Of a stretch of 64,000 nucleotides of DNA, positions 1 through 64,000 are shown in pieces (within the stretch, counting starts at the first letter, position 1; each line of letters begins with the position of its first letter). The notes under the pieces were generated by a model. The model saw only the letters and a list, made by a program, of their open reading frames with translations. It did no database searches and was not told the DNA's origin. The translations under genes were made by a program, and so were the position numbers. The DNA lies in NCBI GenBank assembly GCA_965206645.1, contig CBDBKE010000004.1:576001-640000 (forward strand), written 5' to 3'. Origin of the DNA: Terriglobia bacterium (GTDB taxonomy: Bacteria > Acidobacteriota > Terriglobia > JAJPHL01 > JAPKYU01).

Positions 1-317
1 TGCAGCGGCACTTCCGTGAAAAGTTACGGCGCTTTAATGCGATGACCCCGGAACAGCGCCAGCGCTTCCGCGGGCGGTACGAAACTTTCCACCGCTTGCC
101 TCCCGAGGCCCGGGACCGGATTCGCCGGGACGTCTTCCCTGCCTGGAGACACCTGCCGCGGGAGCGTCGTCAGGCGCTGATGAAAGAATTTCGCCTCCTG
201 CGCAGGATGCCCCCTGCCGAGCGCGAGCGCCGCTTCGGCGAGGAGACTTTCGGCAAACGCTTCTCCCCCAAAGAGCAGCGCCTGCTGCGCCACCTCGTTA
301 CCCTTCCCTCGTCTTAA
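1..317 (+). CDS. DUF3106-like helical repeat protein, 5'-truncated by window edge
   Basis: Frame is open from base 3 (QRHFREKLRRFNAMTPEQRQ...); repeated [FW]xx[LM]PPExR units. Confidence 0.6.
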   Translation, partial: QRHFREKLRRFNAMTPEQRQRFRGRYETFHRLPPEARDRIRRDVFPAWRHLPRERRQALMKEFRLLRRMPPAERERRFGEETFGKRFSPKEQRLLRHLVTLPSS

Positions 318-407
318 TCCGACAGGATCAGTGGGAATTGCCGGAAATTGCGCGGAAACTGAACGCAGCGTCCGGCCCCACGCTGGATAGGAAGGAAGGC
401 AGCTTGT

Positions 408-1838
408 TCAGTGCCGGAGCGGGGGGCTGGCTGAGGCTTGGGCGGATACCCGAACTTCCATGCAGGGCCGAGCTGAGGGGAACATTTTTTCCGGGTTCAA
501 GTTGCCGGCCGGGTTGAAGACCTCCCGGATCCGCGACATCACTCCCAGGTCGTCGTCGCTGAACAGGGCCGGCATCAGATCCCGCTTCTCCAGTCCCACG
601 CCATGCTCTCCGGTGATAGAGCCGCCGACCTGGATGCAATAGTTCAAGATCTCCGTTCCGGCCGCCACCACTTTTTCGTAGTCACCCGGACGGCGGCCGT
701 CAAACAGGATGAGCGGGTGCAGGTTGCCGTCGCCAGCGTGGAAGATGTTGCAGATGGTCAGCCCGTAGCGCTGGCTGGCTTCCTGGATGACCCGCATCGC
801 CTCGGGCAGCTTGCTGCGCGGGACCACACCGTCTTGCACGTAGAAGTGAGTGGCCACGCGGCCGATGGCGCCGAAGGCGTTCTTGCGCCCCATCCAGAGC
901 AACTCGCGCTCGCGCTCGCTACGCGCCACCCGCACCTCTCGCGCACCGCAATGGCCGCAGACTTCGGCCACCTGCTCGACCTGCCACTCGACTTGCTCCT
1001 GCAGCCCTTCTAGCTCAATCAGCAGCGCCGCGCCGGCATCCTGCGGGTAGCCCGCGTGGCAGTACTGCTCGACGATCCGAAGCGTGTGGTCGTCCAACAT
1101 TTCCAGCGCGGCCGGGGTAATGGTGCGCGCGGTGATCTCGGCCACGGCGCGGCTGGCATCATCCACCGAGTGGAAAACACCCAGCAGGGTCTTCACCGCC
1201 TCATGTGCCCGCAGCAACCGCACCACCACCTGGGTGACAATACCCAGGGTGCCCTCCGAACCAACCAGCAGTCCCGTCAGGTCGTAGCCGGGAAGATCCA
1301 GCTCTTTTCCGCCGGTGTGGATCACGCTCCCGTCGGGCAGCACGACCTCTAGGCCCACCACATGGTTGGTAGTGACCCCGTAGGCGAGCGTGTGCGGGCC
1401 GCCGGCATTCTCGGCCACGTTGCCGCCGATGGTGCAGGCCTTCTGGCTGGATGGGTCCGGCGCGAAGAAGTACCCCGAGGGTAGCACCGCCTGGGTGATG
1501 TCCAGGTTCACCACTCCCGCTTGAACCACGGCGCGGAAGTTCTCCAGGTCCAGCTCCACGATGCGGTTCATGCGCGAGAAGCCGATGACAATGCCGCCAC
1601 TAATGGGAATGGCGCCACCGCTGAGTCCGGTACCGGCGCCGCGCGCCACCAGCGGCACCCCTTGGCGCGCTGCCAGCTTCACCACCTCTACCACCTGCCC
1701 CGTTGTGCGTGGGAACACCACCGTGTCCGGCGTGGACTTGCTCGCGCCGCCGTCATACTCATAAAGCATCAGATCTTCGGGCTGGTGGAGGACGGCCTCA
1801 GGCCCCAGGATCTCCTGAAGCTGCTGAACAAGCAGCAT
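408..1838 (-). CDS. glcD: FAD-linked oxidase, glycolate oxidase subunit GlcD family
   Basis: RGAGTGLSGGA, PDPSSQKACTIGGNVAENAGG, GSEGTLG, HAGDGNLHP, GEHGVG and LNPEKMF motifs. Confidence 0.85.
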   Translation of the reverse strand: MLLVQQLQEILGPEAVLHQPEDLMLYEYDGGASKSTPDTVVFPRTTGQVVEVVKLAARQGVPLVARGAGTGLSGGAIPISGGIVIGFSRMNRIVELDLENFRAVVQAGVVNLDITQAVLPSGYFFAPDPSSQKACTIGGNVAENAGGPHTLAYGVTTNHVVGLEVVLPDGSVIHTGGKELDLPGYDLTGLLVGSEGTLGIVTQVVVRLLRAHEAVKTLLGVFHSVDDASRAVAEITARTITPAALEMLDDHTLRIVEQYCHAGYPQDAGAALLIELEGLQEQVEWQVEQVAEVCGHCGAREVRVARSERERELLWMGRKNAFGAIGRVATHFYVQDGVVPRSKLPEAMRVIQEASQRYGLTICNIFHAGDGNLHPLILFDGRRPGDYEKVVAAGTEILNYCIQVGGSITGEHGVGLEKRDLMPALFSDDDLGVMSRIREVFNPAGNLNPEKMFPSARPCMEVRVSAQASASPPLRH

Positions 1839-1887
1839 ACGAACCTTATTGTATCACCCACGCCGTAGCGGCCACCGTCAGTGCCTG

Positions 1888-2568
1888 TCAGGAACGCGCT
1901 GGGGTTAGGCGGGGGTTAGACCGCATGGCGCTTGACTTCCCCACCAGGTGGTCGGCCAGCCGGGTGGGACGCGGCAGGCGATAGCCATCGCCGCAGGCCA
2001 GGACAAAACGGATGGCGCTCGAGAGCGACACCCGGTGCCCCACGGAGACAAAAATGGGGCGCACACCGGTGCGGGATCGCAGCGCCGCGCCGATCACCCG
2101 GCCGCGGTCGCGCAGATGGGTCACGGCGCCGCGGGTGCCTCCCAGCTGGCCGTGTCGGCCAACCAGAATGGATTTGGCACAGCCAACCGTGGGCAGCTCC
2201 AGCGTCAGGCCCAGGTGGGACACCAAGCCGCAGCGGCGCGGGTGAGCATAGCCGTGCCCGTCCACCAGCAGCAGGTCGGGGCGCGTGTGCAACCCGGCCA
2301 CTGCGTCGGCCACCGCCGGCGCTTCGCGAAAGGTCAGCAACCCGGGCACGTAGGGGAACAGAATCGGGCGGCAAACCCAGGAGCGCTCCACTTCTTCCAG
2401 CGAGGGAAACCGAAACACCAGCACTGCAGCGTAGGCCAGACGCCGCACGGGGTCAAAGGCTACGTCCGCGCCGGCGACGTAGCGTACCTTGCCAAAGGCG
2501 TCGCGGCGCACGACGCTATGACGTAGCTGCTCTTGCAAAGCGACAGCGGCGGTGGTGCTCAAGGGCAT
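1888..2568 (-). CDS. nfi: Endonuclease V
   Basis: AGADV, FPYVPGLLTFRE, DGHGYAHPRRCG, GCAKS, SVGH and RLPRPTRLAD motifs. Confidence 0.93.
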   Translation of the reverse strand: MPLSTTAAVALQEQLRHSVVRRDAFGKVRYVAGADVAFDPVRRLAYAAVLVFRFPSLEEVERSWVCRPILFPYVPGLLTFREAPAVADAVAGLHTRPDLLLVDGHGYAHPRRCGLVSHLGLTLELPTVGCAKSILVGRHGQLGGTRGAVTHLRDRGRVIGAALRSRTGVRPIFVSVGHRVSLSSAIRFVLACGDGYRLPRPTRLADHLVGKSSAMRSNPRLTPARS

Positions 2569-2831
2569 GTTAGAGTTTGGGCGCCGAGCCTCAGAAAATG
2601 TTTGTGCTCGGCCGCAATCGAGTGTAGCTTAGCAGCTTCGTGCAGGAAACCCGACAGCTCCCGAAGAGGCGGGGATCTCGAGAATGCTCCTGGAGCGCCA
2701 TCTCGGCGTCTTTTGCCAGTCCTGCTACCAGCCCTGCTGCCGGCCCTGCTGCTTGCGGGTTGCTCCTTTGTGAGTGACCGCGGAGCGCGTGGAATCGAAC
2801 TCGTGCGGGAGAACAAGCACCTAGGTTCACG

Positions 2832-3533
2832 ATGACGCCTGACAGCTTAGAGTTGCGCGGCCGGCGCTTGCAATTGTTTTCCAGCCACCTGACGCAGCGC
2901 GTTTACGATCGCGCGGCACCACTGTATCCGCTCACAGCCTTGCTGTTCCACAGCCGCGCTCACCGCCGGGCTCTCGAACTAGCCGGCCCTCTGGAAGGAC
3001 GAACCGTGTTGGAAGTGGCCGTCGGTTCCGGCGATCTGTTCCGAAAGCTGCTGAAGCGCAACCGAACCGGACTGAGTGTAGGCGTGGACCTCTCCCCGGG
3101 CATGGTCTCAGTAACGAAGAGGCGGCTGAACGGCGCCCATGGCCGCAACGGCAGCCGAAACAACGGCTACGGACAGTTCTCGCTGCAGGCGGTGGATGCG
3201 CGCCAGATGCCCTTCCCTTCGGGCACCTTCGATGCCCTGTTCAACTGCTACCTGTTTTGTCTGCTCTCCCCAGGTGACATACAGCGCACCATCAGCGAAT
3301 TCCACCGCGTGCTGCGGCCGGGCGGCAAGCTGCTAATGGTGAACGACGGCGAGGGCAGCCGCGCGTTCAACGCCATCTATGGCTCCCTGGGCTCCGCCGT
3401 GCCTTCTTATTGGGGCCGCCGGGTGGCCGCCCAGGTGCCAGGCTTCTTGGAGGACGGCGGCTTTCGCATCCGGCACCATGAGGTGGTTTCCCAAACCTTC
3501 TATCCCTCCTCGGTGATCCTGGCCGAACGCTAG
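2832..3533 (+). CDS. Class I SAM-dependent methyltransferase
   Basis: VLEVAVGSG, GVDLSPGM, DARQMPFPSGTFD and RVLRPGG motifs. Confidence 0.85.
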   Translation: MTPDSLELRGRRLQLFSSHLTQRVYDRAAPLYPLTALLFHSRAHRRALELAGPLEGRTVLEVAVGSGDLFRKLLKRNRTGLSVGVDLSPGMVSVTKRRLNGAHGRNGSRNNGYGQFSLQAVDARQMPFPSGTFDALFNCYLFCLLSPGDIQRTISEFHRVLRPGGKLLMVNDGEGSRAFNAIYGSLGSAVPSYWGRRVAAQVPGFLEDGGFRIRHHEVVSQTFYPSSVILAER

Positions 3534-3536
3534 GCA

Positions 3537-4316
3537 ATGCAGGCCCCGATCCGACGGTGGGTCCAGATCTTTCTGGCGGGCGCCTTGATTGTGTTCGCCC
3601 TTCGGCTGGCACATATCTTCTACCAGCGAAGCCGCCCGCCACAGCCACCGCGCTCATCCGAGGTGGCCTCCCGCCCGGTTCCCGCCGATTATTACGTCCA
3701 CATTCCGCGCGCCTATCTCTCCACCTTCCGCAGCGCGCAGAAGCTCAAAGGGAGCGTGGTCTGGATACGCGACGGCTACCGGTATGGGCACTTCCCCTTT
3801 CACGCTCGCCGGCGCCGCAGCCGCGAAATCGAGGATCCCCCGCTGCTGGCGCCGATTCAGAGAATCACCATCGCCGAGGTGGTCCGCGAGCCCACCGAAC
3901 GGCGAGGCATGGACGAAATCAACGTTATCTTCGAAGACCCGGCCGCCTCGCCAACGCTCTCGCCAACGCTCTCGCCGACGTTCTCACCAACGCTGCGCGC
4001 CATCACCATCGGGCACTGTGACCGTCGCCGTGACTCGTGCCGTTTTTACTTTGACGAGATGTTCTTCCTGAAAGACCCCAGGGAGCTTTACTCGCACTGG
4101 CCGCCGGAAGCCTGGGAAGCCGTCGGGCGCGGGGAGGTGCAAGAAGGAATGAGTGAGACGCAGATTTCGTTTGCAGTGGGCTTCGGACGCCTGCTCCCTA
4201 AGGAAACAGCCGCCGCAGAAAGTGACCGGGTGGTGGAGTTTCGGCCTCCGGGGCGTCCGCCGCTGGTGGTCACCTTTGGCGCCGACGGCAACGCCCGCCG
4301 CATCCAGGCCCAGTGA
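3537..4316 (+). CDS. Membrane-anchored hypothetical protein
   Basis: N-terminal TM helix; C-terminal EVQEGMSETQISFAVG segment resembles SmpA/BamE-like folds; starts 3 nt after the methyltransferase stop. Confidence 0.7.
   Translation: MQAPIRRWVQIFLAGALIVFALRLAHIFYQRSRPPQPPRSSEVASRPVPADYYVHIPRAYLSTFRSAQKLKGSVVWIRDGYRYGHFPFHARRRRSREIEDPPLLAPIQRITIAEVVREPTERRGMDEINVIFEDPAASPTLSPTLSPTFSPTLRAITIGHCDRRRDSCRFYFDEMFFLKDPRELYSHWPPEAWEAVGRGEVQEGMSETQISFAVGFGRLLPKETAAAESDRVVEFRPPGRPPLVVTFGADGNARRIQAQ
3948..3995 (+). repeat. 12-bp in-frame tandem repeat x4 (SPTL/SPTF)
   Basis: tcgccaacgctc tcgccaacgctc tcgccgacgttc tcaccaacgctg. Confidence 0.9.
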
Positions 4317-4469
4317 AACCAGGCGCAGTGAGACTGCTGCCCCCTTCTCCCGCCGCGAGGGGAATGCGAAAGTTGATCCACTTGGGTCGGCGCCCGGCGT
4401 AAGATCTTAGGGGAAATCGGCCTTCACGCTGAATCACGTTTGGAAACGGCTACTGGCTGAGCAAGTTCC

Positions 4470-5429
4470 ATGCCGCAATTTTTTTTGGGGGTCGACGGTG
4501 GCCAGTCCTCCACCATCGCGCTCATTGGGGATGAACGCGGTGTAGTGATCGGCTACGGGGCGGCTGGCCCATCGAACCACGTGGCTGGACCGGGCGGCCG
4601 GGCGCGGTTGCGCCAGGCCCTGCTGACCTCGGTCTCCGCCGCCTGGAACAACTCCCCGTTCGGCGGAACCAAAGGGCTACCCCAGTTTGAAAGCGCTTTC
4701 TTTGGGATGGCCGGCGGGGCTGAGGACAAGGTGGTCCTCATCCGGCAGTGGATTTCGGCACGCCGCTTGGAAGTCTCCCACGACGCGGCTGGCGCACTGA
4801 TCGGAGCGACGGAAGGGCGACCCGGCATCATTGTGGTCGCCGGGACCGGCTCGATCGCCTTCGGGATGAACGGCCGTGGGAAAACAGCGCGAGCTGGCGG
4901 CTGGGGTTACTTGATTGGCGACGCCGGGAGTGGGTTGGACGTGGCACGATCGGCGCTGGTCGCGGCTCTGCGGCACGAGGAGGGCTGGGGGCCGCCGACG
5001 CAACTGCGTGAGCGCCTCCTCGCCTTCACCGGCGCGACCGGCCTCAACGAGGCACTCCACAAGTGGTACACCGCGGAGTTCCCACGCGAGCGGGTGGCAT
5101 CTTTCTCGCGGCAGGTGGATCAGGCGGCGCGCGCCGGTGACCGGGTGGCGCGCGAAATCCTGCGCTCGGGGGCCGGCGAACTGGCGCAGTTGGTGGCTCG
5201 CGTCCGCCGCCGCATCTTCCGCCCGCGAGAACATGCGCTGGTCTCCTACAGTGGCGGCGTCTTCAAGAGCACACTGGTACGGGACCGCTTCCGCCGGTTG
5301 GTCGGGCAGCAGGGCTACCACCGCGTGCTGCCGCCCGCGCTCGCCCCTGCAACCGGCGCCCTGCTGGCCGCCTATCGCAACGCCGGCCGGGCCGACGTCA
5401 AGCTACGAAACGTGCCGCCGGAGTTGTAG
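4470..5429 (+). CDS. BadF/BadG/BcrA/BcrD-family ATPase (N-acetylglucosamine kinase-like)
   Basis: LGVDGGQSST, VAGTGSIA, RAGGWGYLIGDAGSG and YSGGVF motifs. Confidence 0.85.
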   Translation: MPQFFLGVDGGQSSTIALIGDERGVVIGYGAAGPSNHVAGPGGRARLRQALLTSVSAAWNNSPFGGTKGLPQFESAFFGMAGGAEDKVVLIRQWISARRLEVSHDAAGALIGATEGRPGIIVVAGTGSIAFGMNGRGKTARAGGWGYLIGDAGSGLDVARSALVAALRHEEGWGPPTQLRERLLAFTGATGLNEALHKWYTAEFPRERVASFSRQVDQAARAGDRVAREILRSGAGELAQLVARVRRRIFRPREHALVSYSGGVFKSTLVRDRFRRLVGQQGYHRVLPPALAPATGALLAAYRNAGRADVKLRNVPPEL

Positions 5430-5491
5430 CGCGCCCTGTCCCACAGGGCAGCTCAGCTGCTGTGGCAACCCGCCTTGGCTTGGCGGCTGGG

Positions 5492-5773
5492 CTAGCTGGC
5501 CAACCGCTTCTGGATTTGCTGCTCGTAGTCAGGGAAGTAGCGCGCGATGACCGAAAGGTCAAACTGGCTGAGAATGGACTCCTTGGGTTCACGTTCCAGG
5601 AGGAACTCGAAGGACCGTCGAACCAGCTCCTCCGCCGAGATGTTCCCTCCGCTCAGCTTCCCATAGTACTCTTGCCGGACTGTGACACGGTGGGCGGACT
5701 GGCTCCTGCCTTCCGTAACCGTCACCAGGAACTCGCCTTCTTTCTTCTTCTCTACCTGAACAGTTGCAGGCAT
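5492..5773 (-). CDS. Small hypothetical protein
   Basis: Protein-like composition (SFEFLLEREPKESILSQFDLSVIARYFPDYE); GAGG Shine-Dalgarno (SD) upstream. Confidence 0.7.
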   Translation of the reverse strand: MPATVQVEKKKEGEFLVTVTEGRSQSAHRVTVRQEYYGKLSGGNISAEELVRRSFEFLLEREPKESILSQFDLSVIARYFPDYEQQIQKRLAS

Positions 5774-6048
5774 CGCCTCAGGTCAAACCTCTCGGTTATT
5801 CAGATTCCTCACACACGACGCTGGCCAACGCTTGCCAACTTCGGCCCAGCTTTGACCCAACTGCTGCCCAACTGCGGCAAAGAAAGCCAACTCGGGTAGC
5901 CATCCTAGCTCAGGTTCCGCGCAAAGCGTATGGCAAATCCACAGGTTCCTCAGCCGGATGACGCGGCCTTTCCCAACTGCGAATCGTTTGTAGCCTCGAT
6001 GGGAACGCGCCAGCCGACCGGCGGTTTCTGTTACAATCCGGTCTGAGC

Positions 6049-9000
6049 ATGAGCCGGCAGCAATTCGTTCACCTGCACCTGCACACAGACTACAGCTTGC
6101 TCGATGGCGCCTGTCGCATTGAGAAGCTGGTGGAAAAGGCCCGGGAGCAAGGCATGCCCGCCGTGGCGGTCACCGACCATGGCAACCTGTTTGCCGCCTT
6201 CAAGTTCTACGAGGCGGCCCAGAAGGCGGACATTAAGCCCATCCTCGGCTGTGAGGTATACGTGGCTCGGGGCAGCCGCCACAGCCGCTCCGAGCAGGAC
6301 CGCTACAACCACCTGCTGCTGCTTTGCCAGGATCAAACCGGATACCGGAACCTTAGCAAGTTGGTTTCGGCCAGCCACCTGGAAGGCTTTTACTACAAGC
6401 CGCGGGTCGACAAAGAATTGCTGGCGCAGCACAGCCGCGGGTTGATCTGCCTGTCTGCTTGCTTGCGCGGCGAGATTGCCGAGGCACTGACCGCCGACCA
6501 GTACGACGCGGCCAAGCGCTTGGCTTACACCTTCCAGGACATCTTCGGGCGGGAGAACTTTTTCCTGGAGATGCAGGACCAGGGCCTGGAATTGGAACGC
6601 CACATCAATCCCCACTTGTACCGGCTCTCGCAGGAAACCAGCATTCCGGTGGTGGCCACCAACGATACCCACTACTTGGAGCGCGGTGACTCCCGAGCCC
6701 ACGACGTGCTGCTTTGCATCCAGACCGGCAAGACTGTGGGCGAATCCAACCGGATGCGGTTTTCCACTGAGGAGTTCTACCTGAAGTCCTATGCCGAAAT
6801 GCACCAGGTATTCAGGGAAATTCCGGAGGTCCTGGAGCGCACGCTGGAGATCGCCGAGCGCTGTCATCTGAAACTGGACCGGGTCGAGGAACCGTTCCCG
6901 CAGTTCGCAGTTCCGCAAGGCTATACGCTGGACTCCTACTTTGATCAAGTCACTCGGCAAGGGTTTGAGAAACGGCGCGCGAAGCTGGAAGAGCTGGCGC
7001 GCGCGGGGCCGGTGAAGCACACGCTGGCTGAATACGAGCAACGGCTGGCGCAGGAAATCGACATCATCCAAAGGATGAAGTTTTCGAGCTATTTTCTTAC
7101 CGTATGGGACTTTATCCAGTTCGCCAGAAGGAACGGAGTCCCCGTCGGTCCCGGACGCGGCTCGGCGGCCGGCAGCGTGGTGAGCTGGGCGTTGGAAATT
7201 ACTGACCTCGACCCCCTCCACTATGGCCTGCTGTTTGAGCGCTTCCTGAACCCGGAACGCGTCAGCCTCCCCGATATTGACATTGACTTTTGTATGAACC
7301 GGCGCGGTGAGGTGATTGATTACGTTACCGCCAAGTACGGGCGCGACAACGTGGCCCAGATCATCACCTTTGGCACGCTGGGGGCCAAGCAAGCCATTAA
7401 GGACGTGGGGCGCGTCATGGACGTACCCTACGGGGAGATGGATCGGCTGGCGAAGCTGGTTCCCAATGTACTGAACATCACGTTGGACGAGGCCCTGGCG
7501 CAATCGGCTCCGCTCAAGGACGCGGTGGCGCGGGACGGGCGCCTGCAGGAAGTGGTCGACACCGCGCGGCGGCTGGAAGGATTCGTCCGCAACGCGTCAG
7601 TCCACGCCGCCGGCGTGGTGATCTCCCCAAAGCCGCTGACCGAACTGGTGCCGCTCTACAAGACCAACAAGGACGAGATTGTCACCCAGTTCGACATGAA
7701 CGACCTGGAGCACGCCGGCTTGTTGAAGATGGACTTTTTGGGCCTGACCACACTGACCATCGTCGACGACACGCTTCGGCTGCTGCGCGCCCGAGGTGTG
7801 GACCTGACGCTGGAGGAGATCCCCCTCGACGATGCTGAGACCTATGCGCTGTTCAGCCGGGGCCAGACCAGCGGTGTGTTCCAGTTTGAGTCGGGTGGGA
7901 TGCGCGACCTGCTCCGCCGCTACCGGCCCACCCGCCTGGAAGACTTGATTGCGCTGAATGCGCTGTACCGTCCTGGGCCCATCCAGGGCGGGATGATTGA
8001 CGACTTCCTCAAGCGCAAGCGCGGCGACCGTCCGGTGACATACGAGTTATCGGAACTGCGCGAGATTTTGGAAGAGACCTTCGGGGTCATCGTTTACCAG
8101 GAGCAGGTGATGCAGATCGCCCACCGCCTGGCCGGATATTCTCTGGGTGAAGCGGACCTGCTCCGCCGGGCCATGGGAAAAAAGAAACCCGAGGAGATGG
8201 CCGCGCAGCGCGAACGCTTCGTCAAGGGTGCCGTGTCGCGAGGCTTCCAGGAGAGAAAAGTTGCGCGAATTTTCGATTTGATGGAGCAGTTCGCCGGCTA
8301 CGGCTTCAACAAATCGCACTCGGCGGCCTATGCCTATCTGGCCTACATCACCGCCTATTTGAAAGCGCACCACCCGGTAGAGTTCATGGCCGCGCTGCTG
8401 ACCTCGGAAACCGGCAACACCGATAAGGTGGTGCGCTACATCAACGAGTGCCGGGAGATGGGGGTAACGGTGCTGCCGCCCGACGTTAATGTGAGCGAGA
8501 TTGACTTCACGCCCGCCGGCAAGGCGATCCGCTTCGGGCTTCGCGCCATCAAGAATGTCGGCGAGCAGGCCATCCGGGCGGTGCTGGAGGCTCGCAGTCA
8601 GCTCGGCCGCTTCACTTCCCTGCTCCAGTTCTGCGAAAAAGTGGAGTTGCGCTACCTGAACAAACGGGCTCTGGAAAGTCTGATCCGGGCTGGAGCAATG
8701 GATTCGCTCGGCGGCCGGCGCGCGCAGTTGATGGCCGGGCTGGACCGCGCGTTGGAGGCTGGTGCCAAGGTGCAGCGGGACCGTGAATCGGGCCAGCAGG
8801 GCCTGTTCAGCTTGCCTGCGACGGGTGCGTCCGTGGATCCCCACGGGCAGTTACCCGACGTTCCGGAATGGGAGGAGCGCCAGCTTCTAGCTGCCGAAAA
8901 GGAGACACTGGGGTTTTACGTGAGCGGCCATCCCCTGGCCTCGTATCTGGAGAAGCTGCGCGAGATTTGCTCGGCGGACACGGCCAGCCTGGAGAACCAC

Positions 9001-9510
9001 CCCGCCGGTGAAGAGGTGACCCTCGGCGGGCTCATTGCTGGCCTTCGCCAGATGCGTAGCAAGAAGGGTGACCCCTGGGCGATCGTTCAGCTAGAAGACC
9101 TGCACGGGTTCGTAGACCTGATGATCTTCCCGGAAACCTACCGGCGCGTCTCGGAGCGGATGCAGGCCGATGCAGCGGTCTTTGTGCGCGGTCGTGTCCT
9201 TACCGAAGAAAATACACCACCGAAGATCGCCGTGAGCGACATGGTGGCCCTGGACGCGGTGGAAGCGAAGCTACCGGAGAATCTGATCATTCGCATTCGG
9301 CTAAGCGCCAACGGGTCCGGTAACGGCGCCGCCCAGCGCCTGGCCGACCTGTTCAAGCGCAAGCCCGGCCGGGCCAACGTGCGGCTGGAAATCATCCGCG
9401 AAGGCAACTTCCGTGTCACCTTAGAGCCGACCCTGAAGGTCCGGCCTGACAAGGAATTTCTGTCCGCGGTGGAGACCATCTGCGGCAAAGGCTCGGTGGT
9501 AGTGATCTAG
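6049..9510 (+). CDS. dnaE: DNA polymerase III alpha subunit
   Basis: PHP domain HLHLHTDYSLLDG; GRGSAAGS; PDIDIDF; FNKSHSAAY; C-terminal OB fold. Confidence 0.98.
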   Translation: MSRQQFVHLHLHTDYSLLDGACRIEKLVEKAREQGMPAVAVTDHGNLFAAFKFYEAAQKADIKPILGCEVYVARGSRHSRSEQDRYNHLLLLCQDQTGYRNLSKLVSASHLEGFYYKPRVDKELLAQHSRGLICLSACLRGEIAEALTADQYDAAKRLAYTFQDIFGRENFFLEMQDQGLELERHINPHLYRLSQETSIPVVATNDTHYLERGDSRAHDVLLCIQTGKTVGESNRMRFSTEEFYLKSYAEMHQVFREIPEVLERTLEIAERCHLKLDRVEEPFPQFAVPQGYTLDSYFDQVTRQGFEKRRAKLEELARAGPVKHTLAEYEQRLAQEIDIIQRMKFSSYFLTVWDFIQFARRNGVPVGPGRGSAAGSVVSWALEITDLDPLHYGLLFERFLNPERVSLPDIDIDFCMNRRGEVIDYVTAKYGRDNVAQIITFGTLGAKQAIKDVGRVMDVPYGEMDRLAKLVPNVLNITLDEALAQSAPLKDAVARDGRLQEVVDTARRLEGFVRNASVHAAGVVISPKPLTELVPLYKTNKDEIVTQFDMNDLEHAGLLKMDFLGLTTLTIVDDTLRLLRARGVDLTLEEIPLDDAETYALFSRGQTSGVFQFESGGMRDLLRRYRPTRLEDLIALNALYRPGPIQGGMIDDFLKRKRGDRPVTYELSELREILEETFGVIVYQEQVMQIAHRLAGYSLGEADLLRRAMGKKKPEEMAAQRERFVKGAVSRGFQERKVARIFDLMEQFAGYGFNKSHSAAYAYLAYITAYLKAHHPVEFMAALLTSETGNTDKVVRYINECREMGVTVLPPDVNVSEIDFTPAGKAIRFGLRAIKNVGEQAIRAVLEARSQLGRFTSLLQFCEKVELRYLNKRALESLIRAGAMDSLGGRRAQLMAGLDRALEAGAKVQRDRESGQQGLFSLPATGASVDPHGQLPDVPEWEERQLLAAEKETLGFYVSGHPLASYLEKLREICSADTASLENHPAGEEVTLGGLIAGLRQMRSKKGDPWAIVQLEDLHGFVDLMIFPETYRRVSERMQADAAVFVRGRVLTEENTPPKIAVSDMVALDAVEAKLPENLIIRIRLSANGSGNGAAQRLADLFKRKPGRANVRLEIIREGNFRVTLEPTLKVRPDKEFLSAVETICGKGSVVVI

Positions 9511-9676
9511 CAGCCTGCGTAAGAAACGGCCCAGTTGTCACTCCGAGCGAAGCGAGGAATCTGCTTTGCAACTTCACGCCTCGCTGGACAAGCAAATTGC
9601 GCGGGCCAACCGGCGGCTCCGGCGAAGCCCGCCCTCGGAATGACACTCTGGAAAGGGTTCTCGGCATCCTGACAGG
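9507..9676. repeat. REP-like palindrome inside a degenerate MITE-like element between dnaE and accA
   Basis: Arms tgtcactccgag (9536) and ctcggaatgaca (9634-9645) are 11/12 complementary; 9536-9567 matches 28479-28510 at 29/32 nt. Confidence 0.7.
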
Positions 9677-9705
9677 AATCTGCGGAAAGGTTTTCCACAA
9701 AAGAA

Positions 9706-10668
9706 ATGTCGTCTGAGCCGGAGCAGCCTGGTAGAGATCTGGAGGCCGTCGAGAAAGAGATTCGGGAACTGGAGCAACTCAGCCAGGAACCGGCCGCGCA
9801 GGAGCGGCTTCGGCATCTTCATACCATGGTGGAACAGATGCGGACCAACCAGGACAGCGGGCCACCGGCAGCATGGCGGAGCGTCCAGCTGGCGCGACAC
9901 CCGCAACGCCCATATTTCCTGGACTTGGTAGGATTGGTGTTCCAAGATTTCAGCGAAGTCCATGGCGATCGCAATTTCGCCGACGACCCGGCCATCGTCT
10001 GCGGCATGGCCCGCTTCCACGGTCGGCGAGTAGTCGCCCTGGGCCACCAGAAAGGGCGAACCACCAAGGACAAGTTGCGCCGCAACTTCGGAATGAGCAA
10101 GCCGGAGGGCTATCGCAAGGCCCTGCGGGTGATGCAGTTTGCCGCCAAGTTCGGGTGCCCTATCCTCACCTTTCTGGACACGCCTGGCGCCTACCCGGGC
10201 ACGGACGCCGAGGCGCGCGGACAGGCCGAAGCCATCGCCCGCAATCTGCGGGAGATGGCTCGACTGCCGGTGCCTATCGTGGTGACCTGCATTGGGGAGG
10301 GGGGTAGCGGCGGCGCGCTGGGCATTGGAGTGGGCGACCACATCCTGATCTTGGAGAACGCCATCTACAGCGTGATTTCCCCAGAGAGTTGCGCAGCCAT
10401 TATCTGGCGCGATTCAGGAAAAGCCGACTTGGCCTCCCAAGCGTTGAAGCTGACGCCACAGGACCTGCTCGGCCTGAAGCTGATAGACGAAATTGTTCCG
10501 GAACCGCCGCACGGTGCCCACACTGACCACCGGGCGGCCGCCGCTCTGCTGGAACCCGTCCTGGAACGCTGCCTGACCGAGCTGGAGCGCATTCCGCCGC
10601 GAGACCTGTTGGAACGCCGGCGGCAAAAATTCCGCAATATGGCGCAGTATTTCGAGAGCGAAGTCTAA
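9706..10668 (+). CDS. accA: Acetyl-CoA carboxylase carboxyltransferase alpha subunit
   Basis: ARHPQRP, HGDR, RNFGM, PEGYRKA, DTPGAYPG, GEGGSGGA and ISPESCA motifs. Confidence 0.97.
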   Translation: MSSEPEQPGRDLEAVEKEIRELEQLSQEPAAQERLRHLHTMVEQMRTNQDSGPPAAWRSVQLARHPQRPYFLDLVGLVFQDFSEVHGDRNFADDPAIVCGMARFHGRRVVALGHQKGRTTKDKLRRNFGMSKPEGYRKALRVMQFAAKFGCPILTFLDTPGAYPGTDAEARGQAEAIARNLREMARLPVPIVVTCIGEGGSGGALGIGVGDHILILENAIYSVISPESCAAIIWRDSGKADLASQALKLTPQDLLGLKLIDEIVPEPPHGAHTDHRAAAALLEPVLERCLTELERIPPRDLLERRRQKFRNMAQYFESEV

Positions 10669-10756
10669 TCCGCAAAGGCCAGATGCTTCCCGCAGCAGAT
10701 CACTGTTGCGCTTGCCGCTTCGTCCAGGCCCTCAGGGAGTGGTATGGTGGGGCCGC

Positions 10757-11515
10757 ATGTTTCCCGCTTCCCCGGAACTGATCACTCTGTTACTGGCGCT
10801 GGTGTTCCTGGTGGCGGTGGCCTACTCTTCGGTGGGTCACGGCGGCGCGTCCGGCTACCTGGCAATGCTCAGCTTCTTTGGCCTGGCGCCCACGGTGATG
10901 GCCCCCAGCGCGCTCTGTCTCAACCTGCTGGTGGCTGGCCTGGCGTTCCTTCACTACCAGAGGGCTGGCCATTTCGTTTTCCGGCTGCTTTGGCCTTTCC
11001 TGCTGGCTTCAATCCCCGCGGCGTTCCTTGGAGGACTGACGGAGGTCCCTGCCCATCTCTACATGGGCCTGCTGGCCGCGGTGCTCGTGTTTGCGGCATT
11101 CCGCTTGCTGCTGGTCCTCCCACCGAAATACGAGGGGTCCTTCGTCAAGCCTCCCGGGCTGCGGGTGGCGCTCCCCATGGGGGCAAGCATTGGCTTTCTG
11201 TCCGGCATTATCGGTGTGGGCGGCGGGATCTTCTTGAGCCCCCTGCTGATTCTCCTGAAGTGGGCTGACGCCAAGCGCACCGCCGCCGCTTCAGCTGCTT
11301 TCATCTGGATCAATTCGGCCGCCGGGCTCTACGGCCACCTGTCGCGCAAATCGGTGGACTGGTCGGCCTTGGCCTGGATGGTCGGAGCAGCTTTCGCCGG
11401 CGGCTTGCTGGGCTCGTGGCTAGGCGCCCGCCGCTTCCGCGGTGTCTGGCTGTGCCGCATTTTGGGAGTCGTGCTGCTGGTGGCCACCATCAAGTTACTT
11501 CGTACCGCGTTCTAA
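10757..11515 (+). CDS. Sulfite exporter TauE/SafE (TSUP) family membrane protein
   Basis: YSSVGHGGASGY and GIIGVGGGIFLSP motifs; about 8 TM helices; ATG 10757 chosen as start. Confidence 0.85.
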   Translation: MFPASPELITLLLALVFLVAVAYSSVGHGGASGYLAMLSFFGLAPTVMAPSALCLNLLVAGLAFLHYQRAGHFVFRLLWPFLLASIPAAFLGGLTEVPAHLYMGLLAAVLVFAAFRLLLVLPPKYEGSFVKPPGLRVALPMGASIGFLSGIIGVGGGIFLSPLLILLKWADAKRTAAASAAFIWINSAAGLYGHLSRKSVDWSALAWMVGAAFAGGLLGSWLGARRFRGVWLCRILGVVLLVATIKLLRTAF

Positions 11516-11556
11516 TCAGGTGCGAAACGCGTGTGCTTCCCTCAGCGCCTGCGCGC

Positions 11557-12546
11557 CTACGTGAGCCATTGGATCAAACGTGCAGCCGCCCAGGCAATCG
11601 CCGCGGTCACGGGGAAGGTCAGAATCCATGCCGTCACCACCTCGCGAGCCACCCTCCAGCGCACCGCGGTCCAGCGGTGGAGGGAACCGACCCCCATAAT
11701 TGAGGTATTAATGGTGTGCGTGGTGCTGAGCGGGATAGCCAGGACAGTTGCCAGCATGATGCACAGGCCAGCCCCGGTTTCGGCGGCAAACCCCTGGACC
11801 GGCTTCAAGCGGGTCATGCGACTGCCCATAGTGTGGATGATACGCCAGCCGCCGACCGCGGTGCCCAACCCCATGACGGACGCGCACAGCAAAATTACCC
11901 AGAACTGCACTTCGAATTTCGGCAAGATGCCGCCCAGCACCAGGGCCAGCGAGAACGTTCCGATGAACTTCTGGCCGTCGTTACTGCCGTGGCCGAACGC
12001 CATCAGCGCCGCCGAAAACATCTGCAGGCGTCCGAAATAGCGGCTTACTGTTTGCGGGCGAGCCTTCCGAAACAGCCAGACGATCGCCAGCATGATCAAG
12101 AACCCACCGCCGAATCCCAGGAAGGTAGAAAAGATGATCCCCTGGCCGACCTTGATCCAGCCGGCGCTGAGCAGAGCCTCCCAGCCGGCAGTGGCCAGCG
12201 CGGCGCCAGCCAGTCCGGACACCAGCGCGTGCGTTTCGCTGGTTGGCAGGCCATATTTCCACGCCACCGTGCTCCACACCACAATGCCAATCATCGCCGC
12301 ACCTACGGTGTGGATGTTGATGACGTTGGCATCCACGATGCCTTTCCCGATGGTGAAGGCCACGGCGGTTCCCCACATGGCTCCCAGCAGGTTCATGACA
12401 GCGGCCATGATGACTGCCCGCAGGGGGGACAGGACACGGGTGGCCACCACCGTGGCGATGGCATTGGGCGAGTCGGTCCAGCCGTTGACAAACTCAGCCG
12501 CCAGAATCAGCAGCAGCCAGGGGGAGAGGCGGATCCACTCATCCAT
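11557..12546 (-). CDS. Inorganic phosphate transporter, PiT family
   Basis: NGWTDSPNAIAT, GHGSNDGQK and PLSTTH signatures. Confidence 0.92.
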   Translation of the reverse strand: MDEWIRLSPWLLLILAAEFVNGWTDSPNAIATVVATRVLSPLRAVIMAAVMNLLGAMWGTAVAFTIGKGIVDANVINIHTVGAAMIGIVVWSTVAWKYGLPTSETHALVSGLAGAALATAGWEALLSAGWIKVGQGIIFSTFLGFGGGFLIMLAIVWLFRKARPQTVSRYFGRLQMFSAALMAFGHGSNDGQKFIGTFSLALVLGGILPKFEVQFWVILLCASVMGLGTAVGGWRIIHTMGSRMTRLKPVQGFAAETGAGLCIMLATVLAIPLSTTHTINTSIMGVGSLHRWTAVRWRVAREVVTAWILTFPVTAAIAWAAARLIQWLT

Positions 12547-12697
12547 AGGTCATCTATGGGCAATCTGGGAAAGAACAGTAGGCGACAACAGACGGGCAGA
12601 GGCTTGGCAGCCCCTGAGAAAACTAAACCTCAACCTGAACCGGGTGGTTGTGCCGGCCCGCACCTGCCGCTGGCTCATCGTGGCGACAATCGCAGGT

Positions 12698-13318
12698 TCA
12701 ACTGCTCTTCAGGACAATCGTTTCCAAAACGTCAGAGACGTCCTCGGCCTTATCTACGGCTGCTTCCAGCACTTCGTAGATTTCCTTCCACTTGATCAGC
12801 GTGATGGGGTCGTGCTCTTCTTCAAACAATTGGGCGATGGCGCTGCGGGAAATCGTATCAGCCTCGTGCTCCAGCCGGCTGACCTCTTGGCAATGGTCGA
12901 GGATTTTCTCGCCCTTGTCCAGGATGTGGGGCACGGCCTCCAGCAATTCCCCCGTGGCGCGCTTCACAATGCGAGCCAGTTCGATGCCGGCCGGGCGGAT
13001 GTCGTGAATCTTGAATAGCACCATGCGGGTGGAAACGGCGTCAATCAGGTCCAGCACGTCGTCCAGGCGGGACGACAAGGCGTGGATATCCTCACGGTCG
13101 AAGGGGGTGATAAAGGTCCGGTTGAGCCGGCGGATGATGTCGTGGGTCATCGTGTCGCCGCGGTGCTCCAGCTTTTTGATCTCGTCGGCCAGGTCGCGCA
13201 GGTCGTGGTCGGCCCCTTCCATCATCTTCAGCAGCGCCTGCGCGGCCTCGTGCAGCACACCCGCCTGCTCGCCGAACAGCTCAAAGAACTTCTCTTCCTT
13301 AGGAAGAATGCGAACCAT
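12698..13318 (-). CDS. DUF47 (PhoU-like) phosphate transport regulator
   Basis: LEHRGD, TFITPFDREDI, EHEAD and IKWKEIYE motifs; directly upstream of PiT. Confidence 0.92.
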   Translation of the reverse strand: MVRILPKEEKFFELFGEQAGVLHEAAQALLKMMEGADHDLRDLADEIKKLEHRGDTMTHDIIRRLNRTFITPFDREDIHALSSRLDDVLDLIDAVSTRMVLFKIHDIRPAGIELARIVKRATGELLEAVPHILDKGEKILDHCQEVSRLEHEADTISRSAIAQLFEEEHDPITLIKWKEIYEVLEAAVDKAEDVSDVLETIVLKSS

Positions 13319-13443
13319 CAGTTCCCTCTAGAACAGCAAAATATGGCACGTCCGGCTTTCCCCGGTCAACCATGAAAAAGGGGCGGCCTTCCTCGCTACC
13401 CAAAGGCCCGCTTGGACTTCCCCGGTACTCTGCCCTTGCCAAA

Positions 13444-14121
13444 TCAGCTGGTTTTTGACCGTGCGTCTTCCAGGATGCGTCGCGCTCGGCTTGGGTTGAA
13501 GATGCCGCACGAGCAGAAACGCGCCATGTACTCGCACGCCTGCACCGACGTCCGCCGGCCCTCCCGCACCCAGTCAATCATCTTTTTCGCCAGGTTGAAC
13601 GAAACCATGCCGTGGCCGCACATGGTCGAGAGCTCCAACACGTGCCGGTTGGGGAGCTGGTCGAGCTGTCCCTGAAAGCCGAGCGAGTATTCCACGCTGT
13701 GACGAGTCAAGCCGGCGGCGCAGCAGCAGACCTGCGCGCCCTCCACCGAGGTGCTGACGTTCACTGAAATGCCCAGGTCGGCCTGCTTCACCTCGCCCAC
13801 GAACTTTTCTGCTGCCTCTAGATTATCGAAGACGACGGCCACCGTCGTGGGTCCATCCACCTGATAAATCACCTTGTCGAAATCTTTCGCGGTCTTGCGG
13901 CGCCAGTGCACGGTGGGTTTTAAGTCGGTGGCGGGTTCGAACAGAGAGCCGTACCGAGCGTTGCCCATGTTCACCGGGCCGTATTTGACCGCCAGGCGAA
14001 GAAAGGTGCGGAGCTTCTCGGCAGAGCCCTGATCATTGCGACCGCGGCTGGGGATGGCGAAGACGATGTAGTCGTCCCGAAACGTTTCTGCTTCGCCGTA
14101 GCGGTGCAGCGTGTTCGTCAC
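13444..14121 (-). CDS. Uncharacterised Cys/His-rich putative metalloprotein
   Basis: MTNTLHR N-terminus; CCC..RH, TMCGHG and C..FCSCGIFN motifs; GGAG SD before the GTG. Confidence 0.75.
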   Translation of the reverse strand: MTNTLHRYGEAETFRDDYIVFAIPSRGRNDQGSAEKLRTFLRLAVKYGPVNMGNARYGSLFEPATDLKPTVHWRRKTAKDFDKVIYQVDGPTTVAVVFDNLEAAEKFVGEVKQADLGISVNVSTSVEGAQVCCCAAGLTRHSVEYSLGFQGQLDQLPNRHVLELSTMCGHGMVSFNLAKKMIDWVREGRRTSVQACEYMARFCSCGIFNPSRARRILEDARSKTS

Positions 14122-14200
14122 ACGTTTACTCCAGCCCTCCTATGTCAGCCTGGCGCCCTTGCTCGAACAGGGAGAAAGGCCCCCGCACGGTGGTACCCGC

Positions 14201-14767
14201 TCACTGGTGGAGGAACTTCCCCACGTAAGGAGAGTTGCGTTCGAACCCTGTTCCCTGCCTGCGGAAGTGACCTGACGGCCCCTCGCCCAAATACTCCGAG
14301 AACCAGGCCTCGTGCTCAATCTCTTCGTGAAGGATGGCGAGCGAAAGGTCATAGGTGCGATGGTCTTTGCCGGTGGTCAGGTTGCAGACTTGTGTATAGC
14401 CAGCCACCGCGCAGCGCTCGGCCTTCACCAATACGTCGAGCATGGCTTTAATGTCCGTCGGCTTATCGGGCAGGTAGGCGGGCGGGCAGGCCGAGATGTC
14501 GTGGAACTCGTTCATGTTCCTCGGCAGCTTACCGCCCAATTCGTAGATGCGCGGGACTAGCGCTTCGAAGTGATTCCGGTCTTCGATGCGGGCGTCCTCG
14601 ACGATTTCCTTTAGCCCTTCCCCGTCCAGCCCGATCAGGTTCGTACGCAGGATCGTGTAATAGTAGTAGGTGGTCAGTTCCGCCGAGGCGTTGCGGACCA
14701 GCAAGTCCAGTAGCTTGTTGACGTCCACCCCCGCTTTCTCGACGACTTAGCGAGCTATTCGAGCCAT
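14201..14767 (-). pseudogene. DPS-like (DPSL) ferritin-superfamily protein with an in-frame TAA at codon 7 (nonsense allele or sequence error)
   Basis: AAGGAGG SD then ATG 14767 reads MARIAR*VVEKAGVDVNKLL..., in frame with the ORF from 14728; AELTTYYYY, EDRNH, ERCA and EEIEHEAW ferroxidase motifs; SACPP/ERCA Cys pair. Confidence 0.8.
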
Positions 14768-14818
14768 AAGCTTCCTCCTTTTTCCTCAAGAGAAGTGTGG
14801 TTCAGAACTAGGTGCCGC

Positions 14819-15664
14819 TCACATTCTTGCCTCGGCCGCTTGGGCCTCGGCGGCCGCGACTGGCTGGGAGGCGCGCCCCAACCCGAGGTTGGTCTTGCCG
14901 CGGTGGAAGACGTACCCTTTTTCGGCCAGCAGCGGCGCCAGATGCCGGTCTTCGCCTTCCGCGTCGCAGCGAGTTGCGACGCCCACTGCCACGATGGTCT
15001 CCAGCCGCCGCGCCACCCCGGCAATCGTGTCCAGCACCTCGGGCACCTGCCCGATCGGGCATTTAAATTCGACGATGGCCGACAGGATTTTTTCTTCCAG
15101 AATGTCCTCACGGATTAGGCCGCGCACCGGGTCGCTCATCAGCGACGTCACCGGGTTGCGCTTTTCGAACTGGACCCCCAGGGCGGCCAGCGCCTCTGTC
15201 ATCTGCTGAATTTGGCGGAAGCGCACCCCGACCCCGGGTCGGCCAAACTCCACCGTGAACCCTGCCTCACCCATTTGAACACGCCCGGTGACGTCGTTGG
15301 TCTTCACTTCCTCAGTGCCGCGCCCGTGCACGCCGGTGCTCTCGTGAGGCACCTGCGGGTCGCTGAAGGCGCGGCGCACGACGCGAGGCCAGGCGAGCTC
15401 CTCAGGGGCAAACGCGGCAGTGGGGCAGATGTCCGGCTCCGGTTCGAAGCGCAAGCGAAACACGGCCAGCGCCTTGCGGATGGTTCGCACCAGGACCGGG
15501 TTGAGGTGCTCCTGGCTCATCCCGCGGAAGCAGGCGTAGCATTCGACGCATTCGTCGCGGTTGATGGTGGCGCGGCCAATCTGTGGGTCAACGTAAATCG
15601 CCCCCATCGGACAAACGGCGATGCAGTTGCCGCACGCCACACATTTCTGCGGGTCAATTCGCAT
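14819..15664 (-). CDS. 4Fe-4S dicluster protein with an uncharacterised C-terminal domain
   Basis: CVACGNC...CP and CVECYAC...CP motifs; GRGTEEVKTNDVTGR; KTNLGLG; start set at MRIDPQKC. Confidence 0.85.
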   Translation of the reverse strand: MRIDPQKCVACGNCIAVCPMGAIYVDPQIGRATINRDECVECYACFRGMSQEHLNPVLVRTIRKALAVFRLRFEPEPDICPTAAFAPEELAWPRVVRRAFSDPQVPHESTGVHGRGTEEVKTNDVTGRVQMGEAGFTVEFGRPGVGVRFRQIQQMTEALAALGVQFEKRNPVTSLMSDPVRGLIREDILEEKILSAIVEFKCPIGQVPEVLDTIAGVARRLETIVAVGVATRCDAEGEDRHLAPLLAEKGYVFHRGKTNLGLGRASQPVAAAEAQAAEARM

Positions 15665-15749
15665 GCCATGCTTCCAGGCTGTTGGGGTCCCGGTTAGGAT
15701 TCTACCATTTGGTGAAGATGGGCAGGTCGAAGATTTGTCACACCTCAAT

Positions 15750-15787
15750 CCAGGCTGGAAGTTATCGGCCAGGCTGGAAGTTATCGG
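15750..15787. repeat. Perfect 19-bp tandem duplication upstream of the Fe-S gene
   Basis: ccaggctggaagttatcgg x2. Confidence 0.9.
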
Positions 15788-15952
15788 GAGGACCTGCGAG
15801 TGGTGGACCGAATCAAGCAGGCGACAGGGACAGTATCCAGTGCGCCGCCGCGCACAGCGGCGCCGTAACGTTCTTTTCCTTGGCACAGAACATCAGGCTG
15901 GAAACTGGTTGCTGGGAGATGGCTGCTTGCTGCCCGCGCTGGACGACTACCC

Positions 15953-16700
15953 TTAGGAAGAAAGAGTAAAGATCACATCAACAGTTGTTTCCACTTTCAC
16001 AGGTTGGCCGTTCAGAATGGTCGGCCTGTAGCGCCACCTCTTAACTGCCTCCAGTGCCGCCTTCACCAACAGTGGATGACCGGAAATCACCCGCAACTTC
16101 TCAATCGAGCCGGATTTGCTGATAATTGCTGCCAGTCGGACGATTCCCGAGATACGAGCCTGCTTTGCCAATGGCGGATAGCGCGGTTTCTGCTGGCTGA
16201 GGAGCTTCGCTTGCTGCACGATTCCTCCCACCTGGATTGGTCGCACCCTCCTGGGTTTGACAGGAGGGGGTGGCGGTGGAGAGGTTGGCTGGTGGGTAAC
16301 GGAGGATTTTCATGATCGAACTGCTTCCACCGCCTATCCCGCCATCAACGTCACCCGCCGAAGTCACTAGGACAGGGGGCGAATGCGGCACTTCATCCCT
16401 AATGATTGAAACCGTTTCGGGAATGCGAACGGGGGCAAGCAACTCTCCCTGCTCAAACTCAAATTGCATGCGTTTCCTGGGTGCTGCGTCACCCGAAGGC
16501 TTGGCGGGCGCCGGGGGAGGACCAGCGGGCGCTGCCAGGAGCGATACAAGCAGCCGCCTGGGTAGCACCTCGAGGTACAGCAGGGGCACCAGAGTCAAAG
16601 CGCTTACGAGCACGACCTGCAGGAGGGCAGACAGTCCCCAAGCCCATGCCCTTCGTTGTTTACCTTCCACCGAAGTCTCTAGCAAAGTGAGCTCAAACAT
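15953..16700 (-). pseudogene. Energy transducer TonB family gene split by a frameshift near 16300
   Basis: The N-terminal TM and Pro-rich part is in ORF 16700-16101; the PPPPPP linker and TonB C-domain (PRYPPLAKQARISGIV, SGHPLL, WRYRP..LNGQPV) are in the adjacent frame ending at 15953. Confidence 0.8.
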
Positions 16701-16921
16701 AATTCCTCCTGGCTGTTTCGTGGCGACGCATCATCAGCCGAAGGCAGACCGCCCGTTGCGCCTGGTTTCGCTCCCGGCATACCGCCGCACGGGACGGTGC
16801 TACTTGCGCTCGACCGAAACAGCTACGAAACAGCGAAACAGTGTTTTGCCCTTCGAGTTGATAGACACCGGAGCAGGCTCAGGGTTCCTTTTATTCTTCG
16901 AGGTGACCCGGAGGCCTGTCG

Positions 16922-17314
16922 TTACATCAAACCGCCGCGGGCGATCTGCTCCACGAGTTCGCGGTCGGCGGGGAGGAAGTCAAATTCAGGAAGCTTGTTT
17001 CGGGGCACCCAGCGGATTTCTGCAAACTGGCGGTTTTGCGGCTCACCGCGAAATTCCCTCACCTGGAAGAAGACCAGCAGGATGGGGCTGCGACCGGGAT
17101 ACTCATAGGAAAAGCGGCAGATCTCAGGACCGATGTCGGCGTCCAGGTCCAGCTCTTCGCGCAGCTCGCGGCGCAGGCCGGCGGCCGGCTCCTCGCCGTC
17201 CTCAGTCTTTCCGCCGGCAAACTCCCACTTCAGCGGCAGGAACTGATCGGCGCGGCGCAGGCAGATGAGGAACTCCTCGCCGCGCATAATCAGAGCTGCC
17301 GTGACTGTTCTCAC
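16922..17314 (-). CDS. NUDIX hydrolase, MutT/NudG-like
   Basis: WEFAGGKTEDGE...LRRELREEL Nudix box; FLPAD tail. Confidence 0.9.
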   Translation of the reverse strand: MRTVTAALIMRGEEFLICLRRADQFLPLKWEFAGGKTEDGEEPAAGLRRELREELDLDADIGPEICRFSYEYPGRSPILLVFFQVREFRGEPQNRQFAEIRWVPRNKLPEFDFLPADRELVEQIARGGLM

Positions 17315-17362
17315 GAGGATTCAGCGGAGGCCGACGCTACTCCGGGCTTTCCCCTACTCTCG

Positions 17363-18529
17363 TCAGGTAGGCAGCGGCACGCGGAACTTTTCCAGTTCCT
17401 GCACGTCGGTTTGCGGCAGCCGCCCCAAGCGCGCCTTTAGATAACGCCAGGGAAGGCTGAACAACAATACGCGCGGGGCGAATTTCATGCTGTCGTGGAG
17501 GAAGCAGCTATGGGTGCACCAGCAGTTGGCCCGGGGGATCTCCTCGACCTCGGCTTTCATCTGTGGCGAGGCCAGAACCTGAGTCAGATTGCAGTCGAAG
17601 TCCTGCACCCGCCCCAGCGACCCGCGCATCTCGCACGCGCGGAACTCGCCGTTGTGGTCCACCACCACCGAGGTGGCGCCGGCGGTACACGGCATGGGCC
17701 AGCGGTGTGGCTCGTAGTGGCACTGCTGGTGGACGTCAAAGTGGAACTTAACGGCGCCCAGGTAGTACATGCGTGCGAACCAGCGCGGCACCGGCGACAG
17801 CCCGTCGAAGAGCCGGTCCGCATACTGCTCGTGGATGGAAAACAGCCTCTGGTGGAGCGTGCGCAGCTCTTCGGGTGGCAGATGCTTCAGGCGCGGATCC
17901 AGGGGGTTGCCGCGGATGATCTCAAAGTAATGCCCACTCGCGTTGTCGTCGCCCAGCAGCTTCAGGCCTAGCTCCACCAGCTCACGGTAATTTTCGGTCG
18001 TAATCACCGAGACCACGTTGCGGCGCAGACGGCGCACGCCGGGATAGTTACGCTCCATCAGGGCCATTGTCTCCAGGGTGCGCTGGAAGTTGCGCGGGAC
18101 GCCACGGAGAGTGTCGTGGGTATTGGCCAACCCGTCGAGGGAGAAATTCAAGTCAATGGTAAGCTTTGGGTTGTCCTCTAGCACCCGGCCCACCACCTGA
18201 TCAATTTTGCGCGGCAGCAGGCCGTTGGTAGGCAGGTTTACGGTGTCGACGCCATTGTTGCGGGCGAACATGGTGATGATGTCGGCTAGCTCCGGGCGCA
18301 GGAACGGCTCACCGCCTGAGAGCCACAACTTACGGAAGGGCGGCGCGGTGCGTGAAAGTCCTTCGATTTGCTCGAAGCTCAGGTCCTGGTTTTTGTTCAG
18401 ATTGTCCCAGTAGAAACAGGTCTGGCAGAGAGAGTTGCATCGCGAAGTAACAAACAGAAATAGCGACTCCAACTGCCGACGGCGATTGATTTTCTTGAGG
18501 ACCTGCCAGTATTCTCGGATGGCTGACAC
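17363..18529 (-). CDS. Radical SAM protein with SPASM/twitch domain
   Basis: CNSLCQTC, SGGEPFLR, PTNG and SLDG motifs; C-terminal CTAG..GEFRACE..CWCTHSC; start GTG 18529 inferred. Confidence 0.88.
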   Translation of the reverse strand: MSAIREYWQVLKKINRRRQLESLFLFVTSRCNSLCQTCFYWDNLNKNQDLSFEQIEGLSRTAPPFRKLWLSGGEPFLRPELADIITMFARNNGVDTVNLPTNGLLPRKIDQVVGRVLEDNPKLTIDLNFSLDGLANTHDTLRGVPRNFQRTLETMALMERNYPGVRRLRRNVVSVITTENYRELVELGLKLLGDDNASGHYFEIIRGNPLDPRLKHLPPEELRTLHQRLFSIHEQYADRLFDGLSPVPRWFARMYYLGAVKFHFDVHQQCHYEPHRWPMPCTAGATSVVVDHNGEFRACEMRGSLGRVQDFDCNLTQVLASPQMKAEVEEIPRANCWCTHSCFLHDSMKFAPRVLLFSLPWRYLKARLGRLPQTDVQELEKFRVPLPT

Positions 18530-18599
18530 TAGCGCATTGTGCCATGCAACCGTGTGCCTGTAAAGGGCCTGCGATGGACCTGTACCTGTAAGGGCAAAG

Positions 18600-18962
18600 A
18601 TGCACCACCCACTGCTGCTCGAACATTTCCGCAACCCACGCAATGCCGGAGAATTGGACGACGCCGACGCCGTAGTCGAGCTTTCTAACCCGGTTTGCGG
18701 CGACATTCTCAAGCTGTGGGTGGAGGTGCACGACGCGCGGGTCGTAGCCATCCAGTTCAAGTGCCGCGGCTGCGTGGCAGCGATGGCCTGTGGCTCGGCG
18801 CTCACAGAACTGGTCAGCGGCCGGCCGGTGGCTGAGGTGGCGCATATTACTGCCACTGCGGTCGAGCAGGCGGTGGGCAAGCTGGAGACGGCCAGCAAAC
18901 ACGCAGCGGTACTGGCAGTGGACACCTGGCGTGCCGTGCTAAAAAAGGCGGGGGCAATCTAG
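18600..18962 (+). CDS. IscU/NifU-like Fe-S scaffold protein
   Basis: EHFRNPRNAG, NPVCGD and GCVAAMACGS motifs. Confidence 0.85.
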   Translation: MHHPLLLEHFRNPRNAGELDDADAVVELSNPVCGDILKLWVEVHDARVVAIQFKCRGCVAAMACGSALTELVSGRPVAEVAHITATAVEQAVGKLETASKHAAVLAVDTWRAVLKKAGAI

Positions 18963-19057
18963 AATCAAGCGGATTGCCCGTGGCCATTCTTTGATGCCGC
19001 GGTGATTGAGTCCCATTAATAGCTGAACGGTCGCTGCAGCTCTGACAGGAGTAGAAA

Positions 19058-20926
19058 ATGAAACGTATCACTCAGTGGTCCACAAAAGCAGTGGTCCACA
19101 AAGGGCAGTTGTTCACAAAGGGTTCGCAATTGAGATTGGATCCACTGAGTCGACGGCAGTTTCTGAAGGCAACGGGACTCGCCGGAGTGACAGCCGGAAT
19201 TCAGCCTCCTCTCGTCCGCGCCCGAGGATCGAGGCGGAGTTCGGGAGAACCGGTTGTTGAGGGGAAAGAGATTTATCTGTCGGATCTGGAGAAATGCCAA
19301 CCATCGGCGGCTTTGTCGGAGCGTTCCGCACCGGGCGTTTGGCGAATGCTTAAGTACAAAAGCCGCGCTTTTTCTGGGACGATGTTGGTGGCTACCGAAG
19401 AGAGTGATGCACCAGACGTGAACTATGCTTTAGGTCGCTCAGGTTGGCACGAAATCTACATAGGGATCTATCGAAAGCCCTTTGAACAGCCCAAACAAGT
19501 CCAGGTTAAACTCAGCGACGATCCGGCTTATACCATTTTGACCGGACGCCCCGGTGAAACGGATCATCAAGAGAACTGGATCGATGATATCTACTGGAAA
19601 ACCGCCCATTTGAACGGGCGCGATATCGTCATTCGTCAGATTAAATTACCAAGAGTTCAACATAGCTGGGTTGGATATATCAAGTTGGTCCCTCTTTCTG
19701 AACAAGAGGTCCGCGCCGTCCGTAAGGACCGCAGCCGAACGAACACCAAACGGCTATTTGTGCATAGCGATGCTCACCTCTCCAACGTCACCGGATCCAC
19801 TGAGGAGATTCTCAAATACCTTGAACCTCTGCGCAACACCGACGTGGCTCGCATCTACTGGGAAGCTGGAGGCGGCGACCGTACCTTGTACTTCTCTGCG
19901 ATTGGCAGGGACCACGCGAGCGCGCTTGAGGATTCTCCAGTTTTCTTCCCCCGAGTCATTGACCGCGAGTGGGCTTTAACCTGGCAGGCCTATCGACAAA
20001 AAGGGACGGATCAGCTTCGAGTGGCTGCCGAATTCGCAAAGAAAATCGGTCTGGAGTTTCACGCGGCGTATCGAACGGCGGGATTTGTCCATCCACCCCC
20101 ATATGATGATATCCGGGGAAGTTTTTTCAAAGAACATCCTGAGCTGGTTTGTGTGGCTCGGGACGGAACAAGGTTGCCAAGAATCTCTTATGCCTTTCCG
20201 GAGACTCGCCGCTATGTGCTCCGGTTGTTCCGAGAAATGGCGGAGTATCCCATCGATGGCGTGTGTGTCCTCTATAACCGTCGGCCCCCGCTCGTCGCTT
20301 ATGAAGCACCTCTGGTCGAGGGGTTCACGGCCCGCTATGGCCAGGACCCTCGCCAACTGGACGAGCACGATCCCCGCTGGCTCTCCTATCGAAGCTGGGC
20401 ACTCACTGAGTTTATGCGGGAGCTAAGAAAGGAAATGGATGAAGTCAGTCAACGGACGCAGCGGTCGCAACGAGTGGCCATCTCAGCTGTCGTATTCCGA
20501 AAGGAAGAGAACCGGCTGCACGGGATGGATCTCCACACATGGATCCACGAGGGGCTGGTCGACACGATTATTCCCTACTCCTCCTCCATTCGTTTGAACA
20601 GCTACGAACCGGCCTGGGAGAATCGCGAGGATATCGACTACTTCGTTTCGCTGGTGAGGGGGACGAATTGCCGGTTGGCTCTTAACCTGATGCCACGTGC
20701 CCTGACGTCCGAGCAATACCTTCGCAAGGCGCACTTCCTCTATAGTGGGGGAGTTGAAAACTTCTTCTTCTGGGATGGAATCAGCCGAGTTAGGAAGGTG
20801 CCCCGACTCGGTCACCGGAAAGAGGTTGCCCGCTGGATAACAGCAGGGGAACCAGCAATCGTTCCGGCGGCAACCCCCTTGCATCACTTAGGCGGGTGGG
20901 ATCTGACGCTTGAGACCCCTGGATAA
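19058..20926 (+). CDS. Tat-exported protein with a probable TIM-barrel glycoside-hydrolase-like (GHL10-type) domain
   Basis: SRRQFLK twin-arginine motif; FFKEHPEL, SYAFPETR..REMAEYPIDGV and GMDLHTWIHEGLVD motifs; AGGAG SD. Confidence 0.65.
   Translation: MKRITQWSTKAVVHKGQLFTKGSQLRLDPLSRRQFLKATGLAGVTAGIQPPLVRARGSRRSSGEPVVEGKEIYLSDLEKCQPSAALSERSAPGVWRMLKYKSRAFSGTMLVATEESDAPDVNYALGRSGWHEIYIGIYRKPFEQPKQVQVKLSDDPAYTILTGRPGETDHQENWIDDIYWKTAHLNGRDIVIRQIKLPRVQHSWVGYIKLVPLSEQEVRAVRKDRSRTNTKRLFVHSDAHLSNVTGSTEEILKYLEPLRNTDVARIYWEAGGGDRTLYFSAIGRDHASALEDSPVFFPRVIDREWALTWQAYRQKGTDQLRVAAEFAKKIGLEFHAAYRTAGFVHPPPYDDIRGSFFKEHPELVCVARDGTRLPRISYAFPETRRYVLRLFREMAEYPIDGVCVLYNRRPPLVAYEAPLVEGFTARYGQDPRQLDEHDPRWLSYRSWALTEFMRELRKEMDEVSQRTQRSQRVAISAVVFRKEENRLHGMDLHTWIHEGLVDTIIPYSSSIRLNSYEPAWENREDIDYFVSLVRGTNCRLALNLMPRALTSEQYLRKAHFLYSGGVENFFFWDGISRVRKVPRLGHRKEVARWITAGEPAIVPAATPLHHLGGWDLTLETPG
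19073..19122 (+). repeat. 16/17-bp tandem repeat x3 in the 5' coding region
   Basis: cagtggtccacaaaag cagtggtccacaaaggg cagttgttcacaaaggg. Confidence 0.85.
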
Positions 20927-20983
20927 GTGCGCAGCTCGAGGACGTAGCCCACAGTCATCGAGCAGAGCAGGCCGAACAAACTC

Positions 20984-21592
20984 ATGGCTGACCGTTTCTA
21001 CCTAAGTCTCTGGCTAAAGGAGCAAGAAGAGGCGCGGATGCTAGAACGCTTCCGCGTACTACTAGAGGCGTTTCCCTGCTCTGAAGTGCGCCCCCGGGTG
21101 CAGGCGCTGCGAGTCCATCCTCTTAACTGGACCGAGCCTCCCGTTGTGGATCAGACATTCCACGAGGGCGCCGAAATTGGCGACGTCCTGGCGCTGGCCG
21201 CCGAGTTCCTGCATGCCGATTATTCCTACCAAGCGTCCATGTTCTGGGACCTGTGGGTATTCCAGACCAACGGGGGCGCAGCGGCCTGGAGGAGGGCGGC
21301 GCTCTCGGTCACATTGCTTTGCTACGGCCCCGATTTTGAGGACGGGCAAGCCGACCACGGTCACCTGGAAGTGGATTTTGGTCTGGACACACCCTTCCGT
21401 GCGGACCAGGACATCCCCGATGCCCAGGCGCGCATGCTGACAGGCGACTATCGCCGGCGCCTTCAGGAAAACCTCCGCAAGCTGATGGACTTCGTCCACC
21501 AATTGGAGAACCGACTGCCGGTCGAAAAGCGCTTGCTGTGGACCGAGTCGGGGGAGAACTTCGCCGAGATGATGCGCAAGAGTTTTGACTGA
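20984..21592 (+). CDS. Hypothetical protein
   Basis: 202-aa ORF with host-like codon usage; MADRFYLSLW...LLWTESGENFAE. Confidence 0.75.
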   Translation: MADRFYLSLWLKEQEEARMLERFRVLLEAFPCSEVRPRVQALRVHPLNWTEPPVVDQTFHEGAEIGDVLALAAEFLHADYSYQASMFWDLWVFQTNGGAAAWRRAALSVTLLCYGPDFEDGQADHGHLEVDFGLDTPFRADQDIPDAQARMLTGDYRRRLQENLRKLMDFVHQLENRLPVEKRLLWTESGENFAEMMRKSFD

Positions 21593-21684
21593 AGGCAGGT
21601 TCGGGTGTCAGGTACCAAGTGCCGGCTGGCTGTTCTGCTGGTTTTGCTGATGATTCGGTAGCAACCTAGCTTTCCAAGGTTGCT

Positions 21685-24096
21685 TCACTCTTCCAGTGCC
21701 TGTATGGCCGCTTCAACAATGGTTCCGGTGCTGATTCCATAGTAATCGTAAAGTTCTTTTTGGGTGCCCGACTGGCCAAATTCCTCCACTCCCAGACCGA
21801 TGGTTCTGGTCCCAAAGACACTGCCAATAAAGGAAAGCGCGTGGGAATGACCATCCATTACGGTGACGACGGGGACCTGGCGTTCCGCCAGAGGGATCAA
21901 ACGTTCCAGATGAAAACCGACTCCGGCGGTCGAGCTTTTCATCCTGTGCTTGTTGGCTTGTTGCCAGCTGCGATAGAGGAGACAGGGACTGGTCGCGCTA
22001 ATCACATTGGCAAAGACGTCTTCCTCGCGAAGCAACTGGCTGGCTTCTATGGCATCGGGGATCATGACCCCGCAGGAGAAAATGTTTACGACATTCACTC
22101 CAGGTTGATAGGAGGGCTCGGCACTGTAATCGACAATCCGATAACCACCGCGCACGACATGTTCGCGCAAAGCGTTAGCGTGTGTCTCATCACTCAACCT
22201 TTCTTGGGGGAAAAGAGCTTGCGCGATAGGTCGAGTGGACAGCCGCAAATAAACAATTTGCCCTTCCTTCCGATCCAACAGGTTTCTCAATGCTGCCAAG
22301 AAAATCCATTCCAATTCCTGGGCAAAAGTGGGCTCGTAGTAAACCAGATTGGGCAGTTCGATGCCGATGGATGGGGTGATAAAGGACTGATGAGACCCGC
22401 CTTCCGGGCCCAACGTGATTCCCGAAGGCGTAGCAGCAAAGATAAACTTTGATTTGCTGTAAGCTGAATAGATGAGAGCATCTAGACCCCGACAAACGAA
22501 TGGGTCATAGAGGGTTCCCATCGGAAGCAACGTTTCTCCGCTGAGTTCTTGCGCCAAGCCGAGCGCGTTCAGAAGCAGGAAAAGGTTATTTTCGGAAACA
22601 CCCAGCTCAATATGATGGCCTCGCGGCTTCTGCTCCCAATTTAGCATTAATGGAATCGCATTTTCGCGAAAGTAATTGTTCATTTCCTGAGGGCAATAGA
22701 CCCCCATCTTGTTGATCCATCCGCCCAGGTTGGTAGAGGTAGCCACGTCAGGTGAGACGGTGACCAGTCGTTCGGCAATTTCGGGGATACGGCTGCAGGC
22801 CAGCAGGAGACTGCCCAGAGCCTGCTGGGTAGACGTCTCCCCCTTGTAGGTGGAGTGCAGTGTCTCGGGAATCGGTGGGTGGGCCGCTGGACCAGGAGCG
22901 CTCAACCCCTCTGCTTGTAATTTCAAGCGCTGCAGGTGAGATTGAACATAGCGCGCCTCCGGGCTTCCCTCAGCGAAGCCTGCAAACTCCTCCCCCGTCG
23001 GGACTTCCAATTGCTGCTGGAGTTCCTCCATTTGCTGCCGGGTCAGCAGCTTGGAATGATTCAGCGGGTCACCAGCAATGGGCAAGCTCCAGCCTTTGAT
23101 GGTATAGGCCACAATGACCACGGGGCCGGTGCTAATCTGCTCAGCTTCTTCGAGAACGGTCAGGATTTTTTGCAAATCATGCCCAGCCAGATCCGATAAC
23201 AAACTCTTCATTTCCCCGGCGGGATAAGTCTCAAGCAGGCGCAGCAATTCCTCGTCGAGGACTCCGTCACTCCATGCCAACTTTTGTCGGATTTTCTCTC
23301 CATCATTGAGCCGCAGCAGGCTTTGATACTCCTCGTTGGTCATCAAATCAATGCGGAGGCGCAACTTCTGCCCGGCTGGCCGAGCAAAGGCTTCTTCCAA
23401 GCGTCGGCCGTATTTCAGTTCCAGCACATGCCAGTCATTGACGCGGAACATTTCCTCGATTTTTTGCGCCTTCCCACTGGGTACGACCCGGTCCAGGCTT
23501 TGTCGATTGAGGTCAATAATCCAAAGCACCCGGCCCAGGCGCCGGAGATTCTCTTCCCCGAGAGCTTCCCAGACATTTCCCTCATCCAATTCAGCATCTC
23601 CCACGAGGGCAATAAAGCGACTTCGTCCAGGACGACCGAAATGGTCCTGAACAAACTGCTGTGTGAGCGCCGCAAAGTTGGGTGTGACCGCCCCGAGCCC
23701 TATCGAGCCGGTAGAAATGTCCACTCCATCCACATCCTTGGTGCGGCTGGGATAGGCCTGCAATCCTTTGAAACTGCGAAATTCCTTGAGCTTCTCTTCC
23801 GGCAACTTCCCCAGCAGAAACTGAATGGCATGATAAACGGGGGAGGCATGGGGCTTCACGGACACTCGGTCACCGGTGCGCAAAGTGTGAAAGTAAAGCG
23901 CGGTCATCAGGCTTACCATGGACGCGGAACTGGCTTGATGCCCACCCACCTTCACCTTACCGGGATTGTCGCGCACGGAATTGGCATGGTGGATCATCTG
24001 CGTGCTGAGCCAGAGAACCCGATGTTGAATTCTCTGTAAGATCTCCAGATCATAACCGTGCTCCGACTGGATTTCCTGTTTGGCGTTGACCGGCAT
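21685..24096 (-). CDS. TPP-dependent AceE/transketolase-like 2-oxoacid dehydrogenase E1 component
   Basis: KVGGHQASSAS, STGSIGLG, GDAELDEG..N TPP motif, TIKG, EGGSHQS and FGQSG motifs. Confidence 0.88.
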   Translation of the reverse strand: MPVNAKQEIQSEHGYDLEILQRIQHRVLWLSTQMIHHANSVRDNPGKVKVGGHQASSASMVSLMTALYFHTLRTGDRVSVKPHASPVYHAIQFLLGKLPEEKLKEFRSFKGLQAYPSRTKDVDGVDISTGSIGLGAVTPNFAALTQQFVQDHFGRPGRSRFIALVGDAELDEGNVWEALGEENLRRLGRVLWIIDLNRQSLDRVVPSGKAQKIEEMFRVNDWHVLELKYGRRLEEAFARPAGQKLRLRIDLMTNEEYQSLLRLNDGEKIRQKLAWSDGVLDEELLRLLETYPAGEMKSLLSDLAGHDLQKILTVLEEAEQISTGPVVIVAYTIKGWSLPIAGDPLNHSKLLTRQQMEELQQQLEVPTGEEFAGFAEGSPEARYVQSHLQRLKLQAEGLSAPGPAAHPPIPETLHSTYKGETSTQQALGSLLLACSRIPEIAERLVTVSPDVATSTNLGGWINKMGVYCPQEMNNYFRENAIPLMLNWEQKPRGHHIELGVSENNLFLLLNALGLAQELSGETLLPMGTLYDPFVCRGLDALIYSAYSKSKFIFAATPSGITLGPEGGSHQSFITPSIGIELPNLVYYEPTFAQELEWIFLAALRNLLDRKEGQIVYLRLSTRPIAQALFPQERLSDETHANALREHVVRGGYRIVDYSAEPSYQPGVNVVNIFSCGVMIPDAIEASQLLREEDVFANVISATSPCLLYRSWQQANKHRMKSSTAGVGFHLERLIPLAERQVPVVTVMDGHSHALSFIGSVFGTRTIGLGVEEFGQSGTQKELYDYYGISTGTIVEAAIQALEE

Positions 24097-24191
24097 GGCC
24101 TTCTCCTATTTCAGACCCCTATCTTTATCCATTCTATCATCGCAAGAAATTCCCGACTGTTGCCCACTTCCATTCTCCCCAAAGGCGGCTG

Positions 24192-25391
24192 CTACCGGCT
24201 GGCTTCAGTGAGGGCTTCCACGCCGGGCAGCTTTCGCCCGGCGAGAAATTCCAGCGAGGCCCCCCCGCCCGTGGAGACGTGGGTGATCTTCTCCGTGAGC
24301 CCGGCCTTGGCCAGAGCCGAAACCGAGTCGCCGCCGCCGACAATACTGAGCGCCCCAGAGGCGGCCACTGCCCGAGCCACTTTCAGAGTGCCCTGGGCGA
24401 AATCGTCGATCTCAAACACGCCCATCGGGCCGTTCCACACCACAGTCTTGGCGCGGGCAATCTCGGCTGCATAGGTACGGATGGTGGCCGGGCCGATGTC
24501 CAACCCCATCCAGCCCTCCGCAATGCCGCCGGGCGCCGAGTCATCCACCACGCGCTTTTCGGCGCCCGCTTCCGCTTTCTGGGCGGTGACGTGATCGGAG
24601 GGAAGCAGGAAGCGGAACTTACGTTGCTTGATTTCGTCGAGCACGCGTTGCGCCAGATCCAGCTTCTCAGCTTCCACCAGCGAGCCACCCACGGGGTACC
24701 CCTGGGCGCGGGAAAAGGTGTAGGCCATGGCCCCGCCGATCAACAGGCTGTCGCAAAGCTGCAGCAGATTGTTGATCACCTCAATCTTGTCGGACACTTT
24801 GGCGCCGCCGAGAATCGCCACATAGGGACGGTCGGGGTCGGTGATGGCTTGCGTCAGGTACCGCAACTCCTTCTCCATGAGCAGGCCGGCGGCCGCGGGC
24901 GTCACGTGGTGGGCAATTCCCTCGGTGGAGGCGTGAGCCCGGTGCGCGCTGCCGAAGGCGTCGTTCACGTAGACGTCGCACAGTGCGGCCAGTTGCCGGG
25001 AAAACTGCGGGTCATTGGCTTCCTCCTCGGGATGGAAGCGCACGTTCTCGAGCAGCAGTACCTCGCCGTCCTTGATGGTGCCTGCCGATCGTTCCACCTC
25101 CTGCCCCACGCAATCGGGAGCAAAGTTGGCAGGTTTGCCGAGCAGCTCGGAGAGCCGGCCGGCCGCGGGCTTGAGGCTATACTTGGGATTTACTTTGCCC
25201 TTGGGACGCCCCAAGTGCGAGGCCAGCACCAGCCGTGCACCGCCCTCGATCGCCAGCCGAAGGGTGGGCAGGGTCTCGCGGATGCGGGTGTCGTCTTCCA
25301 CACGATCACCCGCCAAGGGGACGTTGAAATCCACCCGAATGAAGACGCGCTTCCCTTTCAGCTCCAGATCGCGAATGGAAAGTTTAGGCAT
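24192..25391 (-). CDS. pgk: Phosphoglycerate kinase
   Basis: [33 protein letters not shown] and STGGGASLE motifs. Confidence 0.98.
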
Positions 25392-25446
25392 GAACCGTCC
25401 CTGTACAAGGTCCAAGGCCGGAGCTCTAGTCCGCGACTTCTCCGCT

Positions 25447-26487
<1,041 letters not shown>

Positions 26488-26594
26488 CTAGCAGGGATTG
26501 GGGAGAACGGTAAGCGGAAAAAGGCGCTCCGGCCGGTGCGGTGGCGCGTGAAAATGTCCAGCGGAACAGGGTTACTACCCGGGGACTCTGGCCA

Positions 26595-26659
26595 GCGGCG
26601 CCTCAGCCGGGACCGCGGCTATGGCTCAGAAGGCGCCGGCGGCGCCTCAGCCGGGACCG
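26595..26659. repeat. 21-bp direct repeat straddling a stop codon
   Basis: gcggcgcctcagccgggaccg at 26595-26615 and 26639-26659. Confidence 0.85.
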
Positions 26660-27509
26660 GAGCTTCGGAGGCATCCTCTTCGTTTACTGAGGATTCCGCG
26701 GTTTCGGCTGTGGCAGCTCGCAATGCCTCGGAGGCAACACCTGGCGTGTATTCCTTCACCTCAATGACCTCGCTACCTCGAAAGGTGACGAAAGTCACTT
26801 TCGACGGTGGGACACCGTAGATCCAGTCTTCTAGCTCGATGCGGCCGTGCCGCTCGCGGACCTTGCGGTCAGGCCGGCCCCGCGCGGCAACCACCATCTG
26901 GCGATCCATCCCCACCAGAACCTGGTGGTTCTTAATGGCTTCCCGAACTTCTTTTGGAAGCGACTCGGTATAAATGATGCTGGCCGACTGGCGACTGAAA
27001 TCCAGCAGGCCGCCGAGGACTTGCTTCACTTGATCCGAGGTCAGGTCCGGCACTGGGCCTTCAAAGCGCAAGGCGATGCTGGACCCGGTGGGCAAGGCCA
27101 TTTGCCTCGTCACCGGACGCGTGGTTCCCCCGAAACCGACCTGGATTCTCTGATACCACTTTCCCTTTTCCTTGCCGCCTCCATTGAGGTCGAAAACAAT
27201 TTCCTTTTTGCGAAAAGCGATGTTTGTGATCTGGACCCTTTCGCCGGGCTGGAGGGCGACGCCATTCATACCGGTCAGATGTTGAAGTTCCTCCTCATCC
27301 ACCTGCTCCTGCGAATCGAGCGGAACAGGCTCTTCCCCGCGAGGCAAAGCCTTCTTCACGGTTGCAAATTCAGAATGCAGGCCGCGGAGAATCTGCAGGC
27401 GGGACTCGCGGCTCAAGGTGCTGGCCGGTTTACTGCCGGCCCAAAGCAGGCCAGGCAGGGCCACCGCCAGGATGAGAAGGATGAGAACCAGCTGAGTTAG
27501 GTGCTTCAT
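26619..27509 (-). CDS. Secreted hypothetical protein with a C-terminal SmpA/BamE-like segment
   Basis: Signal peptide MKHLTQLVLILLILAVALPGLLWA; VLVGMDRQMVVAARGRP..EDWIYG; ATGA overlap with the upstream gene. Confidence 0.75.
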   Translation of the reverse strand: MKHLTQLVLILLILAVALPGLLWAGSKPASTLSRESRLQILRGLHSEFATVKKALPRGEEPVPLDSQEQVDEEELQHLTGMNGVALQPGERVQITNIAFRKKEIVFDLNGGGKEKGKWYQRIQVGFGGTTRPVTRQMALPTGSSIALRFEGPVPDLTSDQVKQVLGGLLDFSRQSASIIYTESLPKEVREAIKNHQVLVGMDRQMVVAARGRPDRKVRERHGRIELEDWIYGVPPSKVTFVTFRGSEVIEVKEYTPGVASEALRAATAETAESSVNEEDASEAPVPAEAPPAPSEP

Positions 27510-28396
27510 TGAACTTCGCTCGAGCGCGCTGGCGTCTGGCTTTGACCCCCTCGCAGGATCAGCGCCACAGTGACCGCCAAAATCACCAAGGTCGCCGGGA
27601 CTGAGGCTTCCGGCCCGTACCCACCGCCGTGGAGCAACTCGGCCCCGCTGACCTCTGCCAACAGCGGTCCACATACTATTCTAATCCCACTCACGGGAAA
27701 TCCAAAAGCCGCTTCGAAAAAGTTCCAGCCCCAATGCAGCCCAATGGGCAGCCACAGTCGTCCGGTGCGCAGGTAGGCGACGGCGAACAAGATGCCCACC
27801 AACATGGTGTTAACCGTACCCACCAGGCTGGCGCTGGGATTGCTGTAATGCAGGGCGGCAAAAATGGCCCCCTGGACTAATACCGCCGCTGGCGTCCCAA
27901 GTACCTCCAGCAGCCGCTGGAAGGGGTAGCCGCGGGCCAGCAGCTCCTCGTGCACTGCTCCGGCCAGGAAAACGAAGAAAAACAGCAGCAGGCGGGCGAC
28001 ACCGTCCGCTACCGGAATGCCGCTTGGAATCACCCGCAAGTGCCCGGTGGCCCACTGTAGCAGTGCGACACCCCCTATCATGGCCAGCCCCAGCAGAAAG
28101 CCGCCAGCCAGCTGGGAAAGCCAGCCCGGCTCGCCTCCCAGCCCGACAAAGCTAAGCGGTCGGTGCTCCACCGCCCCCAGCATGAACCATGTGGCCATTG
28201 CCACCGCCAACAACCCTGCGATCACCGAGAACAGCACGAATTGCAGGTTGGCCGTAGGCGGGGATGCCGGAAACGGCAACAATCCCATCACCACCCAGGC
28301 AGAAAGCACATACAGGAGAACGAACAGAAAGAAGCGCCAGGCCGCCCGCAAACGACCCGGCGAGCCAGTAAACGGAAGGGGAAACTTAGGGGTCAT
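27506..28396 (-). CDS. CPBP (Abi/CAAX type II) intramembrane metalloprotease
   Basis: EELLARG, FAALH and HWGWN motifs; multiple TM helices. Confidence 0.92.
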   Translation of the reverse strand: MTPKFPLPFTGSPGRLRAAWRFFLFVLLYVLSAWVVMGLLPFPASPPTANLQFVLFSVIAGLLAVAMATWFMLGAVEHRPLSFVGLGGEPGWLSQLAGGFLLGLAMIGGVALLQWATGHLRVIPSGIPVADGVARLLLFFFVFLAGAVHEELLARGYPFQRLLEVLGTPAAVLVQGAIFAALHYSNPSASLVGTVNTMLVGILFAVAYLRTGRLWLPIGLHWGWNFFEAAFGFPVSGIRIVCGPLLAEVSGAELLHGGGYGPEASVPATLVILAVTVALILRGGQSQTPARSSEVQ

Positions 28397-28407
28397 GGTT
28401 CAACCCT

Positions 28408-28467
28408 GGTCACTGCGATCCTGGCGCGGTCTCGGCGATTCTGGCCCGGTTACTGCGATTCTGGCGA
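28408..28467. repeat. Degenerate 20-bp tandem repeat x3 upstream of the CPBP start
   Basis: ggtcactgcgatcctggcgc / ggtctcggcgattctggccc / ggttactgcgattctggcga. Confidence 0.8.
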
Positions 28468-28478
28468 GGCTGCTCCCT

Positions 28479-28510
28479 TGCCATTCCGAACGAAGCGAGG
28501 AATCTGCTTT
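28479..28510. repeat. REP-like half element
   Basis: 29/32 nt identical to 9536-9567. Confidence 0.75.
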
Positions 28511-28532
28511 TTCAACCGAGTAGCTTGCCGTT

Positions 28533-29543
28533 TCATGTCCGGCACACCCGGACGGCGAGTCCGCGGGCCGAGATGCCGACAGGCAGGATACGGCCGCCTT
28601 GGCTCGCCAGCGCCTGGGCCACGCGTCGCTTGGCGCCGTCCTCCACGTAGAACAGCACGCAACCCCCGCCTCCGGCTCCGCAGACCTTGGCCGCGGTGGC
28701 CCCGTGGCGGGAAGCCACTCGGGTCAGGCGCTCAATGAGCGGCGTTGTGATGCCCGGGGCGTTTCTCTTGCGATGGTTCCATTCGGCCTGGATCAAGCGA
28801 CCCACTTCTTCCCAGTCCTGCCGCTCCAGCGCCCACCGAAGCAGCCGCGAAATTTCGGCGATACGCGTGAAGTTGCGGATCACCCGCTTGTCACCATCAA
28901 TGTGCGCTTTCATCACCTCCCAGTTGTTGATGCCCGACTCGCGTGGGAACCCGGTGTAGGCCAGCACGAGCCGGCGCAGCAGCGCTCCGCTGTCCACCCG
29001 AACTCGTTCCCGGATCACGCCGCCGGGCGTCAGCCGAATGGCGTTCACGCCACCATAGGTCGCCGGATAAAAGTCCTGATCCCCGGTGGGCACGCGGATC
29101 ACTTGGGCCTCCACGTTGTGGGCAATCTCCACCAATTTGGACTTGGGGAAGCCTGCCCCGGTCCACTGGTTGAGCGCCCCGCACACGGCTATGTTCAGGG
29201 CCGAGGAGCCGGCGATACCGGCTCCGGCCGGGGCCTCCGAGGTGGTGGTCAGCGTCAGGCCTTGGAGCGGCGCAAAGAAGCGGATCAGGCGAGCTAACAA
29301 AGGGAGCTTGTAGCGATCGGCCTTGATCAGCTGCGCGAGGTTCCCGAAAGTCTCGCCGAGTCCCAGATCGTGGGATTTAAGGTGAATCCGCTTGTCGCGC
29401 CGAGGCTCGATGACGCAGGTGGCGTAGAGCGTGGTAGCGAAGTTGATCGTCTGGGCGTCCTCGTGGAACAGGTAGAGCGGCCAGATGTCCAACGTGCCGC
29501 CGGCCAGATCCACCCGCGTGGGGGCGCGGCTGACGATTTTCAT
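28533..29543 (-). CDS. GHMP kinase, HddA (heptose-7-phosphate kinase)-like
   Basis: RAPTRVDLAGGTLD, PAGAGIAGSS, TGDQD and KVCGAGGGG motifs. Confidence 0.85.
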   Translation of the reverse strand: MKIVSRAPTRVDLAGGTLDIWPLYLFHEDAQTINFATTLYATCVIEPRRDKRIHLKSHDLGLGETFGNLAQLIKADRYKLPLLARLIRFFAPLQGLTLTTTSEAPAGAGIAGSSALNIAVCGALNQWTGAGFPKSKLVEIAHNVEAQVIRVPTGDQDFYPATYGGVNAIRLTPGGVIRERVRVDSGALLRRLVLAYTGFPRESGINNWEVMKAHIDGDKRVIRNFTRIAEISRLLRWALERQDWEEVGRLIQAEWNHRKRNAPGITTPLIERLTRVASRHGATAAKVCGAGGGGCVLFYVEDGAKRRVAQALASQGGRILPVGISARGLAVRVCRT

Positions 29544-30586
29544 GCGCTTTTCCGTTTACTTTTCCTGGGGGGTTTCCTCAACCGCTCCACTTCTCCCTTC
29601 AGGTCCCGAACCGTGTGGAACAGTTCGGGTAGACGGCTGAAGGCGGTGATGCAGCGCAGCCACAGCTTGTTGTCCAGGCCGGGCGCGCCGGAAATCATCT
29701 GCCCTGCGGGGACATCGCGGTGGACAGCCGACTTGGCAGTCAGCACGGCGCCGTCGCCCATCTTGAGGTGGCCGGCCGAAGCAGCCTGACCGGCCAGTAG
29801 CACATTGCGGCCCAGTTCGGTGCTGCCCGCCAACCCTACCTGGGCGCACAGCAGACTATTCTCGCCGACCGTGCAGGCGTGGCCCACCTGCACCAGGTTG
29901 TCAATCTTGGCGCCGGCCTTGATGCGTGTCTCGCCCACCGTTCCCCGGTCAATGCAGCTATGGGCCTGCACTTCCACGTCATCTTCCAGGATCACCACGC
30001 CCGCCTGCACGATTTTGTAGTGACTGCCATCGTCCTGGCGGGCAAACCCGTAGCCGTCGGAGCCGAGGATGACGCCGTTTTGCAAGATGACCCGGTCACC
30101 GATCCGGCAATACTCTCGGACCACAGCGTGGCTGTGGGCATAGAAATCGTTTCCAATGCGCGCCCCGCGATAGACGGCTACATGGGAATGCAGCACGGCG
30201 TTGTCGCCAATCTCCACGTCCTCATCAATGGAGACGAAAGGACCCACGCTGGCGTTTTTTCCCAGATGTGCGCTGGCCGCGACCGCTGCCTGCGGATGAA
30301 CGCCCGGCACGGGTCGTGGCGGGCGGTAGAACAACTCCAGCGCCCGAGCAAAGCACAGGTAAGGATTGGGCGAGCGGAGCACCGGTCGCCCGATGGACCC
30401 TATGTCGGGGGAGACAATGGCCGCCGCCGCCCGGGTCTGGCTCAACCTGGGCGCATAGCGCGGGTTGGTTAGAAAGGTCAGTTCGGAGGGTCCGGCCTGC
30501 TCCATGCCGGCAACGCCGGTGATCTCCAACTCGCCGTCGCCCTCCAGGGCGCAGCTCAGCCGTTCAGCAATTTTGGAAAGTTTCAT
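29540..30586 (-). CDS. lpxD: UDP-3-O-(3-hydroxyacyl)glucosamine N-acyltransferase
   Basis: Hexapeptide repeats; GSDGYGF, IDRG and KIDNLVQVGH motifs. Confidence 0.95.
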   Translation of the reverse strand: MKLSKIAERLSCALEGDGELEITGVAGMEQAGPSELTFLTNPRYAPRLSQTRAAAAIVSPDIGSIGRPVLRSPNPYLCFARALELFYRPPRPVPGVHPQAAVAASAHLGKNASVGPFVSIDEDVEIGDNAVLHSHVAVYRGARIGNDFYAHSHAVVREYCRIGDRVILQNGVILGSDGYGFARQDDGSHYKIVQAGVVILEDDVEVQAHSCIDRGTVGETRIKAGAKIDNLVQVGHACTVGENSLLCAQVGLAGSTELGRNVLLAGQAASAGHLKMGDGAVLTAKSAVHRDVPAGQMISGAPGLDNKLWLRCITAFSRLPELFHTVRDLKGEVERLRKPPRKSKRKSA

Positions 30587-30635
30587 GGGAGTTAGCGTTC
30601 CAGTTCGAGGATGAGGCCAATGGGCCGAGCCACGG

Positions 30636-31136
30636 CTATTCGGTAAACAGTCGGATTTGCGCCTGCGCCGCTACCGCAGCGCGCTTCTTCTGCCTCAGCG
30701 GGTGCCTGAGCGGGTTCCCAATCACTCCCATGACGGTCAGTTCAGCCAGCGAAGACTTTGGGACATAAATCCGCTGACTGTTCGCATAGGGGTCTGGGGG
30801 AACCACGGTGAAACCTTTTTCGCCGACCAGCAAAAGGTTGTTGGGCAAGATGCCGTCCAACACTTCGTTGTCCTTGAATTTCATCCGCAGCCACAGGCCG
30901 TCCAACTTGGGCCGGGAAGTGAACACCTTGCGCTCCAGGTGGCTGGGATTGCCTTCGAAGTCCCGGACGAAATGGACACCCTTGACCTCCTTGTAGGACA
31001 GGGAGACAACCTGCCCGGTGACAGAAAGTATCTCAACCCCTTCAGATTTGAGGAAAGTTTGGGGATTCACATAGCCACGCACGACCTCCTTATTCATTTT
31101 TCGAACCAAGACCCGCTTGTGTGTGGACTGACTCAA
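30636..31136 (-). CDS. Hypothetical protein (DUF6982-like)
   Basis: STHKRVLVR, VHFVRDF, RPKLDGLWLRMKFKDNEVLDG and PPDPYANSQRIYVP motifs; start uncertain. Confidence 0.65.
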   Translation of the reverse strand: MSQSTHKRVLVRKMNKEVVRGYVNPQTFLKSEGVEILSVTGQVVSLSYKEVKGVHFVRDFEGNPSHLERKVFTSRPKLDGLWLRMKFKDNEVLDGILPNNLLLVGEKGFTVVPPDPYANSQRIYVPKSSLAELTVMGVIGNPLRHPLRQKKRAAVAAQAQIRLFTE

Positions 31137-31256
31137 GGTCGCGCCAGACACCCCATCGCGCCCTTTTGCCCCAAGGCGTCGGGCTATGCTAGTATAGCGT
31201 TCGTGGGATGTCAAGCTGACCAGGGCGTAACTCACTCATTTCTGGAGACTTCGTAG

Positions 31257-32870
31257 CTGTCCTCGAAAGATACAAAGCAGATTTTACGGTCGGCGGTGAC
31301 TATTAGCACGCTGACCCTGGTCAGCCGCGTATTGGGCTACGTCCGCGACCAGCGAATTGCCTACATTCTGGGCACCTCCGTGGTTAGTGATTCCTTCGTC
31401 CTTGCCTACAGGATTCCCAATCTTCTCAGAAGGTTAGTGGCGGAAGGTTCAATGAGCGCCTCATTTATCCCCGTTTTCGCCACCTTCCTCAAGGGAAAGG
31501 AGAGCCACGAGTGGAGGGAATTTGCCAATCGCATGTTCTGGACGCTCTCGCTCTTGCTGGCGGCTGTGACTGTACTGGGCGTCATTTTCTCTCCCACCCT
31601 GGTGGACTTGTTGACGCTGGGCACCGGCAATGTGGACCTCGAGCTGGCGGTTCTGCTGAACCGCATCATGTGGCCTTACATTTTCTTCATCGGCCTGTCA
31701 GCGCTCGCCATGGCCATCCTGAACAGCTTTCGGATCTTCGCCGTCCCGGCGCTGGCCCCGGTGCTGTTGAACCTGAGTGTCATTGGCTTTTCTCTGGTAG
31801 CCCTCCGCTTCAAGCAGCCCGCAATTCCACTGGCGTTTGGAGTCGTACTTGGTGGTCTCCTCCAGCTAGCCCTGCAGCTTCCCTTGCTGTGGAGGCACGG
31901 GATGCGCTTCAGCTTCGGAATTTCCTTTCGCCACCCGGGAATCCGTCGAGTGGCTAAGCTGATGGTGCCCGGGCTTGTGGGAATTGGCGTGGCTCAGATC
32001 AACTTCGTGGTGGATACCGTGTTTGCGACCCACGATCTGATGCCCAAAGGCAGCTTGATGTCATTGCAAATCGCCGACCGCGTCATGGAGCTGGTGTTGG
32101 GCGGCTACGCCATTGCCGTGGCCACGGCCATCCTGCCGATGATGGCCCAGCAGGTAGCAGAAAAGAACATGGACGCGCTGCGACACACACTTTCCTTTTC
32201 CCTTCGGATTGTTTCCTTTATTACAATCCCTGCGATGGTCGGCCTTCTGATTTTGCGGGAACCAATCATCCGCGTGTTGTTCCAGCATGGGCGTTTCGAT
32301 GAGCGCTCCACCCAGATGACTGCCTGGGCGCTGCTGTTCTTCGCCTTTGGCCTGCCCTGGTTTTCCGCGACTAAAATCATCGTGCCCGCTTTCTACTCGA
32401 TCCAGGACATGCGCACGCCGGTGAAGGTTGCTGCTATCGTCATGGTGGCTAACGTGGTGTTTAACCTGATGTTTCTCGAGCCCCTGCGCAATGGCGGTCC
32501 GGCAGCGGCCACCTCACTGGCCGGTTTCCTGAACTTCGCCCTGCTGCTGGGCATTTTCGTGCGCCGCCACGGCGAGCTGGGCCATCGCGCCATTCTGCTT
32601 TCGGCGGGCAAGGTGTCGGCGGCGACTGCTGTCATGGGGCTGGCCTGCTGGAGCATGCTGCAGGCCTCCGGCTTCCAGCAGCCACATCCCTTGAGCGGGC
32701 AGGTGGCCCTGAGCTGGCAGGTAACGATGCTGGCCGGCATGCTGGCCGCGGGAATCCTGGTATTCTTTGGCATGGCCCGATTGTTACGCTGTGAGGAGGT
32801 CAGCGAGTTATACGGAATCGCGAAACAAAGAAGGCGGCCACCCGAACCCGGCCCGGGGCAGTCGGCGTAG
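31257..32870 (+). CDS. murJ: Lipid II flippase MurJ
   Basis: SRVLGYVRD, YRIPNLLRRLVAEG, FIPVF and AFYSIQDMRTPVK motifs; start is either CTG 31257 (GGAG SD) or GTG 31296. Confidence 0.95.
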   Translation: MSSKDTKQILRSAVTISTLTLVSRVLGYVRDQRIAYILGTSVVSDSFVLAYRIPNLLRRLVAEGSMSASFIPVFATFLKGKESHEWREFANRMFWTLSLLLAAVTVLGVIFSPTLVDLLTLGTGNVDLELAVLLNRIMWPYIFFIGLSALAMAILNSFRIFAVPALAPVLLNLSVIGFSLVALRFKQPAIPLAFGVVLGGLLQLALQLPLLWRHGMRFSFGISFRHPGIRRVAKLMVPGLVGIGVAQINFVVDTVFATHDLMPKGSLMSLQIADRVMELVLGGYAIAVATAILPMMAQQVAEKNMDALRHTLSFSLRIVSFITIPAMVGLLILREPIIRVLFQHGRFDERSTQMTAWALLFFAFGLPWFSATKIIVPAFYSIQDMRTPVKVAAIVMVANVVFNLMFLEPLRNGGPAAATSLAGFLNFALLLGIFVRRHGELGHRAILLSAGKVSAATAVMGLACWSMLQASGFQQPHPLSGQVALSWQVTMLAGMLAAGILVFFGMARLLRCEEVSELYGIAKQRRRPPEPGPGQSA

Positions 32871-32920
32871 TTCAACCGAAGGCTGACCTGAGCAAGGGCC
32901 GGCGTCGGATCGCCGAGTTC

Positions 32921-33781
32921 TTGAACTACATTCGTGTGGAAAAGCGCCTCGCCCTCAACACGGCGGCTGCTTACGAACGCGATCTGCACCGCTACGCCGC
33001 TTTCTTGGAAAACGGGGGTCGGCGCCCCGAAGAAGCCACTCGGGCTGACGTACAGCGGCATCTGGCCTCGCTGTACGCAGCCAAGCTGGACGGACGGAGC
33101 ATCGCCCGCCACCTGGCCACGCTCCGCGGCTTCTATCGGCAATTACTGCGCGACGGTGTGCTCAAAACCGACCCCACACTGAACCTGGAATCACCCAAGA
33201 CCTGGAAGATCCTGCCCCGCTATCTGGCTCTGGAAGATGTCGAGCGCCTGCTGGCAACCCCCGATCCCGACAGCCCCGAAGGGGCGCGGGACCGAGCCAT
33301 GCTCGAGCTGCTCTACTCCACCGGTTTGCGCGTCTCGGAACTGGTTGCGCTGCGCACCGGAGACCTGCACGCCCAACTGGGCTACCTTCAGGTGACGGGC
33401 AAGGGCGACAAGCAGCGGCTGGTCCCAGTGGGACGTTCGGGGCTGGAGGCGGTGGAGACCTACCAGCGCGGCGCCCGCCAGGCCTTGCTGGGACGGCGCA
33501 CCTCGCCCTTTTTGTTCGTCAGCCGGCGCGGAATTCGTCTGACACGCCAGGCATTTTGGAAGATGATGGTGCAGGCCGGGCGGCAGGCTGGCATCCGCCA
33601 GCGGTTGACCCCCCATCTGCTGCGCCACAGTTTCGCAACACACCTGCTGGCGCGCGGCGCCGACCTGCGCTCCGTGCAGCAGATGCTGGGACACGCTGAC
33701 ATTGCTACTACTCAGATCTATACCCATGTACTGTCCGAGCGACTCCGACAAGTATTCCTGCGCCATCACCCCAGGGCCTGA
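32921..33781 (+). CDS. xerD: Tyrosine recombinase XerD
   Basis: LYSTGLRVSEL, GKGDKQRLVP, PHLLRHSFATHLL and LGHADIATTQIYTH motifs; true start may be slightly upstream. Confidence 0.92.
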   Translation: MNYIRVEKRLALNTAAAYERDLHRYAAFLENGGRRPEEATRADVQRHLASLYAAKLDGRSIARHLATLRGFYRQLLRDGVLKTDPTLNLESPKTWKILPRYLALEDVERLLATPDPDSPEGARDRAMLELLYSTGLRVSELVALRTGDLHAQLGYLQVTGKGDKQRLVPVGRSGLEAVETYQRGARQALLGRRTSPFLFVSRRGIRLTRQAFWKMMVQAGRQAGIRQRLTPHLLRHSFATHLLARGADLRSVQQMLGHADIATTQIYTHVLSERLRQVFLRHHPRA

Positions 33782-33817
33782 GCCAGAATTGGTGACGGCG
33801 GTTGGTGACTGACGATC

Positions 33818-35110
33818 ATGCCTGACTTCCTGTTTCTGATGGAGAGCCGCCTGGCTCCGGAGCAAGTAGCCGTCGTGCAGCGCCTGGAGCATCTGGCGGC
33901 AGAGCGGGACCTCAATCTCTTTTTGGTTGGGGGTGCACTGCGGGACATGCTGTGTGGACATCCGATCCGCGACCTGGACTTCGCCGTCGAGGGCAACGCG
34001 CTGAAGCTCCTGCGAGCGGTGGGAAAGTTGCCAGGCGTGGCGGTGCGCGAGATGGATCGGCAGCGCCAATCCGCCGAACTGACCTTTCCCGGCGAGGTGA
34101 CCGTGGAAGTAGCCCAGTGCCGATCCGAGCATTACTCCAAAGCTGGGGCCGAGCCGAGAATCGCGCCAGGCAATATCCACATGGACCTGCGACGCCGCGA
34201 CTTCTCGATGAACGCCATCGGACTCTCGCTCAACCGGGCCTCCCGGGGTCTCGTGCTGGACCCCAACAACGGCGTTGGTGACATCGAGCGCCGCGAAATC
34301 CGGTCCTTGCACAACTACTCGTTTGCCGACGATCCGACCCGCCTGCTGCGCCTGGTGCGCTTCCGCTCTCGCCTCCATTTCGCCCTCGATCCGAAAACGG
34401 CGACCCAGTTCCACTGGGCCAAGGAACGGGAACTGTTGCAGGATGCCCTGCCGGGGCGGTTGCGCAAGGAGCTGTACGAGATTACGCAAGAGTTACGCCC
34501 CTGCGAAATCTTCAAGGCGCTGGACAAGGAAGAAATGACCCGGGTGTTCCACTCCAAACTGAGCGGCCGGCAACTCAACTTACCAGAGGTGCTCCGGATG
34601 GAGAAGACCGCCCGCTGGCTGGACGAACATGGGCTGCGGGCCAGCCTCTACGGGCCGTGTGTCTTTTACCTGACCCGGAGGCTTTCTTCCCGTGACCGCA
34701 CGACCCTTGTCCGACGATTGAAGATGAATCGAGCCGGCACCGAACCTTGGATGAAACTGGAAGAGCGGGGCAAGCAACTGGTGCGCCGACTGGCCAGCAA
34801 GGAGGCCAACACCCCGTCGAAAGCATTCCAGTTGCTGGCTGCGCAGCCCGCTGAACTCCTCCTATTTATCCTTCTTTATTTCCCGCAGAGGAAGGTTCAG
34901 GACAAGCTCAAGAGCTACATCTCCCGACACCGCCCGTTGAAAGAAAAACTGCCTGAAAAGGAATTACAGGCCCTGGGAGTAGATCCAGAGACACCTGCCT
35001 GCGGGCGAATCCTCAACTCACTCTTCACGGCGCTACTGGATGGAAAGGTGAAGTCGCGGACCGAACAACTCAAGTATTTGAAGAAACTGGCGGTCGACGT
35101 CAAGCGGTAG
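33818..35110 (+). CDS. Class II tRNA nucleotidyltransferase / poly(A) polymerase family
   Basis: VGGALRD..DLDF, RRDFSMNA and SFADDPTRLLRLVRF motifs. Confidence 0.88.
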   Translation: MPDFLFLMESRLAPEQVAVVQRLEHLAAERDLNLFLVGGALRDMLCGHPIRDLDFAVEGNALKLLRAVGKLPGVAVREMDRQRQSAELTFPGEVTVEVAQCRSEHYSKAGAEPRIAPGNIHMDLRRRDFSMNAIGLSLNRASRGLVLDPNNGVGDIERREIRSLHNYSFADDPTRLLRLVRFRSRLHFALDPKTATQFHWAKERELLQDALPGRLRKELYEITQELRPCEIFKALDKEEMTRVFHSKLSGRQLNLPEVLRMEKTARWLDEHGLRASLYGPCVFYLTRRLSSRDRTTLVRRLKMNRAGTEPWMKLEERGKQLVRRLASKEANTPSKAFQLLAAQPAELLLFILLYFPQRKVQDKLKSYISRHRPLKEKLPEKELQALGVDPETPACGRILNSLFTALLDGKVKSRTEQLKYLKKLAVDVKR

Positions 35111-35271
35111 GACCCGCGACTGCACGGCAGTGGCCTGCCCGGAGGCAACCTCAAGTTGCGGGCTCCCCAGCACAGGGGTAACGGCCGCCGTCACCAGAGC
35201 AGCCCGCCGAAATACGGTCCTCGAAGACGCCCTGTGACGAGCGAGCCTCCGACGGTGGAGCAACAACTTGT

Positions 35272-35595
35272 TCACTGCTTTATTCGTCCCCTGAGCTTGC
35301 GCGCCAGTTTCTCAATCTGCTTGAGTTTCTTAAGCGTGCTTACGGACAGGATGTTCGCCCCGCTTTTGTTTAACTCTTCGTCCACCTCCGAGACCAATTG
35401 CACCAGCTGGCCGCTCAGTTTCTTGGCCTGTTCGTGCCGGTGTTTCAAGAGTTTGGCAGACGCAGGAGGAGCCAATGGCGAATCGGTGCGGATGCCCTCG
35501 CGCGGGCTTGCCCCAAGGGTTCCCCCTCCCCCTTGGGCCAGGCTCGAAAACACGCAAAAACAAACAAGCAACGTGATGACAAGGAAATGCCGCAT
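35272..35595 (-). CDS. Small secreted helical protein
   Basis: Signal peptide ending SSLA|Q; basic amphipathic C-terminus (LKQIEKLARKLR). Confidence 0.65.
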   Translation of the reverse strand: MRHFLVITLLVCFCVFSSLAQGGGGTLGASPREGIRTDSPLAPPASAKLLKHRHEQAKKLSGQLVQLVSEVDEELNKSGANILSVSTLKKLKQIEKLARKLRGRIKQ

Positions 35596-35715
35596 GCTTC
35601 ATTCTAACGCAGGAAGGCGATCGGCCCAACGGTGATCCCCGCCGTGATCTCCTCACAGGCCAGGAGGGGACCTGCCCCTTGGGAGAAGACGCCGGGATGA
35701 CTTTGCCAGAGCTAG

Positions 35716-35846
35716 AAGGGTGCTGAAAAACCTGGGAAACAGCTCGCTAATGGCCGCGGCTTTCAATCAGCTCGACTGATTCTCCAGTAGTTACCGAGTC
35801 GCGCGCGCAACCAGGCGGTCCACAAAATCAGTTTTTCAGCACCCCG
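35716..35846. mobile_element. MITE with IS5/IS1182-style ends
   Basis: Perfect 14-bp inverted repeat gggtgctgaaaaac (35718-35731) / gtttttcagcaccc (35831-35844); flanked by ctag and ttag; non-coding interior. Confidence 0.7.
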
Positions 35847-35966
35847 TTAGTCGGCTCCACGCCGGACCGAAAGCTACGGCCAGGCCCGCGCCTGCTTTTC
35901 TCCTTGGCGCTTGGTCAAGTTTGGTATACATTTGCTTTTCTTCCCAACTGATATAGGGGCGCGCTT

Positions 35967-36401
35967 TTGAGATTGGATCTTCGTTTTCCCAGCGACCCCC
36001 GGCTGTTGCGCACAGTCCGCTGCCTGATTGGGGAAATGGCGGAGCATTGCGGCTTTGCTGAGGACGAAGCGCAGTTCATCATCCTGGCCGTGGATGAAGC
36101 TTGCGCCAACGTCATCCGCCATGCGTACCAGGGCCGCACAGACGGGGAAATCGGCCTCTCCTGCTCCGCCAAGGAGGACCGGATCGAGTTCCTCCTGGTG
36201 GACCAGGGACGGCCGCCGCGACCGGACAGCCTACAGCCGCGCACCCAGGAGGAAGTCCGACCCGGCGGATTGGGAACGCACTTGATTCGTTCCGTTATGG
36301 ACGAAGTTCGCTACCGGCCCAGTGAACAAGGGAACGAGCTGTTCTTGGCCAAATCTTTGCGCCCGCGCCGGCGCGTGGAAACTGGCGCTGTCACAGAATG
36401 A
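35967..36401 (+). CDS. RsbW/SpoIIAB-like anti-sigma factor serine kinase
   Basis: N-box DEACANVIRHAY, G1 DQG and G2 GGLG..IRSVMDEV. Confidence 0.88.
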   Translation: MRLDLRFPSDPRLLRTVRCLIGEMAEHCGFAEDEAQFIILAVDEACANVIRHAYQGRTDGEIGLSCSAKEDRIEFLLVDQGRPPRPDSLQPRTQEEVRPGGLGTHLIRSVMDEVRYRPSEQGNELFLAKSLRPRRRVETGAVTE

Positions 36402-36736
36402 GCATTCAGATCAAAGTCCGCAAAGAAGGCGGAACCTCCGTGATTGACGTGGTGGGTGACATTGACCTGTACTCCTCCCCGCAGGTGCGCCAAACCATTC
36501 TGGACGAGTTGAACCAGAAGAGCGGAGACCGCGTGCTGTTGAACCTGACCGGGGTCAAGTACGTTGACAGTTCCGGGGTCGCCTCGCTTGTCGAAGGGCT
36601 GCAGCTGGCGCGGAAGGCACAGATCCGTTTTGCGCTCTGCGGACTCAACAAAGCGCCGCGACAGGTGCTGGAGCTCACCCGACTGATCAAGGTCTTCGAC
36701 ATCTACGACACGTTGGAAGAGGCGCTGAAAGCTTAG
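36398..36736 (+). CDS. STAS anti-sigma factor antagonist (RsbV/SpoIIAA-like)
   Basis: GDIDLYSSP, YVDSSGV and LELTRL motifs; ATGA overlap with the kinase gene. Confidence 0.92.
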   Translation: MSIQIKVRKEGGTSVIDVVGDIDLYSSPQVRQTILDELNQKSGDRVLLNLTGVKYVDSSGVASLVEGLQLARKAQIRFALCGLNKAPRQVLELTRLIKVFDIYDTLEEALKA

Positions 36737-36796
36737 CGTCGACGCCCCGCCCACCCGAGGGAAACGGCCCAAGCGTTTCGCGACCTGAGCACCGCC

Positions 36797-37585
36797 ATGC
36801 TCTCTGCCATTGGAGCCCATACGGTTCGCTTGCTGGAGTATATGGGAGGTGTTTCCCGCCAGACCAAGGCTGGATTCTATTGGACGGTCGTTGCGCCGTT
36901 CCGCGGGAGCCGGATGCGCTGGAGCACTGCCATTCACCAGATGGTGATGGTGGGCATCCAGGCTGTGCCTGTGGTTTGCCTGATCGGCTTTTTTATCGGC
37001 CTCATCATGGCCCTCCAGGGCGCCTATGAGATGAGGAAGTTCGGCGCCCTTCACCTTGTGGTGGACCTGGTAGGCGTCTCCATTACCCGCGAACTGGGTC
37101 CCCTGATGACCGCGATCATTGTCATTGGGCGTTCCGGTTCGGCGTTCGCGGCCGAATTGGGAACCATGAAGGTCAGCGAGGAAGTGGATGCGCTGGTCAC
37201 CATGGGCTTGAACCCCATTCACTTCCTTCTGGTCCCGAAATTTCTGGCAATGATAGTGATGATGCCGTGTCTGACCATGATCGCCGACCTGATGGGGATA
37301 CTGGGCGGGGCGACGTTCGCCTATACTTTCGAGCTGGGGATGGGGCTACGCCAGTACCTGCTGGCCACCGCCGAAGCGCTGGTGATGCGCGACATCATTA
37401 CAGGGCTGATCAAGAGCGTCGTATTCGGTATGGTCATCGTGCAGATTGGCTGCTACGAGGGTTTCGCGGTGACCGGCGGGCCGGAGGGCGTAGGGCGATC
37501 GACTACCTCCGCGGTGGTGATTTCCATTTTCAGCGTGATCATCGTGGACGTGATCTTCACTGGTTTCTTTTATATGCTAGGCTGA
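36797..37585 (+). CDS. mlaE: MlaE-family ABC permease
   Basis: RELGPLMTAIIVIGRSGSAFAAELGTMKVSEEVDAL and GVGRSTTSAVV motifs. Confidence 0.92.
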   Translation: MLSAIGAHTVRLLEYMGGVSRQTKAGFYWTVVAPFRGSRMRWSTAIHQMVMVGIQAVPVVCLIGFFIGLIMALQGAYEMRKFGALHLVVDLVGVSITRELGPLMTAIIVIGRSGSAFAAELGTMKVSEEVDALVTMGLNPIHFLLVPKFLAMIVMMPCLTMIADLMGILGGATFAYTFELGMGLRQYLLATAEALVMRDIITGLIKSVVFGMVIVQIGCYEGFAVTGGPEGVGRSTTSAVVISIFSVIIVDVIFTGFFYMLG

Positions 37586-37655
37586 CAATCTAGTTCTAAG
37601 GTCCAAGGCACAAGGTCGGAACTTGATTTTGAACCTCGGACTTGGACCGTTAAGC

Positions 37656-38525
37656 ATGGAGCCGATTATTTCCGTCCAGAATCTGGTGGCCCACTACGGG
37701 ACGCGACCGGTGTTACACGAGGTCAGTATGGAGGTTTACCGCGGCCAGACGATGGTCATCCTAGGCGGCAGTGGCTCTGGCAAGAGCACCCTGCTGCGGC
37801 ACATTGTGGGCCTGGAAAAGCCTACTTCCGGTTTCGTCTACATCATGGGACACGACTTTTGCCGCCTCCCGGAACACGAACTGAACCAGATCCGGCGCAA
37901 GATGGGTATGTCGTTCCAGGGGTCAGCGATGTTCAATTCCATGACGGTGGGGGACAACGTGGCCCTGCCGCTGCGCGAGCACACCGAATTGGAAGAGTCC
38001 ACCATCCAGATCATCACGCGAATAAAACTGGAGCAGGTGGGGCTGGCGGGCTTTGAGGACTACATGCCGGCACAGCTCTCGGGCGGCATGAAGAAGCGAG
38101 CCGCCGTCGCCCGCGCCATGGCCATGGATCCGGAGATCCTCTTGTTCGACGAGCCTTCCGCCGGCCTGGATCCCATCATTGCCGCTGGCATTGATGAGCT
38201 GATCGTAAAATTGAAGCAGGCGTTCGGCATGACGATCGTGGTGGTCACCCACGAGCTGGCCAGCGCCTTCCTGATTGCCGACCGCATCACTATGGTGCAC
38301 AAGGGGGGGATCATCGCCAGCGGTACCCGCGAGGAAATCCAGGCCAGCACACAACCCCGTGTTCGCCAGTTCCTGGACCGCGTTCCCGACGACGAGAGCC
38401 TCGAGGCTGCCGATTACGTCCAGGCTCTGCTCGGCACAGAGGGCGATGCCGGCCGCAACGGAAAGACGGCAGAATCAGCGAGGCCCGAGCTGCAAAAACG
38501 CGCTGGTTCGGCGGGATCGATATGA
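37656..38525 (+). CDS. mlaF: MlaF-family ABC ATPase
   Basis: GGSGSGKS, LSGGMKKR, DEPSAGLDP and VTHE motifs. Confidence 0.92.
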   Translation: MEPIISVQNLVAHYGTRPVLHEVSMEVYRGQTMVILGGSGSGKSTLLRHIVGLEKPTSGFVYIMGHDFCRLPEHELNQIRRKMGMSFQGSAMFNSMTVGDNVALPLREHTELEESTIQIITRIKLEQVGLAGFEDYMPAQLSGGMKKRAAVARAMAMDPEILLFDEPSAGLDPIIAAGIDELIVKLKQAFGMTIVVVTHELASAFLIADRITMVHKGGIIASGTREEIQASTQPRVRQFLDRVPDDESLEAADYVQALLGTEGDAGRNGKTAESARPELQKRAGSAGSI

Positions 38526-39496
38526 ACGACCAAGCAAAAGTGGGCCTGATGGTGCTGGTCGCGGTGGCCATCCTGGTGACGGCGGTCTTTTACATGACGG
38601 GGGTGGGGCTGGGGACAAAATACGTCGGTTACAAGACCTACCTCAACTTTGCCGGCGGCTTGGAGCCAGGAGCCCTGGTCCGGTTTGGTGGCCTGAAGGT
38701 GGGCCACGTCACGTCCGTGGGGGTCTCTTCCGAGGATGTCTCCCGTATTGAGATCGGCCTGGACCTAGAGGCCGACCTCTCCCTGCCCACTGACAGCGTG
38801 GCGGGCCTTTCCCAACTGGGCTTGCTGAGCGAGAACTACATAGAAATTCAGCCGGGCAAGGCGCCGTCAACCCTGCAACCCGGCAGCACCATTGCTTCCG
38901 TGGAGTCGCAGGACCCGGCGGCGCTAATGCGCAAGATGAGCGCGCTGGTGGATGTGGCACAACCTCTCGCAGCCGACCTGCACAAGAACGTCAACCAGAT
39001 CTCAGAGCAGGTGGACCAGCTGCTGGTCAACCTGCACGACGCCACCAGCGAGGAAAACCGAGCACACCTGGCTAGCGTTTTGCGGCAGACCGACGAGATG
39101 ATCGAGCGCCAGTCGCCGAAGATTGATAAAATCGCCACCAACCTGGAGAACGCTTCCGGCAAGATCGACCCGTTCATGGCTGATCTGCGCGCGACCACCG
39201 CCAAGGTGGACAAACTGATTGCTGAGGTGCAGGGCGTAGTGGCCGAGAACCGTCCCGATCTGCGGGCCTCGCTGGACCAGCTTTCCCAGACGCTGAAGGA
39301 GGCGCGCGAGCTGATGACGCAGTTGAACGTCGTCATGACGACCAATTCCGACAATCTGGACGAGACTATGGAAAACATCCGGGTGACGTCGCAGAATCTC
39401 CGGCAGCTCTCCGACACCCTGAAGCAGCGGCCGTTCAGCCTGGTGCGGGTGGTCCCCAAGCCGGAGCGCCAGGTGCCCGGCGGGGGCAAGAAATAA
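38522..39496 (+). CDS. MCE/MlaD protein with a long coiled-coil tail
   Basis: N-terminal TM; GLEPGALVRFGGLKVGHV; GLLSENYIEIQPG; helical C-terminal half. Confidence 0.9.
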   Translation: MNDQAKVGLMVLVAVAILVTAVFYMTGVGLGTKYVGYKTYLNFAGGLEPGALVRFGGLKVGHVTSVGVSSEDVSRIEIGLDLEADLSLPTDSVAGLSQLGLLSENYIEIQPGKAPSTLQPGSTIASVESQDPAALMRKMSALVDVAQPLAADLHKNVNQISEQVDQLLVNLHDATSEENRAHLASVLRQTDEMIERQSPKIDKIATNLENASGKIDPFMADLRATTAKVDKLIAEVQGVVAENRPDLRASLDQLSQTLKEARELMTQLNVVMTTNSDNLDETMENIRVTSQNLRQLSDTLKQRPFSLVRVVPKPERQVPGGGKK

Positions 39497-39546
39497 GCAG
39501 CCAGCGATCCCGCACGGTCGCAGGCAACGTCAAGGAGCCAAGAGTA

Positions 39547-40176
39547 ATGAGGGCCCGTCCCGCAGCTCAGAGGTTACTAGCCGCCGCCGCGGCGGCGATC
39601 TTGCTGCTGTCGCTTGGCGGCTGCGGAAAAGTTCCCCCGAGCCACTACTACACGCTGGAATCGTCGCTGCCGGCTCTCCCGGCGCCAGCCGTCACCACGG
39701 GCGTGGAGATCGCGGTGACCCGCTTCCGGGCCAGCCAGGGGCTCTCCCAGGACCGGCTCATGTACCGGCCCAGCCGCCACCGCGTGGATTTTTACGAGTA
39801 CCACCGCTGGGTGGACACGCCTCCGGACCTGGTCACGCAAAACCTGATCTCCCACCTCCGGCGCTCGGGGATGTTCCGCGCGGTGACCGGCACGCGAGGC
39901 GCCTCTCGCGCCGACTACCTGCTGCGCGGTCGCGTCGAACACCTGGAAGAAGTGGATTCCGCAGGGAGCGTCTCTGCCCGAGTTGGCTTGCGCGTCGAAC
40001 TGGTGGAGGTGAAGACCCGGGCCCAGGTCTGGTCAGGGGAGGGCTCCCATGAAGCGCCGGTTGGTGAGCGTTCTGTAGAAGGTGTCGTCCGGGCGCTAAA
40101 CGAATGCCTGCGCGAGAGCATGGACCAGATTGTGGCCGGCCTGGCCACTCATTTCCAACAACACGCCTCCCGCTAG
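39547..40176 (+). CDS. PqiC-like ABC-transport auxiliary lipoprotein
   Basis: Lipobox LGGC; HYYTL; YEYHRWVDTP. Confidence 0.85.
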   Translation: MRARPAAQRLLAAAAAAILLLSLGGCGKVPPSHYYTLESSLPALPAPAVTTGVEIAVTRFRASQGLSQDRLMYRPSRHRVDFYEYHRWVDTPPDLVTQNLISHLRRSGMFRAVTGTRGASRADYLLRGRVEHLEEVDSAGSVSARVGLRVELVEVKTRAQVWSGEGSHEAPVGERSVEGVVRALNECLRESMDQIVAGLATHFQQHASR

Positions 40177-40216
40177 CGATTCCTCCACCCAGCAACAACC
40201 AGAGACGAGCGGTACG

Positions 40217-40558
40217 CTAGCGGCTTTGGCTGGCGGCGGAGACGGTGTCGTAAGCGGGAAAAACGGAGAGAAGGCGAACATCCTCCAGGACACGGCGCAG
40301 GCGGCCAGGCGGGACCACCAGGCGCAATTCACCGCCCTGGGCGACGGCGCTAGCCAGGCAGCGGGCAAGACAGCCGATGCCACGGCTGTCCACAGTGTGC
40401 GCCTCAGTCAGGTTGATCAGCACGACCAGGTTGCTCTTGACCGCCTCCAGCACGGTTTTGCGGATGTTATCGGCCATCCCCTGCTTTCCCCACAGGCGCA
40501 AGTCCCCCCGGAGATGGACCACCGCGAACGGACCGTCGTATTCCAACCGTACTTCCAT
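40217..40558 (-). CDS. STAS domain protein
   Basis: VHLRGDL, INLTEAHTVDSRGIG and LEDVRL motifs; alternative start TTG 40603. Confidence 0.8.
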   Translation of the reverse strand: MEVRLEYDGPFAVVHLRGDLRLWGKQGMADNIRKTVLEAVKSNLVVLINLTEAHTVDSRGIGCLARCLASAVAQGGELRLVVPPGRLRRVLEDVRLLSVFPAYDTVSAASQSR

Positions 40559-40599
40559 CGGTCTGGTTCCAGGGAGAATACGCCACTGCCGGGCGCGAT

Positions 40600-41361
40600 T
40601 CAAGCCGGGCGTTGGCCGGTGTGCAGGCAGGCGATCCCGCCCGTTAATCTTTGGAACGCGACTCCCGCAAAGCCCGCTTCCCTCATCCAGCAGGCAAAAT
40701 CCCCGGGCGAGGGAAACTCCGCCACCGACTTCACCAGGTATTGATAAGCTCCGGCATCTCCGGAGAAGGCACCGCCCACGCGGGGCAGCACGCGACGGAA
40801 GTAGAAATTGTACAGCGGCCCAAGAAGCGATGACTGTGGCTGAGAGAATTCCAGGATGCCGGCTTCTCCGCCGGGCATCAGCACGCGAAAGATCTCGCGG
40901 AGGCCTGCCTCGTAGTTGGACAGATTGCGAAAACCGAATGCGGCCGTCACGAGGTGGAATGAACTGTCCGCGAAGGGCAGCACCAGCGCATCCGCTTCGG
41001 CCAACAGTGGGAGAAGTCTGCGGCGGAGCAGTTTGTCACGCGCGCGTTCCAGCATGGGGTGGCAGAAGTCGGCGCCGAGGATGCGAGCCGAAGGATGCGC
41101 AACTTTGGTCAGGCTCAAAGCAAGGTCACCGGTACCGCAGCACAGGTCGAGCGCGCGCGTCCCCGGCCGCCCCAGGGTGCGCCGAAAGCGGCGGGCGACT
41201 GCCCGCCGCCACCATCGGTCCGCCTCGAGCGACAGCAAATGGTTGAGGAAATCATACCGGGGAGCGACGCGCGCGAACATCTTACGCACATAAGCAGCCC
41301 CCGGCGCAGTCCCTGAAGTCCGCAGCGCCGAATGGGGAGTGCGGGACGGCGTGCTCTTCAT
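40600..41361 (-). CDS. ubiE: UbiE/MenG quinone C-methyltransferase
   Basis: MFARVAPRYDFLNHLLS, LDLCCGTGD, AFGFRN, LEFS and YQYLVKSV motifs. Confidence 0.92.
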   Translation of the reverse strand: MKSTPSRTPHSALRTSGTAPGAAYVRKMFARVAPRYDFLNHLLSLEADRWWRRAVARRFRRTLGRPGTRALDLCCGTGDLALSLTKVAHPSARILGADFCHPMLERARDKLLRRRLLPLLAEADALVLPFADSSFHLVTAAFGFRNLSNYEAGLREIFRVLMPGGEAGILEFSQPQSSLLGPLYNFYFRRVLPRVGGAFSGDAGAYQYLVKSVAEFPSPGDFACWMREAGFAGVAFQRLTGGIACLHTGQRPA

Positions 41362-42464
41362 ACCCGCTCCTTGCGCAGGCGTTCCAGGACTCGCGCCACT
41401 GCGTCGGCTTCGATTCCGGGCACGATTCGCACCTTCCCGATTTTTTCAGGCAGGATAAAATGCAGCACACCCCGATGCGTTTTTTTATCCGCCCGCATGC
41501 GGGCCGCCAGCCTCGCCGGCGCCACGCGACCCAGCGGCGGCAAAGGACCCAGGCTTTTCACTAAGGCGTGGATCCGCTCGGCTTCTGCCTTCGCAATCAA
41601 CCGCTGTTCCTCGGCGAGCAGGGTTGCCGCCCGAAGGCCCCAGGCGACCGCTTCGCCATGCAGGAAATAGCGGTAGCCGGTCTCGGCTTCCAGAGCGTGG
41701 CCGACCGTATGCCCCAGGTTCAAGATGCGTCGCAGCCCGCTTTCTTTTTCATCCCGGGCCACGACCCAGGCCTTGATCGCGACCGAGCGGCGCACCAACT
41801 CGGCCAGTCGGTCGGGATTCCCCTGCAACAGGTCCTCGCGGCGCCGCTCAACAAATTCAAACAGGCCCTTATCAAGAATGATTCCCGCCTTGACGGCCTC
41901 GTACAAACCTGCGCGCAGTTCACGTGCCGGCAGCGTGCGCAACACCTCCGGGTCAGCCAGTACCTGCCGGGGTTGGTAGAAGGTGCCCACTAGGTTTTTG
42001 CCCGAGCGCAGGTTCACACCGGTTTTCCCACCCACCGAGCTGTCAATCTGCGCCAGTAGCGTGGTTGGAATGTGGACATAGTCAACCCCGCGCAGAAAAA
42101 CGGAAGCGACAAAGGAGGTCAGGTCCCCAATCACGCCGCCGCCGAAGCCGATCAGAAGACTATTGCGGTCCGCCCTCTGCCGCACGAGTTGCTCGCATAG
42201 GAGTTCGGCAGTCCGAAAGTTTTTCTGTTGTTCCCCAGGGGGGATGCGCAGTAGACCGTAGATTCGCGGGGCCAGCGCGGAACCGAGTGCCCTGCCCCAA
42301 TTCTTCCAAACAATTTTGTCCGTGACGACCACCCAGGGCCGCCCGGCGGCCACCTTGTCGAGCAGCCGCCCGGCGCGTGCCAGCAAGCCGCGCTCGACCA
42401 GTACTTGGTAGCGCGCGCTGGCCGTGCGCACCGTGATGGCACGAGAAGTTCTTGTCGTCTTCAT
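41358..42464 (-). CDS. aroB: 3-dehydroquinate synthase
   Basis: GGGVIGD, PTTLLAQIDSSVGGKTGVN, LNLGHTVGHA and LHGEAV motifs. Confidence 0.97.
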   Translation of the reverse strand: MKTTRTSRAITVRTASARYQVLVERGLLARAGRLLDKVAAGRPWVVVTDKIVWKNWGRALGSALAPRIYGLLRIPPGEQQKNFRTAELLCEQLVRQRADRNSLLIGFGGGVIGDLTSFVASVFLRGVDYVHIPTTLLAQIDSSVGGKTGVNLRSGKNLVGTFYQPRQVLADPEVLRTLPARELRAGLYEAVKAGIILDKGLFEFVERRREDLLQGNPDRLAELVRRSVAIKAWVVARDEKESGLRRILNLGHTVGHALEAETGYRYFLHGEAVAWGLRAATLLAEEQRLIAKAEAERIHALVKSLGPLPPLGRVAPARLAARMRADKKTHRGVLHFILPEKIGKVRIVPGIEADAVARVLERLRKERV

Positions 42465-42610
42465 ATCCCCAGTTAGCTTGTACCACGCCGATCCCGTCCG
42501 AGAAAAGCGGTCAGGCTAGAAATTCTCGGCGTGGCATGGTGGACGCGTCGAATTGCGGCGTTGCGCGCCTCGCTATCGGAACAGGTCAGGCGTGGTATCA
42601 TCCACTCGAC

Positions 42611-44197
42611 ATGACCCTCCCCGCGGTGACGAACACCGATTTTCTGGTCATCGGGTGCGGCGTGGCTGGTCTGCGAGCCGCAGTGGAACTGGCATCAGCC
42701 GGGCGGGTGATGGTGCTCGCAAAGGACCAACTGTCGGAGTCGGCCAGCCAGTACGCCCAAGGGGGCGTTGCCGTCGCGCTCGGCGACGAGGACGAGGTCA
42801 GGCTGCACCGCCAGGACACATTGCGCGTGGGCGACGAGCTGTGCAGCGAGACGGCAGTAGACGCGCTCGTCGAGGAAGGCCCCCGCTACATTCGGGAACT
42901 CATTGAGTGGGGCACGCAGTTCGACCGCGCCGGAAACAAGCTGGCGTTCACCCGGGAGGGAGCCCACAGCCGATCACGGGTCTTGCACGCCCACGGGGAC
43001 TCGACGGGACGCGAAATCGTGCGGACTCTGTTCGCCCGTGCTCGAGACTTTGGCAAGCAAGTCTGCTTTCACAGCTTTTCCTCCACCACCGAGCTGCTTG
43101 TGGAAGGCGGGCGCGTGGCCGGCGCAGTGGTGTACGACCAGCAGGACAACAGCCTGAAGAGCATTGTGGCCCGCGCGGTGCTGCTGGCTACCGGCGGTCT
43201 GGGCCACGTTTATCGTGACTCCACCAATCCGGAGGTAGCAACCGGCGACGGGGTGGCGATCGCCTACCGTGCTGGCGCCGAGGTGAGCGACATGGAGTTC
43301 GTCCAGTTTCACCCCACGGCGCTTTACCTGAAGGGCGCACCGCGCTTCCTGCTGTCGGAGGCGCTGCGCGGCGAAGGGGCCATCTTGCAGAACGCTGAGT
43401 TCGTCCGCTTTATGCCACAGTATCACCCGGACGCCGAGCTGGCGCCGCGCGACGTACTCTGCCGCGACATTCTCTCCGAGCTGCAGCGCACCCACACCGA
43501 ATATGCCTTTCTCGACCTGACGCACATGGACGCGGAGTTTCTCCGCAAGCGCTTTCCGCGGATTTACTCCACCTGCCTGGAGTTCAACATTGATCTGGCA
43601 ACCGAGCCAGCCCCGGTGCGGCCGGCGGCCCACTATTCAATGGGCGGAGTGGCCACCGATCTGGAGGGGCGCACAACCCTGCCGGGCCTCTATGCGGCGG
43701 GCGAGGTGGCCTGCACCGGCGTGCACGGGGCCAACCGTTTGGCCTCCAACTCGCTCCTGGAGGGTTTGGTCTTTGGAGCGCGGACCGGAAAGGCCATGGT
43801 GTCGGATGCGGTGCCGGAGCCGCCTCCCCATGGCCCAAAGCCGCGGTTGCCCACCCTCGCAGCAGACCCGCAAGCCGGCATCCGCGAACTGCGCGACCTG
43901 TTGTGGAAGCACGCCGGTATCATCCGCTGCGGCAAGGAACTGCGTCTGTTGGTGGAAAGGCTCCAGCAGCGCGCCGAACAGCTAGAGGGGACCTCGGCGG
44001 CCGCCGACACCGGGCCGGCCAGCCGTTCCGCCTTCGAGTACCGTAACATGCTGGTTGTGGCGGAATTGATCGCCAGCGCTGCCTTGGCCCGCGAGGAAAG
44101 CCGCGGCGCCCATTACCGGTCGGACTTCCCTTACAAGGTCGATAAGTTCAGAAAGCACTCCTGCAGCCGCGCTGGCGCCGAGGTGGCTTTCCGCTGA
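42611..44197 (+). CDS. nadB: L-aspartate oxidase
   Basis: IGCGVAG, AQGG, EGAHS, QFHPT, SEALRGEG, GVHGANRLASNSLLE and ESRGAHYR motifs. Confidence 0.93.
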   Translation: MTLPAVTNTDFLVIGCGVAGLRAAVELASAGRVMVLAKDQLSESASQYAQGGVAVALGDEDEVRLHRQDTLRVGDELCSETAVDALVEEGPRYIRELIEWGTQFDRAGNKLAFTREGAHSRSRVLHAHGDSTGREIVRTLFARARDFGKQVCFHSFSSTTELLVEGGRVAGAVVYDQQDNSLKSIVARAVLLATGGLGHVYRDSTNPEVATGDGVAIAYRAGAEVSDMEFVQFHPTALYLKGAPRFLLSEALRGEGAILQNAEFVRFMPQYHPDAELAPRDVLCRDILSELQRTHTEYAFLDLTHMDAEFLRKRFPRIYSTCLEFNIDLATEPAPVRPAAHYSMGGVATDLEGRTTLPGLYAAGEVACTGVHGANRLASNSLLEGLVFGARTGKAMVSDAVPEPPPHGPKPRLPTLAADPQAGIRELRDLLWKHAGIIRCGKELRLLVERLQQRAEQLEGTSAAADTGPASRSAFEYRNMLVVAELIASAALAREESRGAHYRSDFPYKVDKFRKHSCSRAGAEVAFR

Positions 44198-44221
44198 GAG
44201 GGTGAAACTCGGCGATTTGCT

Positions 44222-45154
44222 TCACTGATCTGCTTCCGCCAGCTTCTCGTCTTGCTTCTTGGGAAAGATCAGCGAAGCGCCCACCGCGCCCGCCAAGACG
44301 GCCACGACCACGCCCAGGGCCACGTGGATGGGAATATGAAAAAAGCCGGAGGCCAACATCTTAGCTCCGACAAACATCAGGATCACGGCCAGGCCATAGT
44401 TCAGGTAGTGAAACATGGACATCAAGCCGGCCAGCGAAAAGTAGAGGGCACGCAGCCCGAGGATGGCGAAGACGTTGGAGGTATAGACAATGAAGGGATC
44501 GCGTGTAATGGCCAGGACGGCGGGAATGGAATCCATCGCAAACATGACGTCGGTGGTTTCCACAACGAGCAAGACCACGAACAGCGGCGTGGCATAGGTG
44601 CGGCGGCCGACCCGATGGAAGAATTTCCCGCCAACGTAGGTCTCGGTAATCGGCATCCAGCGGCGGAAGATGCGCAACACGGGGTTCTTTTCCGGGTCCA
44701 CTTGCCGGTCATGCGCGCCGAATAATTTAAAGCCGGTCCAGACCAAAAATGCCCCAAACACGTAGATCACCCAGTGGAACTTATTGATGAGCGTCACGCC
44801 GGCAAGAATGAATGCGGCTCGCATGACGAGCGCGCCGACGATACCCCAGAACAGCACCCTGTACTGGTGCTCACCTGGCACCCGGAAATAGGTGAACAAC
44901 ATCAGGAAAACGAACAGGTTGTCCACGCTCAGCGACAGCTCAATCAGGTAGCCAGTGACAAACTCAAGCGTCGGCTGCCCACCGCGCCAGAAAAACACCA
45001 GCACGGCAAAGCAACCGGCTAGGCTGATCCAGAAGGCGCTCCAGCGCAGCGCTTCCCGGAGCGCGATGGCGTGGGCCTTGCGGTGAAACACCCCGAGGTC
45101 CAGCACCAGCATGGTGACGACAAAAACGTTAAAAAGAACCCAGAACCAGATCAT
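44222..45154 (-). CDS. TerC/Alx family membrane protein
   Basis: ELSLSVDNLFVF, ETTDVMFAMDSIPA and TSNVFAILGLR motifs. Confidence 0.93.
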   Translation of the reverse strand: MIWFWVLFNVFVVTMLVLDLGVFHRKAHAIALREALRWSAFWISLAGCFAVLVFFWRGGQPTLEFVTGYLIELSLSVDNLFVFLMLFTYFRVPGEHQYRVLFWGIVGALVMRAAFILAGVTLINKFHWVIYVFGAFLVWTGFKLFGAHDRQVDPEKNPVLRIFRRWMPITETYVGGKFFHRVGRRTYATPLFVVLLVVETTDVMFAMDSIPAVLAITRDPFIVYTSNVFAILGLRALYFSLAGLMSMFHYLNYGLAVILMFVGAKMLASGFFHIPIHVALGVVVAVLAGAVGASLIFPKKQDEKLAEADQ

Positions 45155-45211
45155 GAAGCTCCAATTGTACCCGTTCTCGACTCGCGACGAACGGCCAGGC
45201 GGAAGCGAGCC

Positions 45212-46150
45212 CTATTCTCTATGTTCCAGCGCGGCGATCGTGCCCAGCACAATGCGCCCCACCGCCTGCAGGCTGCGGGCGCTGAGCTTGTCGGGAGTGT
45301 CCTCGGGCGAGTGCCAGAAGGAATTGTTGGGACCGTAGTTCATGTCAATCAGGTCGACGACAGGCAAGCCGATGCGACTAAACGGCACGTGGTCGTCTTC
45401 CACAGCGGTGGTGCGGTCACCGAAGGCGTGCGCCTGCCCCAACTGCTGGGCCACGTCGCGAACCAGCTCATTGAGCCAGCCGGTCGAGTTCAAGTCGCGA
45501 AGCAAGTCCAGGTCGCGGTCGCCCACCATGTCCACCACCAGGACTGCGCTCAGGCGGCGGTGCTCTCCGGCAGTTCGGAGCCGTTCGGCCATACGCCGGC
45601 TCCCGTAAAGAGAGTCGGCCTGAGTCCAACGCCTGCCTAAGGATTCTTCCCCGTCCAGAAAAACCAGCCAGACCTCGCACCAACCGGGCGGCGAATTCTT
45701 CAGCACGCGAGCCAGCTCCAGCAGTAGCCCGGTGCTGGAACCGCCGTCATTCGCGCCAACAAAACGGAATCGCGTTTCCAGCTTAGTGTCGTAATGGCCT
45801 GCGACTAAGACGGCCCGTTTGCTTCTGCCGGGGAATTTGGCCACGATGTTTTTCATTGGGCGGGGCCCGACCGGCGTTGCAGCGGTGAAGGCGTCCACTT
45901 CGGGCTGCACTCCAAGGCGTTGGAGACGCGTCAGGATGTATTGCTGGGCCTTTTCATGCTCGGGGGTGCCGGGAGGCCGCGGGCCAATTTTGGCCAGCGC
46001 GGTGGCATGCTTCAATGCCAGGGCGCCGGAGAAAAAGCGAGGCGCCGGACCAGCTGTGCGGGAGGGTCGCCTCCCCGGGCTCTCCGAAGCACAGGCAGCT
46101 GGCGTGATGGCCAGCAGTAGTGCCAAAAGCAGCGCCGGGCCGGAGTTCAC
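45212..46150 (-). CDS. M28-family Zn enzyme, glutaminyl cyclase (type II)-like, exported
   Basis: GHYDT, GANDGGSS, FLDGEE..W..DSLYGSR, DMVG, EDDHVPF and WH motifs; GTG 46150 overlaps the tatC stop. Confidence 0.8.
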   Translation of the reverse strand: MNSGPALLLALLLAITPAACASESPGRRPSRTAGPAPRFFSGALALKHATALAKIGPRPPGTPEHEKAQQYILTRLQRLGVQPEVDAFTAATPVGPRPMKNIVAKFPGRSKRAVLVAGHYDTKLETRFRFVGANDGGSSTGLLLELARVLKNSPPGWCEVWLVFLDGEESLGRRWTQADSLYGSRRMAERLRTAGEHRRLSAVLVVDMVGDRDLDLLRDLNSTGWLNELVRDVAQQLGQAHAFGDRTTAVEDDHVPFSRIGLPVVDLIDMNYGPNNSFWHSPEDTPDKLSARSLQAVGRIVLGTIAALEHRE

Positions 46151-47151
46151 GTCGTGCGGCGACGCCGCGTCACCAGCCATACCAGGCCCACGCCGACCAT
46201 GTAAAGAGCCATCATGGGCATGGCGAAAATCATCAGGTTGATAATGTCGGCGGTGGGCGTGACCACGGCTGCCACGATGACGATCAACAGCACCGCGTAC
46301 CGAAAGTTCCGCATCAGAAAGCCCGGGGTCAGAATCCCTAGCAGCCCCAGGAACAACATCAGCACCGGCAGTTCAAAAATGATGCCCAGGCCCAGAATGA
46401 CCGTCCAGAAGGTGTTCATGTACTCGGTGGCCGTGATCCAGGGCACCAGGCGGTCGCCGCCGAAGGTAAGCAGAAACCTGAGGGCAAACGGGAAGGCAAT
46501 GTAGTAGCCGAATAGACCGCCGCCGATAAACAGAGAGGAGCAGAAGAAAACAAAGGGAACTGCGTACCTTCGTTCGCGCCGGTAGAGGCCGGGCGTGATG
46601 AAGGCCCACACCTGGTAGAGGACAAACGGTGAAGCCAGGAACAGGCCAATAATCAGTGCCAGATTTAGGTAGAGCGTGAAGGCATCGGTGGGTTTGATGA
46701 AGTAGAGCTGCTCTTGCATGCCCATGTCCCGAAGGGTGGCCCGCAGCGGCTCCGACATGTGGTCGAAGATCGGTCTTGCAAAACTGAAGCAGATGAAGAA
46801 GGCGACCGCCACTGCGATCAAGGAATAGATGATGCGCTTGCGCAGTTCGTCGAGGTGGTCGAGGAATGACATCTTGACCATCTCTTCTCCCGCAGGCTCC
46901 TCGCCGTCAGGGCCATCGCCTCCGCCAGCCGGAGGAGGCGGCTGGCTCCCCCGGCCGCCAGTTCCTGCTTCGGGCGGCGTTTCATAATCCACTGGGGCGG
47001 AAACTTCTGACCCGTGGTCATCGGAACTCGGGTGGGTTTCTTCTTGCTCCTGCTCGGTTGGAGGGGGAACGGAAGCTGACTCGGCAGTCGGGGTTTCTTG
47101 CTGGGACACGGTCCGGGGATCCTCGGAGGTAGGCGAGAACTCCGGCATCAA
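46147..47151 (-). CDS. tatC: Twin-arginine translocase TatC with an acidic, Pro-rich N-terminal extension
   Basis: MSFLDHLDELRKR, QVWAFITPGLYRRER, FELP and VVTPTAD motifs. Confidence 0.95.
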   Translation of the reverse strand: MMPEFSPTSEDPRTVSQQETPTAESASVPPPTEQEQEETHPSSDDHGSEVSAPVDYETPPEAGTGGRGSQPPPPAGGGDGPDGEEPAGEEMVKMSFLDHLDELRKRIIYSLIAVAVAFFICFSFARPIFDHMSEPLRATLRDMGMQEQLYFIKPTDAFTLYLNLALIIGLFLASPFVLYQVWAFITPGLYRRERRYAVPFVFFCSSLFIGGGLFGYYIAFPFALRFLLTFGGDRLVPWITATEYMNTFWTVILGLGIIFELPVLMLFLGLLGILTPGFLMRNFRYAVLLIVIVAAVVTPTADIINLMIFAMPMMALYMVGVGLVWLVTRRRRTT

Positions 47152-47441
47152 TCCTGGCGTTCGCCGCTGGAAGCCTCGGAGCGAGAGCTCCTCTCGTCCA
47201 CTGCTGCGACGCTATTGGCGGAAACCTCGGCGGGGGTTTGGGTGAATTCGTCGAACTTGGTCTCCTGCTCGATGCTATGCATTTCGCGTTCCAGGGAACT
47301 CCGCAACTCCGTGGAAGCCCGGCGAAATTCCGAGATGCCCCTTCCTAACGAGCGACCCAATTCGGGTAACTTCCTGGGCCCAAAGACGAGCAGGGCCACG
47401 ATGAAGATGACGACCATTTCAGGAACCCCGACGTACCCCAT
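47148..47441 (-). CDS. tatA: Twin-arginine translocase TatA/TatB
   Basis: GVPEMVVIFIVALLVFGPRKLPELGRSLGRGISEFRR. Confidence 0.9.
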   Translation of the reverse strand: MGYVGVPEMVVIFIVALLVFGPRKLPELGRSLGRGISEFRRASTELRSSLEREMHSIEQETKFDEFTQTPAEVSANSVAAVDERSSRSEASSGERQD

Positions 47442-47610
47442 ACTTAAATAGTATTCCTGGAGTCGGGAGGGCGTCAACCTCAAACCAGACTGGCTGGGCC
47501 GCGACGAATCGCCTCCAGGGCTGATGAACCGGGAAGCGAACGCACCGGTTGGTCAGCCCATATGCAAAGCCGGCGCGCATGGTATACTGGTGGGTAACGA
47601 GAACCTGTTC

Positions 47611-49209
47611 ATGAACAGCTTGCGGCGATCCGTGTTGACGATTCCACTGGTGATTCTGTCCTGCGCCGTGTTGGCAGGGGTCTACGGAGGGCAGGTCAAA
47701 GCGACTCCGGGCACCAGCACTGACAATATGCAGGCCAGCCTCAGGCTGCTCACCAAGGTGTACTCGGCGGTGGAGGAAAACTATGCCGACGCGGTAGATC
47801 CGGAGAAGGCAATTTACCAGGGGGCAATTCAAGGGATGTTGCGGACCCTGGACCCCCACTCGAATTTCTTCGATCCCAAGAGCTTTCAATTACTGCGAGA
47901 AGAGCAGCGGGGCAAGTACTACGGGGTCGGCATGACGGTGGCTCCACGCGGCGGCAAGACCATCGTGGTGGCGCCGTTCGCTGGCTCGCCTGCTTATCAC
48001 GCCGGTCTGCGTCCCGGCGACATTATCGCGCAGGTGGACGACACACTCACCGATAACCTGTCCACCAGTGAGGTGGCAGAGTTGCTGAAGGGACCAAAGG
48101 GGACCACCGTCCGGGTCCTGGTGTTGCGCGAAGGTGCTCCGGCACCGCTGAAGTTTGCCATTACCCGCGCCGAGATTCCCCGCCCCAGCATCGAGCACGC
48201 CTTTGAAATTCGGCCCGGCATCGGCTTTATCAGGATCGCCAACTTCAGCGAGACCGCCAGCCGCGAACTGGCCAAAGCGCTCAGGAAACTGAATCAAAAG
48301 AACCTTCACGGACTGATCCTGGACCTGCGGGGCAACCAGGGCGGGTTGCTATCGGAAGGCGTCAGCGTCGCCGACATGTTCCTGAGCCGGGGCCAAGTGG
48401 TTGTCAGCCACCGCGGACGCGCTTCGGGCGAAAAGGTCTACCGGGCTACGCGAGGCAACGGGGGAGTGATGTATCCGTTGGTGGTGCTGATCGACCGCCA
48501 GAGCGCCAGTGCCGCAGAGATTGTGGCGGGCGCGGTGCAGGACCACGACCGCGGTCTGGTGGTCGGCGAAACCAGCTTTGGCAAAGGCTTGGTACAAACC
48601 GTGTACCCGCTCAGAGAAAACACGGGGTTGGCCCTGACCACCGCTAGGTATTACACGCCCAGCGGTCGCCTGATCCAACGAGAGTTCACCGGTATTACTC
48701 TTTACGACTACTACTATTATCGGGACAAAGACGAATCGGACGACACTGAGCGCCCAGGGCGACAAATTCGGATGACCGACAGCGGGCGCCCCGTCTACGG
48801 CGGGGGCGGAATTACCCCCGATGTGAAGATGTTGACGCCGCCCCTGAAGGGCTTCCAGCGCACCCTGGGGCGGAAATACGCGTTGTTTAACTTCGCCAGG
48901 TTTTACCTCGCTACCCACGAGACGATAGGCCGGGACTTTCAGGTAGACGAGTCGGTGCTGGACGAGTTCCGACGGTTTCTGGATAGGGAGAAGATCGTCT
49001 ACACCGAAGAGGATATTCAGGAACACCTGGAGATCATCCAGCGGCGCATCAAGCAGCACCTGTTTATTTCGGTTTTCGGAAAAATGGAAGGGGACCGGAG
49101 CGCTCTTGAGACCGACCGGCAGGTGTTGAAGGCGATCGAACTTCTGCCAAAGGCCAAAGAACTGACGGAGACCGCCCGGAGAACTTTGGCGCAACAGCTG
49201 AACCGCTAG
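47611..49209 (+). CDS. ctpA: S41 C-terminal processing protease (PDZ)
   Basis: LDPHS, DLRGNQGG, SASAAEI, FGKGLVQ and TTARYYTPSGR motifs. Confidence 0.93.
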   Translation: MNSLRRSVLTIPLVILSCAVLAGVYGGQVKATPGTSTDNMQASLRLLTKVYSAVEENYADAVDPEKAIYQGAIQGMLRTLDPHSNFFDPKSFQLLREEQRGKYYGVGMTVAPRGGKTIVVAPFAGSPAYHAGLRPGDIIAQVDDTLTDNLSTSEVAELLKGPKGTTVRVLVLREGAPAPLKFAITRAEIPRPSIEHAFEIRPGIGFIRIANFSETASRELAKALRKLNQKNLHGLILDLRGNQGGLLSEGVSVADMFLSRGQVVVSHRGRASGEKVYRATRGNGGVMYPLVVLIDRQSASAAEIVAGAVQDHDRGLVVGETSFGKGLVQTVYPLRENTGLALTTARYYTPSGRLIQREFTGITLYDYYYYRDKDESDDTERPGRQIRMTDSGRPVYGGGGITPDVKMLTPPLKGFQRTLGRKYALFNFARFYLATHETIGRDFQVDESVLDEFRRFLDREKIVYTEEDIQEHLEIIQRRIKQHLFISVFGKMEGDRSALETDRQVLKAIELLPKAKELTETARRTLAQQLNR

Positions 49210-49377
49210 GAAACTGCCCGCCGGAAATCTATCCAACCGTGTGGTGGGAAACGGCGAAAGGCCCACCTCGGACCTTCCGCGGCGGGATTTGAGAAGATTC
49301 CGACCCCTGGCCTCCGTTTGTGACCCACATTACTGGCCCTGCGACGCCCACACGAAATCAGGCGCGGCGGGTTTGAC

Positions 49378-50670
49378 TCAGGCCAGCTCCCGCAGCACCT
49401 CTTCGGCTGCGTCCAGACTCCGTTCGATATGTTGTTCGTCGTGGCTGAAGCTGATGTGGTTTCGCTTCAGGTTGAAAGGCAGTTCAAACATGCCGCGCTC
49501 GAGCATCTTTTGACGGTAGGCGACGAAACGCTTTTCGTCATTGCGCAACAGGTCGGTGTAGCTTTCGACCGGACCTTCCAGAAAGTACAGGAGGAAGACG
49601 GAGCCGAAGCCAGCCACCGTAGCCGGCAGGCCGACCCGCCGCGTGATCTCCTCCAAGCCAAGCCGCATCTTCTCCCCCAAGCGGAAGATGTGCTCATGAA
49701 CCCTCCGAGTTTCAAGTGTTTCAATGGTCGCCAGCGCCGCCGCGCACCCAAACGGATGGCCATTGTAGGTACCGGCAAAGTACACATCGCCGTCCGGATG
49801 AGTACTGAACCTGTCCATCCATTCACGCTTCCCGGCCACGGCCGCAATGGGATAGCCGTTGGCGATGGCTTTCCCTAGCGTCGTCAGGTCCGGTGTAACG
49901 CCGCAGATTTTCTGGTAGCCACCGAGACTATGGCGGAACCCGGTGATGACTTCATCAAAGATCAAGAGGATGCCCTCGCGCCGGGTGATCTCTCGCAGAC
50001 CCTGAAGGAATCCGGGCTTCGGCAGCACGCAGCCAATGTTGTGAGGAATCGGCTCCAGAATGATCGCGGCGATTTGCCTGCTGTTCTCCTTGACAGCTTT
50101 CTCGACACCATCCAGATCGTTGAAGTCGCAAACCAAGGTATTGGCGATGACCTCGGGTAGGGTCCCGGCAGAAAGCGGATCCTTCTTCCCCAGCCTGCCG
50201 GGCTGGCTAATCACGTTCATGGCCACGCTGTCGTGCCAACCGTGATAACAGCCCTGGAACTTGATGATCTTCTTTCGCCCGGTCACCGCCCTGGCCAGCC
50301 GGATCGCGTGGTAGGTAGCCTCGGCACCGCTGTTGCACAGAAGGACCTTCTCAGCGGCGGGAACATGCTGGCAGATCTTGTGAGCCAACTCGATCTCCAA
50401 CTCGGTCAGACCCGTTCCCAGAAGATCGATCTGTTGCATCGCCTCGGCCACCCGGCAGTTCACTGCCTCAAAGTTGTGACCGAGAATGATTGGCCCGAAG
50501 GCGCCGTGATAATCAATGTAGCGATTTCCATCCGCGTCCTGAAGAACCGCCCCGTGCGCCTCCGTGAAGACGAGCGGTGGCTCGATCCTCCGGATGGAAG
50601 TATTTACGCCGCCGGGGATGACCTCGAGCGCGTCTCGAAATAGCTGGCTGCTTCGATGGTGGGTCGTCAT
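49378..50670 (-). CDS. Class III PLP aminotransferase, glutamate-1-semialdehyde aminomutase-like
   Basis: IPGGVN, GCYHGWHD, FDEVITGFR, LGKAIANG and AGTYNG motifs; diverges from the HemL consensus (no NSPVRAF). Confidence 0.85.
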   Translation of the reverse strand: MTTHHRSSQLFRDALEVIPGGVNTSIRRIEPPLVFTEAHGAVLQDADGNRYIDYHGAFGPIILGHNFEAVNCRVAEAMQQIDLLGTGLTELEIELAHKICQHVPAAEKVLLCNSGAEATYHAIRLARAVTGRKKIIKFQGCYHGWHDSVAMNVISQPGRLGKKDPLSAGTLPEVIANTLVCDFNDLDGVEKAVKENSRQIAAIILEPIPHNIGCVLPKPGFLQGLREITRREGILLIFDEVITGFRHSLGGYQKICGVTPDLTTLGKAIANGYPIAAVAGKREWMDRFSTHPDGDVYFAGTYNGHPFGCAAALATIETLETRRVHEHIFRLGEKMRLGLEEITRRVGLPATVAGFGSVFLLYFLEGPVESYTDLLRNDEKRFVAYRQKMLERGMFELPFNLKRNHISFSHDEQHIERSLDAAEEVLRELA

Positions 50671-50819
50671 CTTCGCTCTGCGCCCCTTCCCTACCTCATG
50701 GGATCGAAAACCCTCGGATACCTTAAAAATCCTCGCCTGAAGGGCGGACTAGTACTGAACAAAAAGCAGCAGTACTCCATTTCCTGTTCGGCCACAACCA
50801 GGCAGGCACGGTGCTGCTG

Positions 50820-51563
50820 CTACTCGGCGGCGCTCATGACCCACAGCAAACCGTTCAGCAGGTGGGTCCGGAAAAGCTCGTCAGCCCAGACCCCCGGGTG
50901 GTGCCCCAGCGAGGAGTAAAAGACCCGCCCTTTGCCATATGTGCGCGTCCAAGTCACGCCGAAGTCTTTGTCGGCGCGGCGGATGTCCTTGTTGTTTAAA
51001 CTCACCGAATCTGTGTCCAAGCTGAGCAGCACGTGCACCTTGTCGCGTGACCAGTTTCGGAACTGGTAGATCTCGTCGTTGAGGGTGAAGCCCTCGCCCA
51101 GGTGCCGGGTGGCCGGGTGGTTGCGGTCCTCCACCTTTATGCGCACTTCCTGGAACCAGGGATGCCCGTCGAGATAGCCGCCGATCAGCTCCCCGTACGC
51201 TGGCCACCGGTAGAAGGTGTCGGTAGCGCTGTGGACACCCGCAAGTCCTTTGCCCCCGTGGACAAAATCCAGCAGCGCTTGTTTCCGCTCCTCGGAAATG
51301 GGTAGCTCTCCGCTCGTAAAGAACAACATCGCGTCATAGTTGTTCAAGTTCTCTGCGGTGAGTACGCTGCAGTCATCGGTGGCCGTGGTCTGGAAGGCGC
51401 CACTTTCCTCTCCGATTTGTTTCACGATCGGTCCGGCCATGACCGCGCTGTCGTGCTGGTAGGTTTGGTTTAGATCCCCATCACCACCGGCTGCCGCATG
51501 ATACAGGTAGAGCACTCGACGCTTGGAACCGCCTGAAGTCATCACAGCCGCCCCCCTTACCAC
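50820..51563 (-). CDS. ThuA-like domain protein
   Basis: FFTSGEL, GKGLAGVHSATDT, GHPW, DEIYQF and GRVFYSSLGH motifs; start uncertain (51563-51542). Confidence 0.85.
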   Translation of the reverse strand: MVRGAAVMTSGGSKRRVLYLYHAAAGGDGDLNQTYQHDSAVMAGPIVKQIGEESGAFQTTATDDCSVLTAENLNNYDAMLFFTSGELPISEERKQALLDFVHGGKGLAGVHSATDTFYRWPAYGELIGGYLDGHPWFQEVRIKVEDRNHPATRHLGEGFTLNDEIYQFRNWSRDKVHVLLSLDTDSVSLNNKDIRRADKDFGVTWTRTYGKGRVFYSSLGHHPGVWADELFRTHLLNGLLWVMSAAE

Positions 51564-51615
51564 TACCCTCTTCCTACCAAGTGCTGCTGGCCAGGTGCTG
51601 CCGGGTAAATACGAA

Positions 51616-51744
51616 CTATTTGCGAGTGTTAGCCTCTATCTGATCCAGCACCTTAAGGATCCGATTGGATTTGCGTATGATCACCGTCGGAAAGTAAATC
51701 GTGACAGCCGTAATGAGCAGCAGACACACGATAAGCCATTCCAT
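51616..51744 (-). CDS. 42-aa single-TM small protein (below the ORF-track cutoff)
   Basis: AGGAGG SD then MEWLIVCLLLITAVTIYFPTVIIRKSNRILKVLDQIEANTRK*. Confidence 0.65.
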   Translation of the reverse strand: MEWLIVCLLLITAVTIYFPTVIIRKSNRILKVLDQIEANTRK

Positions 51745-52032
51745 TGAAACCTCCTTTTGTGCGACTAGTTTTTGTGCCTAGTGTTAAATAAGGCCAATGG
51801 ACATTCCACTCATAGAATCGCGCGCGCCGTGCCGAAGCCAAGGCTGATGGCGCCGAATCCACTCCAACTATGATCTGCCGACGCCAACTCAATCAGGACG
51901 GGATTGTAAGACATCCTGCGTCAACACATCAAGTCGGCGGCCAGAACCCTAGGCATTCCTCGAGTCAACTGGCTGGTGCTGCGGCGAGCAACAGTTCGGA
52001 ACCTCTTCGGGCTCGCAAGTGATTGAAAGCAA

Positions 52033-52108
52033 TGGTGGACGTGAGGGGATTCGAACCCCTGACCTCAGCGTTGCGAACGCCGCGCTCTCCCAGCTGAGCT
52101 ACACGCCC
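52033..52108 (-). tRNA. tRNA-Ala (anticodon CGC), CCA encoded
   Basis: GGGCGTG..CACGTCCACCA acceptor stem with G3:U70; TAGCTCAGCTGGGAGAGC D arm; TT-CGC-AA loop; GGTTCGAATCC T arm. Confidence 0.97.
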
Positions 52109-52125
52109 GATCTGGCCCGGGCAGC

Positions 52126-52134
52126 AGTATAGCA
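52126..52134 (-). promoter_or_regulatory. Extended -10 box (TGcTATACT) upstream of tRNA-Ala
   Basis: Plus strand reads agtatagca about 17 nt before the tRNA 5' end. Confidence 0.55.
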
Positions 52135-52220
52135 TGCGCAGCCTGTACTTCCCCTCGGCGCCGTCCACCGGCACTAAACAGGAAGCCGCACCGCTCCAGC
52201 CGATTTCTCTGGCGATCTTT

Positions 52221-52553
52221 TTACGTATTGAGGTGCTGGCTAAGCGTTTTTTCCAGCACCGACTTGGACTGGGTGCCTACCAGTTGCTCACGAATTTCGC
52301 CATCCTTGAACAGCAACAAGGTGGGGATGCCCTGAATTCTGTAACGCGAAGCCGTGGCCACGTTCTCGTCCACGTTGAGCTTGGCGACCTTGACTTTACC
52401 CACGTACTCGTTGGCCACGGCCTCCACCGTGGGCGCCAGGACGCGGCAGGGTCCACACCATTCGGCCCAGAAATCCACCAGGACCGGGATCTTGGCTTGC
52501 AATACTTCGGTCTCAAAATTCTGATCCGTTAGTTCTACTACGTTAGGCGCCAT
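52221..52553 (-). CDS. trxA: Thioredoxin
   Basis: VDFWAEWCGPC and GIPTL motifs. Confidence 0.97.
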   Translation of the reverse strand: MAPNVVELTDQNFETEVLQAKIPVLVDFWAEWCGPCRVLAPTVEAVANEYVGKVKVAKLNVDENVATASRYRIQGIPTLLLFKDGEIREQLVGTQSKSVLEKTLSQHLNT

Positions 52554-52621
52554 TTCTCCTCCGAACTATTAGATGACCGGCACCGGGAAAAAGTCGCGCC
52601 GGTTTTGCCGATAGGGGAAGT

Positions 52622-54085
52622 TCAGCCAGCAGCCGCCCGCCCGGTGCGGACAACCTTCTCGTAGACGGCGACATACTCTCTAGCCGAAACGTCCCAGGAA
52701 AAGTCCTTGGTCATGCCATTCCGCATGAGACGGTGCCAGGCGGCCCGGTTCTGGTAGACTCGAAGTGCCCGCCGCACCGTTTCTAGCAGGGCCTGCCCTG
52801 AGTATAAGCGAAATTTGAAGCCCGTGCCGGTGCGTGCACGAGAGTGATAGGGCTCGATGGTGTCGTCCAGGCCGCCGGTGGCACGTACGATGGGCACGGT
52901 CCCGTACTTGAGACTGTAAATCTGGCTCAGGCCGCAGGGCTCGTAGCGGGAAGGCATCAGGAACATGTCCGCGCCCGCTTCAATTTTGTGGGCCAGAACG
53001 TTGTCGTAGGCAATCCGGACGGCGATCTTGCGCGGGTACTGCCGGGCCAGGCGACGAAAGAGGGTCTCGTATGGCTTGTCGCCGGCTCCCAGAACGACCA
53101 GATAGAAGTCCTCCGGGGCGAGAGCCGCGGCTGCCTCGGCAACAAGATCGGCCCCTTTCTGTGCTGTAAAGCGCGATACGATTCCAATCAGCGGACGATC
53201 CAGGTTCTTCGAGGGCAACCGGAATTCTTTCAGCAGGTCTTTCTTGCAAATGCGCTTCCCGCTGAGGTCTTCTGGAGTATAGCTGGCGGCAATGTAGGGG
53301 TCGGTGGCAGGATTCCAGGTCGTGTAGTCCACGCCATTCAGGATACCTGCCAGCGCCGCCGACCGGAGCCGGAGAACGCTGTGCAGGCCAAAGCCGTAGT
53401 CGGGGGTCTGAATCTCGGCGGCGTAGGCTTTGCTGACCGTGTTCACGAAGTCGGCGTAGAGCAAAGCTCCCTTGAGGAAGTTCATCTTGCCGAAAAACTC
53501 CAAGCCATCAGTGGTGAACAGGTCCCGGCCCAGGCCGATCCGCTCCAGCGCCTCGGCAGGAAACATCCCCTGATAGCCCAGGTTATGAAGGGTAAACAGG
53601 GTGGCGGCATTTTTCAACGCCGGATCCTCGGCGTAGGCCGTTTTCAGCAACACTGGAACCAAGCCTGTCTGCCAGTCGTGGCAATGCACCATATCGGTCG
53701 GGAACAGCAACTTGGCCGTTTCCAGTACGGCGCGAGAAAACAGCGCGAAGCGCTCGGCGTTGTCCGGGTAGTCGCCGGCTTCCGAGGTGCCATAAAGGGC
53801 CGATCGGTCAAAGTACGGTGGGTAGTCAATGAAGAATGTGCGGAGACCGTCCTTCGGGGGACACGCCAGCACTGCGGGGAAGTGAAGCTTCCGCCCCAAC
53901 GGGATTGTCAGGCTAGGCAACACGGGGCGCAGCGTGTCCAGCGGTGTCGTACGGTAGCGGGGCAGAACCACCGCCACCTCGTGACCCAATCGGGCAATAG
54001 CCTGGGGTAAAGCCCCCATCACATCGGCCAATCCACCTGTTTTGGAAAACGGCACCCCCTCCGACGCCGCCATCAGGATGCGCAT
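52622..54085 (-). CDS. glgA: Glycogen synthase
   Basis: KTGGLADV, HCHDWQ, HNLGYQG, PSRYEPCGL and ATGGL motifs. Confidence 0.96.
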   Translation of the reverse strand: MRILMAASEGVPFSKTGGLADVMGALPQAIARLGHEVAVVLPRYRTTPLDTLRPVLPSLTIPLGRKLHFPAVLACPPKDGLRTFFIDYPPYFDRSALYGTSEAGDYPDNAERFALFSRAVLETAKLLFPTDMVHCHDWQTGLVPVLLKTAYAEDPALKNAATLFTLHNLGYQGMFPAEALERIGLGRDLFTTDGLEFFGKMNFLKGALLYADFVNTVSKAYAAEIQTPDYGFGLHSVLRLRSAALAGILNGVDYTTWNPATDPYIAASYTPEDLSGKRICKKDLLKEFRLPSKNLDRPLIGIVSRFTAQKGADLVAEAAAALAPEDFYLVVLGAGDKPYETLFRRLARQYPRKIAVRIAYDNVLAHKIEAGADMFLMPSRYEPCGLSQIYSLKYGTVPIVRATGGLDDTIEPYHSRARTGTGFKFRLYSGQALLETVRRALRVYQNRAAWHRLMRNGMTKDFSWDVSAREYVAVYEKVVRTGRAAAG

Positions 54086-54190
54086 CTCGTAACGTTCCTA
54101 CTGATCCATACGAACCGGACACTGTACCACAGGTCCGGGGGGCACACTCTCGTGTCTCCGGCTTGACCTAGCCGTGATGAAATAGCAGCC

Positions 54191-54991
54191 ATGGCTCCCA
54201 GGCTCGGGCAGCATTTTCTGATTGACCACCATGTCCGGTGCCGGATCGTAGAGGCGCTACGACTCGAGCCGGAGTTTCTGGTGGTGGAAATCGGCGCAGG
54301 ACGCGGCGTCCTGACCCAGCTTCTGGCCGAGCGTGCCGGGCGGGTGGCCGCTATTGAAGTAGATCCGCACCTGGCAGCCTTCCTGCGAAAAAAGTTTGCC
54401 GGACATCCTCGGATACGCGTAGTGGAGGCCGATATCCTGCAACTGCCGCTGCCCTCCCTCGTAGCCGAGTTGGGCTATGCACGCGCCCACGCAGTGGGCA
54501 ATCTTCCCTACTACATCACCTCCCCTATCCTGATGCGGCTGTTTGAGTTCGCCGACAGGCTGGAGGAAATCGTGGTGATGGTCCAGCGGGAAGTGGCCGA
54601 GCGCCTCACGGCTGTGCCGGGCAGCCGCGACTACGGCTTGCTTTCGGTGACCACCCAATACCATACGCATCCCGAACTGCTGTTTCGCATTCGCCCGGCC
54701 GCCTTTCGTCCGCCACCCAAGGTGGAATCGGCACTGGTGCGCATGACAGTAGCGCGTCGCGACGCGGAACTCGGCGTTGAGGACCGGCAGGGCTTCTTCG
54801 CTTTCGTGCGTGCCTGCTTTCAGCAGAAACGCAAGACACTGCGTAACAACCTGAAGGGCCGTTACTCGCCCCAGCGGATCAGTGATGCCCTGGAAGTCTT
54901 AGGACGCAGTTCAACCACCCGCGCGGAGATGCTAAGTCTGGAGGAATTCGCTACCCTGTGCAAATTGCTGAAGCAACATAGCCGTCGATAA
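54191..54991 (+). CDS. rsmA: 16S rRNA adenine dimethyltransferase
   Basis: LGQHFL, EIGAGRG, GNLPYYIT, QREVAER and FRPPPKVES motifs. Confidence 0.96.
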   Translation: MAPRLGQHFLIDHHVRCRIVEALRLEPEFLVVEIGAGRGVLTQLLAERAGRVAAIEVDPHLAAFLRKKFAGHPRIRVVEADILQLPLPSLVAELGYARAHAVGNLPYYITSPILMRLFEFADRLEEIVVMVQREVAERLTAVPGSRDYGLLSVTTQYHTHPELLFRIRPAAFRPPPKVESALVRMTVARRDAELGVEDRQGFFAFVRACFQQKRKTLRNNLKGRYSPQRISDALEVLGRSSTTRAEMLSLEEFATLCKLLKQHSRR

Positions 54992-54999
54992 GCAAACAA

Positions 55000-55115
55000 T
55001 CCGCAGATTTCGGAGATTCTCCGATAACCAGCCGCCTCCGATGACATTCCAAACAAACCTTAAGGTCCCGGGCTTGGATCATTCCCAATCTGTACCAATC
55101 TGAGAAATCTGCGGA
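55000..55115. repeat. REP-like inverted repeat between convergent rsmA and argJ
   Basis: tccgcagatttcggagatt and aatctgagaaatctgcgga are 17/19 complementary. Confidence 0.75.
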
Positions 55116-55127
55116 ACAGGAAGCGCG

Positions 55128-56324
55128 TTAAGTGCGGTAGCTGGCGTTGATGTGGATGTACTGCTCGGTGAGGTCGCAGGTCCAAAAGCACACACGCGCC
55201 CGGCCCCGCCCCACATTCAAGTGAATCTGCACCTGGCGAGCAGCCCTCAAGGCGGCCTGCAGGGCCGCCTCGTCAAAGGGAGCGGCCTGGCCACGCCGAC
55301 AAACCGTGGTGCCGTTCAGCGAGATGTGGACACGCGCCGGATTGAGCGGCGCCCCGGAAGCGCCAGCGGCGGACAGGATGCGTCCCCAGTTCGGGTCACC
55401 GCCGGCAATCGCTGTCTTGACCAGGGGAGAGTTGGCGACCGCACGGGCGATCATCTCGGCTTCCTTTTCCGTCTGGGCCCCACGCACCTGGACTTGCACC
55501 AGCCGGCGTGCCCCTTCTCCGTCCGCGGCGATCGCTTTCGCCAATTCCCCCATAGTCGCCTCGAGAGCTTCAGCCAGGCGCTGCTCCGCAACCGGTCCGG
55601 CACTACCGTTGGCCAGCACGAACACGGTGTCGTTGGTAGAAGTGTCCCCATCCACCGAAATGCGATTGAAGGTACGCGCCACGGCAGCCCTGGTGAGCCG
55701 CCGTAGTTTTGGCGTCGGTAACGCTGCGTCGGTCAGCACAAACGCCAGCATAGTCGCCATCCGCGGGTGAATCATCCCCGCACCCTTGGCCATTCCCAGC
55801 AGGCGCACCGGGCTGCGTCCTCCCCTCCCTGGAACTTGCCGGAACGCCAGCTTGGGACGCGTATCAGTAGTTAGGATCGCTGACGCAACCTCTGCGAACC
55901 GCTCCGGTGCCAGCTGTTTGACCAGCCGCGGCAGCGCATTCGGAATGCGATCCTCTTCTAGTGGCACGCCGATCACTCCCGTCGAGGCGACCAGCACCTG
56001 TGAGCGGGGAATGCCCAAAAAGTGCGCTGTGGCCATCGCAGAGCGTTCGGCCACCCGGCGCCCGTTGGGCGTGGCGCAATTCGCGTTGCCCGCGTTGGCG
56101 ACGATTGCCCGGGCAATACCGCCGCTGGCGCGCAAGTGCACCCGCGAGAGCACCACTGGAGCCGCCGCTACCAGGTTCGTGGTGAAGACGCCGGCGGCCG
56201 CGGCGGGCCTCTCCGACACGATCAAGGCCACGTCTGCGCCCTCGCCTTTGCGAAGCCCGGCCGTGATGGCCGCGAATCGGAAGCCCTGCGGCACTAGCCC
56301 AATCTGTGACTCTTCAGCTTTCAC
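55128..56324 (-). CDS. argJ: Ornithine acetyltransferase / N-acetylglutamate synthase
   Basis: NAGNANCAT, STGVIG, KGAGMIHPRMATML, DGDTSTND and DPNWGRI motifs. Confidence 0.96.
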   Translation of the reverse strand: MKAEESQIGLVPQGFRFAAITAGLRKGEGADVALIVSERPAAAAGVFTTNLVAAAPVVLSRVHLRASGGIARAIVANAGNANCATPNGRRVAERSAMATAHFLGIPRSQVLVASTGVIGVPLEEDRIPNALPRLVKQLAPERFAEVASAILTTDTRPKLAFRQVPGRGGRSPVRLLGMAKGAGMIHPRMATMLAFVLTDAALPTPKLRRLTRAAVARTFNRISVDGDTSTNDTVFVLANGSAGPVAEQRLAEALEATMGELAKAIAADGEGARRLVQVQVRGAQTEKEAEMIARAVANSPLVKTAIAGGDPNWGRILSAAGASGAPLNPARVHISLNGTTVCRRGQAAPFDEAALQAALRAARQVQIHLNVGRGRARVCFWTCDLTEQYIHINASYRT

Positions 56325-56470
56325 CGTTCGCCCCTGCCCGCAACCTCGGCAGTGTCTGTGACAAACACTCCACCGCTGAGGCGCGCGGAGAATGCGGGAA
56401 AAGGAGCACAGTGTAGCACGCCGGCCCATGCGGCCGGTCCGCATCCTTCGTCTGTGCTAGGATGAAACCC

Positions 56471-58177
56471 ATGGCGGAACGCAAACTACAGGTTATCCCC
56501 CTTGGCGGTCTGGGGGAGTTTGGTATGAACATGATGGCACTGCGCTACGGTGACGACATGATCGTCATTGACGCCGGCCTGATGTTCCCCGACGTCGAAT
56601 TGCTGGGCGTGGACTTGGTGATCCCGGACATCAGCTTCTTGCTGGAAAACCGGCAGCAGGTCCGGGCTCTGATTCTCACCCACTGCCACGAGGACCACGT
56701 CGGAGCAACGCCGTTCTTGCTGGCCGAGATGAATATGCCCGTGTACGGAACGGCATTCACTCTAGCCATGCTCGAGCGTCGGCTGGAAGAGCATGGGCTG
56801 CTCGAGCAGGTCGACCGGCACCAGGTGCGTTCTGGCGAAAGCGTGGAAATCGGACCATTCCAGATCCAGTTCATCCACGTCACTCACAGCACGGTAGATT
56901 GCGTGATGCTGGCGATCCGCACACCGCTCGGTGTGGTCGTGCACAGCGGCGATTTCAAGGTGGATCCCACACCCACTGACAACGAACTGTTTGACTTGCA
57001 CAGCGTGGCCGAGTGGGGCAAGCAGGGCGTGTTGGCGCTGTTCTCCGACTCGACCAACGTGGAGCGGTCCGGGTTCACGCCTTCGGAGCGGGCGGTACGC
57101 GGCGGCCTAGAGGAGATGTTTGCCGATGCCACCGGGCGCATACTGATTTCCTGCTTTTCCAGTTCGGTGCACAGGCTCCAACTGGTGGTGGACCTGGCTT
57201 CCCAGTATGACCGCAAGCTGGCCCTTTTCGGACGCAGCATGATGAACACCTCGGAGATCGCGCACCGCATGGGCTACCTGAAGATCCCCGACGGCCTACT
57301 GCTGCGGCCGGCGGACCTGTCCCAGACCAGCCGCAATCGAGTGGCGGCTTTGATCGCTGGCAGCCAAGGCGAGCCGATGTCGGCGCTGTCGAGGGCTGCA
57401 GTGAACAATCACCGGCACGCGGTTATTGAGGCTGGCGATTCTGTGGTGCTGTCCGCGCGCATCATCCCTGGCAACGAGAAGGCCATCTTTCGCATGATGG
57501 ACCACCTGTTCCGGCGCGGCGCCCATGTGGTCTACGAGGATGTCTCCTCGCGCCCGGTGCACGTTTCCGGGCACGGCAGCCAGGAGGAGCTGAAGCTGAT
57601 GCTAAATCTGGTGAAGCCGCGCTTCTTCATCCCCATCCATGGCGAGTACCGGCAGCTGTGCCGGCACGCCGAACTGGCTCAGCAGGTGCGTGGCGTTCCA
57701 GCTCGCCCCGGGGCTTCCGAGTCGGCGGCCGGAGGGCTGCAGGAGACTTTTGTGATCGAGAGCGGCGATGTTCTGGAGTTCGACGAGCGCGGTGCTCGCA
57801 AGGCGGGTCGGGTCACGGTAGGCCGGCATTGCATTGACTCCGGCTCAGTGGACGAGGTGGTGGAGGAGGTGGTGATCCGCGACCGCCGGCACCTTTCCGA
57901 GCAGGGCATCGTGCTGCCTATCCTGGCCATTGACAAGCACACCGGGAAGGTAGAAACACCCCCGGAGATTGTCACCCGCGGCTTCGCCATCGGCGAGCCA
58001 GATGGCTTCCTGGAGCCAGCGCGGCAGATCGTGCTGCGCACCTTGGAGAGTTCCAGCAACGAAGAGAAAGCCGACTACGGCGTTATCAAGGAGAAGATTC
58101 GCAGCGACCTGAAGCGGTTTATCCACAAGCAAACGGCCCGCCGCCCCCTCATCCTGCCCGTCATTCTAGAAGTATAA
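56471..58177 (+). CDS. rnj: Ribonuclease J
   Basis: PLGGLGEFGMN, THCHEDH, GDFK, GSQGEP, HVSGH and PIHGE motifs. Confidence 0.96.
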   Translation: MAERKLQVIPLGGLGEFGMNMMALRYGDDMIVIDAGLMFPDVELLGVDLVIPDISFLLENRQQVRALILTHCHEDHVGATPFLLAEMNMPVYGTAFTLAMLERRLEEHGLLEQVDRHQVRSGESVEIGPFQIQFIHVTHSTVDCVMLAIRTPLGVVVHSGDFKVDPTPTDNELFDLHSVAEWGKQGVLALFSDSTNVERSGFTPSERAVRGGLEEMFADATGRILISCFSSSVHRLQLVVDLASQYDRKLALFGRSMMNTSEIAHRMGYLKIPDGLLLRPADLSQTSRNRVAALIAGSQGEPMSALSRAAVNNHRHAVIEAGDSVVLSARIIPGNEKAIFRMMDHLFRRGAHVVYEDVSSRPVHVSGHGSQEELKLMLNLVKPRFFIPIHGEYRQLCRHAELAQQVRGVPARPGASESAAGGLQETFVIESGDVLEFDERGARKAGRVTVGRHCIDSGSVDEVVEEVVIRDRRHLSEQGIVLPILAIDKHTGKVETPPEIVTRGFAIGEPDGFLEPARQIVLRTLESSSNEEKADYGVIKEKIRSDLKRFIHKQTARRPLILPVILEV

Positions 58178-58340
58178 GTAGGGCTAGAGCTGTAAGTGAC
58201 GCGCTGCTTCGCGCAGGGCAGATCTCTGCTCCCGCAGGGGGTGTCGCTACATAGCCTGTAGTCGAGTTCAAACCCAGGCCGAGGAGAGGTCCCACGCATC
58301 ATTGGGGAAGCAGGGGGAAGCAAGCGGGGAAGCAGGCGGC

Positions 58341-58685
58341 TTAAGAAAAGCTGTGAATCCCCGCAGTTTCGTCGTCGTGAACTTCAAACACCGTATACAG
58401 CTTAGTGATCTGCAAGAGTTCATGCACCTCCTTGGTGAGATGCAGCAGTTTGAGCTGCCCACCCTGGTTGGTGACCGTAGCGAAGCAGCTCACGAGCTCG
58501 CCAGTCCCCGAGCTGTCGATGTAGCTGACATCAGACAGGTTCAGCAGGATTTTCCTTTCCCCGCTGTTGAACAGATCGCGGACTGTCTCGCGCAGAGTGG
58601 ACGAACCTTCGCCTAAAGTAATTCGACCGTTGATGTCCACCACCGTGACTCCGTTCACCTGGCGTGTAGTGACTTTGATTGACAT
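58341..58685 (-). CDS. STAS anti-sigma factor antagonist
   Basis: GRITLGEGS, YIDSSG and LLQITKLYTVF motifs. Confidence 0.92.
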   Translation of the reverse strand: MSIKVTTRQVNGVTVVDINGRITLGEGSSTLRETVRDLFNSGERKILLNLSDVSYIDSSGTGELVSCFATVTNQGGQLKLLHLTKEVHELLQITKLYTVFEVHDDETAGIHSFS

Positions 58686-58734
58686 CGCTAATCCTTCTCG
58701 CTTCCTTCTTTCTTAAGTCCCGTTCAAGAGTTAC

Positions 58735-60423
58735 TCAATACGGTGCGAGATTTCGGCAATGGCACTCGCCGACGGCAACGTAGTGTGCGGCCTCCGCGCC
58801 ATAGGTGACGTGCGCCTTGCCCAGCCCTTCCAGATAGGTCACCAGAAACTCAGGTTTCGCGGCGTTCTGGACTATGACCTCCAGCGCCCGCACCAACTTC
58901 TTCTCCTGCTGGGCCATGTCCGTGTTCTGGAACAGTCCCTTCACCTGCGGGTAGCGCTTGAACAGCTCACCATAGAAAGTAGAAGCTAAATCTTTACCAT
59001 TCGAGCTCATCCTCTGTAGGTTGTCCTGCAGCAGCTTTGATTGGTAATGGGGTCGCAGAGCTCCCGATATCTCCATTGCGATCTCTTTCTGTGCCGCGAA
59101 GATATCGGTCAGCGTCCGCCGATACTGCTTCCCCCAGAGCTGGTGATTCGCTACAGTGTCGACGAGTTCGGCGCTTATCAACAGGTCATCTCCGAGTCGA
59201 ACAATTTTTCCTAACACCACCGCGCGAACCTTCAAGTCTCGCCCGACAGTTTGGGGTTGGATCTCTTGGCCCTTGTAACGGAGGACTGCGGTTCGGGATA
59301 TCACCTTGAGACTGGGCAACTGGGAAAGGCTGCTGATGATGTTTTCGGTGATCCCGTCAGTGAGGTATTCCATCTCAGGATCGGCACTGAGATTGGTGAA
59401 CGGTAAAATGGCAAGCGAATCGACGCCCTCGCCACGAGCCTCAGTTCGCTGGCGGGTCGTGCACGGCGCCCGGGAACGTCCTGTGCGAGGCTTTGTGCTC
59501 ACCACAGCGCTTCGTCCGGAGTCGCTATCGCGTTTCAGACGCTTCAGGTCCGCCCGAAGGTCAGAAGTGGTCTGGTAGCGCAACTCGCACTCTTTCTCCA
59601 GCGCTCTGTTGATGATCTCCTCTAGCTTGAGCGGAAGTTTAGAATTTATCTGTAGGGGCGCTATCGGCGCCCTGTTAAGAATCGCTTCGAGGACGACTCC
59701 AGAGGTCTTCCCAGTGAAAGCCGGGCGCCCCGTCGCCATTTCGTAAAGCATCACGCCGAAGGAAAAAAGATCCGAGCGCGCATCAACTTCCTCGCCACGC
59801 ACTTGCTCTGGCGACATGTAGGCGACTGTGCCGAGAGTGACGCCGGGGCTGGTGAGATGCTTCTCGACGGAGGAGTAGGTGCTCGAATCCGAGACTTGCC
59901 CTGCTCCACCCACCATCTGCCGTTGGGCCGCCACCTTTGCTAGCCCGAAGTCCAGGGTTTTGGCTTGTCCCTGCTCGTTAACAAAAATATTTGCTGGCTT
60001 GATGTCCCGATGCGTGATTCCCTTCGCATGGGCCGCCTCCAGCCCGTCGCTGACCTGAATGGCCAGCTCAACTAATTCCTCGGTCTTGAATGGCTTGCCC
60101 GCAATGCGGTGCTTGAGCGTTTGTCCTTCCAGCAGCGCCATGGCGATGAACGGCTGGCCCTCATATTCATCAATTTCGTAAATGGTGCAGATGTTGGGAT
60201 GAGTCAGCGCCGCAGTGGCACGGGCCTCACGGAGGAATCGGTCAAGCATTTGACGGTCCTTAGAAAACTCCTCGGCCAGGCACTTCAGGGCGACGTGGCG
60301 AGCGAGGATCGTGTCTTCGGCCTTGTACACAACTCCCATGCCACCGGCGCCCAGCTTCTCCAGGATGCGGTAGTGGGAAATCGTCTTCCCAGTCATGGGG
60401 AGCGCCTTGTTCCGGTCCTCCAT
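58735..60423 (-). CDS. Hanks-type Ser/Thr kinase + TolB_N-like domain + C-terminally truncated globin
   Basis: Kinase motifs GAGGMG, VALK, HRDIKPAN, DFG and GTVAYMSPE; then SLAILPFTNLS..YLTDGITE; then TFYGELFKRYP..LF..QQEKKL..LGKAH..YG..HY. Start may be 60396. Confidence 0.85.
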   Translation of the reverse strand: MEDRNKALPMTGKTISHYRILEKLGAGGMGVVYKAEDTILARHVALKCLAEEFSKDRQMLDRFLREARATAALTHPNICTIYEIDEYEGQPFIAMALLEGQTLKHRIAGKPFKTEELVELAIQVSDGLEAAHAKGITHRDIKPANIFVNEQGQAKTLDFGLAKVAAQRQMVGGAGQVSDSSTYSSVEKHLTSPGVTLGTVAYMSPEQVRGEEVDARSDLFSFGVMLYEMATGRPAFTGKTSGVVLEAILNRAPIAPLQINSKLPLKLEEIINRALEKECELRYQTTSDLRADLKRLKRDSDSGRSAVVSTKPRTGRSRAPCTTRQRTEARGEGVDSLAILPFTNLSADPEMEYLTDGITENIISSLSQLPSLKVISRTAVLRYKGQEIQPQTVGRDLKVRAVVLGKIVRLGDDLLISAELVDTVANHQLWGKQYRRTLTDIFAAQKEIAMEISGALRPHYQSKLLQDNLQRMSSNGKDLASTFYGELFKRYPQVKGLFQNTDMAQQEKKLVRALEVIVQNAAKPEFLVTYLEGLGKAHVTYGAEAAHYVAVGECHCRNLAPY

Positions 60424-60618
60424 GGAATGAAGTTCATAGCTGCCTTAGATGCGGAGATGGGCGGGCAGGATTCACCAGGAATTTTCTGAACTCCCCGGAT
60501 AGCAGTGCTCCCTAAGACTCGCTCACCTGCCCTGAGGATCGCATCCGCGACACTAAACCATGGTGGATAGCCGCATCGTTCACGAAACCCAATATAATCT
60601 GACGATTGTGGCGGGCAG

Positions 60619-61173
60619 TTAGACGGCGGCTCGGGAGTACTGCCGGGGTTTGAACTCCGGCTTCGTGCCCAGTCCCAGCGAGAGTATGTTGAAAAAGTTG
60701 ATGCAGCCGGTCATCACCACGGCCTCCAAGATCTGCTCGTCGGTGAAGCCGTGTTGGCGCAATGCCTCAATGTCCTTCCCGTCCGTTTCGGGCAGCCGCT
60801 CGGTGAGTTTGAGCGCGAAATCCAGCAGGGCCTTGTCCGCTTCGGAAATATCAGCGTAGTGATGATCCACCGCCACCTGCTCCAGCTCCGGGTCGGTCAC
60901 ACCCATCGTTCGCATCATCTCGCAATGAATGGTCACGCAATAGGTGCTCAGGCGCGCCGCCGAACAAACCAGGGCGATGGACTCCTTCTGCCGCCGGGAG
61001 AGGGCGCCTTCCTTGAGCAACACGGTCGAGAGCAACTGGACTTCGGCCTCGATGAAATCAGGTCGCAGGCCCTGGGCGCGGAACAAATTGGGGATCAACC
61101 CGAACTTTTCTCGCAGAGCTGCGAAGGGGGCAAAGGTCTGTTCGCTCAGCTCTCCTTCACGTAGGAAGCTCAT
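60619..61173 (-). CDS. AhpD/CMD-family peroxidase-related protein
   Basis: FGLIPNLFR, LSRRQKE, STYCVTIH, ALLDFALKLT and LRQHGFTDEQILE motifs. Confidence 0.85.
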   Translation of the reverse strand: MSFLREGELSEQTFAPFAALREKFGLIPNLFRAQGLRPDFIEAEVQLLSTVLLKEGALSRRQKESIALVCSAARLSTYCVTIHCEMMRTMGVTDPELEQVAVDHHYADISEADKALLDFALKLTERLPETDGKDIEALRQHGFTDEQILEAVVMTGCINFFNILSLGLGTKPEFKPRQYSRAAV

Positions 61174-61409
61174 CAAGGCTCCTTCATGGCGGTGCGGATT
61201 TTGGCCATGATCCGCTCAGAAATGCCCGTGGGCAGCTCGAAACACTGGCTATTGGTGACGATCCTCAGGGTTTTGCGCGTGGAGTCGACCAGGACCTGGC
61301 AGGTATGGCAGTGGTCCAGATGGATCTCCAGCTCCTGCCGGAGTTCGGCCACCACCTGGTCGTCCAGGTAGTTCCCCAATTCAGCCAACAGGTCACGACA
61401 ATTAAGCAC
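61173..61409 (-). CDS. Soluble zinc-finger (zf-HC2/ZAS) anti-sigma factor
   Basis: C..LGNYLD..HLDHCHTC; overlaps both the sigma stop and the AhpD start. Confidence 0.88.
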   Translation of the reverse strand: MLNCRDLLAELGNYLDDQVVAELRQELEIHLDHCHTCQVLVDSTRKTLRIVTNSQCFELPTGISERIMAKIRTAMKEP

Positions 61410-62046
61410 GGCTTCCCTCCCTCCGCTTACGCATGAAGCGCGGAGCCAGCGCCTCACGCAGCATCAGGCGACCGCGAAGCAGGCGCGTCTTCAAGGCGGG
61501 AGCGGTTAGCCCCAGGGCGGCCACCGCCTCCTCGGTGGAGAGCTCTTCCAGGTCGCGCAGCATGATCACCACACGATACTTGAGAGGAAGCTTCATCAGT
61601 TCTCCCTCCACCAGCTCACGCATCTCTGCTTTAGAGTACGCCTGTTCGGGACTGTCCTCCCAAGCCTGCACCTGGCGCGGGCGAAACCCCTGATCGCTGT
61701 CCGTCTCCGGCTCATCCAGGCTCTCCATGCTCTTGCGCTTGCGCAGCTGCTGCAACCCCTCGTTGATGGCGATGCGTGTCAGCCAGGTGGAAAACTTGGC
61801 GGCTGCCTGGAATTCCCCGATGTGCCGGAAGGCCTTCAGGAAAGTGTTCTGCGTACTGTCCTCGGCGTCCTCGCGATTGCCGGTGATGCCAATCAGCGTG
61901 CGGTAGACGCGTCCCTGGTGGCGCCGAACCAGGCCTTCGAAAGCGTCCGTGTCCCCGCTCTGCACTCGAGACACCAGACTGGCGTCCTCATCCACCTGCG
62001 GAGCGCTCTTCGCCGTTAGTTCTGCTTGGTTCTTCGGAACCGCCAT
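61402..62046 (-). CDS. ECF RNA polymerase sigma factor
   Basis: DAEDSTQNTFLKAF, FSTWLTRIAIN, LPLKYR and KTRLLRGR motifs. Confidence 0.93.
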   Translation of the reverse strand: MAVPKNQAELTAKSAPQVDEDASLVSRVQSGDTDAFEGLVRRHQGRVYRTLIGITGNREDAEDSTQNTFLKAFRHIGEFQAAAKFSTWLTRIAINEGLQQLRKRKSMESLDEPETDSDQGFRPRQVQAWEDSPEQAYSKAEMRELVEGELMKLPLKYRVVIMLRDLEELSTEEAVAALGLTAPALKTRLLRGRLMLREALAPRFMRKRREGSRA

Positions 62047-62377
62047 GGGGTTTCTTCGACTGTTCCGGATGACAATACACACCTCCACGCCCGGAATCGA
62101 CCCGGAAACAAGCACCTCAGTTTGACACAGGTTGCCGGCTGGAAGATTCACTTTCTTCCCTTTGCCGGCAGGAAAGACTCGCTGGCGCCAAGCTGCAGAT
62201 CAGGGGCAGAAAGCAGCGGATAGGGGGAAGAAAATTTCCCGATCTTTGGCCGTGGATCAAAGCGTATAACGAATGGCACCTGCGGTCATTTCCGAGCGCG
62301 CCTGCACTTGCCACCCTCCGCGGCAGCCCAGTATGCTGGGGAAGGGCAATTCTCCTTGAGCCTTCGGGACGCATTCC

Positions 62378-63286
62378 ATGAGAAGCAAGATTCTGGTGTT
62401 GTGTGTGTCGGTGCTGGGGACTACATACGCGGCCTTCGCCGTGGAGCAGCACGCTGTGGTCATCAGCAATCAGCGCTTCTACCGAAAAGCAGACCTGGAG
62501 AGCAAGACCGTGGGCCGCCTGGCGCTCGGCGAGCAGGTCTCGGTGACGGGACGCGAAGGCGCATTCCTGCAAGTGACGGCGCCGAGGGGGGAACGGGGCT
62601 GGACGCTGGCCATCGGCCTTGTGGTCCTGGACAACAATCCACGCGCTCCCGGGCTGCTGTTCCATGCCGCTGAGGCACTGGCAGAGGAAGATTCAGCCCA
62701 GACCTGGATCGCGGCCGCCCGGCTGTTCCGGAGGGCGGCATCCGTTGTTCCAGACGGTCCCTATGTGCCGGAGGCCCGGTGGCGCGCAGCAGAGCTGTCT
62801 TGGCGCATTGAAACCCGCACCATAGGCAGCATCAACCCCACGGGCACCGTAATGGAACTGCAGCGGGTAGTGCGCTCCTATCCCAAGACGCGGGCCGCCG
62901 CCGAGGCCGCCTTTCTCCTGCTTCGGACTAACCTGTGCGACTATTGGGAATCAACGCCGGGCTGCCCGGAAGCCGAGATCGGGTTGATCACTCGCTACCT
63001 GGAGGATTATCCGGACTCCGAGCGCGCCACTGAGCTGCGCTATGCGCTGGCCTACCGGCATGCGGCGCTGGTGGAAATCTACTTAGAGCAGGGCAAAACC
63101 CACTTCAGCGCGGAAAAGGCGGTTCGGCATAAGCAAGAAGCCCGTCAGGTAGTCGAAACTCTACTTGGACCCGGCGCGGTGAGCTTCGATGCATCATGGG
63201 CAGCGCGGGCCGAGCGGTTGCTGTGGTCGCTCGAGAATAATATCGGTGTGTTCTCCCACATCGAAGTCGCCTTGAGCAAGTTCTGA
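62378..63286 (+). CDS. Secreted SH3-domain / TPR-like protein
   Basis: Signal peptide; SH3b-like segment (LALGEQV..FLQV..GERGW); YP-containing helical repeats; CDYWESTPGCP. Confidence 0.7.
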   Translation: MRSKILVLCVSVLGTTYAAFAVEQHAVVISNQRFYRKADLESKTVGRLALGEQVSVTGREGAFLQVTAPRGERGWTLAIGLVVLDNNPRAPGLLFHAAEALAEEDSAQTWIAAARLFRRAASVVPDGPYVPEARWRAAELSWRIETRTIGSINPTGTVMELQRVVRSYPKTRAAAEAAFLLLRTNLCDYWESTPGCPEAEIGLITRYLEDYPDSERATELRYALAYRHAALVEIYLEQGKTHFSAEKAVRHKQEARQVVETLLGPGAVSFDASWAARAERLLWSLENNIGVFSHIEVALSKF

Positions 63287-63470
63287 GCGAAGAAAGCCTG
63301 CGCTTGGCTGATACCGATTCAGCGGGCATGGTCAGTAGCCGGGCTTTCCCATTTAGTCTGTCGATACGGCTCATCGAGGAATCGAATCGGTCATATTCGG
63401 GATTCAGGGTATGATCGGTCGCAAGCATAGCTAGCATTACCAGCGGATCGCTGGGGCCATCAGGAGCATT

Positions 63471-64000
63471 GTGAACTCGTCTTCCCCCAGACGGGAAACC
63501 GTATCCTGCGAGCGCAGGCGCTCATGGCGCTTTGATCCGCAGTCTCCACTCCGGCGCGTGCTGTTCAGCCTGGCTGCTATAGGCGCCTACGTTTTCGCGT
63601 TTTTCCCACTGTACCGGCTGACTGGTCCGGGGACGGCCGCTCTGGTCGCAGCACCGGTGATTGCTGTGGCATGGCTCTGGGGATTACGGGGCGGCGTGAT
63701 TGTCGGGGTTTTGACCTTCCCGTTGAACACACTTCTTTTCAACCTGGTCGGGCTGGAAGGTTGGGATCCGATATTCCGGGCAGGAGGCGGGCCCGGGCAG
63801 GTCATGCTGGTGCTCATTGGCGCGGGAATCGGGCAACTGCGTGACTTGGGAGGGCGGCTGACGGTGGAAATCACCGAGCGCGAGAGGACGGAGGACGCAC
63901 TGAGGGAGAGCGAAGAACGTTTCCGGGGCCTGTTTGAGGAAGCGCCGGTGGCCTACCACGAGATTGACTGTGAGGGTATCGTGCTCCGTGTCAACCGGGC
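63471..64000 (+). CDS. Membrane-anchored PAS sensor protein, 3'-truncated by window edge
   Basis: AGGAG SD then GTG; about 4 TM segments, followed by EITERERTEDALRESEERFRGLFEEAPVAYHEIDCEGIVLRVN. Confidence 0.8.
   Translation, partial: MNSSSPRRETVSCERRRSWRFDPQSPLRRVLFSLAAIGAYVFAFFPLYRLTGPGTAALVAAPVIAVAWLWGLRGGVIVGVLTFPLNTLLFNLVGLEGWDPIFRAGGGPGQVMLVLIGAGIGQLRDLGGRLTVEITERERTEDALRESEERFRGLFEEAPVAYHEIDCEGIVLRVNR

Follow-up and report, generated by a model that had tools for sequence, protein, structure and literature searches.

Does the reading frame at 58735..60423 on the reverse strand encode a serine/threonine kinase controlled by a haem globin, and does this copy retain what such a sensor needs? 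The window (the whole 64,000-nucleotide stretch analysed) had previously been read from its letters in an earlier note, which proposed that a domain swap had produced a kinase regulated by haem-bound O2, NO or CO. We favour, with a probability of about 60%, the reading that the intact form of this protein is a Hanks kinase under the control of its haem globin, with a STAS protein as a possible target, and that the window copy is clipped and probably crippled. The fusion of Hanks kinase, TolB_N-like domain and globin is itself real and rare. The features concerned are as follows.

58735..60423, reverse strand: whole open reading frame, 562 aa, Hanks kinase with TolB_N-like domain and truncated globin
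59566..60372, reverse strand: protein kinase domain, aa 18-286 (Pfam Pkinase PF00069, E = 5.9e-46)
59056..59424, reverse strand: TolB_N-like domain (beginning SLAILPF), aa ~334-456, assigned by homology to a TPR paralogue
58762..59043, reverse strand: globin domain, aa 461-554, comprising helices A-F and the first part of G
58735..58761, reverse strand: replacement tail HCRNLAPY and stop, eight unrelated codons, from alignment to 583-aa homologues
58341..58685, reverse strand: single-domain STAS protein of the anti-sigma-factor-antagonist type, 114 aa (PF01740, E = 3.7e-15)
60424..60525, reverse strand: upstream non-coding stretch, 95% conserved in the same-genus genome G003 together with the 5' part of the kinase

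Translation of the window showed a single open frame across 58735..60423 (-). The likely start is Met10 at 60396, where the homologues and the public gene call begin, and the resulting 553-aa form has an exact match in a public protein collection. The product is a soluble protein, as no hydrophobic segment was found (maximum 19-aa Kyte-Doolittle mean ≤1.15). Hanks kinases are recognised by a Gly-rich loop, the VAIK lysine and the HRD, DFG and APE motifs; in line with the intact kinase described in the earlier note, all catalytic motifs were readable in the translation (GAGGMG, VALK, HRDIKPAN, DFG and SPE) and the PF00069 match over aa 18-286 reached 157.4 bits against a curated cut-off of 31.7. 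Two kinase substitutions, E96A and I156T, were private to the window genome at positions that are otherwise invariant in the homologue alignments; they flank the catalytic motifs and lie outside them, and contigs of three sequencing runs (X4-X6) show an alternative letter at the corresponding sites, 60137 and 59957.

The domain that follows the kinase had been called TolB_N-like. The evidence for this label is weaker: the PF04052 match was sub-threshold (E = 0.009, 16.6 bits; curated cut-off 22.4), as was that of the TPR paralogue (E = 0.0018), and the domain is clearly homologous, at 58% identity, to its counterpart in the paralogue. This paralogue, a 775-aa protein of the same genome (L004 487..2814), shares 54% identity over kinase, linker and TolB_N-like domain and then continues into TPR repeats, the homology stopping at ...EIS.ALR, aa ~456 of the window protein. 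Counterparts of the TPR kinase with an open-frame length of 785 aa (62-63% identity) were present in three of the five related genomes searched, all of the same genus, and a fourth had a 782-aa counterpart. Among 87 other loci with a TolB_N-like domain end, a comparison set of ordinary TolB_N-like proteins drawn from genome-contig and metagenome scans patterned on that end, TPR followed in 57 and globin in none. Because TPR stands at the globin's place in the paralogue, these data support the proposed domain swap: a duplication links the kinase-globin gene to a conserved gene for a kinase-TolB_N-like-TPR protein, and a globin stands in for the TPR tail.

The Globin profile (PF00042) scored 32.1 bits over aa 482-557 (cut-off 22, E = 1.8e-7), confirming that a Ser/Thr kinase and a globin are fused. 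In a PDB sequence search the domain aligned with the Hell's Gate globin I (HGbI) chains 3ubc and 3s1i (E = 5e-15), which placed the pocket residues at Tyr484 (B10), Phe498 (CD1), Gln506 (E7) and His538 (F8), the residues that had been named from the letters. In 47 aligned relatives, the FY pair at B9/B10, CD1 Phe, C2 Pro and F8 His were invariant and E7 Gln was conserved in at least 90%; the conservation of F8 His, B10 Tyr, CD1 Phe and E7 Gln argues for haem. The structural check on the globin gave the same answer: an AF2 model of the C-terminal piece of an orthologue (mean pLDDT 89.8), in which three strands lead to a helix running unbroken into the globin, had O2-bound HGbI (3s1i) as its best Foldseek match (TM 0.92, rmsd 1.2 A, 34% identity). 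The globin is a 3-on-3 globin of the flavohaemoglobin/HGbI (F/M) type, in agreement with the Vitreoscilla/flavohemoglobin type proposed earlier, with HGbI as the nearest solved structure. HGbI is a stand-alone globin rather than a sensor, and this counts against a sensor reading. In the window protein no Protoglobin (PF11563) match was obtained at E ≤ 1 (protein P0009 scored E = 0.037, below the cut-off) and Pfam detected no reductase domain, while the window's genome contained no second PF00042 match. Among 91 multi-domain relatives of this globin type, 17 carried MCPsignal, 13 PAS_4, 6 CheW and 5 HAMP_2. Searched against the ESM Atlas, the whole protein returned kinase clusters only and the globin part no usable match, a result with no bearing on novelty. 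A literature search, supplements aside, found no description of an architecture combining kinase, TolB_N-like domain and globin, consistent with the earlier note, to whose author no characterised example was known.

Could the fusion, or its end, be a product of chimeric or erroneous assembly? We consider this scarcely credible. A contig of run X1 spans 58300-60361 with every letter as in the window, contigs of three of the four runs compared (X1, X4 and X5) bridge the junction near 59040, at which a chimera would have been expected, and contigs of all four runs (X1, X4, X5 and X6, from four studies) bridge the stop region (58578-58790 or 58642-58874). The same fusion, moreover, is present in at least 15 other public sequences, which share the architecture that had been described from this one copy. 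On the other side, the window contains 11 additional bases at 58692-58702 that are absent from the contigs of all four runs, showing that the assembly is not letter-perfect. Neither the fusion nor the truncation described below is an assembly artefact.

The earlier note took the window copy for a heme-regulated kinase and overlooked that its sensor is not intact. The globin match halts at position 89 of the 117 positions of the profile (coverage 2-89) and the domain is therefore C-terminally truncated; in a 583-aa homologue (P0002) the match covers positions 2-115 with 48.6 bits. Alignment to the 583-aa homologues, which share 88-94% identity with the window protein and keep complete helices, showed that the tail HCRNLAPY and its stop stand for their last 38 residues (LIHALAV...KRSAAT), so that the window globin stops seven residues into helix G, with the rest of G and all of helix H missing (~38 residues). 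The tail marks the scar of a deletion of ~107 bp, with boundaries deduced only from a remnant in G003. In apomyoglobin the folding core comprises helices A, G and H, and with helix H, a part of this core, missing, the clipped domain can most probably no longer retain haem. AF2 still predicted helices A-G for the clipped domain (pLDDT 82), a result that gives no sign of collapse and does not thereby establish stability. If haem is lost, the window copy would be, we infer, a kinase stripped of its input or an early pseudogene; its sensor is probably crippled.

The STAS gene begins 50 bp past the kinase-globin stop. Its PF01740 match reached 56 bits (cut-off 22.6), and the translation contains IDSSGTG with the DSSG motif, the serine of which is the phospho-site in SpoIIAA/RsbV. 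The same adjacency of kinase-globin and STAS was found in G003 despite differing flanks: the last 14 kb of the window and 18 kb of G003 shared two blocks only. One comprises the 5' part of the kinase and the stretch upstream of it, the other is the STAS gene. Judged by these shared blocks, the STAS gene is co-inherited with the kinase-globin gene, and 60424..60525 is probably the cassette's own promoter region. A promoter and terminator scan of 58100-60700 returned no site on the gene's strand, sigma-70-like sites included. The surroundings of the cassette are not syntenic, and two IS copies are found close to it in G003. An RsbW-type kinase (HATPase_c_2) adjoins three of the seven other STAS matches in the genome and none lies beside this STAS. 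The G003 STAS gene has stayed intact (86% amino acid identity, dN/dS about 0.44) next to a destroyed kinase-globin gene, showing that the STAS protein does not depend on the kinase. Complex prediction for the kinase (aa 1-290 of the 553-aa form) with STAS gave a score of 0.01 and a mark of 0.32, which is evidence neither way. A split RsbR-like protein, composed of the globin and the downstream STAS, was considered and set aside, as this is an F/M-type globin and STAS was absent from the families listed (25 of 39) for its multi-domain relatives. There is precedent for a Hanks kinase phosphorylating an anti-anti-sigma STAS homologue (PMC1847690).

In the mechanism that we propose for the intact form, the globin would hold haem via His F8, and O2, NO or CO bound in the Tyr-B10/Gln-E7 pocket would alter it. 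This change could be relayed along the helix that runs continuously between the TolB_N-like domain and globin helix A, and so set kinase activity. The kinase would then phosphorylate the adjoining STAS protein, the only one in the neighbourhood without an RsbW-type kinase, and through STAS phosphorylation a gas or redox signal would enter partner switching. Ligand-regulated kinase activity is, for any member of the clade, something that we purely infer. In its strongest form the proposal is that with the 583-aa proteins we have the first Hanks Ser/Thr kinases regulated by a haem globin, switched by ligand and phosphorylating STAS instead of an RsbW-type kinase; put this specifically, it is a tentative suggestion that we hold to be rather doubtful.

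The distribution of the fusion calls for some caution. The architecture was found in one small clade only, by homologue searches in which independent kinase-globin fusions of ~334-523 aa with a distant globin would be visible only among the best 150 of 2626, and the junction-plus-globin piece searched against genome contigs gave 99 pattern matches and no relatives. Six of the 20 protein versions (P0002, P0154, P0156, P0160, P0161 and P0164) have the full length of 583 aa; the other 14 are shorter and broken in at least six different ways, among them an allele without the TolB_N-like domain (P0001) and a protein 99% identical to that of the window that is cut earlier still, ahead of the globin (P0155). 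G003 contains only an out-of-frame remnant, and among six other genomes of the family the clipped globin of the window had no match and the full globin matched G003 only. Repeated independent breakage in close relatives is a warning that the fusion is perhaps under weak selection, and with six of 20 versions at full length and the remnant in G003 the whole family may be dispensable or decaying. One might therefore regard all copies, the intact ones included, as a short-lived accident without a selected sensor function that is being lost via repeated deletions, a view to which the non-syntenic surroundings, the IS copies in G003 and the private changes of the window copy at invariant positions (R321C and D549V in addition to E96A and I156T) also lend themselves. 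We think it unlikely, because the six full-length sequences are distinct (88-94% identity) and free of stops, their globin is conserved as much as the kinase domain (mean pairwise identity in relatives 93.0% for globin helices A-G vs 94.5% for the kinase), the haem-pocket residues are invariant, and a lineage at 66-72% identity retains the same junction and the full globin. Some of the short versions, furthermore, with the 191- and 198-aa calls as candidates, may be frameshift errors of long-read assemblies, and fragments of this kind may also stem from gene calling.

The clipped allele could conversely still be a working haem sensor, or an adaptive truncation in which, for example, the kinase is locked in one state. 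Its 3' end is common to three distinct 553-aa sequences and recurs in contigs from four studies, indicating that it has persisted, its upstream frame is open, every haem-contact residue through F8 is kept, as is the beginning of helix G, and helices A-G are retained by AF2. We judge this improbable all the same, given that the loss of helix H and most of G makes haem retention unlikely in view of how globins fold, that the nearly identical P0155 has dispensed with the globin, and that the private substitutions fall on invariant kinase and globin positions. Very improbable, in our estimate, is a globin that senses no ligand and acts instead as an enzyme, as an O2/NO buffer or as a haem-independent dimerisation scaffold like the N-domain of RsbR. 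Such roles are suggested by its nearest solved relatives, which are free-standing globins and flavohaemoglobins with dioxygenase chemistry, and by the existence of signalling proteins with non-haem globin folds (PMC7475203); against them stand the four conserved pocket residues, the absent reductase domain, and the repeated fusion of this globin type to MCP, PAS, HAMP and CheW signalling modules.

To our knowledge, characterised bacterial haem gas sensors signal via His kinases, cyclases, chemoreceptors or STAS domains. If our reading is true, a globin joined to a eukaryote-like Ser/Thr kinase would represent a new output class for such sensors and a new type of input for Hanks kinases, few of whose signals are known, and a gas signal would be wired into sigma-factor partner switching. 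With helix H lost from its globin, the window copy is not the one to choose for expression; the intact 583-aa homologues are the candidates for testing, with the clipped allele as a natural control, and the clade offers natural dissection mutants that lack helix H (the window), lack the TolB_N-like domain (P0001) or survive as a remnant (G003).

Among known systems, the animal haem-regulated eIF2alpha kinase HRI is a Ser/Thr kinase of the same superfamily under haem control; it differs in being eukaryotic, in having no globin and in sensing haem concentration, whereas the input proposed here is a gas ligand. The acidobacterial Pkinase-TolB_N-like-TPR kinases, represented by the 54%-identical paralogue, have, like the window protein, no membrane segment and carry a TPR tail of ~320 aa in place of a globin of ~125 aa, of which ~95 aa are left in the window. 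HGbI of Methylacidiphilum infernorum (3s1i/3ubc) is closest in solved sequence and fold and has the same Tyr-B10/Gln-E7/His-F8 pocket; it stands alone without a fused kinase, and the window copy lacks its helix H. In HGbRL (3wfw) of the same species such a globin is fused to a Roadblock/LC7 signalling domain (PMC4476040), with the globin N-terminal and no kinase, in contrast to the C-terminal globin here. Mycobacterium tuberculosis PknD is a Hanks kinase that acts on the anti-anti-sigma (STAS) protein Rv0516c (PMC1847690). Unlike the window protein, PknD is a membrane receptor that senses through a beta-propeller, and the kinase-STAS link suggested here derives from gene adjacency alone. The globin-coupled sensors (HemAT, DosC/YddV, AfGcHK and Vibrio haem RsbR) likewise combine a haem globin with a signalling output; in AfGcHK O2 binding is coupled to a protein kinase, and in the Vibrio stressosome a globin is tied to STAS signalling (PMC7475203 and PMC4976288). 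These sensors are defined by a globin at the N-terminus and an output domain at the C-terminus (PMC7475203), the globin being of the sensor/protoglobin family and the output a His kinase, cyclase or MCP. The window protein has the reverse order (kinase aa 18-286, globin aa 461-554), a globin of the F/M type (PF00042, HGbI-like) and a Hanks Ser/Thr kinase as its output, so that it is no globin-coupled sensor in the defined sense.

The kinase–globin gene forms a single open frame on the minus strand, with a gene for a STAS protein downstream and three further genes upstream.

Kinase–globin gene and its neighbours
58341-58685, minus strand: STAS protein, 114 aa, with a DSSG motif, 50 bp downstream of the kinase–globin gene
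58735-60423, minus strand: kinase–globin ORF, a single open frame of 562 aa
60619-61176, minus strand: CMD/AhpD-like protein, directly upstream of the kinase–globin gene
61173-61457, minus strand: zf-HC2 anti-sigma factor, between the sigma factor and the CMD/AhpD-like gene
61402-62151, minus strand: ECF sigma factor, its frame overlapping that of the anti-sigma factor

The public gene call and the homologues start at Met10 (60396), giving a protein of 553 aa. As the earlier note had proposed, the protein was searched with HMMER, and both domains scored above the cut-off: an intact Pkinase domain at aa 18-286 (E 5.9e-46), whose motifs listed in that note are legible in the translation, and Globin PF00042 at aa 482-557 (E 1.8e-7, 32.1 bits against a cut-off of 22). 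In a sequence search of solved structures, the last 121 residues matched best to Hell's Gate globin I (HGbI, 3ubc/3s1i; E 5e-15) and more weakly to a Campylobacter single-domain globin, flavohaemoglobins, Vitreoscilla haemoglobin and a globin-Roadblock/LC7 fusion. Alignment to HGbI assigned Tyr484 to B10, Phe498 to CD1, Gln506 to E7 and His538 to F8, and among 47 aligned relatives the B10, CD1 and F8 columns were invariant and E7 was at least 90% conserved. The Pfam matches, the structure match and the conserved pocket columns thus confirm a kinase joined to a globin of the flavohaemoglobin/Vitreoscilla pattern. The AF2 model of an orthologous C-terminal piece (P0157, 191 aa, mean pLDDT 89.8) agrees with this assignment: three TolB_N-like strands are followed by an unbroken helix (residues 37-89) running into the globin, and the best Foldseek match is O2-bound HGbI (3s1i_A; target TM 0.92, rmsd 1.2 A, 34% identity). 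No membrane helix was found in the whole window protein, the highest 19-residue Kyte-Doolittle mean being 1.15; it should therefore be cytoplasmic, which makes sense for a haem globin.

The domain swap suggested earlier is well supported as a replacement of TPR repeats by a globin in a duplicate, because of a paralogue, its counterparts and a comparison of 87 loci. The paralogue, encoded in the same genome (L004 487..2814, 775 aa), combines a Pkinase domain with numerous TPR families and a TolB_N match below threshold. It shares 54% identity with the window protein between Met10 and roughly residue 456 (...EIS.ALR), and no similarity beyond. Three of the five related genomes searched, all of the same genus, hold counterparts in 785-aa open frames (62-63% identity), and a fourth has a counterpart of 782 aa. 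Among 87 loci with the TolB_N-like domain end in public genomes and metagenomes, 57 had a paralogue-like TPR region, 19 a kinase and none a globin.

The fusion and its clipped end are not an artefact. This was checked over 58300-60500 of the window with Logan contigs from four sequencing runs, X1, X4, X5 and X6, each belonging to a different study. One contig of X1, which may be the source sample, spans 58300-60361 with zero differing letters; X4 and X5 contigs (58578-58790) and X6 contigs (58642-58874) link the STAS gene, past the stop, to the clipped globin, and each differs at a single letter. The domain junction near 59040, where a chimeric assembly had been considered, is bridged by listed contigs of X1, X4 (58761-59149) and X5 (58929-59089), the listed pieces of X6 ending at 59029, short of it. 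The window copy carries the private changes E96A, I156T, R321C and D549V (nucleotide sites 60137, 59957, 59463 and the 58777 region) where all other homologues are invariant; at the first three, X1 contigs agree with the window and every covering X4-X6 contig has the other letter. Upstream of the STAS start, 11 spacer bases of the window (58692-58702) are absent from the contigs of all four runs, even from the X1 contig whose letters agree everywhere else. They are a near-repeat of the purine-rich stretch preceding the start codon, and reflect either a mistake in the assembly or strain variation in the ribosome-binding region.

The domain type and pocket residues read earlier from the sequence hold, but the incompleteness of the globin had been overlooked: the Pfam match ends at profile position 89 of 117. 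Homologues were collected as two close proteins from the first protein search and others from their cluster; six distinct sequences of 583 aa, 88-94% identical to the window protein, carry the same fusion and span globin profile positions 2-115. After ...AHY(D/V)AVGEC these read LIHALAVTAGQLWNDELAVAWSEVY.NAAGIMKRSA.., and the window protein reads HCRNLAPY, then stop, an ending common to three distinct public sequences. Since GEC runs into HCRNLAPY-stop, the window globin lacks the last part of helix G together with all of helix H, about 38 residues, and the window genome has no second PF00042 match able to supply the lost part. G003, a same-genus genome with a kinase–globin remnant, keeps the lost segment in its DNA. 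Aligned to that genome, the window seems to have lost about 107 bp lying between GAGTGCC (Glu-Cys-Leu codons) and GAGCGCC (Arg-Ser-Ala near the stop), boundaries which we infer because the 3' end has diverged between G003 and the window. Given how globins fold, this copy most probably has no stable haem pocket without its helix H; AF2 draws helices A-G of the clipped domain at pLDDT 82, which is uninformative on stability. The G003 remnant fuses kinase codon ~191, in the wrong frame, to ...GECLIHALA..., at a point some 10 bp away from the window breakpoint. Two independent deletions break within about 10 bp of each other at ...GTCGG(C/T)GAGTGCC (window 58762-58771; about 1530-1545 of the G003 stretch L096), the window having lost the sequence after this site and G003 about 1 kb before it; the near-coincidence may be accidental or may reflect a deletion hot spot at this site.

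The fusion is rare. The globin piece gave 2626 matches at E <= 0.001 (HMMER, 1.84 billion representatives), and among the best 150 of these a kinase was present only in the window's own cluster (P0001). Among 42 long globin-profile proteins (523-2000 aa), Pkinase occurred only in a 583-aa full-length form (P0002), the other 41 being MCP/PAS/HAMP-globins, CheW-globins or flavohaemoglobin-like. A scan for the globin alone found the window type in 29 of 401 genomes of the class; the open frame around the window match is 569 aa long, and those around the other 32 matches measure 91-422 aa. Three giant proteins (P0004, P0005 and P0018; 2352-3690 aa) carry 5 to 14 tandem globins of this type.

Damage to the gene is frequent in the clade. 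Among 20 aligned protein versions, six are full length, three have the clipped end, one (99% identical) stops ahead of the globin, one is frameshifted at the globin start, another is without an in-frame TolB_N-like domain, and all others are C-terminal fragments of 150-368 aa; some fragments may be long-read assembly errors. A distant lineage (66-72% identical) is represented by pieces of 168-198 aa only, in which the junction is unchanged and the globin complete. Mean pairwise identity among intact forms is 93.0% for the globin versus 94.5% for the kinase domain, a similar degree of conservation. For the family overall there are indications that selection is weak. Frames of 166-225 aa in three related genomes (G001:C389:2865-3329, G004:C7:12313-12798 and G005:C695:1-552) cover kinase residues 1 to 155-186 only, at 67-74% identity, and may represent additional kinase remnants or fragments at contig ends.

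When the final 14 kb of the window were set against the 18 kb surrounding the G003 remnant, only two blocks were common to both, 59850-60525 (95%; the kinase 5' part and ~130 bp upstream) and 58333-58701 (91%; the STAS gene), so the conserved unit is kinase–globin plus STAS, without the sigma, anti-sigma and CMD genes. The flanks of the G003 cassette are non-syntenic with the window, and two near-identical tandem IS-type transposases (305 and 309 aa; L109 5263-7278) lie 2-4 kb from it. With 8 STAS, 7 HATPase_c_2 (RsbW-type) and 8 SpoIIE matches, the window genome is rich in partner-switching modules; an RsbW-type kinase directly adjoins three other STAS matches and none adjoins the STAS of the kinase–globin. 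Within the window, 35985-36724 and 40232-40477 hold a canonical RsbW-type HATPase_c_2 with a STAS gene directly after it, plus a further STAS match.

In the intact form, haem would be held via His F8, gas ligands would sit in the Tyr-B10/Gln-E7 pocket as in HGbI, and the signal would travel along the continuous helix to the TolB_N-like domain and the kinase. The likeliest substrate would be the adjacent STAS protein, by analogy with PknD, whose phosphorylation substrate is an anti-anti-sigma protein (PMC1847690); that the G003 STAS gene is intact although its kinase is destroyed counts against this link. Globins of the window type recur in signalling proteins, 91 multi-domain relatives including MCPsignal (17), PAS_4 (13), CheW (6) and HAMP_2 (5). 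In one of the 91 the globin is fused to a CMD domain, which together with the upstream CMD/AhpD-like gene hints faintly at a redox link.

A full-text search of the main text of freely accessible papers found no description of this architecture, and the fusion is absent from excerpts of two globin surveys. The architecture is of interest; the window specimen of it is damaged. Globin-coupled sensors are defined by a sensor-family globin at the N-terminus and an output domain at the C-terminus (PMC7475203). The window protein shows neither feature and so lies outside that family, although the fusion would work like a globin-coupled sensor.
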